Positions 1 through 64,000 of a stretch of 64,000 nucleotides of DNA are shown piece by piece (positions within the stretch are counted from its first letter, which is position 1; each line of letters starts with the position of its first letter). Source of the DNA: Eledone cirrhosa (Eukaryota); NCBI GenBank assembly GCA_964016885.1, contig OZ024741.1, positions 343,046,001 through 343,110,000 on the forward strand. Direction: 5' to 3'. The notes beneath the pieces were generated by a model. That model was not told where the DNA came from. It saw nothing but the letters and a program-made list of their open reading frames with translations, and did no database searches. The position numbers were made by a program, and so were the translations under genes.

Positions 1-87
1 AAATCACTATCCGGATGACTTCCAAAAACAATGGTTGCATTTTAATAGGGTACGTCAAAGCTTATTTGTAAAACTGTTATATATTGT

Positions 88-150
88 ATTTTGTCTGATG
101 AAGGCATACCATAATTTAATTTGGTATCCCTGAAATATGTATAATGAAAT
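88..150 (+). ncRNA. Type I hammerhead ribozyme motif (minimal, Penelope-type)
   Basis: CTGATGA 95-101; stem II agg-c-atacca/tggtat-c-cct; GAAA 132-135; short stem III t-atgt-a; AUA triplet 141-143; stem I attttgt/atgaaat with two G-U pairs; AATAAA follows, then a tail into (TA)n at 283. Confidence 0.6.
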
Positions 151-279
151 AAATATGGTTTTATAAATATAGTTTCCATTTATTAATATCGTATATCTAC
201 TCCAAATACTTGTCGAGTGCTTTATATTAGTTATAAAAATATTTACTTGTTGTATCCCAACAATTTTAAATAGAACTTT

Positions 280-822
<543 letters not shown>

Positions 823-1112
823 GCTGAAACCGGTAATTGACAATAATTAAATATATAAATAGATAAATAAATGCCATTGTTAAATAATAAATAAATCAAC
901 TAATACCTTAACACTTCACACAAAGTAAAACATTTCGTTTTAATCATTTTCTAACCCAGAAAAAAGAGAGAGAAATGCAATAAAGGAAGAAAAAAATGTT
1001 TCTTCATAATCGTCTCTTTCTCCCTGTTTTCATATATATATATATATATACATATATATATAATCCTCTTCGGATTTTAGTCTTCACATTATTATTACAA
1101 TAAAAAAAAAAA

Positions 1113-1536
1113 TATATATATAATTAAGGTTTAGCAAATAAGAAAAAGTTTCAAAATAAATTTCAAAAAAACATTCATTCATTCCACATCATTCATTCTC
1201 ATCTCGGGAACAGTTTTGAATAGCGCCAGTTCGTAATTTGAACTCGGGAATGTTATGTTCTTCGAGTGAAAAGAACCTTCTGACGAGAGTTTATCTTTTC
1301 AATGGAAGGCCGCAAGGACTGTCCATTTATTTTTGAGACTCGAAACCGATTCGGTAAAGGTAACCATAGTGAGTACAGTGAATTTTTTGAAATTTATTTT
1401 GAAACTTTTTCTTATTTGTTAAACCTTCATTATATATGTTCTGGCTCGTTAATTTATTAACCTGCCATTGAACCACATTGGCATATGGTTGGACAATACA
1501 TGTGTCCCTTAGCGCCTTGTGCGTGTAGGAATATAT

Positions 1537-1540
<4 letters not shown>
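1113..1540 (+). mobile_element. Non-coding fold-back Penelope-like/retrozyme-like element
   Basis: Inverted arms about 1117-1177 and 1379-1437 enclose a hammerhead; unique 3' tail ends at (TA)n. Confidence 0.7.
1275..1361 (+). ncRNA. Type I hammerhead ribozyme, canonical core
   Basis: Stem I acctt(1275-79)/aaggt(1357-61); CTGACGA 1280-86; stem II gagt/actc with long insert; GAAA 1342-45; stem III ccg-att-cgg; GUA cleavage triplet 1354-56. Confidence 0.85.
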
Positions 1541-1588
<48 letters not shown>

Positions 1589-1644
1589 TATATACATTCA
1601 ACCTGAAATCGAGAGGCTATAAATATATATATATATATATATAT

Positions 1645-1830
1645 ATAGAAGAGCTTCTACAGGACTAGAACTGTTTCATTCGTGAGAAATCTTCAGGGCT
1701 TCCTGATGATTTCTCACGAATGAAACAGTTCTAGTCCTGTAGAAGCTCTTCTATATTAAAACTTTTATACTCTGCTATGTATTGAGTACCTTACTGTGGT
1801 TACCTCCGATTCAACCCGGAATAACTTATA
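1645..1830 (+). mobile_element. Fold-back hammerhead-core element (family also at 53670-53730 and 57500-57660)
   Basis: Hairpin 1645-1755; CTGATGA 1703-09, GAAA 1722-25, GTC 1734-36; the opposite arm reads CTGAAGA; tail ttgagtaccttactgtggttacctccgattcaacccgg. Confidence 0.65.
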
Positions 1831-2207
1831 AATATATATATATATATAAACTAATAAAAACAATGAATAAAAACAAAGAACAAGTTCTTTATATTAAAAA
1901 ATTCATCATTTTACGATCGTTTCTAGGATATATATGTGTGTTGGTATGTATATTATATAGTTCTATGTAAAAATATTACAAACTATCAGAGGAAATACAC
2001 ATACCTTCACATATATATGCTGTCTTCAGAAGACAGCATATATATGTGAAGGTATGTGTATTTCCTCTGATAGTTTGTAATATTTTTACATAGAACTATA
2101 TAATATACATACCAACACACATATATATCCTAGAAACGATCGTAAAATGATGAATTTTTTAATATAAAGAACTTGTTCTTTGTTTTTATTCATTGTTTTT
2201 ATTAGTT

Positions 2208-2238
<31 letters not shown>

Positions 2239-2280
2239 TTATAAGTTATTCCGGGTTGAATCGGAGGTAACAACAGTAAG
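1790..2280. repeat. About 490-bp near-perfect palindrome centred at 2028
   Basis: gctgtcttc-a-gaagacagc centre; arms match out to cttactg/cagtaag apart from (TA)n length. Confidence 0.9.
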
Positions 2281-2413
2281 TAATGTACGTCAATACTCAT
2301 CTTTTTCCATTTCTCCGAGAGTTCTTAACCCCACTATCAGGCTAAATAATGTCTTTAATTTCTTTAGTCAAAATACGGCGATAGCTTATATATATATATA
2401 TATATATATATAC

Positions 2414-2454
<41 letters not shown>

Positions 2455-2470
2455 CAAACATACCTACATA

Positions 2471-2572
<102 letters not shown>

Positions 2573-2876
2573 CCTAAGGTTTGTTTTGTGTTGTTTTCAT
2601 CTTAATACTCCCAGAAGAGTGTTTCATCATTATGTCTTACACTGTGATCCTGGATGGACCAGAAGTACTGTCCGTAGGGGTAAAAAATGTGTACTGTGTA
2701 GATAAACGCACACAAACACTCACTCATACACACACACCTACACACACATATATATATATATATGTACACACAAACATACACACACACACTCAAACACACA
2801 CACATATACATATAATAAATGAGAAAAAAGTTGCTTAAAAACGGTATACGCTTTGTGTTTTATTTTCCGTTAAGGT

Positions 2877-3212
2877 CAGAGGTTTTCAAAGTAGGTGCTA
2901 CCGCTCCCCGCGGGGCGTTAAAAAGGTCCAGGGACATTGGAGCCTAAGGGAAGGTGCGCGTGCGATAGAGATGATGTAATAGTATATTAAATATCAAATG
3001 ATTCATATTATATATAAATATAGTAAAATAAAAAATATATAATATTTATTTATACATAGTATATATTATATTATTATATATAAATTAACAATTTTATTTA
3101 TTATACAATCTTCCCGTAGGCAGGTCTCTTTCGAAATAGGTGGGGGGAGAGAGTGCTGAAGATATTAGCTGGCCATGAGAGGGCAGTGGCTCCAAAAGTT
3201 TGAGAACCTCTG
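2877..3212. mobile_element. hAT (Charlie-like) MITE
   Basis: TIRs cagaggttttcaaa / tttgagaacctctg; 8-bp TSD gttaaggt / gtttaggt. Confidence 0.85.
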
Positions 3213-3279
3213 GTTTAGGTGAAGGTAGAGGTGAAGAAAGATGACTGTGTGAGAGTTTGCGTTGTTATTTCTGTTTACC

Positions 3280-3331
<52 letters not shown>

Positions 3332-3334
3332 TTT

Positions 3335-3872
3335 GCGTATATGCTGGTTGTTTGCCGATACCTCAGTATGCAGATTGGAACACTCCACGAAGTACGCAGG
3401 TTGGTTTGTTGACTCCGGTGTAATGTAAAATAATTAAGTCAAATAGGTAAAAATTTGGCTTCGTTTATTATAAATTATAGATATACTGCTATATATATCT
3501 CGGTGACAGCCATGATTGGCTGTGACCTCTTCAGGCAGTCCGAATTGGTGTGGTGGAGACAAGTGCACATGTTGTTTAAGTGTGTTTTACTCCGTCAATA
3601 CATCGATATGTCCAGCTCCTGGTTGCGTTGTTATTTCTCTGAGGAGATTCCAGTTCCTCAGGGAAATAAAAACGCAACCAGGAGCTGGACATATCGGAGT
3701 ATTGACGGAGTAAAACACACTTAAACAACATGTGTACTTGTCTCTACCACACCAATTCGGACTGCCTGAAGACGTCACAGCCAATGATGGCTGTCACCGA
3801 GATATATATAGCAGTATATCTATAAGTTATAATAAACGAAGCCAAATTTTTACCTATTTGACTTAATTATTT
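3335..3872 (-). mobile_element. Fold-back element with two inverted hammerhead-like motifs
   Basis: Arms about 3427-3645 and 3655-3872; motif actgc-CTGAAGA-stem II-GAGA-tatata-TA-gcagt at 3761-3815 (+) and 3485-3539 (-); 3' tail on minus strand 3335-3426. Confidence 0.75.
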
Positions 3873-3897
3873 CATATATATAAATTTATATATATAC

Positions 3898-4202
3898 AAT
3901 ACAAGGACGATTTGTTAAGCCTTCATTATATTTATTGATTGATGACGCGCGTTTCGCTATTGTCATTACAACAGCAGTCGAGCTTTTGATTTCAGAGTCG
4001 GGCCAGATCGATACAGAACGAACCTTGAGCTGATCAATAGCGAAACGCGCGTCACCAATCAATAAACGTAATGAATGCTTAACAAATCGACTTTGTATTA
4101 TTATATTACACCCTGTTTAGCTCTACACCTCACCACTGACGTGAACTTAAACATCGAGTGCTCACCTGGGTGAACCTACAGTAACTTCACGTTACAATCG
4201 CT

Positions 4203-4205
<3 letters not shown>
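3898..4205 (+). mobile_element. Fold-back Penelope-like 3' end (hammerhead 3' half)
   Basis: Arms 3898-3962 / 4035-4099; gc-GAAAC-GCGC-GTC followed by AATAAA; ends at (TA)n. Confidence 0.6.
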
Positions 4206-4242
<37 letters not shown>

Positions 4243-4592
4243 ATAAGGGCGCTGCGGAGTTGCAAATGGGTTACATATGAAAAAAGTTTGTCTTTCATCA
4301 GTGATCTTCCAACCATCATTGGTATTTCATCGCTTTAAAGACCATATACCTCCGGTTGGTGCGAGCAACGGCTAAAAAAAGACGTTGGGACACGTAAATA
4401 AAGGGGACGCGAGGGTAAACAAACAAAATGGTGAAGCAACAGAAAGTGAGGAAGAAAGAGACAAGTCCCAGATTTCTATGAATTTAAATTCGGTGAAATC
4501 GTGAACGAGAGAATAAAGACCATCAAACCTGGTTGAAATGTGAGCAAGGAAGGAATTCCGCACAGGTCTAACGGGAGGAAGAAGGGGTCTGG

Positions 4593-4625
<33 letters not shown>

Positions 4626-4629
4626 CGTG

Positions 4630-4661
<32 letters not shown>

Positions 4662-4906
4662 TTGCGAGGGTTTTGATTTGAAATCGTGTGTCGAAACAAA
4701 TATTGTTATACTTGGGGAGGGTCATATTGTTGTAATAATATTGCCAGAAATAATAACAGAACACATTCACTGTTTGGTAGGTTTTTGCTTCTGTATTTTT
4801 TATATCTCCACAGTTAATTCATTTGGTCCTCAATGTTTATCATTGACTGACAATCGGTCAAAAAATACAGATATAATATAGATATAAACACATATATATA
4901 AAATCA

Positions 4907-5006
4907 ATTGGTAACTGTATATACACAGATGCGCCGTTTCGGTTGCATCAGCACTGCATATATGTAGATATAAATTTATCGTATACTTTGTCTCTTACCG
5001 TACAAA

Positions 5007-5072
<66 letters not shown>

Positions 5073-5141
5073 CGAAGGTGTTGTGGTCCAGAAATAGCCG
5101 TCGAAACGGCTTGAGCTCTGCCGTTGGGGTCATACATTTTC

Positions 5142-5172
<31 letters not shown>

Positions 5173-5732
5173 AGTTTATACTTATTCCCAATTAAACTAT
5201 TTTTCACTGGGAAAAATTTGTCAGCATTTTCTTTTCCTTTTTACTAATATATCACAACTCGTGTGTCACATCTCGAATTAAAATATATATATATATATAT
5301 ATAATAATTTGTACGCTAAGTGACAAAGTATACGATAAATTTATATCTGTATATATGCAGTGTTGATGCAACCGAAACGGCGCATTTGTGAATATAAAAT
5401 TACCAAATGATCTTATACACATTTGTTATCACTAATGATATGCAAATTAATGCGTCCATTTTTGGAGACTTGTGTAAGATAGGTTATATAAACTTATCCG
5501 GTGCGTATTTTTGTTGTGTTTTTAGTGGAGATGGTGAAAGCCCCAAAAGATTCAAAAATCGATTTAAGAGATATATCATTAAAAAAAATTAATATATGCA
5601 AAGGTTGACGTGTTTATATGTCTATATATTCGATGTGTAAATTTATATACACGTTTATGCACTCTCGGTTACCTCTGTATATACATAAATATAAATTTAT
5701 CGTATAATTTTGCCGATTAACACACAACTTAG
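4907..5732. mobile_element. Long-TIR MITE-like element(s)
   Basis: About 100-bp inverted repeat 4907-5010 / 5302-5406; motif ataaatttatcgtata recurs near 5691. Confidence 0.4.
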
Positions 5733-6007
5733 TACATATCAAAAGTAGCGCTAATATTATGCACATTTCTATGTATATATCATAAGACTACTAAAGTGAT
5801 AGGGTATATAAAAACCACAGTTGGATATTTCCTTTTAACTTTTGCAGATGATGTACATATCTTCTGCTGAGAACACCCAATAGTTTCGAAAATCGATTTA
5901 AGATATTCATCATTTCGTCAATTCAAAATGTTGCATGCCTACGCGTCAATATACCAAATGGGCATGTATATATACACCTTTTGCAGTCTCGATAAATTCT
6001 GTATTTG

Positions 6008-6330
6008 GTTATAACGAATACCATTATAAAGAATTTTTCAGTGTAACAATTTTTTTTCAATCCCCGGCCATACGGTCATTGTGTTAGGTCGATCTCGTTA
6101 TAAAGACTTTTATATATATATATATATATATGAATGATTTACTGTATATAGACATTTACTGTATATAGACATTTACTGTATATAGACATGGAAATTATGT
6201 TATAAGGAAATTCACGGGGTATAAAAAGATTCGTTGTTACGAAAAATTCTTTATAACGAGATCGACCTAACACAATGAGCATGTAGCCGGGGATGGAAAA
6301 AAATTGTTATACTGAAAAATTCGTTATAAC
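6008..6330. mobile_element. Tigger/pogo-like MITE remnants in inverted arrangement
   Basis: Inverted arms about 6025-6106 / 6248-6330 with repeated cgttataac motifs; 3x 17-bp atttactgtatatagac between them. Confidence 0.5.
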
Positions 6331-6344
6331 TTATATATATATAT

Positions 6345-6660
6345 AAGAAGTAAAAAACGAGGTTTCACGTTGAGATTTTTATTGATTAGTCTCAGTCACG
6401 AACGTTTCACAGATGGTTGGTCCAAGATCTATATTTGTGTTATAGACTTTGCTCCAGCTCCAATCTGTTCACTAGGCATGTTAATCAAGTAAAACCAGCA
6501 TCTCATCAAATATGGATCTTGAGCCACCTATCTGTGAAACCTTCGTATTGAGCTTAACCAATAAAACAATCAATGTGGAATCTCATTTTATTTTTCTTAA
6601 TATATACACTCTGCTATAACATAGAACATTAATACTAAACCACAAATCAACTGTACCACT

Positions 6661-6662
<2 letters not shown>
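6345..6662 (+). mobile_element. Degenerate fold-back Penelope-like element
   Basis: Diverged inverted arms about 6345-6437 / 6507-6600; GAAAC-cttc-GTA then AATAAA; ends at (TA)n. Confidence 0.5.
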
Positions 6663-9155
<2,493 letters not shown>

Positions 9156-9300
9156 CCGTGGCTGTCCATCTCTGACTATGTGTGTCTGTGTGTATGTATA
9201 CGTCGCTATTCTGTGCACTGGCGCCTGCAAGTGTATAGGTGTGTGTTTTTGAAAAGTATATTGATGACGAAACAATAGCGCCTCTAGCGTTACCATTTCT

Positions 9301-9800
9301 CACAGCACCAGCCGCACCACCATTATCACCAATATTCCCTCATTCCCCACTACCGCCAACACTACCATCACCACCATTAGCACCACCACCATCACCACTA
9401 ACACCACCACCACCACCACCACCACCACTACAACCACCGACATCACCACCACCACCACCACCACCACTAACAGCACCACCACTACTACCACTATCACCAT
9501 CACCATCACCACCAGCACCATCCCATCCCCACCACTTCGAGAAATTGTCACGAACACAGTCACCACCACTACCACCACTGCCACCGGCACCACCACCCCC
9601 ACCACCACCACCACCACCATCACCACCACCACCATCACTACCACCATCACCATCACCATGACCAATAACAATGACGAGAGGAACAATAACAATGACGGCG
9701 ACGACAACAACATCATCACCATCAACAACATCATCAACAACGGCAACATCTACAAAAAAAACAACAAACAACATCATCATCAATAACAACTCCTGCAACA
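9301..9800. repeat. (CCA)n then (CAA/CAT)n low-complexity tract
   Basis: Direct reading. Confidence 0.9.
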
Positions 9801-9879
9801 ACTCCTTACTTTAATTATTGTTTCGCAATTGTGGCTATCTCCCCTTTACAGCATATCCACAACCCTTATCCCCAAAATA

Positions 9880-10082
9880 TTGGTTTCTGATTTAGGTACA
9901 AGGCCAAAGATTTTGGGGAAGGGGAAAGTCGATTAATTCGACCCCAGTGTATTACAGGTGCGTTATTTCATCGAGCCCGTAAGGATGAAAGGCAAAGCTA
10001 ACCTCGGCAGGATTTGAAATTAGATCGTAAAGGGACGTAACACTATGCCATAAAGCATTCCGACGCTCTACCGTCACTACCG
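9880..10082 (-). mobile_element. tRNA-derived SINE family A (5' end clipped by the adjacent element)
   Basis: Matches the family body ...gccgaggttaactttgcctttcatccttacggggtcgataaaataaagtaccagt seen in more than 10 copies in the window. Confidence 0.85.
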
Positions 10083-10084
10083 AA

Positions 10085-10623
10085 AGAAGTGTGCTTAACC
10101 AAACAGAGAGAGAGAGAGGAAAGAACAGTCTTTCCTCTCTCTCTGTCTGGTTGAGCACACTTTGAGTGGTTTGGGGGCTGCCCTTTCTAGCACCTCGTCC
10201 CCCAGACACCACCGGTTCACTGCCCTAAACACGCTGTGACATCTCTCTGCCGCGTGTAGCTGGACGGTCCCTTTAGATTCTCTTAGAGTTGTCTGAAATG
10301 TATAGTCTTGCACGCGCTGATGAGTCATAGGCGATTCCATTTCAGTCAACAACTTCCTGGCGAAACAGATGTCTTTGGATTTGTACGCGTGTATTATATA
10401 GTTATAGAGGTGCGTATATACATTTTAATATTTATTTTTAATTATTGTGTGTCTACCCTGCCTTCCATAGATTATAGACTCCATACACTGGTGGTTTTCC
10501 CTGTCTTATTGATGGCGCACTATCTCTCTCTAGTGTGTTACCCTTTCAACAGATTGTATTTTAAAGAGCTCAGGATTCCTTTTCCTTTGAGCACATTATT
10601 GACAGGGAATAACGAGAGTCTGA

Positions 10624-10625
<2 letters not shown>
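10085..10625 (+). mobile_element. Non-coding hammerhead element with 5' fold-back
   Basis: About 36-bp inverted arms 10087-10162; hammerhead at 10309-10393; tail ends at (TA)n. Confidence 0.7.
10309..10393 (+). ncRNA. Type I hammerhead ribozyme, canonical core
   Basis: Stem I tgcacgcg/cgcgtgta; CTGATGA 10317-23; stem II gtca/tggc; GAAA 10362-65; stem III cagat/atttg; GUA triplet 10383-85. Confidence 0.85.
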
Positions 10626-10690
<65 letters not shown>

Positions 10691-11394
10691 ATATACTAAT
10701 ACATACATGCACGTATATACATACATACAAACATACGTACATACATATATACATACATACACACTCACACACACACATGCATACACATACATACACACGC
10801 ACATACATAAATACGCGCACATACATACGCACACATACATACACACATATACATACACATACACATATACATACACATACATACACACACACATACATAG
10901 ATATAGTATGATAACACATAATATCATAGGATAACACATAATATCCATAATACCATTGTCCACGACACAAGTGACAATGGTATGGTAATAACAGGAATGG
11001 AATTACCGAAACGCTATAATGTTCTACAGAGGTGAGCTGATAGCGAATAATTACGCTGTCTTTAATTCCAGACATTATGCTAGTTAAGTATGTCCAACAT
11101 TTCATTTGTAATCACCACAACTGGAATTTTACACTTTTCCAATACTAGGACTCGTGAATGATGTGAGAATAATTCGCATAACGCATTTATTTTAGTTGTG
11201 AACATCCAAAATGGACCTAACAAACACACACACAAGAAACTAACGCGCGCGCGCACACACACACACACACACATACACACAAAACATATATATGTATATA
11301 TATATGTGCGTGTGTGAGTATGTATATTTGGAGTTACCGGTTTAGAAACGGATTGAGCTCAGCCGTTTACAATATATATATATACAATATATTT

Positions 11395-11547
<153 letters not shown>

Positions 11548-11613
11548 ATATACATATATATATATACATATATATATATATACGTATATATATACATATA
11601 CATACATATATAT

Positions 11614-11652
<39 letters not shown>

Positions 11653-11699
11653 GATAATAAAAAATCGTTATAGGTAATATTTTGTACTGTTGACCATGT

Positions 11700-11736
<37 letters not shown>

Positions 11737-11990
11737 AAAGAATTACATACGTGGAAATCCACGACAATGTAGGTTTGGACGGAGAAATAATGTAAAACGT
11801 AAGAAACAGGGTTTGTTTTTTATGTTAATTTATTCATACGTCCTGATATTTTGAGATTAATATCTCTTCATCCAAGAAAAATCAAGGAACTATTCCATGG
11901 TCCGATGTCGCTTGCTGTACTATATGAGTATATATATTTACTATATATATATAAACAATTATTATTCATAGATTGATATTATATATATAT

Positions 11991-12258
11991 AATAACGATG
12001 GTTATAAGAGTTCCATATATTTTATTATACTTATTTCGAATACAAAATCATCCTGGGACAGATGTTGTGTTCTCTTCTGATAAAAAAATAAGGTACAATA
12101 GCACTTGTTTATAGGAAAGTGCTAAGTCTACATATACTCTTGGAACTCTTATAACCATCTTTATTTCATCTTTATTATATATACTCCAATTCTACCAACT
12201 GTTGAGTGCTACTTATCTGATATATGCATAGTTTTATTGTTCTACAATATTACTCACC

Positions 12259-12262
<4 letters not shown>
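11991..12262 (+). mobile_element. Short fold-back element in (TA)n
   Basis: Arms gatggttataagagttcca / tggaactcttataaccatc; ttgagtgc motif in the tail. Confidence 0.45.
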
Positions 12263-12325
<63 letters not shown>

Positions 12326-12394
12326 CTGAGTTCAGAAATAGCTGTCGAAACGGCTTGAGCTCTGCCGTCAATCTATGAATATCAATCTATGAAT

Positions 12395-12565
12395 AATAAT
12401 TGTTTCTAACATTGGCACAAGGCCAGCGATTTCAGGGGAGGTAAAAGTTGATTATATTGACTCCAGTACATGAATGGAACTTTATACTTTAGTTTGGCGA
12501 CCCTGGGAGGATCAGCATTTAAAGAATTTTGTCTGATGCTCTACTGCTTCTGCCAATCCACCGTT
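12395..12565 (-). mobile_element. SINE family A, degenerate
   Basis: tgccaatccacc head and ggcacaaggcc tail. Confidence 0.65.
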
Positions 12566-15500
12566 CTTCAATCAATTAATTATAATGAGTGGCGGAAACT
12601 TCATGCAATATATTGGGACATAATTGTTTTAAGCATTTGCATAAAATAAATTTATACAAATGCTTTAGAATTAAGTTGAATTAATATTGTTTATGAACCC
12701 CAGGGGCTTATCTTACATTTATGCGACTTTATACAACCGAGAGTACTAGATTCCTCCATTGACGGGACGTTACTACATCCCAATATATCAAAATACACCT
12801 ACTTTAATTAAAACAATAATAAGAATTTACATAAAATGTAAATAAAACACAGAATAGATAAGAGAAACCCATTTCCACTTGCGAGAAAATTCTAAAATTT
12901 TGCTTTGATGAGGAAACCACATACTTTCTGCTTTCATAAACTGCGGAAACAAATACCCACACTGGTCATGTTGGGTGAAAAAGGACAACTTTCTCTCTAT
13001 ATGTGTTTTATTAGTTTAGTTTATTTTAGAGGAATTAACGTTTTTGTTTTTCTTCTCGTTATAACCCGACATTTTGTCACTCCTGGCCATCTCCAATCGC
13101 CTACTCATTGATACATGATTGTATGGTTCTATTTCTTGAAGTTCTTGAGGCCGGAGGAGATTAATCCTAATCATCGGCTTATGGAGATGAAGACGAGGTG
13201 ATTTCTTTTGCAAACATGGTGTAAGTATATTTTGCAATCCTCTAGTGGTATTTTGGAAGTATCGCCTTCTGAAATACACTACTCTGGCGTCAGCTAGGAT
13301 CCGCTTTCTTCCACAGCAGGTCATTCTGAATAAATACCGTAAATCATTTTAAAGAAACACCGCAAGTCATTCAATCTGATGATCCAAACTTTTCAATTCA
13401 CGGCTCTCCGTATATGTTAAAAAAAAAAGAACAGATACTTAGATATTGATGTACCCTATGCATGACGCGTTTAGTGTGAGTGAATAACACATCAATAGGC
13501 AACAGTGAACTATTGCTGAAGGAAAAATATTCTTTCACAGAAATATGTCTCTTTATAAAAACAAAACGAAACAAAGTACGGAAGAAAAGTATAAAGTAGA
13601 AGATGGGCTTAGGATAAATGCGTTGCCACATTACATATTAGAAGCCAAACAAAGCCTTAAAAACAAATATATCACTTAAGGAGAAGGAGATACAAAGGAA
13701 ATATTAGATTTATATGCCAACGAATAGGCGAATATCAGAAGCTTTATGTTTAAATGGATAAACTAGTGAAATAAAAATGTCCAGACATAGACACAAACAC
13801 TATTATAAACCATGTATGTAAAAGCTGTATAACTGTCAGAACTAAAGAAAAAAAATACGCTTAACAAGAAGCAGAACAAAATCGAATTTATGAGCAGGAT
13901 GAAAGTTAGAGAAGAAAAAAGGGTGGGGAAATATATTCTATAGCATTAAAACGAAGAAATAAAGCAAGCGCTGATATATGTTGGAGTCTATAAAAGAACT
14001 GAGAGGTAAACCATTTAAAGCAAATACAATGATAATAACCTATATACATACATATGTACATATATACATATATACGTACGTATATACATATATACATACA
14101 TACATATATACATACATATATACATACGTACATATATACATATATATATACATACATATGTACAGGTATATGTACATACATACATATATTCATGCGTGCA
14201 GAGATAGATAGATAGATAGATAGATACTACATACATACACACACACATACATACATGCATGCATACATATATACATACATACATATGTACTATATGCAAG
14301 CGTGCAAACATATACAGATACATACACATACATACGTACTTACATACATCCATCCATCCATACATACATACATATATATACATATATATACATATATGTG
14401 GACACAGACACATGCGCAGGCGGGCGCATTGTACGAGAAAATAACGTGAATATGAAATGAAAAGGCAAAACAGAAAATATAATATATATATATCGAGAGA
14501 CAATTGAAGAATATAACTGATATAAAAGAGGAAGATGTGAAAATCAACGATATTGAGACGAACAAATTACTGTATGGAGCTGTCTCTATTGTTCAAATCA
14601 ATTTAATTCATTTGAATTCAATCCAATTTATTGGTATTGTCTACATATATTACTTGGATTGGAATGAAGGCGAGCAGCAAAACTAATAAACACCTTAAGA
14701 GGAATGTAATATAATGATAAAATTGATCACATCCCGATCTATTCTAAGAAACATCGATTTACAACATATAAAAACGATTTAAAGGGAAAAAAAATCCTTG
14801 TAAAAAAAAAAGAATTGTTAAGATGAATGAAACTTGTATAATTATAAAGAAGAAATATGTAAAAACAAAAACATAACAACTGCTACCAAATGCTGATTGC
14901 ATTTTCATGAAGCAAACAGCTTGTTTACCAACGGACACCTAAACAATAAGCAAAGAGGGAGAGTCTGTATGTGACTGATCCACCAGCTAGAAATAACAGC
15001 TAAAATTCATCAAATCCCACCAATCCTACCATATTGTCTTAAAATGTTGTGAATCGTGTTCTAAAAGGGTTCCACTGGTTTGTTAGTATCATGTAGCGGT
15101 GTTAAATGGTCAGTGAAATCAGTTTATGAGGTAGTTACTTTATTTGTTAAACAATCCTTACAATCAAACCAGTATATGCAGTGTACACTAAAAGAACGTC
15201 TGAACGAATCCCACGTGACATCAGATACGAAGACTGCAGCCGGGGAAAATATAATCAAATACCTACCCGCTGATGTTGCTAAGAATCCCTATAAATGTGA
15301 AGAATATATATAACAACGAAATACTAGAATCTAGTGGTAAACTGGACGCTAGCCTAATTGATGAAATAAAACTAGAATTTTTAACTAACTATAATTACAC
15401 ACCTGAGATGAGATCAATCATTTTCTAAATGACTAATTTTAGTGAAAAAAAGGGCAAGGAGAGAGAACTTCAGTTGTTCATCCATGCGTTCTTCTGATGT

Positions 15501-15779
15501 ACACTGGTTCGAGAGTAAGGGAGGTTTAACAAAAAAAAGTAACTAGTTCATAAATGTTTAATTAACATTTATTAAACGTGGAACAAGTTCCATTTTCAGC
15601 GGCTACATGGTCTAATCATTACAGCAGGTTTTAGAATGACTAGAACATTTTATGGGATTTTTCTATATAAATGAAACAAAATATAAAACTGCTCGTATTC
15701 TTAAAATTTTTTGTGTATATCTGAGTAAACATATGAAAAATATTCCTACGATTTATAGGGAAGTGATGAATATAATGAT

Positions 15780-15990
15780 TTCTAGTATAGGCACAAGATC
15801 AGTAATTCTTTTTTTTTGGAGGGGGGGGGGGTCGATTAAATTGACTTCAGTACGTTACTGGTACTTTATTTTATCGAGCCCGTAAGGATGAAAGGCAAAG
15901 TTAACCTCGGCGGAATTTGAACTCAGACCGTAACTTCATGCTGCAAAGCATGGTGTCCGACTCTCTACCGATACTGCCAATCCACCACCC
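15780..15990 (-). mobile_element. SINE family A, full length with 21-bp TSD
   Basis: A box tggcagtatcggtag and B box gagttcaaattcc on minus strand; TSD ggaagtgat(g/a)aatataatgat at 15759-79 / 15991-16011. Confidence 0.9.
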
Positions 15991-16162
15991 GGAAGTGATA
16001 AATATAATGATGACCTATTAAACTTCAGCTATCGGGATCAGATAATCGTACGTTAGAGAGATTGTAGGGTGACATTTTGATATAAGAAACTCTAAATGAT
16101 ATAAATATATTTACAAAGAAAATTAATATTTTCAAGATATTGAGATTAAAACAAACAAAAAT

Positions 16163-16360
16163 AGTAAAAATAGAAGCTTTCACCATATTTTTCACTAAAG
16201 AAATTTTAGCCTGATAGTGGGGTTTAAAACCCTCTAAAAAGTGGAAAAGGATGAGTGTATCTCAATATCCATCCTTTTCCATTTTTAGAGGGTTTTAAAC
16301 CCCACTATCAGGCAAAAATTTCTTTAGTAAAAATATACGGTGAAAGATTCTATTTCTACT
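16163..16360. repeat. About 90-bp-arm hairpin of a dispersed repeat (related to 2299-2388)
   Basis: cctgatagtggggtt / aaccccactatcagg arms. Confidence 0.75.
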
Positions 16361-17063
16361 AAATTTCAAACTTCGTTCGCTGTTTCAAAAAAAAATTTAC
16401 TTAAGAATAGTGAAAATAAAAATAAGAATAAAGAATATATGTAAAAAATGGACACTGTAACACTAACGTACAATTACGTCATGAGAAAGACTCGTATGAA
16501 TAGTCCATAATTCTATAAATAGTATAAGTTATCTAACATCCTCACGAATATATTACGAAAACAAACAACTTGAGATTAGTTGTAAACAAAACGCCAAAAT
16601 ACCAACACCAATCTAGCATTAAAAACAACAATAACAAAAAAAAAAAAAAAAAAATGAAAATGGCTGATATAATCTAAGCACAATTAATTAGGAGATATAA
16701 ACAAAATGCCGTGACTAATCTAAACGGTTTAACCCCCAAGGATAAATGTTTTAGTGAGATACAATCAAGATAATATATATATAAGTATGTACACGTACAT
16801 ACATATATGTATACCGACGTACAGTAGTATGTATATATATATATACATACATGCACACATATATATATGCACGTATGAATTCACCGAACATTTATTATAA
16901 TGCTCGGTGTGTTTGTAAACAAACATCCCGTATTAAGCCGTTTCATTTTTTCCGTTTATCAATATATATATATATATATATATATATTCCTTTCCATATA
17001 CTGTACGATTGTGTTGTTATTTCTGTTTACCTTTTTCACACACACACACACACATATATATAT

Positions 17064-17815
17064 AATTGAATAAACAAGAGAGATGAACACTAATATAAAC
17101 ATACATGTGTTCGAATCGTAAGGACCAAGTTTGATAGGGTGAAAAAATACTAACTACAGCAATACGGTTTGTCAGACTTAATTTTAAGTATTAAATTAAG
17201 AAAAATAACAGACCTATATCGGGCAATCGCCTGGTAACAACTAGACAGTGTTGGAGACTGCTTCGCAACATCTTATTAAGTGAAGTCCACACTTTTCTCT
17301 GCTCCTCTGTAGTTGTTGAGAAATTAGTGATCCTTCCACTTCTAAAAATATTAGAGGAATGAATTGTGTACGATAAGAATTATCGCATGTGTCTTCGAAA
17401 CCCAGCTTGTCTCGAAATTCCATGCCGCTAAAAATAGCAGCCTGGTTGACAGGACATTAAAATTAGCTCTACATGATGGAGCCGACAAATATATAGTGAG
17501 TTAGAAACTCAGAGTAGTCTCTTATAATTAAATAGCTCTAAGAAAAAAGCTTTTCCGAGCCATGTAATATAATTGAATAAACAAGAGAGATGAACATAAA
17601 TATAAACATACATGTGTTCGAATCGTAAGGACCAAGTTTGCTAGGGTGAAAAAATACTAACTACAGCAATATGGTTTGTCAGACTTAATTTTAAGTATTA
17701 CATTAAGAAAAATAACAGACCTATATCGGTTAATCGCCTGGTAACAACTAGACAGTTTTGGAGACTGTTACGCAACATCTTATTAAGTGAAATCCACACT
17801 TTTCTCTGCTCCTCA
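17064..17815 (-). mobile_element. Partial tandem (about 1.5 x 507 bp) non-coding element with one hammerhead per unit
   Basis: Direct repeat starts at 17064 and 17571; hammerhead motifs at 17236-17317 and 17743-17815 on minus strand; flanked by (TA)n. Confidence 0.75.
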
Positions 17816-17896
17816 TATATATATATATATATATTGCCACACATCTCGGAAGTTGTTTTTCGCGAATTTCCAATAGCCGAAATGCGATTCTCGCTA

Positions 17897-17939
<43 letters not shown>

Positions 17940-17940
<1 letters not shown>

Positions 17941-18759
17941 TTATAAGAAAATTAGGTTTTTTTTACACAAAGAAACGAGCTATCTTACACGAGGGAAAGT
18001 ATAAGGAAAATAAATCGAAAATACAGCTGGAGTCTTTTTAAGAATATTTATTTGTTTCCTTTACCGGTTCCACAGTTCTAATGCTTTTCAAAAGTAGAAT
18101 TGAGATGGAGGGTTTGTGGTTTGTCTCGCATCTGGTTGGTGTTCGAAAATTATTTCTGTTTCATGTGGAAAGAGTGGCTCGAATTGCTGGTTTTTGTTAA
18201 AAAAATAATTTGCTTGGTTGATGACTGTCACGTGAATATGTACAATGAATTTCGCGCCAGTTCGCGTTCAAAGTTTTATTGTATTTGTCTTTAAAAATTT
18301 CGCTCAAACTGTTGTTTTTTATTAGTGTAATTTGGTTGGTTGATGACTGTCACGTGAATAAGTACATCAAACTTCGCGCCAGTTCGTGTTTGAGGGTTTT
18401 TTATTGCCATTTTCAAAGTTACATGATTGGCCATATAATATAGATGGTTTGTGATAGAGATAATGGTTAAGAAGTGGAGGGGGGGGGGGGACAAATCGTT
18501 CTGGTTCAGTGGGTATGGCTAATGTGGTGAGGTGTCAAAATTCAGACTTTCTATTGAAATAAATGACAGTCACCAATCCAGCAATTCAAGCCACTCTTTC
18601 CATAAAACAGAAATAACTTTCGAACACCAACCAGATGCGAGAAAAACCACAAACCCACCATCTCAAATCTACTTTTGAAAAGCATAAGAACTGTGAAACC
18701 GATAAAGGAAACAAATAAATATTCTTAAAAAGATTCCAGTTGCATTTTCGATTTATTTT

Positions 18760-18766
<7 letters not shown>
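17940..18766. mobile_element. Fold-back element with about 190-bp arms
   Basis: Arms 18000-18190 / 18578-18766; consensus of arms GAAAC-CG-GTA then AATAAA; internal 65-bp direct repeat near 18215 and 18336. Confidence 0.6.
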
Positions 18767-18800
<34 letters not shown>

Positions 18801-18903
18801 TGTATATATAGTATATTTGGCAATATACTGTATGCTTAATTAAAAACATTTTGAAGACCTTACGCTATTGTTTTAAAGTAGTGACTATGTAGCTTACTTC
18901 TTT

Positions 18904-18996
18904 TTTTCAACAAACAAAGGGAGATAAGCTGACAGATCTCTGTTTCATACTGTTGGTATTCATCAGAGCTTAGCACTCGCCTTTGTCTGTTGAAAA
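18904..18996 (-). ncRNA. Type I hammerhead ribozyme, canonical and compact, with extended stem I
   Basis: Minus strand: taagct-CTGATGA-atac(caaca)gtat-GAAA-cag(agat)ctg-TC-agctta; stem I continues about 20 bp past an internal loop. Confidence 0.9.
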
Positions 18997-19082
18997 TTAT
19001 AAATGTTGGATTCTTATAGAATTCCAGTAATAATCAGGAACTGATTATACAGAGCGATAAATACAGACATATACATATATGT

Positions 19083-19830
19083 GAGATAAACACATACATA
19101 TACATATATGTGTTCAAATCGTAAGGGACCAGATTCGCTAAGGTGAAAAAGATACTAACTATGGACAATAGGGTTTGCCAGACTCAATTTAAGAATAAAT
19201 CAAGAAAATAAATACAAACCGGAATTGTGGTAGCTACCAATCACCAGACAGCGTTTGGCTATGCTGTTTAACAATCCAATTGTGAAGAGAATTACCAATT
19301 CTTATTGTTCATCAGTGGGTGAAAAATTAGTAAACTCCTCACTTCTAAGTACATCAGAAAACTGAATTGTGTGCGTATATACAATAATGCACGTGGTATC
19401 AGAGCTAGCGTGTCTCACAAACTCATACCACTAAAAATAGCAGCCAAGTTTACTTGACATTTAAATTAGCTCAACAAATCAACGGAGCCGAATATATCAA
19501 AGGTATATATTGAGTTAGAAACTCAAAATAATCTCTTACAATAAAATAGCTCTAAGAAAGAGATTTTTCCGAGCCGTATATTATAATTGAATATAAAAGA
19601 GAGATAAACACAGACATGTACATATATGTGTTCAAATCGTAAGGGACCAGATTCGCTAAGGTGAAAAAGATACTAACTATGGACAATAGGGTTTGCCAGA
19701 CTCAATTTAAGAATAAATCATACCACTAAAAAATCTGGTCCCTTACGATTTGAATACATATGTATATGCCGGTGTTTATCTCTCTTTTATATTCAATTAT
19801 AATATACGGCTCGGAAAAATCTCTTTCCGT
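19083..19830 (-). mobile_element. Relative of the 17064 element: 518-bp unit, partial tandem plus inverted copy
   Basis: Repeat starts 19083 and 19601; inverted segment about 19732-19828; hammerhead motif 19241-19322 (-). Confidence 0.75.
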
Positions 19831-19843
19831 GAGCTATTTCCGT

Positions 19844-20232
19844 GAGCTTGCGAGAATGAAAAGAATATACATGCCTGTATATTCTTTTCATTCTCGCAAG
19901 CTCCGATGAACTGACTGGTTATAACTTTGTATTGGCGATCGAGTAACGTGAAAATAAGCGGATAGCGATCTCTAGACCTATCAGTTCAGAGAAACAATTG
20001 TCAGCAATGAGATTAAAACCCTTTTTTGCATAGCAAACCGTGTCACTTATCTTTCCTGATTTATTATTACTCCAAGTGTTTACAACATAGGAATTACAGC
20101 GTACTCGCAGCATCACTATGGAAACGCCTTGTTGAGTCAAACTTAGCCAAGCGTTGATATCATCCACTACCCGGAGTACCATAACTGGACTACACCTAAG
20201 TGGACTACCTATAACAATAATTTGTTACCCCG
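19844..20232 (+). mobile_element. Fold-back element with variant hammerhead (CCGATGA core)
   Basis: Perfect 28-bp hairpin about 19844-19903; gct-CCGATGA(19903-09)...GAAAC-AATT-GTC-agc(19991-20005). Confidence 0.55.
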
Positions 20233-20311
<79 letters not shown>

Positions 20312-21430
20312 GCATGCATGCGTAAGTTACTGTCTAGAGTACACTCTCTTTAACCTAATTATCTAAGTTATTGCCCTTGGTTTCTTTGAAATACTTTCTT
20401 TTACCACCTTCTAGTTTTAAGCGTTCAACAATTGACGTCGAAGAGTTGAAGTTTGACACAGTAAGAGAATAGTTCTCTCTGTGACCAACTTTTGGCTTGT
20501 GGTCCTGAATCTTATTGAATGGTAACTTTATAATTAAACCTAATCACTTAGTCTTTAACCAAAATATACCTTAAGGATGTAATCTGATGTAAAAGGTTGA
20601 ATATCTTGCATATCTTTAAATCGACCACGTTTATAGTAAAATGAAGATCAATCTATATCATAATTATATTGTATGAATTGAATTTAATGAATATTTGTGA
20701 ATGTTTGACCCATAACCTGATATGCTAAATAGAAGGCCTGCAACCAATATACAACTAAACAGAATAGCGACCACAATGATACACCCACCCTCTCACACAC
20801 AGATAGAGCGACACAGATACACACATACACACATACACACAAACGCACTCACACATGTATATATAGGGGTTTTATCTATTTTTAAACTCCCTATACAGAC
20901 CATTCTACAGATGCATATTTAACCCTTATACATGACCCTTATACAAGCATACATAGATAAACATATTTACTAGTATATAATAGAAAAAATAGTTTAGTTC
21001 AATTTTTGAAAAAGGCATCGAAACTAAAGGAAAATAACTGAAAAGGTTTATAATTAGGTTGAGTGGTGGTGGTGGCGCTGGTGGGCGTTGTATGCTGTAC
21101 ACAATAAATTAACAATTAATTGACATTTCACTTCGAGTCAGACAAAGAACAAAAATCTAGCCGCAATTGTTGACGATCCAGAGGAGAAGAGGAGATAACT
21201 TTAAGAACTTAATGATAAATTTCTAATTGAATTATGACACTTGTGAAAAGGGCAGTTTAATCTTTTTCTGGATGTAGGCGGACATTATAGAGAGTATTTC
21301 AGTGTATTTTGACTTTGTCATTATAATAAAGTCTTACCATGTCTCACAACATGTTATTTATAGGTTTGTATATAGAAATGAATTTAATACACAGACAGAC
21401 ACACACACGCACCACACATACACACTCACA

Positions 21431-21498
<68 letters not shown>

Positions 21499-21500
<2 letters not shown>

Positions 21501-21768
21501 AGGCACGTGGCCAAGTGGTAAGGGTGCTGTACTTAAGATCATAATGTCGTGAGTTCGATTCCTGGGTTGCGTGTTGTGTTCCTGAAAAAAAAAACACTTC
21601 ATTTCACCTTGTTCCAGTATACTCAGCTGAAAATGAGTACCAGCAATAGTTGGGAGCTTAACCCTGTGATGGACTGGCGACCTGTCCAGGGGGAAATCGT
21701 ATACTCACAGTCGCTTCACCCCATGAAACCGGCCAAATGAGCCTTCTGGCTCAAAAAGAACTCTAGAC
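21499..21768 (+). mobile_element. tRNA-derived SINE family B (also 27617-27920 +, 60727-60999 -)
   Basis: A box tggccaagtggt, B box gagttcgattcc, central tactcagctgaaaatgagtacc, 3' ctgtgatggactggcgacctgtccagggg. Confidence 0.85.
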
Positions 21769-22186
21769 TATATATATATATATATTCTGAGTTCAAATAC
21801 ATTCTGAGTTTAAATCCTGCCGAAGTCGATTTTGCCCGTCATCCTTCTGGGGTCGATAAAATAATGGACAAATAAAGTATTAGTATCGGTAAACTGACTT
21901 TCCTGGCTTATGTCTAAATTAGAAATACTTAGAGTAGAATGAAATATTTTATTATAGTTAAAAATCTACAATCATGTCTCAGATGATCAAAAACGTTATA
22001 TATAAGCAGTTGAATACTCATAAAACGATTTGAAAGATGTACATCAATGCCGTTGGTTGTTGGGAATAAAGGAAAAAGATCGGCGGATGACTGTTGTTAG
22101 GCGTTATGAATATTCATAGATCAACGTAGATGTGATTATAATTAAATGAACATATTATCATTATTTATATTGAAAATTAAAGTGTA

Positions 22187-23111
<925 letters not shown>

Positions 23112-23687
23112 CTATTAAGAGTTAGAACTTAATATTAATATCTGTCAACACTGCAATAATCAAAGTAGTTACTCAATCTATTTCATGAAAGAAATGTTTA
23201 GCCTGTCGGTTTTAAATTTTGCAAAATGAACAGGGTCTTGTATCGGCAAAATAAAATGAATCACGATTGAACAGTATAATGTGATTTTTCTTTCAGAAAT
23301 AAGCTAAGCTTAATAAATGCACCCATTATATATAAACATTTCTCTAGATTTCTGGATTTCAAACTCAAATATATTGTCCGATTTTCAAGCTGGATTACTA
23401 AAGGTATGTTTTTATTGGCTATATCTCAGTATGATAGGACTTACTGTTACATCTATATAATTTTACCAAAAATAGTTTCATACAATCAAATATATCAAAC
23501 AATATGAGACATAAATTAGATTCCAATGCAATAATCAAGACATACATTGTGATTTAAGAGCCTAAATAACACACATATGTACACTTAAATTTAGAGATTC
23601 AGAAGGCACAGAAATCACTACAAATTCAAACATGAGAAAAAAAGAGAGAGAGAGAGGGGCGAGAGAGAGAGAGAAAGAGAAAGAGAT

Positions 23688-23777
<90 letters not shown>

Positions 23778-23954
23778 GAATATGTGGCACGTTGCAAATC
23801 ATATTTCACTCCTACCTGTGTTGTAGAGTGTTTATTAATTGATAGCTGGGGCTGTCATTGTATCTCTCTAAATAGCATAACATGATGTTATAAGGAAAAA
23901 ACACTCAACGTTTTTATGTATCCTTCCAATTTTGATGCGGTATCGCATGGATAG

Positions 23955-24150
23955 TATAATAGGCGCTGAGCTAGCCAGCCGCAGGTGTGAACCTCGCGAG
24001 TTGGAATGGCTCTTCCAGCGCATCTCCCTTACCATCCTCCGGGGCAACGCCTTCTCCATCCGGTCCGCCGGGGCTGTGGGTAGGCCAGCACATGGGACCC
24101 CATTTGCTCACCATACGTATTAATAAGCAAAGTCCATATTATTATAAAGG
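23955..24150 (+). mobile_element. 3' fragment of a CRE-clade non-LTR retrotransposon
   Basis: GC-rich island translating to EWLFQRISLTILRGNAFSI, like the C-terminal QRxSxxxxRGNA motif of CRE elements. Confidence 0.7.
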
Positions 24151-24599
24151 GAATCGTTATTTATGAATATATACTAGATAATTTTCAACATATAGAAGGA
24201 ATATGTGTTCATAAAATACGAAGATGAAGGCTAGATTTCCATAACTTCTTTTATTACGTAGTTAGTCACAATACATATTCCTGAGGTGTCATCTCTACGC
24301 CACGATGCCATAACGCAATATTTGACACGGTGTCATCAGACAACCTCTTGGGTAATACATTCAATCCATAATGTAATCCATTTCTAAGGCAATGCAGCAT
24401 ATCAATAGGGAGATAGACCTGGTTTATACGGTTTTATTCCAAAAGCCTCTCTCCATAAAGAGAAAGAGAACTACAAGAAGAAATAGAAATATAGACGAGC
24501 GTGAGAAGAGGTAGAAACTGAAAAAAGGTTTTTGTAGAGAAAATATGTGTGTAATCAGTTATCTATACTCACACGCGCGCGCATACACACACACACACA

Positions 24600-24689
<90 letters not shown>

Positions 24690-25350
24690 TATATATTGTT
24701 AGAGAAAGAGAGCGAGAGGAGGGGGAAGCGTTCATGAGATGAATAGCTGACATTGTCACACAAAGGAGCAGAGATGTTTAAGCGTTGGTGTAAAAGACTT
24801 TTACATTGCATCATCACTCAATGTCGTCTCCCTTCCTCTTATTTTCGAATTCTGGCTGTTTACTTTATCACACCCCACCTCAGCTTTCCCACGTCACTCT
24901 CAATGATAGCAGTGTTGCCAAAATACTAGGTCGGTGGACACTGAACCATAGGCACAGAGAGAGAGCGAGAGAGAGAGAGAGAGAGCAAAACGTATCCACA
25001 ATCTAGGCTTCATACTCTCGTAATTTTAGCTATTTCTACTTCATTAATCTAACTAGCAGAAAAACCACCCTCCGGGTGGTTTTCTGCTAGTGTGTGTAGT
25101 GTGTATATTGATATTATAGCAAATATATATATATATGATACATCAAATAAAATCGTAATTGACAATATATAATACATAGAAATTGAACGAAGACTGTTAC
25201 ACTGTCTTATTTAATCAGAAACGTAATCCATGATACATTAAAAAAGACGATATTATATATAAACTGCAGGAACGGAGATCAATCTAATCAATTATACTAT
25301 CCTCTTCTCTAAATTCGTAGCGTTTTTACCGATGTTATTATAACCAACAA

Positions 25351-26112
25351 GGGTGGTAGATTGGCAGTATCGGTAGAGAATCGGACACGATGCTTTGCAG
25401 CATAGAGTTACGTCCCTTTTCGGTCTGAGTTCAAATCCCACCGAGGTTTACTTTGCCTTTCATCCTTACGGGGTCGATAAAATAAAGTACCAGTAATGCA
25501 CTGGGTAATTGTTGGCCTTGTATCTAAAGTAGAAACAGTTATTAGAACCAACAAGGGATTGGCAGTATCGGTAGAGCCGTCGGACGTCATGCTTTGCAAC
25601 ATGGAATTACGGCCCTTAACGGTTTGAGTTCAAATCCCTCCAAGGTTAACATTGCCTATCATCCTTACGGGGTCGATAAAGTACCAGTAATGAACTGGGG
25701 TAATTGTTGGCTTTATGATAAAAGTAGAGACAATAAATCTAATGTCATTAGAACGTTCGGATAGAATGCTTTAGACTCTAAACATTCCACCTGAACCTTC
25801 TAAAGTTTAGAGTATTCATTCCAGTTCTTTGCGTTCAAATCCCGATATTCAAATCAACTTTGAGTCGTCCATTCAAGATCGATAAATACAGTACCAGTCC
25901 TGTATTGGGATACAATTCTGCCTCTCCTTCTCACCCCCCCTCTATCATTCTCTTTCTTTATTCTCGAAGAAATATGTTGTATTCCGATATGGAGAGAGGA
26001 TGGACTCCGCCAGGTTTAAAGAAAATGACTAAGAAATGCCGTATGTCACTACAGAACTCATGCGATTCTACCAGGGCCGTATGTCACTACAGAACTGATG
26101 CGATTCTACCAG
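25351..26112 (+). mobile_element. Three head-to-tail SINE A-type copies; the third has an alternative tail
   Basis: Copies at about 25351-25540, 25555-25730, 25742-26075; 20-bp direct repeat at 25334 and 25538. Confidence 0.85.
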
Positions 26113-26189
26113 GAGATATGGGTCCATATATAAATACACGATGGCTGCAAACTCTGCTAAGTGTATTGCAATCGCTTGTCAGATTATAG

Positions 26190-26679
26190 AGTTTGGTACA
26201 CTTTTAGGCTACGGCCAGCCACACAAACCTGTAACATATCATGAACAAGAAATACCTGTGCTTTGAAGGTGTTTTAAGTGGGGAAAGGTCTTGCATTCGA
26301 TCAATCAAACTCTCTGAGCATCGAAAACACTACCCGAAAAGGAGAACTGGTCAACATCATCGAATACTTCCGAAGCTGCAGGTTTTTTTTCAGAGTTTCC
26401 CTCTCTTAGAAAGGTGTTGTGACAACTGGGGGGGTCTTTCACTCTCAGGTAAAACAAAAATAAATGTACTATTTGGATGGCCGTTGACTTTGCTGAGTTC
26501 CTCCGCCCTTTGCTGGATCTTTTATTTCCTCCCACAGAGTGTCCAAATATCACCCTCCTCACCGAGCAAGCTTGGTGGGGTTACCGGTTTAGTCGCCGAC
26601 AACCCGACCATGAGACATACATAAATACATACGTACATGCATATACATACATACATACATACATACATACATACATACA

Positions 26680-26713
<34 letters not shown>

Positions 26714-27320
26714 CATACATATATACATGGTGGCTGCCAACTCGTTTTCGAGTACGGCCACTACTTTATATTCATGTAGGAGAACCCCTACCGATGCGCT
26801 GAACGAGTGTGACTTTTTAGTCCAGCCAGCGACTTGAAAACTCTGGTACAAACACTACACTTGTGACAATTATTGACACATAGTGCTGGGCCCATGGTAC
26901 CATGTGACGACAAGTGCAGAGAGATCTCCAGATATAAAGCAATGCCTGTGCCGTGAAGCTTTTATAGTGAGCAAAGGCACTGCACAAAGCCAGTCCCACT
27001 CTCTTAACCAAGATGATATTTACCAAAAAGAAGAACAAGTCAACATCATTGGATACCATCAGGGTTGCAGGTGTTATATCAGAGTTTTCCTTCTCCTAGA
27101 ATTCTGCCTTGACAATGGCTAAGGGGTCATCTCTCCCGGTGATTTTGGATGGCTATTGACTCTTAAGAGCCCCTTTGCCTTTTGACAGGTTTTGTTTTTA
27201 GTCCTGCAGGATGTCCAAAGCCACCCTCCTCACCAAGAAACCTTGGTGGGGTTGCCAGTTTAGTCGCCAACGACCGGACCATGAGACAGGTTGTACTGGG
27301 ATACATGTTACCAGTAGCAC
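26190..27320 (-). mobile_element. Two copies of a short RTE-related non-autonomous retroelement (26190-26616; 26727-27320)
   Basis: ctaggagaaggaaaactc RTE-5'UTR-like motif, shared body gatgatgttgac..., 3' end tggccgtactcgaaaacgag; homologous to 56857-57235. Confidence 0.6.
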
Positions 27321-28399
27321 CAACTGGTGACCTGACACACATATATACATACATACATAAATACATACATACTTCACTAACGCCCTTTTTGAAGTAAAAT
27401 GATTTTATTTTACGTCGCAGTTTACATACTTCTAAACTCCTGGAAATCATCGCAGTTGAGTTTCGTTTGTTGTCGAACAAAAGAACATCCTACTCGTAAA
27501 ATTAACATACAAATGGTCGAACATTTCACAAATGCATACATAGTTAACGGAGTTCTCAGGGAGATTCAGTGTCACACAGTGTGTGACAGAGATGGCTCTT
27601 TGAATTACAGACATTACGCGTGACCTTGTGGTAACGATGTTGGACTTACGATCATAATGTCGTAGGTTCGATTCCTGGGGTGGGTTGCGTGTTGTGTTCT
27701 TGAGCAAAACACTTCAGTTCACGTTACTCCAGTATACTCAGCTGAAAATGAGTACCAGCAATAGCTGTGAGGTTTAACCCTGTAATGGAATGACCTCCTG
27801 TACAGGAAGGGGGGTGGCGAGGTCTTGTACTCTCAGCCGCTTAACGCCCTGAAACCGGGATAAGTACCAGCCTAACGAATCATCTGAAAGATATCTTAAG
27901 ACAGATTTTAGACTTTAGACTCAGTTTAGCCAGCTTAGTGGACTGCAGCAACGTGAAATAAAGTGTCTCGCTGAAGGATACAGCATGCTACCGCGAATTG
28001 AGTCCACATGATATCAATTTATCAATCTCACGATCATGAGCCGAGCACCCTAACCACGAAGCCACACGCCTGAGTACCCATTGATGGACAAATATGATAA
28101 CTCAGCGTGAGGTGAATAAATATTTATCGTTATGTTTTTTTTTCCTCCTTCGTAATATTCTGGAGTAGATTCTATGGACTATATATCACAACTGACCTCA
28201 TCACACCCATCTTACACCCTCCTCTCTTGATACCGAAACAACATTTGGTCGTATGCGTAGTGATACCAATCAATAAATTACACACTGTCTCCCAGGTGTC
28301 CAACGCCAATAGTCAACTCTGTGTGAGTAGATTCATCCAACTTTCAATGGACGACTGGTTGTGCTGAAAGTAGATATGTAGTTTTGGGCAATACGCCAA

Positions 28400-29111
28400 T
28401 CATCAGCACCAACAGTACTACCATGACTACCAACACCTCAACTAGTAACACCACCACCACCATTACTACCAACACCTCAACTAGTAACACCACCACCACC
28501 ATTACTACCAACACCTCAACTACTAACACCACCACCACCATTACTACCAACACCTCAACTAGTAACACCACCACCACCATTACTACCAACACCTCAACTA
28601 CTAACACCACACCACCATTACTACCAATACCTCAACTACTAACACCACCACCACCATTACTACCAACACCTCATCTACTAACACCACCACCACCATTACT
28701 ACCAACACCTCAATTAGTAACACCACCACCACCATTACTACCAACACCTCAACTAGTAACACCAACATTACCACCAGCAGCACCACCACCACCACCACTA
28801 CCACCACCAACACCACCACCAGCACTACCACCACAACCACCACCACCACCAATCACCACTACCACCACCACCACCACCACCACCAACCACCACCACAACC
28901 ACCACCACCACCAGCACCACCACCACCTCCACCACCATCACCACCACCATCACCACCACCAGCACTACTACCACCACAACCACCATCACCACCCACCACC
29001 ACCACCACCACCACCACCACCAACCACCACCACCACCACCACCATCACCACCACCAGCACTACTACCACCACAACCACCATCACCACCAACCACCAGCAC
29101 CAACCACCAGC

Positions 29112-29142
<31 letters not shown>

Positions 29143-29430
29143 CCACCACCACCACCCACCACCACCACCACCAACCACCACCACAACCACCACCACCACC
29201 AGCACCACCACCACCTCCACCACCATCACCACCACCAGCACTACTACCACCACAACCACCACCCACCACCACCATCACCACCAACACCACCACCACCACC
29301 TCCACCACCACCACCACCACCACCACCACTAGCACCATCACCACCACCAGCACTACTACCACCACAACCACCATCACCACCAACCACCAGCACCAACAAC
29401 CACCACCAGCACCACCACCACCACCACCAC
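28400..29430. repeat. 39-bp minisatellite grading into (CCA)n
   Basis: accaacacctcaactagtaacaccaccaccaccattact about 9x. Confidence 0.9.
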
Positions 29431-31781
29431 ATATACACAGACATCACACACAAACATACTCACACACTGACATCACATACACACATACACCATACACAGA
29501 CACACACATTCATATACACAAACATTACTTACTCATACACAGTCACAAGTACACACTTACACACAGACATGCACACGCACATACTCACATACACAGACAC
29601 CAGTGTACGTACATACACATACACACACATACACAGACACCAGTACACACACATACACACGTAATACACACACACAGACACCAGTGTACGTACATACAAA
29701 TACACACACATACACAGACACCAGTACACACACATACACACTTCATACACATATACAGACAGCAGTGTACGTACAAACACATACACACACGTACACAGAC
29801 TCCAGTGTACGTACATACACAAATACCACATACAGGCACCCGTACACACACATACACACCTCATACACATACACATACACCGGTATACACATACACATAC
29901 ACACACGTACACAGACACCACACACACATACACACACCCAGTATACGCACACACATAGACACTACATACACTAACATACGCAGACACCACATAAACACAC
30001 ACATACACAGACACCAGTATAGGCACATACACGCGCATACACATATATCAGTACACGTACATACATAGACGTCACACACACACACACATACACACACACA
30101 CATGCACACACATAACACACGCATACACACATAACACACACATACACACACACACACATACACACCCATACACATACTAATAATATTGCAAACACACACT
30201 AAGAATATACGTACATACACACACAGAGAATCACGCATGCACACCAAGAATACTACGAATATTTTCACAGACACTAACAATACACATACACACACATTAG
30301 GAATACTCGTATATACACACACTAAGAATAGACGTTCAGATACACACATATAATAATACACACACACTAAGAATAAACCTACATATACACACACATTAAG
30401 AATAAACCTACATACACGCACACACTAAGAATAGACGCACAGATACACACATATAATAATACACACACTAAGAATAAACGTAGACACACACATACACACT
30501 AAGAATAAACCTACATACACACACACACACTAAGAATAGACGTACAAACACACATTAAAAATACACGTACACATACACACATATACTAATGCACACACAT
30601 GTACGTACACATGCACACATATACTAATACACACACACGCACGGACACATACACACGTATACTAATACACCCACGCACACACACATGTTAAGTATATACG
30701 CACATGCATATTATGTATACAAACACACATACACACATATAGTAATACGTACACACATACACATTAACTATTCACGCACATACACATTAAGTATACAAAC
30801 ACACATACACACGCATTAAGTATACAAACACACATACACACACATTAAGTATACAAACACACATACACACATATTGCGTATACAAACACACATATACTAA
30901 TACGTACACACACAACAAAACACACACACCTCACATTAAGTATACACGCACACACACATTATGTACACACACACATATATAATGTATACAAACACATATA
31001 ATAATACGCACACGCACACACATATTAAGTATACACGCACATACATATATTATGTATACAAACACATATTACGTATACAAATACACATACACACATATTA
31101 CGTATACATGTACACATACACACTATAGTAATACATACCCACACACACACATATTAAGTATACACGCACACACATATATATATACAAACACACCCACACA
31201 CGCACACACATATCAAGTACACACACATACACACACATTATGTATACAAACACACATACACACATATGCATATAAAAATGCATACACACATTACGTATAC
31301 AAAAACACACATACACACATTACGTATACAAACACACATACACACATATAGTAACACACACACACACGCACACACATTAAGTATACACGCACACACACAT
31401 TATGTATACAAACACACATATATACATATAGTGATACGCACCCACATATGGAAACACACATATACACATTGGATTGGCAGAAGGTCGGACGCCATGCTTT
31501 GCAGCAAAAAGTTACGGTCCTTTATGGTCTGAGTTCAAATCCGGCCGAGGTTAACTTTGCCTTTCATCCTTATGGGGTCGATAAAATAAAGTACCAGTAA
31601 TACACTGGATAATTGCTGGCCTTGTGCCAAAAGTAGAAACAATTATGTATAGAAACACACATATGTTATGTATACAACCACACACACACACATATCATCC
31701 ATACAAACACACATACACACATAGTAATACGCTCACACACATATTATGTATACAAACACACATACACATATAGTAATACAC
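29431..31781. repeat. CA-rich degenerate satellite, with a SINE A copy at about 31470-31645
   Basis: Recurring cagacaccagt, taagaata, tatgtatacaaacac motifs; resumes at 35700. Confidence 0.85.
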
Positions 31782-32079
31782 TAGAGAGTGCCATAAAAAG
31801 CAAGGTCTCAATACTAACGCTCCCTGTGTATTTTCCCATTATAAATGCCCTAATTGGTAAAATAAAATACATTTTGTATAAAATAAATTATTTTGAGTCT
31901 TGCCTATATCATGGTAATTATAGTGGAAAGTGTGATTATGTTGCATGAAATCATGAAAATGTGAAACCAAATACGACCATACAATAATTGTTTATTTTAT
32001 TAATCCATTATATTTAGTAAACCAGCTTTGAATATAAAGACGTACAAGGAAGAAACAAGTTCAGTTAAGTTAACTCTAG

Positions 32080-34552
32080 TCATATTATTTTCAGAGTTTC
32101 TTTTTTGAAATCCGGGACCTTGCGATGATGAGCTTCAACTACTTGAAGAACACGCTGCTTCTCCTCCTCATTCTTGGTGATGGCAACAAAATCAGTTATC
32201 AACTTGACTGCTCTCTCCGCCAGATCGTTGACTACCTTGATATTGTGAACAACAGCACAGTATTTTGATATGACGCTTGTGATGACCAAGTTGCAAGTTA
32301 CAGTTCAAGCCAAGTATCGTCGAGACCAAGGAGATCGAACAGAAGCCTTGATTTCTTCCCAACTAGATGAAGCAGCTTCGTGGACGACTTCAACTCGGGA
32401 AATACTGGAGCACCACGGTCGAGAGGCCCAGACGTTTTCGTTTTGACAAGACGTTGGGTTCTTTGTTTCTTCTCGGACTCTTGGACCCGACTTGAAAACA
32501 GCGCTAGCGGAATGGCTTCCTCCGTCAGGTACCAAAGATGCCTGATCAGAGCAGTAGTGGCTGCCTGCGAGAGATCTCTGTCAACCTTACTGTACTGTGT
32601 CAACTCCACGTAGAATTGAAGGTCATTGGATGGTGCATCAGCACACTTGACTGCTGTCAACCAGTATCGCACGTAGAACAGAGCATTGAACATACAGATC
32701 CGGCGCAACTTTTCCATTTTAGCTTGATCTTTGCCCTATAGATGATTGTGGACATCCACCGAGCGTTATGATGTGCACCAGGCAGCATCCAATGTATTCC
32801 ACGAGGAGAGGTGACACCAAGCAAGATCAACATCAACTCAGCACATTCTCGGTAGTCGTCCCGTGGAAGAGAACTCATTTTCCCATCGTCGTTGATGTTC
32901 CCAGAACACAGACGCTTGAATCTCCGGTCGACAATGTTCAATGTTTTAAAGTTGGTCTTGTCCGTAAGTGACACCCAATCTTTTTTGAACTGCTTGAGCT
33001 CTGGGGTGTCTGGAGTGGACATTGTTCCGAATAGTTGTTGCCACACTGCACACAAGATACGCTCCATGACATGGTGCCGACAAGCCAAATAAAACACCTT
33101 TTTGTTGAGCCTCTCTTCTAGTTTCACGCAGGCACAATTTTTCCATCCAGAATTCGAAGCAGTTGTGTCAAAGACCAAGCCCACCACAGACCGATCAACA
33201 TTCTAAACTTGAACAAGATCAAATGGTGCTTTGGCTTGGGTGTTTCCAGTGCCATCAGGAATTATGGGAACACCGAGGAGTTTACCTTCTCTGAAGTCCG
33301 GAGTTCCAGCAAATAGCACACCTAACCTCTCGTGGTCACCAGGAATTATTTTGCCATCCCAATGCAAGGTAACAAAGCCTGGTACAGCAAATTGTTCCTT
33401 TATGTGTTCAGCCCACACAATTCTGATCTTCTTAGCTGCACGTCTGCTACTATTCTTGGAGAGAGTTGTGGCGTCTATGTCAGTCCCACCCTCAGAAATA
33501 ATCGATGCCATAAATGCTGTTTTCTGGCCTAGTGTCAGGTTTAAACGATCAGCCATTAGAGAAAACTTTGGACTTTGAAATGGATTCTTTGGGAGTTCCA
33601 GCTGGATTTTTAGTTTCTTGTCTGACTTTGAGCTGTCTCTGGGTGGGTTTGAGGCCTGAAATTCAGGATCCTGTTCATCATCAGTTTCATCATTGGTTGA
33701 ATTTGAATCACTCAGTTCATTACCTGGAAGTTGTGCTGCTACAGATCCTGACAAACGCTTTCTATGGTTTTCTGACTCCCGACGAGCCACAGAAACCTGA
33801 TCACGCTTAAACTTTGAAGATAGCTTTTCTGGTAACCATTGTCTTCAGCACCCAGAGATACTTTTGTCTGGCAACGCAGGGCTTCAAGAAATGTAGCATC
33901 TTCCATTTTCTGTTCATTATTACGAAGAGCAGTGGATTGGCAGTATCAGTAGAGGGTCGGACGCCATGCTTTCCAGCATAGTTACGTCATTTTACGATCT
34001 GAGTTCAAATCCCGCCGAGGTTGACTTTGCCTTTCATCCTTACGGGGTCGATAAAATAAAGTACCAGTAATGCACTGGGTAATTTCTGGCCTTGTGCCTA
34101 AAGTAGAAACAATTATTACGAAGACGGTCTTTCAAAATTTTCTTTTCAGCATCAGTATGTACAATGTAGAAATACTAATCCAATTCAGAAATAAATAGTG
34201 CTTCCTTTTCTTTGTTTGACTTAGAACCTTTGTTTTTTTGTAAATTTCTGTATTCCCTGTACATGTTCATAATTTTCAGTTTCACTTTGTCTTTTCGTTG
34301 AGTCGCCACACCAGCTTTTTCCCACTGACTAACTACTTCCATCACAAGCCTATCCGCAATAACACCATTGAAGCTCACATGCTTTTCGTGTTTCATAGGA
34401 CCATCTTTCAGGTAGAAGAAATATCTTAGAATATCCCCCTTTGTTGGTATTTTGTTTGGCGAAAAGGATGTAACATATTACCCCAGGAACCATATTTCTC
34501 GATCATCACAACGGAGCGAGTAGCTACAACTAGGCCCACTGGTTTCCGCCAT
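32080..34552 (-). pseudogene. Transposase pseudogene (stops, frameshifts, SINE insertion)
   Basis: Collinear ORF pieces 34175-34396, 33203-33790, 32657-33187, 32298-32717, 32080-32289. Confidence 0.85.
33929..34111 (+). mobile_element. SINE family A inserted in the transposase
   Basis: Perfect 13-bp TSD attattacgaaga at 33916-28 / 34112-24. Confidence 0.93.
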
Positions 34553-34722
34553 ATTCTGCCAATTTGCAACTATTAAGCAAGGCTTAAATTAGTCGGAAAT
34601 AATCAAAATTACATTATAAATTGATAATATACAAAATGGCATGAGAAAATGCATAGGGAGTTAAGAAAAAAACACACTTTTGTGTAAAATGTGAGATTCT
34701 GGAACACCCTATAACACACCCA

Positions 34723-35698
34723 TACGTGTAATGTATACGGATACCAAATCAACTGTCCTGACCCCAGATAGGGAAACACCACCTTTCTCAACCCTCGCTG
34801 GAATTTTACAGGGCGATACCCTTGCTCCGTATCTATTTATCATTGTTATGGATTATGTTTTGCGCATGTCTGTGGATAGGATTCAGGATAGGGGATACCA
34901 ACTACAGCCTAGGAGAAGCTCACGCTACCCAGCAAAATACTTGACCGACACCGACTTTGCTGACGACATCGCATTGATCACTCGGTCACTGGAAAATGCT
35001 GAGAGTCTTTTGAAGTCATTAGAGCAAGCGTCCAACTGTGTTGGACTGTACCTCAACGAATCCAAGACTGAGTGTTTGAACAGATGCGCAAACAGCCCAA
35101 ACTACCCCATCAGAACCCTTAATGGTACCACCCTTAAGCAGGTGGAAGATTACAAGTATCTTGGCTCATATATCTCCTCCTCCAAAAAGATTTTCTAACC
35201 AGGAAGGGTATGGCATGGTCAGCGTGCAATGACATGCACGCCATATGGACATCTCAACTTACCAACAAGCTAAAACTGGAAATATTCCAAGCAACCATTA
35301 AGCCCATATTACTTTATGGATCCGAAACTTGGACACTAACATCACAACTTGAGAGGAGATTGGATGGCACATATACCCGCCTCTTAATGAGAGTGCAAAA
35401 CCTATCCTGGAAACGACATCCCACCTAAAATCTATGGCAAACTCCCTCAAGCCTCTGCCCTTCTAAAATCCCGGAGAGCTCAATTTGCTGGCCACTGTCA
35501 CCGTGCCAGCAATGAAATAATATCCGCTCTCTTGACTCCAGCCTGACTAGGAGTAGGAAGCTGTCATTCCCTGACGTTATCTCTAGGGATACGGGAATCA
35601 GCAGACAGGACCTGGGGGAAGCGATGGGGGACAGGGGATTCTGGGGCATGAGAGTGAGATCCATCATCTCGACAGTAGTCGACGAGTGATGATGATGA
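34723..35698 (+). mobile_element. 5'-truncated RTE-clade LINE (RT C-terminal half)
   Basis: GILQGDTLAPYLF, DFADDIAL, YKYLGS, LLYGSETWTL; (GAT)n tail; 11-bp TSD taacacaccca at 34712 / 35699. Confidence 0.92.
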
Positions 35699-35699
35699 T

Positions 35700-36600
35700 A
35701 ACACACCCACGCATATTATGTATACAAACACACATATGTATACATGTATACATACACACATATTATATATACAGACACACATACACACATATAGTAATGC
35801 GTACCCACACATAGAAAGACACATACACACATACACACACATTATGTATACAAACACACACACATACATACATATAGTATTGTGCACATACATATCATCC
35901 ATACAAACACACATACATATAGTAATGTGCACATACACACATATAGTAATGTGCACATACACACATATAGTAATACGCACATACACACATATAGTAATAC
36001 GCACACACACATAGAACCACACATAGAAACACATAGAAACACACATAAACACACATAAACACACATAAACACACATAGAAACTCACATAAACACACATAG
36101 AAACACACATAGAAACACACATAAACACACATAGAAACACACATAAACACACATAGAAACACACATAAACACACATAGAACCGCACATAATCACACACAT
36201 AAACACACATAGAAACACACATAGAAACAGACATAGAACCACACATAGAAACACACATAGAACCACACAGATAAACATATAGAACCACACATAGGACCAC
36301 ACATAAACACACATAGAACCACACATAAACACACATAAACACACATAAACACACATAGAACCACACATAAACATACATAAACACACATAGAACCACACAT
36401 AAACATACATAAACACACATAAACACACATAGAACCACACATAAACACACATAAACACACATAGAACCACTCATATAAACACACATAGAACCACACATAG
36501 AAACACACATAAACACACATAGAAGCACAGATAAACACACATAGCAACACACATAAACACACATAGAAGCACAGATAAACACACATTGATCCACACATAG
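35700..36600. repeat. CA-rich satellite (acacacataa / acacatagaa units)
   Basis: Direct reading. Confidence 0.9.
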
Positions 36601-36744
36601 AAAGCTAGTATTGCAGCATGAAGATCTGGTTTAGTAAACGAGATTACGACATTGTGGGACATGAGTGTCAATACTGATAAGCAAATAAATACAATTGAAT
36701 TAAAAACAATACCGTGTTAACAAACAAACAAATAACAATAAAAA

Positions 36745-36901
36745 TAACATCAACAGCATCATCATCATCATCATCATCATCATCTTCATCATCATCACCA
36801 TCTTCATCTTCATTATCAGCAGTACAGCAGCGGCAACAGCGGCAACATTATCCTCATCAAGAATGACGATGATGATGATGAAGATAATGATAATGATGAC
36901 G

Positions 36902-36934
<33 letters not shown>

Positions 36935-37255
36935 CCATTGATGATAATATTGACAATACTAACACTGATGATGATGATAATGATAATGATGATGATGATG
37001 GGAATGATGATGATGTCATTGATGTAGATAATGTTGACAATACTGACACTGATGATGATGATGGTGATGATGATCATCATCATCATCCTCAGTGTTAGTA
37101 TTGTCAACATTATCAACATCAATGACATCATCATCACCATCATCATCATCATCATCATCAGTGTTAGTATTGTCAACATTATCAACATCAATGACATCAT
37201 CATCACCATCATCATCATCAGTGTTAGTATTGTCAATATTATCAACATCAATGAC

Positions 37256-37287
<32 letters not shown>

Positions 37288-37500
37288 CATCAGTGTTAGT
37301 ATTGTCAACATTATCAACATCAATGACATCATCATCACCATCATCATCATCATCATCAGTGTTAGTATTGTCAACATTATCAACATCAATGACATCATCA
37401 TCACCATCATAGTCATCATCGTCAGTATTGTCATCATCATGATCATCATCAATGACAAGATCCTCTTCCTCTTCATTATCATCAACAACAATACCATGAT
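36745..37500. repeat. (CAT)/(GAT) minisatellite with an internal inversion
   Basis: Unit cagtgttagtattgtcaacattatcaacatcaatga(cat)n about 6x; two inverted copies at about 36935-37070. Confidence 0.9.
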
Positions 37501-37539
37501 CAACAAGGACAACCGCAACAAAGACATCAACTAAAATGA

Positions 37540-39106
37540 CACCAACAGCAACGAAAAGAACAACAACAACACAACATCAAAGAAAACAACAACAACAACA
37601 ACGAAGACAACAACAACCACAAAAACAGCATTGACAACAACAACGACAACATCAACAACCACAAATATGGCATTGACAACAAAAACGACAACAACAAGAA
37701 CAACAACCACAAAAACAGCATTGACAACAACAAAGACAACAACAACAACAACAACAACCACAAAAACAGCATTGACGACAACAACACACAACAAACACAA
37801 AAACAGCATTGACAACAACAACGACAACGACAACAACAACAACCAATAAAAACAGATTTAACAACAACAACGACAACAACAACAACCACAAAAACAGCAT
37901 TGACAACAACAACAAAAACAGCATTGACAACAACGACAACAACAACAACCACAAAAATTGAATTGACAACAACAACGACAACAACAACAACAACAACCAC
38001 CACAAAAACAGCATTGACAACAACAACTACAACAACAACCACAAAACAGCATTGACAACAACAATGACAACAACAACAACAACCACAAACACAGCATTGA
38101 CAACAACAATGACAACAACAACAGCAACCACAACCACAAAAACAGCATTGACAACAACAACAACAACAACCACAAAACAGCATTGACAACACAACAACAG
38201 CAACAACAACAACCACAAAAGCAGCATTGACAACAACAAAGACAACAACCACAAAAACAGCATTGACAACAACAACAACAACAGCAACCACAAAAACAGC
38301 ATTGACAACAACAATGACAACAACAACAACAACAACAACCACAAAAACAGCATTGAAAACCAAAATGACAAGAACAGCAACCACAAAAACAGCATTGACA
38401 ACAACAACTACAACAACAACAACAACCACAAAAACAGCATTGACATCAACTACAACAACAGCAACAAAAACAGCATTGACAACAACTACAACAACAACCA
38501 CATAAACAGCATTGACAACAACAATGACAACAACAACAACAACCACAAAAACAGCATTGACAACAACAACTACAACAACAACAACAACAAAAACAGCTTT
38601 GACAACCACAACAATAACAACAACAACCACAAAAGCAGCATTGACAACAACAATGACAACAACTACAACAACCACAAAAACAGCATTGACAGCAACAACA
38701 ACAACAACAACCACAAAACAACACTGACAACAACAATGACAACAACTACAACACCACAAAAACAGCATTGACAACAACAATGACGACAACAACAGCAACC
38801 ACAAAAGCAGCATTGACAACAACAACCACAAAAACAGCATTGACAACAACAATGACAACAACAAAAGCAACCACAAAACGGCATTGACAACAACAATGAC
38901 AACAACAACAATAACCACAAAAACAGCATTGACAACAACAACAACAACCACAAAAACAGCATTGACAACAACAACAACAACAACAACCACAAACAACAGC
39001 ATTGACAACAACAATGACAACAACTACAACAACCACAAAAACAGCATTGACAACGACAACGACAACAACAACAACAACCACAAAAACAGCATTGACAACA
39101 ACAACT

Positions 39107-39137
<31 letters not shown>

Positions 39138-42100
39138 AAACAGCATTGACAACCACAACAATAACAACAACAACCACAAAAACAGCATTGACAACAACAA
39201 TGACAACAACTACAACAACCACAAACACAGCATTGACAACAACAACAACAACAACCACAAAACAGCATTGACAACAACAATGACAACAACTACAACACCA
39301 CAAAAACAGCATTGACAACAACAATGACGACAACAACAGCAACCACAAAAGCAGCATTGACAACAACAACCACAAAACAGCATTAACAACAACAATGACA
39401 ACAACAACAATAACCACAAAAACAGCATTAACAACAACAACAACAACCACAAAAACAGGATTGACAACAACAACAACAACAACCACAAACAACAGCATTG
39501 ACAACAACCACAAAAACAGCATTGACAACAACAATGACTACAACTACAACAACCACAAAAACAGCATTGACAACAACAACGACAACAACAACAACAACCA
39601 CAAAAACAGCATTGACAACAACAATGACAACAACTACAACAACCAGAAAAACAGCATTGACAACAACAACGACAACAACAACCACAAAAACAGCATTGAC
39701 AACAACAACAACAACAACAACAACAACCACAAAAACAGCATTGACAACAACAATGACAACAACAACAGCAACCACAAAACAGCATTGACAAAAACAACTA
39801 CTACAACAACAACCACAAAAACAGCATTGACAACAACAATGACAACAACAACAACCACAAAAACAGCATTGACAACAACAACAACAACAACAACCACAAA
39901 CAACAGCATTGACAACAACAATGACAACAACTACAACAACCACAAAAACAGCATTGACAACGACAACGACAACGACAACAACAACAACCACAAAAACAGC
40001 ATTGACAACAACAACTACAACAACAACAACAACAAAAACAGCATTGACAACCACAACAATAACAACAACAACCACAAAAACAGCATTGACAACAACAATG
40101 ACAACAACTACAACAACCACAAACACAGCATTGACAACAACAACAACAACAACCTCAAAACAGCATTGACAACAACAATGACAACAACAACCACAAAACA
40201 GCATTAACAACAACAATGACAACAACAACAATAACCACAAAAATAGCATTGACAACAACAACAACAACCACAAAAACAGGATTGACAACAACAACAACAA
40301 CAACAACCACAAACAACAGCATTGACAACAACCACAAAAACAGCATTGACAACAACAATGACTACAACTACAACAACCACAAAAACAGCATTGACAACAA
40401 CAACGACAACAACAACAACAACCACAAAAACAGCATTGACAACAACAATGACAACAACTACAACAACCAGAAAAACAGCATTGACAACAACAACGACAAC
40501 AACAACCACAAAAACAGCATTGACAACAACAACAACAACAACAACAACCACAAAAACAGCATTGACAACAACAATGACAACAACAACAGCAACCACAAAA
40601 CAGCATTGACAAAAACAACTACAACAACAACAACCACAAGAACAGCATTGACAACAACAATGACAACAACAACAACAACCACAAAAACAGCATTGACAAC
40701 AACAACTACAACAACAACAACAACCACAGAAACAGCATTGACAACAACAACTACAACAACAACCACAAAAACAGCATTGACAAAACCAATGACAACAACA
40801 ACAGCAACCACAAAACAGCATTGACAACAACAACTACAACAACAATAACCACAAAAACAGCATTGACAACAACAATGAAAACAACAACAACAACCACAAA
40901 AACAGCATTGACAACAACAACTACAACAACAACAACAACCACAAAAACAGCATTGACAACAACAATGACAACAACAACAGCAACCACAAAAAACAGCATT
41001 GACAACAACACCTACAACAACAACAACCACAAAAACAGCATTGACAACAACAATGACAACAACAACAGCAACCACAAAAACAGCATTGACAACAACAACA
41101 ACAACAACAATAACCACAAAAACAGCATTGACAACAACAACTACAACAACAACAACAACAACCACAAAAACAGCATTGACAACAACAACAACAACAACAA
41201 CCACAAAACAGCATTGACAACAAGAACAACAACAACCACAAAACAGCATTGACAACAACAACAACAACCACAAAAACAGCATTGACAACAACAACTACAA
41301 CAACAACAACAACAATCACAAAAACAACATTGACAACAACAATGACAGCAACAACATCAACCACAAAAACAGCATTGACAACAACAACTACAACAACAAC
41401 AGCAACCACAAAAACATCATTGACAACAACAACTACAACAACAACAGCAACCACAAAAACAGCATTGACAACAACAACAACAATAATAACCACAAAAACA
41501 GCATTGACAATAACAACAACAACAACCACAAAAACAGCATTGACAACAACAATGACGACAACAACAGCAACCACAAAAACAGCATCGACAACAACAATGA
41601 CAACAACAACAGCAACCACAAAAACAGCATTGACAACAACAACAACAACAACATCAACCACAAAAACAGCATTGACAACAACAATGACAAGAACAACAGC
41701 AACCATAAAAACAGCATTGACAACAACAATGACAAGAACAACAGCAACCACAAAAACAGCATTGACAACAACAACAACAATAATGACAACAACATCAACC
41801 ACAAAAACAGCATTGACAACAACAATGACAAGAACAACAGCAACCACAAAAACAGCATTGACAACAACAACTACAACAACAACAGCAACCACAAAAACAT
41901 CATTGACAACAACAACTACAACAACAACAGCAACCACAAAAACAGTATTGACAACAACAACAACAACAATAACCACAAAAACAGCATTGACAACAACAAC
42001 AACAACCACAAAAACAGCATTGACAACAACAATGACAACAACAACAGCAACCACAAAAACAGCATTGACAACAACAATGACAACGACAACAGCAACCACA

Positions 42101-43385
42101 AAAACAACATTGAGAACAACAGCAACAACAACAATGACAACAACAACATCTACCACAAAAACAGCATTGACAACAACAATGACAAGAACAACAGCAACCA
42201 CAAAAACAGCATTGACAACAACAATAACAACAACAACAGCAACCACAAAAACAGCATTGACAACAACAACTACAACAACAACAACCACAAAAACAGCATT
42301 GACAACAAAAATGACAACCACAAAAAACACCATTGACAACAACAACAACAACAATAACCACAAAAACAACATTGACAACAACAACTACAACAACAACAAC
42401 AACCACAAAAACAGCATTGACAACAACAACGACAACAACAACAACCACAAAAACAGCATTGACAACAACAACTACAACAACAACAACAACAACAACATTG
42501 ACAACAACTACAACAACAACAAAAACAGCATTGATAACAACAACTACAACAACAACAACCACAAAACAGCATTGACAACAACAACTACAACAACAACAAC
42601 CACAAAACAGCCTTGACAACAACAACAACGACAACAACAACAACCACAAAAACAGCATTGACAACAACAACTACAACAACCACAAAAACAGCATTGACAA
42701 CAATAACTACAACAACAACAACCACAAAACAGCATTGACACAACAACTACAACAACAACAACAACCACAAAAACAGCATTGACAACAACAACGACAACAA
42801 CAACAACCACAAACACAGCATTGACAACAACAACTACAACAACAACCACAAAAACAGCATTGACAACAACTACAACAACAACAACCACAAAAACAGCATT
42901 GACAACAACAATTACAACAACAACAACCACAAAAAAAGCATTGACAACAACAACTACAACAACAACAACCACAAAACAGCATTGACAACAACAACGACAA
43001 CAACAACAACCACAAAAACAGCATTGACAACAACAATGACAACCATAAAAACACCATTGACAACAACAACAACAACAATAACCACAAAAACAGCATTGAC
43101 AACAACAACTACAACAACAACAACCACAAAAACAGCATTGACAACAACAACGACAACAACAACAACCACAAAAACAGCATTGACAACAACAACTACAACA
43201 ACAACAACCACAAAAATAGCATTGACAACAACAATGACAACCACAAAAACACCATTGACAACAACAACAACAACAACAACCACAAAAACAGCATTGACAA
43301 CAACAACTACAACAACAACAATCACAAAACAGCATTGACAACAACAACTACAACAACAACAAAACAGCATTGACAACAACAACGA
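37540..43385. repeat. 5.8-kb CAA-based minisatellite
   Basis: Anchor accacaaaaacagcattgac plus variable (caa)n, more than 100 units. Confidence 0.95.
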
Positions 43386-43445
43386 TTACTAATGGAAGTA
43401 ATGGAAGTTAACGTTGAGTAGTGTAGTTCTAAATATCAAAATGGG

Positions 43446-46400
43446 TGCCACCGCTGCCGCCGCCGCCGTCACCACCGTCGCCGCCACCACCACCACTACC
43501 ATTACTACCAACACACCAACCATTACCGCCACCATCACCACCGCCACCACAACCACCACCATCACCACCACCATCAACAACACCAGCACCACCATTACTA
43601 TCAACACATCAATCATTACCACCACCATTACCAGCACCAGCACCATCGCCGCCACCGCCACCACCACCACCACCACCACCACCACCACCACCACCACCAC
43701 TACATTACCACCACCAATCCCACCACCACCACCACCACCATCACCACCACCACCACCACCACCACCACCGCCACCGCCACCACCACCACCACCACCACCA
43801 CCACCACCACCACCACCATCACCACCACCACCACCACCATCACCACCACCACCACCATCACCACCACCACCACCACCACCACTACCACCACCACCACCAC
43901 CACCACCACCACCACCACTACCACCACCACCACCACCACCGCCACCGCCACCACCACCACCACCACCACCACCATCACCACCACCACCACCACCATCACC
44001 ACCACCACCACCATCACCACCACCGCCACCACCACCACTACCACCACCACCACCACCACCACCACCACCACCACCACCACCATCACCACCACCACCACCA
44101 CCATCACCACCACCACCACCGCCACCGCCACCACCACCACCACCACCACCACCATCACCACCACCACCACCACCATCACCACCACCACCACCATCACCAC
44201 CACCACCACCACCACCACTACCACCACCACCACCACCATCACCACCACCATCACCACCACCACCACCACCACCACAACCATCACCACCACCACCACCACC
44301 ACCACTACCACCACCACCACCACCACCACCACCACCACCACCACCACCACTACCACCACCACCACCACCGCCACCACCACCACCACCACCACCACCGCCA
44401 CCGCCACCACCACCACCACCACCACCACCACCACCACCACCATCACCACCACCACCACCACCATCACCACCACCACCACCACCATCACCACCACCACCAC
44501 CACCACCACCACCATCACCACCACCACCACCACCACCACCACCACCACCACTACCACCACCACCACCACCACCACCACCACCACCACCACCACCACTACC
44601 ACCACCAGCACCACCTCCACCACCACCACCAACACCACCGCCACCACCACCACCACCACCACCACCACCACCACCACCACCACCACCACCACCACCACCA
44701 CTATCACCACTACCACCACCAGCACCACCAGCACCACCACCAGCACCACCACTATAACCAGAACCACCATTACCAGCACCAACACCACCAACCACCGCCA
44801 CCATTACCACCACCATTACCAGCACCACCACCATCAGTACTCCCCCTCCCCCACCACCACCATTACCACCACCATTAGCAGCACCACCACTACCAGTACC
44901 ACCACCGGCACCAGCACCACCACCACCGCCACCATTACCACCACCATTACCAGCACCACCACCACCGCCACCATTACCTCCACCATTACCAGCACCACCA
45001 CCATCCGTACCACCACCACCACCAGCATTACCAGCACCACCACCACCAGTACCACCACCCGCACCACCACCACCACCACCACCACCACCACCAGTACCAC
45101 CACCCGCACCACCACCACCACCACAAACACCACCACCAGTACCACCACCAGCACCACCACCACCGCCACCATTACCTCCACCATTACCAGCACCACCACC
45201 ATCCGTACCACCACCACCACCAGCATTACCAGCACCACCACCACCAGTACCACCACCCGCACCACCACCACCACCACCAGTACCACCACCCGCACCACCA
45301 CCACCACCACAACCACCACCACCAGTACCACCACCATTACCAGCACCACCACCACCGCCACCATTACCTCCACCATTACCAGCACCACCACCATCCGTAC
45401 CACCACCACCACCAGCATTACCAGCACCACCACCACCAGTACCACCACCCGCACCACCACCACCACCACCACCACCACCACCAGTACCACCACCCGCACC
45501 ACCACCACCACCACAAACACCACCACCAGTACCACCACCGGCACCAGCACCACCACCACCGCCACCATTACCTCCACCATTACCAGCACCACCACCATCC
45601 GTACCACCACCACCACCAGCATTACCAGCACCACCACCACCAGTACCACCACCCGCACCACCACCACCACCACCAGTACCACCACCCGCACCACCACCAC
45701 CACCACAACCACCACCACCAGTACCACCACCATTACCAGCACCACCACCACCGCCACCATTACCTCCACCATTACCAGCACCACCACCATCCGTACCACC
45801 ACCACCACCAGCATTACCAGCACCACCACCACCAGTACCACCACCCGCACCACCACCACCACCACCACCACCACCACCAGTACCACCACCCGCACCACCA
45901 CCACCACCACAACCACCACCACCAGTACCACCACCGGCACCAGCACCACCACCACCGCCACTATTACCACCAGCATTACCAGCACCACCACCACCACCAT
46001 CACCACCATTACCACCATACCACCACCATTAGCAGCACCACCACCACCAGTACCACCACCACCACCACCACCATACCACCACCATCACCACTACCACCAC
46101 CAGCACCACCAGAACCACCACCACTACCACCACCACCATTACCAGCACCACAACAACCACCACCACCACCACTATAACCAGCACCACCTCCACCAGCACC
46201 ACCACCATTACCAGCACCAACACCACCAGTACCACGACGAGCACCACCACCACCGCCACCGGCACTATTACCACCAGCATTACCACCAGTACCACCAGCA
46301 CCACCACCAGCACCCCCCCCCCCCCACCATCACCACCACCATCACCACCAGCACCACCAGTACCCCACCCCTCCCACCAATACCACCACCACCACCACCA

Positions 46401-46450
46401 CCAGTACCCCACCCCATCCCACCAGTACCACCACCACCACCACCACCACC
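43446..46450. repeat. 3-kb (CCA)n tract with higher-order repeats
   Basis: Nearly pure CCA 43650-44700; about 390-bp period in 44900-45960. Confidence 0.95.
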
Positions 46451-47639
46451 ATAGTGGTCCAGTTGCAGTCAAATCAGCTTTTCAACTGCAAATGTTTTCA
46501 AAACGGATTTCTGCAATATATCTTTTCCTTTCTTCTTAAATGATTTGAGGGAATTTGGCTACTATTGTTAGAGGCTCCTTAGTAGGCGCACTTTACAGTT
46601 TCGTTTATTTTGTTACTCCTATCGTCATTTTCTTGTTCGTCTTCTAAGAACCGCCCCCAAATTAATTACTGATATCAATATATCTTCTATTATGGTATTT
46701 TAAGCAGTTTTATCTTGATCGTCTCACCTCTTTACCTAGTTATCTATCTCTGAACGTACTTACTGTAAAAGTATTCGAAGCGGATTATTAAATTTCAAGT
46801 GTCCACAATATCTGCTTATAACTGTTCTTCGTCTGATGAATTTAACATTAAATGATTTCTCCGTATAATTGTTTGAAGATTGCTTTCATCTATACATTTT
46901 TTTATGGTGACATGTTCATATAAGATATTTTCCTTAATTGGTTTCTTACAGGGAACGCCAAAACTCCATAGAAAATCACTTCCATGGAACGAGAAAAATG
47001 TCAATTGTAGCATTGACATGAAACTGCTATAATCTGATTGGTTAATTTATAATTTGTTTTAAACTTTCAGAATATGCAAGGGATGTTCATTTAGTAGTAT
47101 GAATCTTTTTATTTTCTATTTTTTTCTTATTAATGCGGTGCACTATTAGAGTATTTATGAATGAATGATAGGCTGAGCGAATGTCTTGAGTTGTCAGTAA
47201 TAAAGAGCGTTGCAGATAGGTGACTTTGATATGACGACAGCCTTTTCCAATATGTCTGTCACCTAGTCTGTCACCTAAATAAACAGTGGTTCATGATGTA
47301 GACAGTTTTCTAAGTACACAGCTTATAAGAAGGCCGGATTTTTGCATTTTTTAAGGCAGAGTGAGTTTTCTCTTGAAGCTACACAATATATACAGTGTGC
47401 TCACTTTTTACGCGAAGATGCGTTCGTGAACGAGATTTAGATAACTCCGCAAAAAATATCAAATGTGAGTCAAATATCCAGAGTTACTTCTGTATGATTG
47501 ATGATAAATCATTAATAGTAATCATAAAATTATTTAGAGATTGAACATACGAAGCGCTGAGGAGTTATGAAGTTCATAGAAAATGTAAAATGTAAACCCC
47601 AGATGCAAAACTAACTGTATCCAATAGGTCGCTATAAAT

Positions 47640-47928
47640 CAGTAATGGGTAACCTGCGGCCCGCGAAGCTTTCTGAATGGCTCGCCTAAATCACCTAAGT
47701 GAAATCTCTCTGACGTTTTGACGACAACTTTTCAGTCGTAATTTATCTTTCTATCATTTTTACGATCGAGGAAAACAACATGTACGAATTCTGAAGAAAC
47801 AAATCAAAACAACCTGAGTTACCGCCCTTTTTTAATGTGGGCACGAATGTAAATTAGCGCTTGTGGTCCGCCTGATGATGAGCCATATCTCATGCGCCCC
47901 ACTTCTCGAAAAAGGTTGCCCATGCCTG
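47640..47928. mobile_element. hAT (Charlie-like) MITE
   Basis: cagtaatgggtaacctgcggcccgcg / aggttgcccatgcctg; TSD ctataaat / ctataact. Confidence 0.8.
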
Positions 47929-48354
47929 CTATAACTAATAGCTTAGAAAATCAAGAACGGAAAAAGGCGATCAGCAGCCGCTACGAATAATCGAATTTCG
48001 TATCTTTCAGATACCGATTGACTGCTCTAACTATTGAGCTAAACGACACAATTATTTCCTCCTTAATTATACCACTCAGGTCGACCTTATCTTTCAGGAA
48101 TCTGGATTCGATGAAATTAGTACCAGTCAAATACTAGATTCAATATAATCGACTATGTATGTATGGACTCGTAACTCACAATTGAATCGTAGGGGCGTCT
48201 TTGGGATCAACAAGCGTGTCGCTGGGATTTTAAAACTGGAGCCCATTCCCTCTCCAGGTCTGAACACAGTGGATTTCTTCCAGAGAAGGAAAGCGTGTGT
48301 GGGTATGTTAGTGTGTGTGATAGAGAAGAGTTAATAAAGAGATATAGGAGAAGG

Positions 48355-48515
48355 TTCGACTCCAGTTCTGTACTGGTAGATATTTTTTATCGACCTCGAA
48401 AGGATGAAAGACAAAGTTGACATCAGCGGGTTTTGATCTTAGAGAGCAAAGGTCTTGAAGGAATACTGCAAGCGTTTTATCTGACGTTCTAACGACTATG
48501 TCAATTCACCACCTT
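48355..48515 (-). mobile_element. SINE family A-like, degenerate
   Basis: ttatcgacctcgaaaggatgaaagacaaagttgac core. Confidence 0.7.
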
Positions 48516-48899
48516 ATAATCGACTATACCCCTCCTTGCACGTATGTTAGAAATCAATACAAGCTTTTGTATTTGCACCGCATATTTGATCTTACTTTCA
48601 TTTTTATTTAAAATGTTGCAAGTATTAAACGTATTTTTCTGCCACTAACTTACTTTAGCATTGTGATTGTGGTGGTGATAGTAGTAGTGATGTATGTGTG
48701 ATAGTAATGGCAGTGGTCGTTGTAATAATATTAGTTGCTGTTATTATTGTGCTGACATTTGTAGTTGTGGTGCTGATAATCGTTAATAGGTGTTATATCC
48801 TAGCTATTTCACTAATAAGTTACAATTATAATATTCACAGTTGGAATCTAAGTGAATTAACACGACAAGATAAGGAAAATATTGACAGCATTTAGGCTA

Positions 48900-50400
48900 T
48901 ACTTACACATATAAGTTGACACAGATAATATATTAACCAAGAATATAGGGACGTACAATACATGTATAATTAGAAAACTATTATAAAAGATCTATTGTAG
49001 AACTATAAACGATATTTAGGTAGAAACATCAATAGATTCAGCAGTGCCTAACTCCATCAGGCGTTGCAGACTACTACCAACAAGTAGAGAGGAGCAGTAG
49101 ATGTTACAATCCAACCGTGTCCAAATCACCCGCCTCAGCTGTAGCCACCACCAGAAGGAGGGTCTACATGAATAGACTACACAAAGGATAGGGCCAAACA
49201 TATCAAAACAGCCAAATTGCACTTCATACCATACAGCGCCGAATGTCGCAGTCTCAATATATTTAGTTCTCAGCCAGACAGAAACGAGCAGAGGGAGTTA
49301 TGGAACCGGTTTCAACGTGCTAAATAGTTAAATTCAAAACCATTAAGGAGAATGATATGAAGGGGATTTTCGCATTATACAGGAGAAAATCATGGAATAG
49401 AATAGAGAGGACTAAGAAAAAGATAGGGAAGGTCAACTCGCGGTTTGACAGCCCAAAATACCAGTCATATTCGTCGATGCTACACCTAGAGGCGAACTAA
49501 CGTATCGTTTTAGAAGAGATTTATAGAAACGGAATCTTAGGGTTTTAAAGTAGTAGAAAAACCGGGAGCTACCATAAAATCTCGGATCAGTAGGACATAT
49601 CCCTTTAGGAAACCCTCCTGTACTGATAGAAACTGTATAGTCTGTAAGATAAGCCCACAGATAAACTGTAAAACTAGAAATGTAGTTTATAGGATAAGAT
49701 GTACAAAAGGATGATTCAGAAACAAGACGATGACACACATAGGAGAGACAGCCCGTATTGTAGGAGAGAGATAAAAGAAAACTGGAGAGAACTTAAGGAG
49801 GAGAAAAGCTCATCAGTGCTATACCAACATGCCAAACTAGAACAGGAAGGCTCAATAGATAACATAGAAATAAAGATCCTATCCACTCATAGAACTGATG
49901 CAACACTCAGACAAAGTCTAGAGGCCACACACATAATAGAAGATAGTCCTAGGCTAAATAGAAAAGACGAGTGGAATATTAACAGCCCGCAACCTAATGA
50001 CTGAAAACATCAGAGGAAAGAAAGTGACACAGACAGCAAAACAACAGCAAACAATACAACCCCCATACACATAAAACACACGTAAACACGATAAACACAA
50101 AAACACATAAACACATACACAGAGAGGCGCAGGCGCAAACGTTTGCGAAGACACTGTACGCAAAAAACGCACCACAAAAAAACCCAACTAAATACAAATA
50201 TAAGATGGAATAGAAGTTTAAGACCAGGAAAAAGAGGAGGCACAAAAACAGATAACATTGAGGCGGCCACAGAATATGTGACGAAAGAACTTTGACAAAC
50301 AGATAAATAACAAACAATAAAGATAAAGTGAAAATGATATGGTGCGTGTTTCTTTCTATTGGAAATATGGGCAACATGATCTTCCCCAAATATAACTCTC
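48900..50400 (+). mobile_element. Decayed Penelope-like retroelement (linker plus GIY-YIG endonuclease)
   Basis: VIFVDATPRGEL; PFRKPSCTDRNCIVC; CKTRNVVYRIRC...HIGETAR; SVLYQHAK...RQSLEA...LNRKDEW; ends at (TA)/(CA)n; boundaries approximate. Confidence 0.8.
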
Positions 50401-50427
50401 TCTATATATATACATACACGCAGCACG

Positions 50428-50565
<138 letters not shown>

Positions 50566-50648
50566 AGGAAACACTCAAACAAACATACAGTCATGATACT
50601 ACTTTAGTACCGTTTCGAAAGTATTCATGACCACGCATGCAGAGGCTC

Positions 50649-50687
<39 letters not shown>

Positions 50688-50861
50688 TGCACATATGCCT
50701 ATCTGTTTATGCGTGCTTATGCGTGTGTGTATATAAACCGATGGAGAATAAGATGTGGTCTGAATTTCCAGTGAAACTTCGTGTCTTGCATAAAAATGAC
50801 ATTTTCCCTCTCTTCAGACGTGATGTATATGTTCCATACATACATACATACATACATACAT

Positions 50862-50994
<133 letters not shown>

Positions 50995-51584
50995 CGCACA
51001 CACACACACACACACACATATATATGTAGATAAATATATGTATACACATAGCTACATACAAATATATATATATATACACGTATACATATGGCCACACACA
51101 CATATACACACACACACATATATATATATACACATACACAGACAGACGCATAAACACCAGTTTTTGGCTTAATGTTATGTTTTTTTTTGTCGGTATATAT
51201 GTTTATTGTAGCACTTTAGTGTTACTGTACGTATTAGGAGACTCAGACTTGGTGTTAGAAGGAAATCATGACTTCACTGGTAGAACGAAGTGTAGTGCCG
51301 GGGGGATGTAGGTGGTTTTGACGGGGGGGGGGTAATGGTGTGTGTGTGTGTGTGTGTGATGAGTGGGGGGGGGCGAGGATGGGAGTGATGGAGATGGAAG
51401 TGGGTATGATGAGGAGTGGCGGTGGCAATGTTAGGGGTGATGGGTCTGATGGGGTGGGTATCGTTGTGATGTTGGTTGAAGTGTGATAGGGCGGGGGTTA
51501 TGGGAGTGGGAATTATTGGGCTAGGATTGGCGGTGATGGCGATAATGAGGGTGACGACAAAAACGCTATTGATGATATAGTAAT

Positions 51585-51800
51585 ATGTTTCTGATTTAGG
51601 CTCAAGACCAACAATTGTGGGGGAGAAGAAAGTCGATTTAATCGACACCAGTGCATTACTGGTACTTTATTTTATCGAACCCGTAAGGATGAATGCCAAA
51701 GCTAACCTCGGCGGGATTTGGACTCGGTATGTAATGAGCTCTTACTCTATACCGCTAAGCATGGTGTCCGACGCTCTACCGATACTGCCAATCCACTGTC
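51585..51800 (-). mobile_element. SINE family A
   Basis: Full head and tail; imperfect TSD tgatgatatagtaat / tgatgatacaataat. Confidence 0.88.
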
Positions 51801-51989
51801 CTCAGTGATGATACAATAATGATGATGATAAGAAGGATGAGGATGTCCTCTTTCATCTTTTCCGTATTATGGGTTCTTGAGCAATTAATGCAGAATCCAG
51901 AGGGGTATATAGTAGGAACTAGAATCTAGGATCAATTATTATTATCACGCAGCCTAGGTGATTAATGCAGCGGAGTATTTAGTTATATC

Positions 51990-52730
51990 TCAAGTCACAA
52001 CAAGAACTTCAGACAGATAATATTATCCTTAAAATGTGTGCAGTACAGAGCAAGGCTGATTTTTTGAATAACACCAATATTTCATGGTATTCCCAACCGC
52101 TTTAATACGTCTTGAAGTTTCAATGACCCTAATGACCCGATCACAACTGGTATCACTTTCACATTACCTCTTGCATTCCAAACAGTCTTGCCATCTCCAC
52201 ATTCAATTCTAAATGCTTGGTCATTTTTTTCCCACCTCTTTACTCGCAATATTCATGTCATTTTGTAAGTATACGTCTATGATCTGACATTATTTGTCTT
52301 TCTTGTTCAATACAACAATGTCCAATCGGCGATGCTAAATTACTCTATCAGTTTGAAAATCATAATCCCAGAATACCGTTGCTTTCTCATCCCCCAGCAT
52401 TACTTTACAAGGCACAAGCTCATACCAATTCTATATTACTTCGTATTGGTAATAACGACATAATGAAGGTACAAACACACTTTATCATAACGGAGCTTAT
52501 TTTTTTTTTGTGCAAGGCTCTCACACCCACTTAGTAAGTGGGTTATATTTTCTACATTTTTAAGAGAGTCTGAATTTCTAGGTGTTAGAAGGTTTGTAGA
52601 TGTTATATTTCAACGACATGGCAGCAAGAGCTTGGTCTTGTGCTGCAATTATTTGGTCTTCAAGTATGAAATTTAAAAGAATCCAAATTCATGAGACCTC
52701 TAATACCATTCTTTCTGCCTTTGTATAATC
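51990..52730 (-). mobile_element. Decayed R4/Dong-clade LINE 3' part (RLE endonuclease)
   Basis: Minus-strand IIAAQDQAL; HRRLDIVVLNK..CQIIDV; VIPVVIGSLG; KSALLCTAHILR. Confidence 0.75.
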
Positions 52731-52751
52731 TATGTATATTATTATCATTAT

Positions 52752-53020
52752 TGATTTGGCAGAATCGGTAGAGCGTCGGACAACATGCTTAGTGACATAG
52801 AGTTATGGCCCTTTACGTTCTGAGTTGAAATACCGCCGAGGTTAGCTTTGCCTTTCATCTTTACGGAGTCGATAAAATAAAATACCAGTAATGTACTGGG
52901 CAATTGCTGGCCTTGTGCCAAAAGTAGAAACAATTATTATTATTATTATAATTATGAGGTCGATATAAACAACTTTCCTCTTTGCCCCAAATTGCTGGCC
53001 TTGTTCCAATGCTAGAAAGA
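52752..53020 (+). mobile_element. SINE family A plus a second tail fragment
   Basis: Family consensus; (att)n tail. Confidence 0.85.
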
Positions 53021-53817
53021 ATGATTATATTCATGTTTTGAGTAGAGTACACACGTTCGCTTCGTTCTCACCGTGGTTTTGTATTTATCACGTTCATACT
53101 TAATGGGGAAATTTTGATTTGGAATATTTTACTGATAATATCTCTCTCGAATATTCAGTGTCTCGTCTTTTTTCCTGTGTAGACGTGCCAAAACCTCTTC
53201 CTAGATTTTCAAATATAACCGAAAGGAATAATTTTCATTCCAGATTATATTTTACGCACGGGCGTTTACTGAAATATTTCAGAGTCTGCACCATACGGAA
53301 GGTATTGAATTGTCAGAGTCATTTGAACGTCGGATACAATATTTTACTGTATTTGATTCGACTCTCTGCTCTCTGAGTTCAAATTCGCCGAGAACAACTT
53401 TTTGAAGCCGATAAATAAAGTACGAGCCCAGTATTGGGACCCGTCTGTCCACCCTCTCTCTCTTTGGAACAACTCCATCAGGAGTGATAAGGTTTCAAGA
53501 ATGAATCTCGTACCGAGCAATGGCGATTCCATTTTTCTAAAACGGTAAAGCTTTAAATCAAAAATAACTTCTAACTAGAACAAAATCACTACCCCTACAA
53601 CTACCAAAGACATTGCCACAACAAAACCCCTCGAGGTAAACCACCCCATCCTCATAATAATTATATGTTTACACTCTACTAATGTATTGAGTACCTTACT
53701 TACTATGGCTACCACGATTGAGCCCAGGATTCACACACGCGCACACACACAAATACACACACACACACACACGCACACGCACATACACACACACACAAAC
53801 AAACACACATATATACA

Positions 53818-54019
53818 CAGGCTGGACAAAAGACACAGGGGTTTAGTTTCTTTTAACGTCCTGAATTGTACAGATTGATGTATGAAATTTTGATAAAACT
53901 GACATAATGGAAATTATTTTGCACTCGTCAATTCTTGACACACCTCTACATTACTAAATTTTATAAAATAAACAAATTATAAACAGTTGCGACCCTTGTG
54001 TGACTTTTGGGCCACCCTG
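53818..54019. mobile_element. Tc1/mariner MITE
   Basis: caggctggacaaaagacac / gtgacttttgggccaccctg followed by TA. Confidence 0.6.
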
Positions 54020-54394
54020 TATAATTATAAGTGTGAAGAGCAAATAGACAAAAAGTATATCTAAGGAATGGGGACCAGGAAGTACACGAATCAGAGAAGT
54101 CTTCGATACATGCTAAGATACAGAGTGGGTATATTAGTGAAAGTAGAATAACGACCTTTAGATCGTCAGTTTCGGCTAGTTACCTCTTGCGAAGAGGCAT
54201 ATATATATGGTTCTTTGCCAGGTAACGTTTCCACGACCCAAAGTATCGTCTTCCTGTCTTCCTTCAGTTGCAACGTTTTTTGAAATATTTACTTCTGCGT
54301 TCACAGATTGACTTTTTTAGTTTCAGAAGATCCCGTTTAAGGATGAAAGCAGCGATTCTTTGCTTAAACTTTAATCTGTTATTTTAATAAATAA

Positions 54395-54457
<63 letters not shown>

Positions 54458-54506
54458 ATGGTTGCAATAAATGCGTCCGTATGCTCGATGCTCGAGCAGA
54501 GTATAT

Positions 54507-54672
54507 TATTATAGATAACGATGAATCAGTGATGTATCGCGATGTTACAGATCGAAGCTGAGTCAGGTTCGATCTGTAACAGATCCTGCCTTGAGCTGAT
54601 CGTCGGAGAAACATATGTAATATGTTAATAAGTTGTGTTTTGATGCACCACTGATTCCTCGTTATCTATAAT
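54507..54672 (+). mobile_element. Short fold-back element related to 3898-4205
   Basis: Shared ccttgagctgatc then GAAAC-ATAT-GTA; inverted ends attatagataacga / tcgttatctataat. Confidence 0.5.
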
Positions 54673-54686
54673 ATATATATATATAT

Positions 54687-55532
54687 GCAAAATACGTATA
54701 GTTAGCACCCCAAACGTATAATTGGGATTATACTAAGGTATATCCTAATGTTTGTTGAGTGAGACGGAAGCCGGTCGGAGTATTGCTTAAAGCTTTCTCT
54801 GTTAATGTATTAAATACTATACTCTTGATTTGGCCAGGGATGAATATTTCCAGATACTTTATAGGTATGACTTTCCGTATTTATTCTTTGTATGAAATAT
54901 TGATTGTTCTTCCGGTATCTTATCTCTGTTTTTAGCCTAAGAAAATACCTATATGCGTGTATAAATAATACATGCATATATATATTTTTTTATATCCAAT
55001 TGAGTTCTTCACACGCAAGGTTAAAATTATTGAAAGAATTAATTGACCCGCGTGCATATTATTTTATTCCCTTATGTTTTGCGATGACCTCCCCTTTCCG
55101 CTTGATGGCAGTGTGAAGTTTCTCATTGTGAGACTACTGGAATTTCAAATTTGGCGGTCATTCTGACACGGAGGGGTACCATCTCTGAACATTAATATCG
55201 GTAAGGGTTTTTTTTTATATCGATATTCGCGCATCCACTGATGATTTATAAGTGCCCACCTACATATATTCCTACGGACTATGTGTAGGCTTCTACATAA
55301 CCTGGACATTATTTTCCCAATTTGTAGAAAACTTATAATGAAACAATTGTTTGGAAAGAGAGATGTATTTTAATTATGTCTCATATAAAATAATACAACT
55401 GGCTATCCGCAAAATACGTATAGTTAGCACCCCAAACGTAAAATTGGGATTATACTAAGGTATATCCTAATGTTTGTTGAGTGAGACGGAAGCCGGTCGG
55501 AGTATTGCTTAAAGCTTTCTCTGTTAATGTAT

Positions 55533-55537
<5 letters not shown>
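54687..55537 (+). mobile_element. 722-bp-period element with about 128-bp terminal direct repeat and a hammerhead
   Basis: Direct repeat at 54687 and 55409; (TA)n on both sides; no recognisable coding. Confidence 0.75.
55234..55355 (+). ncRNA. Type I hammerhead with very long stem II insertion
   Basis: tcca-CTGATGA(55238-44)-tttataagt...acttataat-GAAA(55340-43)-c-aatt-g-TT-tgga. Confidence 0.7.
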
Positions 55538-55570
<33 letters not shown>

Positions 55571-55687
55571 AAAAATATATATATATATATAAATGTATAT
55601 ATAAATATATATATATATACATATATATATATTTATATATATATATATACACATACATACATATATATACATACATAATGCATACAT

Positions 55688-55758
<71 letters not shown>

Positions 55759-55965
55759 ATAATTTCAAAATTTACCATAGACAGCTCAATGAAGAGTTGC
55801 ACAAATCAACTAAATTCAAAACAGTATATATAAACAATTTAATAAACATATATTTTGAATTCAAAAAGAAGGGAGGCGTGAGGAAATAAGTTAAAAATAA
55901 ACAAATTTACACTCACACTAATTTCCCTTAGTGGAATTCAAAACATAAGTTTATTAAGTTATACG

Positions 55966-56071
<106 letters not shown>

Positions 56072-56185
56072 AACATACATACACACACAGACACACATAT
56101 ATACATATAAATATATATATGTATATATTTATATATGTATGTATATACATATATAAATATATATACATGTATAAATATAAATATA

Positions 56186-56237
<52 letters not shown>

Positions 56238-56409
56238 TATATACATATTTAAATATGAATATATGTGTATATATATATATATATGAATGTATAAATATGT
56301 ATGTATATATATATATATATAATCTATATATATTCATATATATATATATATGCATATATATGTATATATATATTTATATATCTATATATGTATATATATG
56401 TATGTATAT

Positions 56410-56440
<31 letters not shown>

Positions 56441-56477
56441 TATATAAACACACACACACACACGTACAAACACACAG

Positions 56478-56512
<35 letters not shown>

Positions 56513-56856
56513 ACTATATATAGGTATTTGTATGTATATATGTTCTGGTAGCGATGTCTGCAATGTACAGAGATGACATAGAAATAGTGTAGAAATCAGA
56601 TAACAACACACTGCCTCGTATTGGTGAGTGGTGGGTGATGGAGGGACTACAGCCTATCACTTTGAACATAGATATAGAAAGAAAATAGAAAACACCTACA
56701 TTTATACACACACGCACACACAAACATACACACACATATGTATGTATGTATGCATGTATTATGTATGAATGTACATATGTATGTATGTATGCATATATAT
56801 ATATATGTTGTATATACACATATACATATGTATGTATATGTATATGTGCATATACA

Positions 56857-57235
56857 TGGGTGCAGTGTATGGATATGCGCGGGGACATAGAAATAGTCGG
56901 GCTGGACACCCGATCGCGCGGTTAAACCACTGGAAGTGAAGGACCCCTAGCCCTTGTAAAGGCATTCTTCTAGGAGAAGGCAACTCAGGAAACTGGGATA
57001 ACTCCGATATAAAACGTGCGGCTCAGTAGTTACCGATGATGTTGATCTTTTCTTCTTTTCGGATTATAGCTACTGTCGCTCAGAGAGTGGGATTGGCTCA
57101 GTGCACAGTCTTTCCTCACTTTAAAAAATATCTTCACGCACAATCATTGCACGATAGAATTAACTAATAATTATTAATAATGGCATATCGTGCAATGGCC
57201 ATACTCGATAACGAGAGGGCAGCCATCATCATCAT
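56857..57235 (+). mobile_element. Short RTE-related non-autonomous retroelement
   Basis: tctaggagaaggcaactc head motif; 3' ctcg-ataa-cgag hairpin and (CAT)n tail. Confidence 0.6.
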
Positions 57236-57319
57236 ATATATATATATATCAATAAACATATATCTCTCTCTATATATATATGTATACATATACACGCGCG
57301 CATATATATGTGTATATAT

Positions 57320-57454
<135 letters not shown>

Positions 57455-57657
57455 TATATATATATAGAGAGAGAGAGAGATAGATAGATAGATAGATAAG
57501 TTTATCCCGGGTTCAATCGGGGGTAACCACAGTAAGTAGTTTACTCAATACATAGCAGAGTATAAATATTTAATATAGAAATGGCTTCTATAGGACTAGT
57601 ACTGTTTCATTTCTCCCGAATGAAACAACTGTAGTGCTGTAGAAGCCATTTGTATAT

Positions 57658-57696
<39 letters not shown>

Positions 57697-57740
57697 GCAC
57701 ACACACACACACATATATACATGCACACACACACACACAT

Positions 57741-57849
<109 letters not shown>

Positions 57850-58714
57850 GAAAAGTCGAAGCGAGAGAGAGAGAAAAGAAAAAGAAAGATGAAGAGAAAG
57901 AAATATATATATATATAAAATAAAGTATTGAAATGTCCAATATACAAATATCTGTCACTTGTTCTCAGAAATGCAATGAACTATTGATTATCTCCCCTTG
58001 CGCTTCGCCTGCAGATCCGTACGACTGATGAAGGTATTGTGCAACACATGCTTCCAAACGCACACAAATACCTTGTTAATACTCATTCACGCTCATATAC
58101 GTACATTTTACACATACACTTTCAGGCACGTGTAAGAAAACATACCTACTTCTATATACTGTATAGTAAATCTAAATAAAAAGAATATGTAGAGTATATA
58201 TTGTATAACGATGAACGTCATTGTGTAAATAGGAAAGCCAAGAAATCACAGGAGAGTGAACAGTTTCGATGAATTTGTCTTCATCAAATTGTGATTTGTC
58301 CGTAGGCGAATATACGCCTTCAGTAACGTGTAAATGTATCTTTGCTTGCTTGCTGACTGGTATTTAGGGAACAACGAATTACGTTACCTCTTGTATAGAA
58401 CGATTGTCTGGATGAAGTTTCAATGTTGTACTAAACATGACTATTATACTAGGAATATAATTTATTATATAACTTATTACATAGAGTGGAAGCAGATTTG
58501 ATTACCTTTATGTTAAAAAACCCTCAATTGTTTTCCTTTCATAAACTTGCTATTGTGCTGCACATATTCAATGTCAATTGCATTAATTCTCGTTTAACAA
58601 TAATACAATATAAGGAGCTACTCATTCGATATTTTTTATACAGCTTTTCTCACAAACTACGATTGCCAAGTTCAAAGATAATAAAATCCTTATTCTTTTT
58701 TGTCCACTTATTCC

Positions 58715-59055
58715 TGGGAGGGTCGTGGGGGCAGTGTCCTCAGACATGCCTTTTAAATCGTCCTTTCAGTATCAGCCGTCTCTGATTGATCCGACTTGAT
58801 CCCCAAGTGAAACCAACTGAGCTCATGGAGGTTATCCAACCTTCTTGCTCGGGGTCTACCTCTGGGTGTAATTTCGGTTAGATTTGCCAGTAAAATCTGT
58901 CAAGCAATTCTTTCCTTAGACATTCTAACTACATGTCCGTAGTATCGAGGCTGTGATCTATCGATTCGGAGAACCACTCCCTCATTTCGGAGATACGCAC
59001 TCTATCGACTAACATTACCCCAAAGAACCTTCGGAGTAACCTGATTTCAGTCGCT
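58715..59055 (-). mobile_element. RTE LINE 3' fragment
   Basis: Minus strand RSQPRYYGHVVRMSKERIA*QILL...PRGRPR. Confidence 0.7.
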
Positions 59056-59194
59056 TGTAATAAAATTAAAAATGAAAGATATCAACAAAAGGTAATGTAA
59101 TAAAATTCACAATATTGAAGAAATAAGATAATAGATAAAACGTCAGATCTCTCCATGACAAGCCGCTTCGTATTTGTGCTATGGTATCATCCTA

Positions 59195-59495
59195 TAACTC
59201 CTGGAGGGGTCATAAGGGTGCCGTAGTGATTTACGTCGTTCCTTGGACATTTTTAGCCTGGCGGAGTCCTTCCTACTCCAGGCCTGAGTACAACAGATTT
59301 CTTGAAGAGAATGATAGAAAGTGACAAGGGGGAAGTGAGAAAGAAATGTGGATCAACCCCAGTACTAGATTGATACTTTTCTTATCGGCTTCGAAAGGAC
59401 AGAAGTTGCCCTCAGCAGGATTTGAACTCAGAGAGAAGAGAACCGGAAGGAATACCACAAAGCATTCTATCCGACGCTTTAACGACTTTGCCGTT
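59195..59495 (-). mobile_element. SINE A-type head with alternative tail (also 60222-60545 +)
   Basis: Tail ggactccgccagg...cgtaaatcactacggcaccc. Confidence 0.65.
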
Positions 59496-61199
59496 TTGTA
59501 ATTATCTGAATAGAAAAATGCTTCCCACATAAAATCTTAAATTCTAGCTGATTTTAACAAAAGAGATCTTTCTTAAGCCTATCCGACTTTCATCTACATC
59601 CTTCAAATGAAACTATATAATTAAAATCCACTAAACCTAAAATTAATAGCCTTCATTTTAGATGTCCACCTATTCGATTAGCAAGATCGTGATTTGAGCT
59701 TCGCCTTCATTTCTATAACTTTGAAGAAGGCTGCTGCAAGTATTAAAGACATAACTAACAATAAAACAAATATAATTTAAGATACACAGAGTCTTAATAT
59801 CCCAATATTAAGTTCTTTAACATACTACTACACTCTGCTCATAAATGTTTTCATTAAAAAGTATAGTATGCACATTATAACACATACATCGATACATAAA
59901 CACAATGATCTCTTTGTTTTATGTCTTTTTAGACGATGATCTTCAAGACATTGTCTGTTTGTCTCTCTTGTTATATTTCAATTCACCTTCTCTCTTTTTC
60001 TCTCAGTTTTTCTCTAAAACACACCCTATGAATTCTTTCTGGAAACGAAACAGTCAACAGTTCAGAATTTGGTTGGGTTTTATCTTCACTCAGGTTTTAG
60101 GAAAAACATATTATTTTGGTATGGTAGAAAGTAGGGAAGGTACATTGTTCGAAATTTACTCGATAACCTTAGTAAAGTACACATTGCAGTTGTGATATTT
60201 ATAGAACTTCTCTATTTCTGTTAGGTGGCGAATTAGAAGAGTCATTAGAACGTCGGAGAGAATGATTTGCGGCATTCGTTTCGGCTCACTGCTCTCTGGG
60301 TTCAAATCGCGCCGAAGTCAACTTTATCTTTCATCCATTCGAGGTCGATAGAAAAGTACCTGTCTAGTAGTGGGGTCGATTTTTCCTCTATAACTCTCTC
60401 TTACCTCCATTCTCTCAGACTCTCTCTATCATTCTCTGGAAGAAAATGCTGTTTTCAATCCTGGAGTGGAGATCAGCTCCGCCAGGTTAAAGAAAAAAAG
60501 AAATGCCCCAGAAACGCCGTATGTCAACACGGCGTCCCTACGAAACGAACCGTTTGTATATGAATACAAAAATGAACTCGACTTGCTTACCGGGGAAAAC
60601 AATATTCTGTCCCTCATGGACATGATTTTTATTTCTATGTTCTCTAGTATGCTACCATGTTCCATTTTGGCAGGTTGGTAGAGTAATGATGAGTTCTTCC
60701 AAAACAAAGTATATATATATATATAAAGTCTGTCTTAAGGCTGAAGCTCATTTGGCCGGTGCTTATCCCGGTCTCATGGCGTGAAGCGACTGAGAGTACA
60801 AGACACCCCACTCTGGACAGGACGCCGATCCATCGCAGGGTTGAACGCCCAGCTATTGCTGGAACACTTTTTCAGCTGAGTATACTGGAGCACGTGAAAT
60901 GAAGTATTTTGCTCAAGAACACAACACGCAACCCAGGAATCGAACCTATGACATAATGATCGTAAGTCCAACACCATTACCACTAGGCCACGTGCCTCCA
61001 CATACACATATATACATATATACATCGGTATATTTGTGTGAGCTTCTATGCATATATATATTGGACTGTTTGCATACGAAATCTAAAGTAAAACGACAAA
61101 TAAACACCATTACGGATCTATCTATCTATCTTCGGAGACGATAGACGTCTTTTTGTTTTGCTCCTGCATTTTGTTGGATATTTGTTACGAGAAGCTGTA

Positions 61200-64000
61200 G
61201 GTTTGTTAAGTAACTTGTTATTTGTTTTGTTTAACCCCTCGCCTGGGTCTGCAGACGTTGGGTAAAATAAATTTGTCTATGAAAAGTCGTTTAGTGATAA
61301 TGGATTCCATTAATACATCGCATACGACATATGCCACATCTCCCCGCCCCAAGGAAAGTGATAGAGAGAAGGTAGCAGCACAACGCTCTAAGCCTTCCCT
61401 CCTCACTCCCGCAAAAGACACCATGAACACGGAATTAAAAGAAAAATTTGTGGAAATGGGTGCAAACCCCAAAAGTTACAATTACGCAAACAAGAACAAC
61501 AATGACAATAACAACACAACCAACAACAGCAATAATGACAACACTAACAAAGGAAAAAATGAAGTCAACACGAATAACAACAACAACAATGATAACAACA
61601 ATAAGACCAAAGAAAACGGACCCACAACTGGAGTCTCCTTCGCACAGGCGTTTCGAGAAACATAAACATACAAGGCACTGAATATCTCAAATGCCAAGGA
61701 ATTGCTAAAAGAAGCAAGAAATTGTGTAACTTTCGGGGAAGGTGGGGAATTTACAATTACCTCCCCACAAGAAATTAGAGGAGACACAGTCCTGAGAACC
61801 ATAACCTTCAGGACAATTTACAACACAACTAGGAAACTGGCTCAATTATCCAAAAGCGAAATTGAGCTGGTCCTAAATAGTGCATGGAAAGATATCGCTT
61901 TCATACAGAAAGGGAAACTGTATGGAAGCATATCTGTTTTAATGAAAGATCAATTGGCGGCACGGAAATATTCTGTGTCGCCAATTGTATCCAAATCATA
62001 CACCTTTTTCCCCACATATTTGGGGGAAAAGAACACAAAAGATAAGAATCTCGGGCATCAGGCCAAATGCGAGCATTTGGTGGGTGCTAACAGGATTCTT
62101 AGAAGATGAGGACACAATCCTTTCGATAGTCGAGTCCACCGGGGGCGTATTCGGCGGCAATAGCCTTGAAGTTCTGGTCCAAATGAGACCAGAACGGATA
62201 GCAAGAATACCGCAGCGTGTGTCCGTGGACGGAGTCGCCTTCATAAACATTTATGTTGAGGGCAGGCGGCCTTCATGCTACCACTATTCAAGAAGTGGTC
62301 ACCTGAGGACTTCCTGTCCTCGTTTAAATGCCCCCCCCACCCTTAAAAAAGACGCTTCTGCCCACCCCACACACAACAACACAACCACCACCACCACCAC
62401 CACCACCACCACCACCACCACCACCACCACAAACACAACAACACAAGACACTGTACCACCCAACCCCTCCCCACCTAAAGCAAATACAAAAGCACCCTCA
62501 ACCACAACAAAACCTCAAAATATACCCCTCCCCAACAACACGGACGAGGACCCCTTATCAACTTCACCCAGTGACGACGAGGGAGAACCCTTTCAACCAG
62601 TAAAAAGAAAGAAAAGAAGGCACCATATTAACCACCAGCACAAACAGAACAAACATCAGAAACAAAAACCACCCCTCCCGAAAACATAACACATACTACA
62701 AAACGCAAACACACAGAAGAACAACAAACAAAAACAAACACAGCACAACAAAAACAGTATACATACATCAACAGAAACAACAAAATACTTGTACAATCAA
62801 TAGACAAAGACCCTTCGGTGGAAACCGAAGGGAAAACGTTCACCAACGCGGCGAATAAACCGCATTTAAAAATGATTAGGGTCCCAAGGGACACCTACGC
62901 AATGCTCAAACAAAACTTTCCCGAGGACGTGGGGAACCCCTGTAATAGACCTACCAACCGCGTCTTTTTGAAATGTTTCCCCACCACCACCCCAGACACC
63001 CCTTCCCCACCAAACACCCGCACCCCACCACACACTGATTCCTCACCACATCCCAAACCACCACCCCACCAAACAACCCCTCCAACAAACACCCCCATGG
63101 AAATTGTGCAGACTGGTCCCCAGGAGAAGGAGAGGTAGGTGTCTTTTCCTTTTCTCCACTTTAACTCTTCACCACCAACATGGCTGTTATAAGAGTTGTA
63201 TGTTTAAATGTGCGCGGCCTGGGGATGTCCTGGAAGCAGGGCAAACTCTTAAATGACCTCAGGTCGCACAGAATGGATGTATTAGCTATTTGCGAGTCCA
63301 GGATCAGAAGCGAGCACCAACTGGCCCCCATCTTCGACGACTTTGACATCTATGCATCTCTCTGTCAGCCGGGGGGTGGAGGTGGGGTTGTCGTTCTGCT
63401 TCGAAAACACCTGGGCTTCGCAACACGGAAGGTACACCTGGACCCGGAGGGTCGATTGGTGGTTCTAGACGTCGGCAGTAGTGAAAGTGGAGCCTTCAGG
63501 CTGGTGGGAACGTATGCCCCATCTGGGACACCGCGACCGGACTTCTTCCAACGTCTAGAGACTTTTCTGGGAACGCCCCGCTCCTTGCTTTTAGTGGAGG
63601 ACTGGAATGGTATCCTGGATGCACATTGGCACTATGTAGGGGCATGTCCCGATAGAGGGGAGTGTAACAGCCTCAAACGGTTAATCGGCCGATTTGACCT
63701 GGCCGATAGATATCGACTAGATTTTCCGACTGTGCCACTGTGGACGTGAACTAATCGTAAAGGAACATCTAGGTCGTACCTAGATAGGATCCTAGTTAAA
63801 ATTAAGGATAGGGACATATTAAACTGTCCACGAATGTTTATGGTTGACTATTCAGATCACAAGTTACTGATCTGCGTAGTCAACCTTGATAGAACCCATA
63901 GACAGAGACCCGGTTACTGGAAGCTAAATTTGTCCTTACCGACAAACAAAGCTTACAGTAAACGGATTAGCACTTTAGTTAAGCAGGGGTTGACGGGGGC
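61200..64000 (+). mobile_element. 5' part of a Tx1/L1-clade LINE, running off the window end
   Basis: Frameshifted ORF1 with degenerate zinc knuckle CYHYSRSGHLRTSCP; ORF2 APE endonuclease follows. Confidence 0.85.
63180..64000 (+). pseudogene. LINE ORF2 APE endonuclease domain with in-frame stop
   Basis: LNVRGL, DVLAICES, GGVVVLL, EDWN, TGA at 63747, then in frame SYLDRILV, YSDH, PGYWKLNLSL. Confidence 0.88.

Follow-up and report, generated by a model that had tools for sequence, protein, structure and literature searches.

The window analyzed here, an AT-rich and microsatellite-dense stretch of 64,000 nucleotides of animal-like DNA from Eledone cirrhosa, carries on its forward strand at 1275-1361 a type I hammerhead motif with an intact core and a GUA triplet, as found by sequence inspection and with a descriptor (strict setting: stems of at least 5, 4 and 4 bp). 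Stem I is formed by ACCUU (1275-1279) and AAGGU (1357-1361), and is followed by the catalytic CUGACGA (1280-1286). The base of stem II pairs GAGUUU (1287-1292) with AGACUC (1336-1341) in six base pairs including one G-U, after which come the core GAAA (1342-1345) and stem III with its triplet (1345-1356). The sequence-only reading of this DNA had placed these elements correctly, and both inspection and descriptor confirm them at their positions. CUGANGA, GAAA and NUH thus meet in a three-way junction with stem I open, the arrangement of a type I hammerhead. The motif is not expected by chance: 100 block-wise dinucleotide shuffles gave no strict match and a mean of 0.03 loose matches per window. 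Folded in isolation, positions 1265-1375 have an unremarkable energy (z of -0.81) and a minimum-energy fold other than the hammerhead. Since the segment folds no better than shuffles, the case for a hammerhead rests on the motif and on comparison. In an alignment of 31 copies of the surrounding repeat, two of the five pairs of stem I and five of the six at the base of stem II have changed on both sides, and the four pairs of stem III are invariant. On these sequence grounds the hammerhead likely cleaves itself after A1356.

Stem II is unusually built. Its 55 nt comprise the 6-bp base, an internal loop (1293-1300 and 1328-1335) and a distal hairpin (1301-1327) with the pairing AAUGGA (1301-1306) to UCCAUU (1322-1327) and the apical CC-GCAA-GG (1310-1317), both of which had been pointed out earlier. 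The proposal of a structured insert holds as to the extension; its size of about 47 nt, however, takes only four of the six base pairs as belonging to the base. The distal hairpin is kept among paralogues, at least 6 bp being predicted in 137 of 147 distinct copies. The GCAA cap (1312-1315) turned out to be incidental: the same 147 copies are capped by GCUU (30), GCAA (25), GUAU (23) and others, and we rejected a GNRA cap as a key feature with only 28 of them carrying one. Stem III is the self-complementary ACCG-AUU-CGGU (1345-1355), interrupted by a central U-U. Self-complementarity with at most one mismatch recurs in 136 of 149 distinct copies, the center varying between GAUUC, GAUC, GUAC, GCGC and GC. 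The suggested capacity to dimerize is supported because stem III stays self-complementary through compensating changes, and dimeric cleavage is, judging from these sequences, likely possible. The window copy may nevertheless not require it, since its 4-bp stem III is predicted to fold as a stable monomer hairpin (-2.0 kcal/mol). It is therefore not a minimal Penelope-type hammerhead, the class with which it had been compared and in which stem III is absent or 1-2 bp long and a dimer is required; copies of subfamilies C-F have no stable monomer hairpin in stem III and would fit that class.

Rfam returned no hammerhead match to the motif, either at the gathering score or at E values up to 10, so that the forecast that standard models would miss it is borne out for Rfam at two thresholds. 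The 55-nt stem II is the likely cause. A tight pattern gave 2,137 matches in the 3.0-Gb assembly and none in the reversed control, a variant pattern 524 and none. Pattern scans found no match in viral contigs and, in metagenome contigs, a single chance match without stem I. A wider pattern for other hammerheads with a long stem II gave 9,783 matches in the same genome (e.g., L092-L099, L107, L112-L120) against 315 in controls, or about 9,500 above control. One large family among them keeps GAGUCAGG within a stem II of about 60 nt and has no clear complement to it in the 5' flank. A natural hammerhead architecture that is invisible to Rfam is thus added, and ribozyme-bearing repeats in animal genomes are likely undercounted because this architecture escapes Rfam.

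Other features of the window deserve mention. The same descriptor finds three further hammerheads with intact cores at 87-151 (+), 10309-10393 (+) and 18972-18925 (-), which belong to other repeat families and have stems II of 30, 38 and 13 nt, respectively. Another repeat forms an inverted pair at 3545-3800. Its core reads CUGAAGA, GAAA is replaced by GAGA, and it is probably what remains of a hammerhead that has decayed; an intact relative is present in locus L031. A long inverted repeat of yet another family (1779-2296, 92% self-match) has an end resembling the sequence just downstream of the predicted cut after A1356. Open-frame fragments at 22334-23111 and 32298-33844 presumably derive from a mariner-type transposase and another DNA transposase, and those at 34695-35198 and 61210-63749 from what we take to be reverse transcriptase (RT) and LINE ORF1/endonuclease sequences.

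The hammerhead belongs to a head-to-tail repeat with a unit of about 486 nt (482-491; 527 in one subfamily), whose subfamilies have diverged to a pairwise identity as low as 0.49 (49-55%). A search with 1180-1440 brought up 2,907 first-look candidates in the genome, of which 40 were scored, with at least 49 matches at 96-100% identity. Among sequencing runs, none of RNA was found to contain the repeat; three contig runs of one sample contain the stretch and several subfamilies, but these may be its source and carry no information on expression. The copy in the window is a 5'-truncated, partial solo copy at 1182-1543 (+) with one hammerhead and 0.75 unit. Numbered from the cut site, it runs from unit positions 312-486 on into 1-187. 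Its single hammerhead and incomplete unit make a dead-end insertion the most likely interpretation. Folded as circles, all five units examined were more stable than their shuffles (z of -2.4 to -7.0, 25 shuffles each), with 58-64% of bases paired at a GC content of 0.32-0.40. At the level of the family, the repeat resembles retrozymes in that its units, a few hundred bases long, lie in tandem, each carry a type I hammerhead, are highly self-paired and remain below 50% GC. Open frames span the units, which have no match to the Penelope-like protein compared (1,278 aa). ARAGORN found no tRNA at five loci and there is therefore no sign of a tRNA-derived SINE head. Folding predicts a hairpin upstream of the ribozyme (1242-1267), with a similar one in most subfamilies inspected, and, in related copies, a long hairpin downstream of the cut (1357-1427). 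At its far end, a second ACCUU (1423-1427) could capture the 3' strand of stem I, a possible off-switch according to these models.

The most informative part of stem II is its internal loop. The conserved portion of the insert is the pyrimidine strand UCUUUUC (1294-1300), which pairs with the A-rich tract GAAAAGA (1268-1274) in the 5' flank of stem I, and this partner falls outside the coordinates that the sequence-only reading had assigned to the ribozyme. Across subfamilies the 6-bp pairing of 1268-1273 with 1295-1300 is conserved, three of its six pairs having changed on both sides. In the unfitted MAFFT alignment of 31 copies chosen across subfamilies, the helix is 91.8% paired with three of seven pairs changed on both sides. 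Sliding the partners of the whole structure by one to three columns lowers pairing in this alignment from 87.5% to 31-60%; subfamily D lies one column out of register in the distal hairpin, which lowers the value for that helix. Flank and loop occur as four complementary haplotypes (GAAAAG/CUUUUC, GAGAAG/CUUCUC, GAGAAA/UUUCUC and GGAAAA/UUUUCC). Among 136 distinct copies with an intact core the commonest combinations are GAAAAG/CUUUUC (26), GAGAAG/CUUCUC (25) and GGAAAA/UUUUCC (11), alongside the one-mismatch combinations GAAAAG/CUUUGC (24) and GAGAAG/CUGCUC (8). Even between subfamilies whose stems differ in sequence, the loop partner begins at the same distance of 7 nt into stem II.

Since the pattern used to collect some loci fixed purines and pyrimidines in these very columns, the covariation test was repeated without the pattern-derived loci. 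It retained 98 of 116 copies, 18 being dropped for short or simple-repeat flanks or for want of an anchor. Position 2 is then AU in 48 and GC in 20 copies, position 3 AU in 67 and GC in 25, and position 6 GC in 74 and AU in 10; 87% of cells are Watson-Crick and three pairs are compensated. Simulations in which the columns evolved independently, under a simple substitution model written for this analysis, did not reach both measures in any of 3,000 runs at each of four rate settings (98 copies, masked tree), nor in any of 3,000 at each of three settings for 129 rows. These simulations and the four haplotypes argue against the view that flank and loop are complementary merely because they are A-rich and U-rich tracts of common descent, with the insert a neutral hairpin. 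That view can draw on the small number of independent events, the two-sided changes amounting to only about three or four on the tree. Certain lineages have also become fixed for one-sided breaks: subfamily B has A-G at position 2 (22 of the 98 copies), A-G is found at position 4 in nine of the 98, and CUUUAA occurs among copies of subfamily A. Per-sequence shuffle tests gave values under 0.05 for only four of the 31 copies. We consider this view highly improbable. Stem II was absent from the structure drawn by RNAalifold, which cannot represent pseudoknots; the program placed a 3-bp hairpin in the 5' flank, and this too would account for the change at position 2. We rejected that hairpin as a replacement for the pseudoknot, since it covers one of the three compensated sites and is in competition with the upstream hairpin predicted by folding.

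The covariation thus links the stem I region with the stem II region, as a tertiary contact would, and the pseudoknot likely replaces the usual contact between loops I and II. Taken together, we consider it quite probable that this high-copy, apparently protein-free repeat of about 486 nt carries an intact type I hammerhead that likely cleaves itself, with its fold likely held by the pseudoknot. From the energies of its parts, a knotted fold is plausible: the hammerhead fold computed without the pseudoknot lies 1.7-4.3 kcal/mol above the minimum (1.7 for 1236-1365), and the 8-bp flank-loop helix, taken as a duplex, yields -6.6 kcal/mol.

The same calculations feed a different explanation, in which the flank-loop helix is real and serves as a folding switch instead of a support. 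It would form first during transcription and trap an inactive nested fold, the downstream ACCUU would capture the 3' strand of stem I, and the RNA would remain mostly uncut, with multimers serving as the template. Indeed, the fold of lowest energy is an inactive, nested one that sequesters the core and is built on this very 8-bp helix, folding of several subfamilies predicts a further match to stem I downstream, and unprocessed RNA was the main substrate of a Penelope-like element tested in vitro, according to the accessible part of that study (PMC11167929). However, the spacing kept across subfamilies (a stem I of 5 bp and a partner 7 nt into stem II) and its fit to stems I and II lying side by side favor a support, and a near-identical insertion of 8.8 units, described below, is simpler to derive from a circle. 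We therefore regard the switch as unlikely, and keep the supporting pseudoknot as the preferred reading.

More tentatively, a further layer may be built upon this pseudoknot. The 3' strand of the internal loop (1328-1334), a candidate third strand, is rich in U (fraction 0.78 against 0.37 for the unit) and may add a triple helix resembling that of an ENE: the A-rich tract would pair with one loop strand while the other strand would read it through C.G-C triples and Hoogsteen U.A-U triples. The conservation of U in this strand is suggestive, and its U run corresponds approximately to the A run in the flank; in subfamily D, GGAAAA, UUUUCC and CUUUU could form a single C.G-C triple and four U.A-U triples. 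The first base is a G in both E and F, and a U faces a G-C pair in many copies of subfamily C. As in ENEs, a U-rich internal loop lies between two helices and would capture an A-rich strand; that strand is here an internal tract 5' of stem I and not a 3' poly(A) or 3' end. A natural hammerhead with stems I and II clamped by an ENE-like major-groove triple helix is, on these sequence features, conceivable but somewhat doubtful. If true, a ribozyme would contain a module for stability, which may also protect the cut unit at its 3' end until circularization, and it would represent one of several families of long-stem-II hammerheads missed by Rfam-type searches. Naturally occurring compensating variants provide ready controls for the effect of the pseudoknot or triple helix on cleavage.

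The way in which copies are inserted bears on how the repeat moves. We mapped the distinct insertions, 29 in number, at the top 30 loci; these are the best-scoring of the 2,907 candidates, and the sample leans to long and young copies for that reason. Of these best-scoring insertions, 26 of 29 have (TA)n at the 3' end and 19 of 29 an inverted 5' piece. Their 3' ends lie at two positions relative to the cut site, 13 near +80 and 16 near +185; the latter include L020, a secondary fragment belonging to an insertion whose main copy has its end at +81. The other subfamilies show ends at similar positions. The window copy displays the same anatomy, with an inverted 5' piece at 1116-1170 (-) that copies 1383-1437 (unit positions 27-81; 55-nt arms, 96% complementary) and a (TA)n microsatellite, the preferred target by sequence and insertion mapping, at 1541-1594. 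The longest insertion, in L138, consists of 8.8 units in which neighbors are 99.8-100% identical, compared with 93.8-98.8% to units of three other insertions, and this array sits between (TA)n runs and also has an inverted 5' piece. 5' truncation, inverted 5' pieces, partial tandems, (TA)n targets and fixed 3' ends are all marks of Penelope mobilization, and the Penelope connection drawn from the sequence is borne out in this respect. Its setting was nevertheless misjudged: the hammerhead resides in an apparently protein-free, retrozyme-like tandem unit and not in a pLTR beside an open reading frame.

In this study, we propose that the element is likely a non-LTR retrozyme moved by Penelope-type machinery. 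A tandem copy would be transcribed and two hammerheads would cut out one unit, as for non-LTR retrozymes, which a host ligase would close into a circle. The RT/GIY-YIG endonuclease of an autonomous Penelope-like element would nick (TA)n, priming would start some 80 or 190 nt past the cut, and copying round the circle would yield insertions of 0.5 to 8.8 units with variable and often inverted 5' ends. Because copies read through the cut site, we infer that the template is a circle or an uncut multimer, the circle being the simpler of the two. The fixed 3' ends, the inverted 5' pieces and the 8.8-unit array are thus footprints of retrozyme movement, and they lend support to the idea, already in print, of a circular template copied by Penelope-type machinery.

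A candidate helper is present in the genome. A very young Penelope-like family has at least 139 scored matches at 98-100% identity, an open reading frame of 1,278 aa and both tandem and inverted copies, and is possibly the helper of the repeat. One locus, L191 (G000:C3:66544000-66553900), holds an autonomous element with a 1,278-aa frame for RT and a C-terminal endonuclease-like part, a tandem period of 4,286 bp and a short hammerhead preceding the frame. Its C-terminal part has 40,899 first-look candidates in the genome; a Pfam search assigned no significant family to the C-terminal 278 aa of the protein. As a parent of the repeat this active element was rejected, having no meaningful sequence in common with the units. 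Pieces of Penelope frames also lie beside four copies of the repeat, and two of them, when read to their 3' end, have short hammerheads of their own; these pieces were dismissed as parts of the element because they are separate insertions beyond the (TA)n runs. The repeat itself has no RT plus GIY-YIG frame between pLTRs, as an autonomous Penelope-like element would.

A descent from such an element could also account for the unit, which would then be an internally deleted Penelope-like element made of two pLTR halves, with the hammerhead a weak, dimer-only passenger and the long stem II serving protein binding or splicing instead of catalysis. The insertion anatomy and the palindromic stem III are in line with this, as is the poor in vitro cleavage of Penelope hammerheads in the accessible text of PMC4209133. 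So is a word resembling a 5' splice site just past the cut site. In the window it is GUGAGU at 1369-1374, 12 nt beyond the cut, and such words follow the cut in 119 of 150 copies, a raw count without a background rate. Introns occur in Penelope pLTRs. Against a deleted Penelope-like element stand the lack of any frame remnant matching the Penelope-like protein compared, the conservation of unit length and fold at about 50% identity and the foldable 4-bp stem III of the window copy, which together make this origin rather improbable in our view. The non-LTR retrozyme thus remains our preferred assignment.

As far as the available texts of the sources allow, the repeat can be placed among known systems. 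Metazoan non-LTR retrozymes were defined by Cervera and de la Pena (2020; PMC7229834), the circle-template model is stated in PMC7761336, and a derivation of non-LTR retrozymes from Penelope-like elements is argued by Li et al. (2026; preprint 10.64898/2026.07.22.740005), so that the retrozyme-Penelope link is not new; the accessible part of that preprint does not mention molluscs, pseudoknots or stem II. With the retrozymes described there our repeat shares short tandem units of less than 50% GC with one type I hammerhead each, thousands of copies, solo and multimer insertions and co-occurring Penelope-like elements. Its unit of 482-527 nt exceeds the 150-450 bp of PMC7229834 and falls within the 51-972 bp of the preprint. 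The difference lies in stem II, which measures 49-58 nt in the repeat in contrast to a 4-bp stem and a short loop, and in the predicted pseudoknot where retrozymes have the usual loop-loop contact; a circular RNA of the repeat is here a prediction.

Penelope-like elements offer the second comparison, their minimal hammerheads being described in PMC4209133 and their insertion anatomy, with a 'half core' in cephalopod Naiads, in PMC8557442. The accessible parts of both report type I hammerheads with a palindromic stem III region and insertions with partial tandems, inverted 5' pieces and (TA)n targets, as in our repeat, whereas the latter is not minimal, has no RT/GIY-YIG frame in its unit and has a far longer stem II. 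The Naiad 'half core' was rejected as the same motif, its sequence as given there differing by eye. In the two cephalopod Naiad consensus 3' ends of the supplement seen, GAAAC lies upstream of CUGAUGA with flanks that appear complementary by eye; from its sequence, what was called a 'half core' may instead represent a hammerhead in permuted form (type II or III).

The transposon ENEs and those of KSHV PAN and MALAT1, as covered in the accessible part of PMC13541005, likewise combine a U-rich internal loop with an A-rich strand on one side, whereas the A-rich strand of the repeat is internal, lies 5' of the loop and is part of a ribozyme, and its triples are candidates only. In the literature covered, in partial texts and with subscription papers mostly outside its scope, neither this internal-loop architecture nor a hammerhead with an ENE-like loop is described. 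The closest precedent is provided by pseudoknots that replace the loop contact in hammerheads (Perreault et al., 2011; PMC3088659). According to the available text, these occur in all three types, the pseudoknot was needed for fast cleavage in the case tested, the stems II described are short and a repetitive type I class was excluded from two analyses. Those pseudoknots and the one proposed here alike connect the regions of stems I and II through a Watson-Crick helix. In Eledone, however, the helix lies in a high-copy repeat of an animal genome, and its partner strand belongs to a U-rich internal loop that a distal hairpin of about 27 nt closes off. What would be new, with the support of covariation in the sequences, is thus a tertiary architecture, the ribozyme and the class of elements both being known.

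Follow-up and report, generated by a model that had tools for sequence, protein, structure and literature searches.

Hammerhead Motifs and Insertions in the Window

The 64,000-nucleotide stretch of Eledone cirrhosa DNA analyzed here (contig OZ024741.1, positions 343,046,001 to 343,110,000; hereafter the window) carries on its minus strand two related repeat units of about 510 bp with hammerhead ribozyme (HHR) motifs, which raises the question of what these units are and how they were written into the genome. The analyses indicated, with a probability of about 0.8, that they are decayed copies of a protein-free family of about 510 bp with a type I HHR motif and Penelope-type ends, likely copied in trans by the proteins of Neptune-type Penelope-like elements (PLEs).

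Scanning of the 64-kb window with a type I HHR descriptor returned three sites, two on the minus strand (Table 1) and one on the plus strand at 10314-10388 with zero core mismatches, against a background of 0.05 matches per shuffled 2.4 kb and two matches in 0 of 100 shuffles. The three minus-strand motifs described in the first-pass annotation were all found in the sequence with the lesions it had listed, by the descriptor scan and, for the motif ending at 17815, by a covariance model built in this analysis for HHR scoring; the unit periods of 507 and 518 bp were also correct. The HHR motifs in the window are real. Motif A2 has an 8-bp stem I, a stem II gca/tgc with a 32-nt loop and a stem III cagt/actg, both core segments are mutated (CAGAGGA and GAAG; two core mismatches in the descriptor scan), and cleavage is predicted 3' of C17244. 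In motif A1, which is clipped by the 5' end of insertion A, the 5' strand of stem I and the first base of the core are missing and the remaining core reads TGAGGA; GTAA replaces GAAA, and cleavage is predicted 3' of C17751. In motif B the CTGATGA core is intact, the second core segment is mutated to TAAA, stem III is cagc/gctg, the 3' strand of stem I is short by one G, and cleavage is predicted 3' of C19247. Because the A locus holds one 5'-cut and one doubly mutated HHR, and the B locus a single mutated one, the window copies are unlikely sources of monomers. The Rfam hammerhead model was unmatched in 17050-17830, and no hammerhead was present among the 150 of 311 Rfam matches listed for the whole window.

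Table 1. Coordinates of the repeat units, HHR motifs and neighboring elements in the window.
Feature	Position	Strand	Description
Family C element, unit of ~540 bp	10124..10621	plus	Found by descriptor; covariance model 33.4 bits (not a training sequence)
Subfamily A insertion (locus L001)	17060..17815	minus	1.49 units of 507 bp
HHR motif A2, type I	17236..17317	minus	Descriptor 17312-17241; covariance model 64.4 bits (training sequence of the model)
A tail, optional, 78 nt	17489..17567	minus	Short 3' site, unit 429 (17567), to long 3' site, unit 507 (17489)
HHR motif A1, 5'-cut	17743..17815	minus	Covariance model 49.5 bits
Inverted pair between A and B	18000..18766		~74-80% homologous to the pseudo-LTR of coding Neptune-type PLEs of the same genome
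Subfamily B insertion, forward arm (locus L031)	19075..19720	minus	~1.25 units of 518 bp
HHR motif B, type I	19241..19322	minus	Descriptor 19318-19244, one core mismatch
B tail, optional, 85 nt	19492..19577	minus	Short site (unit 433) to long site (unit 518)
B insertion, 5' inverted arm	19732..19839	plus	Unit positions ~357-466

A and B share 73.6% identity over 639 nt and were inserted separately; the stretch between them holds a third insertion that is unrelated to them. Insertion A is truncated at its 5' end within the first HHR core, terminates at the short 3' site, is bounded by (TA)n on both sides and differs by 5.5% from the column majority of 30 best-hit copies. Insertion B differs by 4.8% from the column majority, and its 3' end is rearranged, with a short duplication at 19039-19083. 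The inverted pair at 18000-18766 contains a minimal HHR-like motif with a core that begins TTGA, not CTGA, and lies outside the A/B family; short non-coding pairs resembling it were also seen at other loci (L177), and the pseudo-LTRs (pLTRs) of Neptune elements may possess non-autonomous forms of their own.

Other features of the window were recorded. A 60-nt near-perfect palindrome (19844-19903) adjoins B's inverted arm, and at 16189-16333 a 59-nt sequence is repeated in inverted orientation across a spacer of 27 nt. Very long trinucleotide-type repeats with strong strand skew occupy 37539-46451 (about 5.8 kb of ACA followed by 3 kb of CCA), and a strongly strand-skewed 1-kb CAC repeat occupies 28449-29430. 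The stretch at about 9880-10030 on the plus strand resembles a common octopod SINE, and the AT microsatellites likewise suggest an octopod.

The A/B Family in the Genome

Searching the whole 3.0-Gb genome with the intact-core expression CTGANGAGCA-N26-34-TTGCGAAACAG gave 717 exact matches, and the reversed-pattern control gave 0. The intact consensus proposed in the first-pass annotation was thus recovered in real family copies, as a CTGANGA/GAAA/GUH type I core with three stems. A similarity search returned 2,435 first-look candidates for unit A and 3,671 for unit B; the best 40 scored per unit showed 86-95% identity, the window's own copy aside. In best-hit copies chosen without regard to the core, the intact-core expression fitted 12 of 40 A rows and 21 of 35 B rows. 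They sit 2-5% or more off the column majority, and no fully identical young copies were seen. A 3' anchor motif had 1,886 matches in the genome (control 0), and the core and anchor matches included additional subfamilies at about 70-85% identity. The longest stop-free frame in the unit is 71 codons, in line with the earlier description of the unit as non-coding, and no PLE protein similarity was found in it at E < 0.5. A and B are sister subfamilies of one dispersed, protein-free family of about 510 bp.

The loci studied were a few hundred among thousands of copies, largely on one contig. Loci L227, L231, L233, L245, L285, L152-155, L170, L187 and L225 were left out of the counts as overlapping or duplicated. 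Within each of the pairs L151/L225 and L284/L285 the insertion layout is the same, and L151 and L225 share 1.7 kb of flank at 93%; these pairs are segmental duplications or assembly duplicates.

Covariation and Predicted Folding of the Hammerhead

The A/B family carries a type I hammerhead core with putative self-cleavage. Stem I has 7-8 bp (AACAACTA/TAGTTGTT in A and TCACCCA/TGGGTGA in B), longer than originally annotated, and helix II has 3 bp with a loop of about 30 nt. For the covariation analysis, 36 diverse copies with an intact core were combined with the two window copies. Double changes occurred in five of the seven stem I pairs and in one of the four stem III pairs, the outer one; 89.9% of the cells were paired, compared with 23-36% in slid-register controls, and the 43 double-change cells exceeded the 14.6 found in shuffles (0 of 500 shuffles). 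Since the rows are related by descent and 36 of the 38 were selected with an expression in which stem II and some of stem III are preset, this covariation supports the fold without proving it. Stems I and III and the UH were kept in 82 of the 96 intact-core loci.

Compensatory changes had been claimed for all three stems. The claim held for stem I and for the outer pair of stem III, and it failed for stem II because the aca/tgt change is private to the window B copy, the only one in which A and T occur together, and represents decay; in the unselected B copies the first stem II base was G in 33 of 35 and its partner C in 33 of 35. Elsewhere in the covariation set, whose selection pattern presets it, stem II did not vary.

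Energy-based folding gave a less favorable picture of the junction, which RNAalifold did not predict. All three stems exceeded a probability of 0.5 in only 6 of 75 intact-core copies (75 of the 96 loci, 21 without a parsable stem III having been dropped), and the mean probability of stem II was 0.19. A loop II hairpin was predicted in 77 of 96 copies compared with 479 of 960 shuffles, at a varying position. In the A/B flanks, stem I was predicted to continue past an internal bulge (L032, L004; ACTAAT with ATTGGT in B). In type I HHRs, tertiary contacts with loop II arise at such a bulge region of stem I.

Insertion Ends and a Proposed Mode of Copying

The ends of the insertions were determined in 75 loci taken in genome order and picked by their intact core. 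In 60 of the 75 the 3' end coincided with either of two fixed positions separated by about 80 nt (unit 429/433 or 507/518), and 3' ends lay in TA in 61, in a genome that is itself (TA)n-rich. A 5' inverted arm was present in 49 loci, and 27 of the 28 classifiable inverted pairs combined one long and one short end. In a pooled set of HHR-selected and 3'-anchor loci, which overlaps the 75-locus sample, 182 of 208 arms belonged to the two end classes and 39 of 42 inverted pairs were long plus short (p = 3e-9). The 5' ends were scattered, and the copies are 5'-truncated, mostly shorter than two units and not in tandem arrays.

An optional tail at one end only, 5' truncation, partial tandem (pLTR) structure and 5' inversion are thus all present in the A/B family. 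In the accessible text of Craig et al. (PMC8557442), PLEs are described with partial tandems, inverted 5' copies, a tail that is often one-ended and a bias toward microsatellites, and Frangieh et al. (PMC11167929) identified the PLE tail as the stretch between two internal reverse transcription start sites. The end pattern of A/B is this published tail signature.

The following mode of copying is proposed. A few source loci would give rise to transcripts longer than one unit, and Neptune-type PLEs resident in the genome would supply the reverse transcriptase (RT) and GIY-YIG endonuclease that copy the units in trans. The PLE protein would nick (TA)n DNA and begin reverse transcription at an internal position of the RNA, either about 180 nt or about 260 nt downstream of the cut site, and inverted insertions would use one start site for each arm. 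The template would be unbroken across the HHR, as a re-ligated monomer circle or as an uncut multimer.

Probable Continuity of the Template Across the Hammerhead

The predicted cut site was reached by 54 arms and passed by 48, and 5' ends did not pile up there within a 30-nt window (6 of 54, p = 0.59). A post hoc 6-nt window contained 5 ends (P of about 0.01), placed by eye about 4-11 nt downstream or a few nucleotides upstream of the site and in several cases at inversion junctions; a minor share of the templates may have been cleaved. Because 48 of the 54 arms read through and stops are not in excess, the template appears to have been continuous across the HHR, as a ligated circle or an uncut multimer. 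This read-through makes an RNA circle plausible as an intermediate. As to the template itself, a re-ligated monomer circle is slightly favored over an uncut multimer, at a little below even odds, since a ribozyme kept under structural constraint within an ORF-less unit would, without a circle, do nothing but destroy the RNA that serves as its template. When folded as circles, the monomers were predicted to be more stable than shuffles (z from -1.9 to -6.2, six of six negative, 25 shuffles each). The full reading, in which a Neptune PLE protein, starting from two fixed sites within the circle, writes animal retrozyme circles into the genome, is tentative.

A linear alternative is just as tentative: the family would be a non-autonomous PLE without a circle, copied from a linear uncut transcript of a partial-tandem locus, with an HHR that is weakly active or serves another step. 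It is consistent with the finding that uncut RNA was the dominant substrate of the anole PLE in vitro and that HHR cleavage was unneeded for insertion in that system (PMC11167929), with the predicted weakness of stem II, and with the rarity of loci carrying two HHRs. Only 5 of 182 arms were long enough for two complete HHR sites, and the exact two-HHR pattern, which gives a lower bound, was found genome-wide in at least 8 loci, 3 of them with CTGANGA in both motifs and none in a long array; about a full unit was reached by 18 of 90 arms. These counts also bear on the first-pass proposal of one ribozyme per unit releasing monomers able to circularize, of which one canonical type I HHR per non-coding unit was borne out and simple monomer release proved too simple. 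In Xenopus, cleavage was detected in only one of nine retrozyme dimers, according to the accessible text of a preprint (bioRxiv 10.64898/2026.07.22.740005).

Termination of the arms offers a further argument for the linear transcript. It was 0.08-0.15 per 50 nt below 400 nt and 0.39 at 500-600 nt, and it rose about 444-535 nt upstream of the anchor in 23 of 32 short-ended and 9 of 12 long-ended arms, as a transcript start region would give. The rise, however, does not discriminate, because it extends over about 90 nt and coincides in part with TA-rich sequence that can be joined to (TA)n targets through microhomology; it is equally compatible with a transcript start region, with TA microhomology and with a circle on which strand displacement is poor. 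A test for copies that stop after exactly one turn showed no significant difference (Fisher p = 0.74 and 0.33), and repeats of one locus did not resemble each other more closely than their best counterparts elsewhere (3 of 28, a noisy comparison with short 3' ends and repeated loci). What weighs against the linear transcript is that core and stems were kept, with compensatory changes, across subfamilies only about 70-75% identical.

If the circle reading is true, the genome records a still hypothetical step in the mobilization of animal retrozymes, and the record consists of a PLE tail on ORF-less units with a canonical HHR, read-through of the ligated cut site and copies that exceed one unit in the absence of tandem arrays. 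Within this one genome, at least two families of unrelated sequence (A/B and C, described below) would do so, beside an intact helper frame. With two predicted RT start sites and a candidate open-frame helper, linear and circular templates could be compared in the published in vitro PLE assay.

Coding Neptune-Type Elements as Candidate Helpers

A GIY-YIG search of the genome gave 10,597 first-look candidates, of which the best 150 were scored. Locus L131 (1992-4805, minus strand) has an open frame of 938 codons with a GIY-YIG match, an RT match below the Pfam cut-off (E = 2e-6) and a Neptune-type cysteine linker CxxxxCxxC, and it is flanked by pLTRs on both sides and has a (TA)n end. An open frame of 1096 codons at L133 (983-4270, plus strand) belongs to another Neptune-type PLE family. 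A minimal HHR-like motif, in which a palindromic 4-mer replaces stem III, was found in 33 of 70 GIY-YIG loci. Two 3' ends, both following the HHR, are likewise a feature of the coding families, and in each of the three inverted coding loci observed (L136, L142, L144) a long end was combined with a short one. The minimal HHR-like motif varies among at least six PLE families (CCGG or GTAC palindrome). A divergent PLE family (L141, L195, L206, L314-L317), about 20-23% identical to Neptune proteins as judged from L195, has (TA)n ends and lacks a clear HHR. The ORFs upstream of L098, tried as a partner, were rejected as belonging to a LINE (APE+RT).

The shared order of HHR and 3' ends in these coding elements leaves room for a different origin, in which the units would have been left behind as truncated ends (pLTRs) by a rare coding PLE. 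Such an element would lie outside the sample, which covered a few hundred of thousands of copies and mostly one contig. This case, which the first-pass annotation had named as one that would overturn its reading, was examined and not found, and it is improbable. Copies that extend further upstream continue with the preceding unit and not with coding sequence. A PLE frame continuous with an A/B unit was seen in none of 175 loci and, among the matches listed for 3 of 7 query proteins, in none of a set of 82 loci; the PLE frames inspected nearby belong to separate insertions, which are mostly bounded by (TA)n. An A/B-type HHR lay downstream in sense in 0 of 70 GIY-YIG loci (70 of the 150 scored), and the A, B and C units matched the untranslated regions of the coding families only through nested insertions in these 70 loci of the 10,597 candidates.

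Amplification as DNA, by unequal crossing over or rolling circle, of a classical tandem HHR satellite of which the loci would be orphan monomers is very unlikely: head-to-tail repeats do occur, up to about 2.5-3 units at L024/L028, but no long array was found in the assembly, which could collapse arrays, and the fixed 3' ends, ragged 5' ends, inversions and (TA)n targets are marks of retrotransposition.

Family C

The element on the plus strand of the window belongs to another family, for which BLAST gave no similarity to A/B. Its HHR (10309-10394) has an intact core and a 32-nt loop II, and its 3' ends lie at 10563 and 10621, with inversions and (TA)n as in A/B. The spacing within the HHR equals that of A/B, and the genome holds 343 exact core matches (control 0). 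In most copies the first pair of stem II is a mismatched A-C (CTGATGA-ACC ... GGC-GAAA) and the cut triplet is GUA; in the window copy this position is a G-C pair. The pattern of two ends and inversions was recognized by eye in 7 of 20 family C loci. A chance resemblance to the hammerhead, to which the unmatched Rfam models and the energy folding might point, is hardly credible given the 717 intact cores against 0 in the control, the covariation and this third family with different stems and the same core spacing.

Comparison With Known Systems

In a literature survey made up largely of open-access papers, no such family was found in a cephalopod and no tails were found in retrozymes; the accessible part of the Octopus vulgaris repeat paper (PMC13282606) mentions neither ribozymes nor retrozymes. 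Judged from its sequence, the A/B family is a new non-autonomous PLE family of the animal-retrozyme kind, a kind that is itself known. For A/B, retrozyme and PLE derivative are not alternatives, because the units carry the PLE insertion signature, which the first-pass annotation had missed.

As described in the accessible text of Cervera and de la Pena (2020; PMC7229834), metazoan non-LTR retrozymes resemble A/B in having a GC-poor non-coding unit with one canonical type I HHR, no visible LTR, PBS or PPT and a self-paired predicted monomer, and in coexisting with PLEs that carry minimal HHRs. The units of A, B and C are longer (507-540 bp, compared with about 170-400 nt, and 350-390 bp for the mussel repeats), A/B copies are dispersed, 5'-truncated and mostly shorter than two units instead of arranged in tandem arrays, and the 3-bp helix II with a loop of about 30 nt also sets A/B apart.

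With EN+ PLEs of the Neptune clade, as far as these are covered in the available portions of PMC8557442 and PMC11167929, A/B shares partial tandems, 5' truncation, the 5' inverted arm, a one-ended optional tail, microsatellite targeting and an HHR upstream of the 3' ends. Unlike these elements, A/B has no ORF, its tail is longer (78-85 nt, and about 58 in C, compared with 30-40 bp), and its HHR has a full 4-bp stem III instead of the minimal palindromic form. The putatively non-autonomous PLEs of the Chlamys type such as MRC1, in the text available from PMC8557442, are likewise short non-coding PLE derivatives with pLTRs and head-to-tail copies; they generally share 3' sequence with an autonomous family, unlike A/B as sampled, and most of them lack the canonical HHRs that A/B has.

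Mobilization of animal retrozymes by PLEs was proposed in 2020 in the consulted portion of PMC7229834, where PLEs figure as proposed mobilizers only, whereas in A/B the PLE insertion signature is visible. According to the accessible text of a review of the same year (PMC7761336), retrozyme repeats show no motif pointing to a mobilizer; the tail and inversion pattern of A/B is such a pointer. The recent preprint of Li, Clavereau and Pollet (bioRxiv 10.64898/2026.07.22.740005), in its available part, treats animal retrozymes as PLE derivatives and reaches the same conclusion on origin and mobilizer as drawn here for A/B. The A/B unit length falls within its range of 51-972 bp, and many monomers occur in both. 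Its criterion of two consecutive complete HHRs applies to at most 3 of the two-HHR loci counted above and not to the window loci. The preprint argues from co-occurrence and pLTR homology in vertebrates, whereas A/B showed no homology to the sampled coding pLTRs and its link lies in the end architecture. The A/B family thereby adds an independent type of evidence, in that protein-free units with a canonical HHR show the one-sided tail and the inversion pattern that mark PLE integration.

Follow-up and report, generated by a model that had tools for sequence, protein, structure and literature searches.

Positions 18904 to 18996 of the window, the 64,000-nucleotide stretch of Eledone cirrhosa contig OZ024741.1 analyzed here, contain a type I hammerhead of canonical form, read from 18996 to 18904 on the minus strand, as judged from sequence and folding. 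The motif is predicted to self-cut after a GUC triplet at 18931, and in our judgment its host sequence is probably a solo repeat copy, truncated on the 5′ side, from a non-coding family of many copies; that family is likely a non-LTR retrozyme whose insertion into (TA)n would have relied on Penelope-type enzymes. Because hammerheads and retrozymes of this kind are already known, the motif is an ordinary one and, being part of a mobile repeat family, not peculiar to this locus.

Anatomy of the hammerhead

The minus strand carries the segments CUGANGA, GAAA and UH arranged around three helices, with helix I open. The core from C3 to A9 reads CUGAUGA (18960-18966, with N7 at 18962) and the GAAA segment comprises G12, A13, A14 and A15.1 (18943-18946). 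Stem II (18947-18959) folds as 4 bp (18959-18956 with 18947-18950), holds three A-U pairs, with A10.1-U11.1 at its base, and is closed by the loop CAACA, whose final A is expected from its position in the sequence to dock on stem I. Stem III (18932-18943) consists of A15.1-U16.1 plus 3 bp closed by the loop AGAU and is nearly palindromic; it is able to pair between two molecules too (two-strand fold at −12.2 kcal/mol, hairpin at −1.8 kcal/mol). The GUC triplet occupies 18933-18931, placing the predicted cut, by hammerhead numbering, at 18931/18930. Stem I (18925-18972) contains 6 Watson-Crick pairs (18967-18972 with 18930-18925) and leads into an internal loop, UGC (18975-18973) opposite U (18924), and 3 bp, which together (18921-18978) form a tertiary motif of the Schistosoma type (PMC2632901). 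A long extension of stem I follows, with 17 bp (18980-18996 with 18920-18904) including one G.U pair, a bulged C at 18979 and pair probabilities of about 1.0, giving 20 pairs in total beyond the internal loop (3 + 17); pairing stops at 18996/18904. The sequence-only reading had described an intact core with a GUC triplet, a 6-bp stem I, an internal loop and about 20 further base pairs, all of which are borne out by the minus-strand sequence; the type I layout that it took to permit contact between loop II and stem I likewise holds at the level of sequence.

The Schistosoma contact nucleotides given in PMC2632901 are the 5′ U of loop 1, the last C of the internal loop and the C...A of loop 2, and all have counterparts here (18924, 18951, 18973, 18955). 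A helix I of 6 bp, a helix II of 4 bp and the contact nucleotides are thus all present in the sequence, and helices of these lengths with loop contacts correspond to the layout described as ‘canonical’ for animals (PMC4209133). A close comparison is with Schistosoma mansoni Sm-alpha as described in PMC2632901 and PMC6155905: both have a 6-bp stem I and an internal loop of G-U-purine-C opposite U-C, and in both loop II begins with C and ends with A. Unlike Sm-alpha, the present motif has a loop II of five bases rather than six, a single U in place of a longer 3′ bulge, A-U at 10.1-11.1 and a long continuous arm. Pair 10.1-11.1 being A-U, the G10.1-C11.1 pair is absent from 18904-18996, a departure that the sequence-only reading passed over, as it did the non-catalytic minimum-energy fold described below. 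G10.1-C11.1 is reported as highly conserved, not invariant (PMC4209133), and natural exceptions are described, even U.U (PMC3088659); our literature search found no measured rate for A10.1-U11.1.

The repeat copy and its relatives

The hammerhead lies in a minus-strand repeat copy of at least 240 bases, which in contig alignments starts abruptly at 19058 and ends at a (TA)n tract (18817-19058). The comparison covered four of 15 listed sequencing runs, from four studies with four organism labels; contigs with at least 80% likeness to 18822-19060 number 3,238 in X1, which may be the source sample, 30 in X4, 12 in X5 and 1 in X6, the last matching the flank only. The canonical type I hammerhead therefore resides in a many-copy repeat. 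Other copies continue past 19058 with different sequence, and the motif with which they run on is absent from the window at up to 3 mismatches, from which we conclude that the present copy has lost its 5′ part. The (TA)n tract at the 3′ end (18763-18816, repeat annotation; (TA)5+ begins 133 nt from the cut site) is likely the insertion target: (TA)5+ occurs within 239 nt downstream of all five hammerheads measured, against a background of 41% within 260 nt. Insertion at a microsatellite and 5′ truncation are thus both seen at 18763-19058, and this combination fits a Penelope-type insertion, such truncation and (TA)n ends being typical of Penelope-like elements according to PMC8557442. The locus has no tandem units and the window no second copy; one family contig goes back head-to-tail, with unread letters between. 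No protein-coding frame is present in the 240 bases of the copy.

Behind the ribozyme lies a small bulged hairpin (18877-18898, minus strand; contigs, with pairing read by hand), which is damaged here at 18891-18892 and intact in most other copies, the pairing letters at these two positions being carried by 101 and 103 contigs of X1 and by all covering contigs of X4 and X5. The damage private to this copy comprises the bulge at 18979 and the two changes at 18891-92. A second small hairpin, at 18812-18829, also lies between the ribozyme and the (TA)n end. Contig depth is lower over the ribozyme than over the flanks, and depth cannot rank the parts. Scans of metagenome contigs with the ribozyme pattern and with the flank pattern, and a pattern scan of viral contigs, each returned 0 matches.

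Variation among the relatives spares the catalytic core. Among the 40 of 42 substitution rows listed, 24 fall inside 18904-18996 and none falls on the 12 fixed core positions, where about 3 would be expected under an even spread (hand arithmetic). At N7, 41 contigs of X1 and every covering contig of X4 and X5 have another letter, and stem II varies at 18959, 18958, 18948 and 18947, with C11.1 in 21 contigs, U10.1 in 35 and G10.1 in loose contig ends at its base. These loose ends, from X1, X4 and X5, represent relatives with a U3 core (A8 and G10.1 are readable in X1 and X4), whose arms differ in sequence and are by eye still complementary; U3-A8 is described as a compensated natural swap in PMC4209133 and PMC3088659. 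In the internal loop, G>A at 18974 gives UAC in 8 contigs of X1 and 1 of X4. Stem III becomes a perfect palindrome, as compared by hand, when 18937 is changed (in 20 X1 contigs and 1 X5 contig) or when 2 bases are lost at 18940 (1 contig of X4), and in its perfectly palindromic form it allows pairing between two ribozymes. In X1, six joints (7 contigs) skip 82 to 157 bases across all or most of the ribozyme, with unread letters between, and one contig replaces the ribozyme core, which indicates that some copies lack or replace the ribozyme. An RNA-editing footprint was considered and rejected because the changes show no strand bias (plus-strand T>C:A>G places at 5:6 in X1, 7:5 in X4 and 2:4 in X5).

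One X4 contig bears 15 changes in paired columns, among which five pairs are changed on both sides and all five remain able to pair, with a single such pair in each of stems II and I and three in the long arm (18984/18916, 18985/18915 and 18990/18910, minus strand; contig alignment); 1 pair becomes U.G, and 4 are disrupted by a one-sided change, two of these lying within the 6-bp stem I. A count of at least five doubly hit pairs had a permutation P of 0.0025, the permutation taking in the paired columns of this contig and leaving aside its 2-base loss and its changes outside the motif. The changes were grouped by shared depth value and stand for one lineage, which may be a chimera. The partner changes of this contig occur in X1 too, unphased (for 18990/18910, in 36 and 44 contigs). 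Because relatives change both sides of five pairs, three of them in the long arm, we regard the hairpin as a family trait and not a local inversion; judged from these sequences, paired changes have maintained the long hairpin, and the selection behind this would have acted on the parent RNAs. The sequence-only reading had allowed that the hairpin could be an inversion by-product without counterpart in other copies; the arm recurs with compensatory changes, and the claim of a hairpin stands.

Predicted folding and activity

The catalytic fold makes up about 2% of the predicted ensemble at 37 °C (0.017-0.022) and 0.4% at 15 °C, in a model with crude constraints and without energies for tertiary contacts or Mg2+. 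The minimum-energy fold is not catalytic and beats the catalytic fold by 1.1 kcal/mol; both this gap and the low share arise because stem II and stem III each offer the core an alternative pairing partner. For four other candidates in the window the catalytic share was at most 0.0002 under similarly crude constraints, and two further hammerheads in the window have broken cores. The sequence-only reading had singled out 18904-18996 as the best candidate for activity. Its rank is upheld, as it comes top of the five modelled and is probably the best activity candidate in the window on modelling grounds; the support comes from modelling, and the A10.1-U11.1 pair together with the competing fold lowers the odds of activity. 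For comparison, 8 of 9 predicted retrozyme dimers from frogs are reported to have failed to cleave (bioRxiv 10.64898/2026.07.22.740005). Our estimate, a matter of judgment, leans modestly towards measurable cleavage of this copy in vitro.

In the model the long arm lifts the predicted catalytic share from 0.002 to 0.020 and takes the duplex that holds the cut ends from −6.7 to −31.6 kcal/mol. With a duplex of −31.6 kcal/mol on the cut ends, re-joining would be favoured over release. We put forward tentatively, as an unlikely reading, that the 20-bp arm is a selected clamp: by keeping the cut ends paired it would let the ribozyme itself join them again and so close the circle. A single repeat family would then range over C3-G8 and U3-A8 cores, over G-C, A-U and U.U as the lowest pair of stem II, and over a stem III that is either monomeric or dimeric. 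Were this true, the clamp family would be a natural variant library with which to test circle closure by the ribozyme against closure by a host ligase.

Origin of the copy and its setting

Membership among the animal non-LTR retrozymes is likely. As these are described in PMC7229834 (Cervera and de la Peña 2020) and bioRxiv 10.64898/2026.07.22.740005 (Li, Clavereau, Pollet), they resemble the present repeat in placing a canonical type I hammerhead, with its loop 1-loop 2 motif, in an apparently non-coding repeat that is low in GC and present in many copies, and they share with it solo monomers, variants at the foot of stem II (U.U in axolotl HHR_Amex2) and a proposed Penelope helper. Most such animal motifs are stated to lie in retrozymes (PMC7229834), and solo monomers are reported to be common (bioRxiv 10.64898/2026.07.22.740005). 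Unlike the described retrozymes, the present copy shows no tandem at its locus and has a stem III longer than the 1-2 bp usual in animals, together with a 20-bp extension of stem I that was not found described for them. A literature search that left most subscription papers outside its reach found no paper describing this repeat family, which the supplements of PMC7229834, PMC4209133 and PMC8557442 may include; the word ‘cephalopod’ is absent from the main text of PMC7229834.

On the retrozyme reading, and following the cycle set out in PMC7229834 and the bioRxiv preprint, parent copies would carry two ribozymes in a row and be transcribed as a tandem; loop II would dock on the UGC/U loop of stem I, each ribozyme would cut, and a unit-length RNA would be freed and closed to a circle. 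A Penelope reverse transcriptase would then copy the circular RNA into DNA nicked at (TA)n, leaving behind many solo and truncated copies. The long arm would likely clamp the two ends around the cut and exclude misfolds, and selection would have worked on these parent RNAs. Having a single ribozyme, the copy studied here cannot free a unit by itself, and with its private damage it could cleave a passing transcript once at the most; in all likelihood it is a dead end.

The main rival, which we hold to be unlikely though well short of negligible, is that the copy is the 3′ terminal repeat (pLTR) of a coding Penelope-like element, derived from a 5′-truncated insertion and without an independent small-RNA cycle. 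Much of what is seen here is shared with the hammerheads in such terminal repeats (PMC4209133, Cervera and de la Peña 2014; PMC8557442, Craig et al. 2021): type I topology, palindromic variants of stem III, U3-A8 variants, 5′ truncation and, as in some clades, insertion into (TA)n. The truncation and the (TA)n end are typical of Penelope-like elements in bioRxiv 10.64898/2026.07.22.740005 as well, which also describes retrozymes and pLTRs as related in frogs; a near-palindromic stem III is given as a Penelope trait in PMC4209133, and other copies do extend beyond 19058. Against this, animal Penelope hammerheads are characterized in PMC4209133 as mostly minimal, with a helix II of 7-8 bp, a helix I of 4-5 bp, an ill-defined loop 1 and no tertiary motif, whereas 18904-18996 is canonical, has the motif and shows none of the minimal features, namely a long helix II, an additional base following A9 and a weak loop 1. 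It also has no coding frame attached and no coding frame with a Pfam match nearby: a Pfam scan of 185 window frames (at least 60 aa, low-complexity frames left out) detected no Penelope domain, and no RT plus GIY-YIG frame is joined to the repeat at this locus, where the copy is cut off at 19058. The same 185 frames bear on a host-kept ribozyme working in an intron or untranslated region, like isolated vertebrate hammerheads, as they contain only transposon domains and weak matches and no recognized host gene. The intact core and contact motif and the best predicted fold in the window speak for such a role, and membership of a large family, the private damage next to the core (18979, 18891-92) and the lack of G10.1-C11.1 speak against it, so that we consider it highly improbable.

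Hardly more probable, and again well below the pLTR alternative, is that the motif is intact in a family that no longer cleaves, its pattern inherited from a long-dead ancestor and spread at the DNA level or by passive copying. The weak stem II, the competing fold, the copies that skip the ribozyme and the many predicted retrozymes reported as inactive (bioRxiv 10.64898/2026.07.22.740005) would agree with this, but the core is spared and the stems change in pairs among relatives, U3-A8 included. A chance match, or a hairpin produced by local DNA inversion, has a probability that we regard as close to nil. The plus strand does fold nearly as well (−32.5 versus −33.8 kcal/mol), which is common to any inverted repeat, and support from Rfam is absent: the whole window gave 0 matches at the gathering score, and 18000-20000 searched at E up to 10 gave 26 matches, none of them a hammerhead. 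An Rfam match is, for its part, not a defining biological feature of hammerheads. The hammerhead descriptor found 2 strict and 3 loose matches in the real window, as against none strict and 2 loose when the whole window was shuffled 200 times (block-wise, dinucleotide) and searched on both strands; the folding z was −6.0, and 0 of 200 shuffles were equally stable. With relatives whose arms differ in sequence yet pair, and pairing that ends at 18996/18904, covariation already refutes chance and inversion, with the caveat that it comes from one contig.

The significance of 18904-18996 alone is small, as animal genomes hold thousands of such motifs and the window at least seven; PMC7229834 counts 1,508 canonical hammerheads in a coral, about 5,000 such motifs in a mussel and 126,247 in axolotl. 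The motif points to no host function. Its compactness makes it convenient for assays of cleavage and ligation, and the paired variants of the family would allow the purpose of the long arm to be tested.

The window consists of microsatellite-rich, AT-rich DNA crowded with transposon debris. Abutting the cut-off start of the copy is a 518-bp partial tandem repeat of another family with an inverted arm (19056-19839, minus strand; repeat analysis), and a 507-bp partial tandem repeat lies at 17060-17814. Both carry an unrelated minus-strand type I hammerhead with a 38-nt stem II domain, in one case with C3 at 19315 and G12 lost, in the other with C3 at 17309 and two core changes; stems I and III of the two units differ in sequence yet pair. 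The 518-bp repeat meets the start of the copy (19056-19058) some 20 bases short of where it normally ends; the junction shows a 29-base duplication, lacks (TA)n and would reflect either a deletion or template switching from one ribozyme RNA to another. Other families contribute four further type I hammerheads or remnants, at 95-143 (+), 5864-5899 (+), 10317-10385 (+) and 12079-12026 (−), the one at 95 also having a long extended stem I and the one at 5864 having a UAC bulge motif, but C at position 6. By eye, 19900-20030 (+) holds the decayed remains of a hammerhead-like motif whose stem III is palindromic and whose stem II is long, next to a 60-base palindrome (19844-19903).

A MITE-like element occupies 18000-18766 and adjoins the (TA)n tract; its terminal inverted repeats measure 194 bp, are 92% alike and end in TA. 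At 22185-23106 lies a mariner-type transposon reduced by deletion, which has inverted ends of 105 bp and matches the Mos1 HTH. Two related short frames, at 49693-50001 (+) and 60432-60734 (−), resemble the end of a Penelope endonuclease by eye only; neither has a Pfam match, the former up to E 5. A reverse transcriptase fragment (PF00078) is found at 34695-35195 (+), and the start of a LINE-like element with a weak endonuclease match at 61210-64000 (+). About 9 kb of (ACA)n-derived 45-base repeats and (CCA)n repeats, with extreme strand skew, extend from 37539 to 46451.
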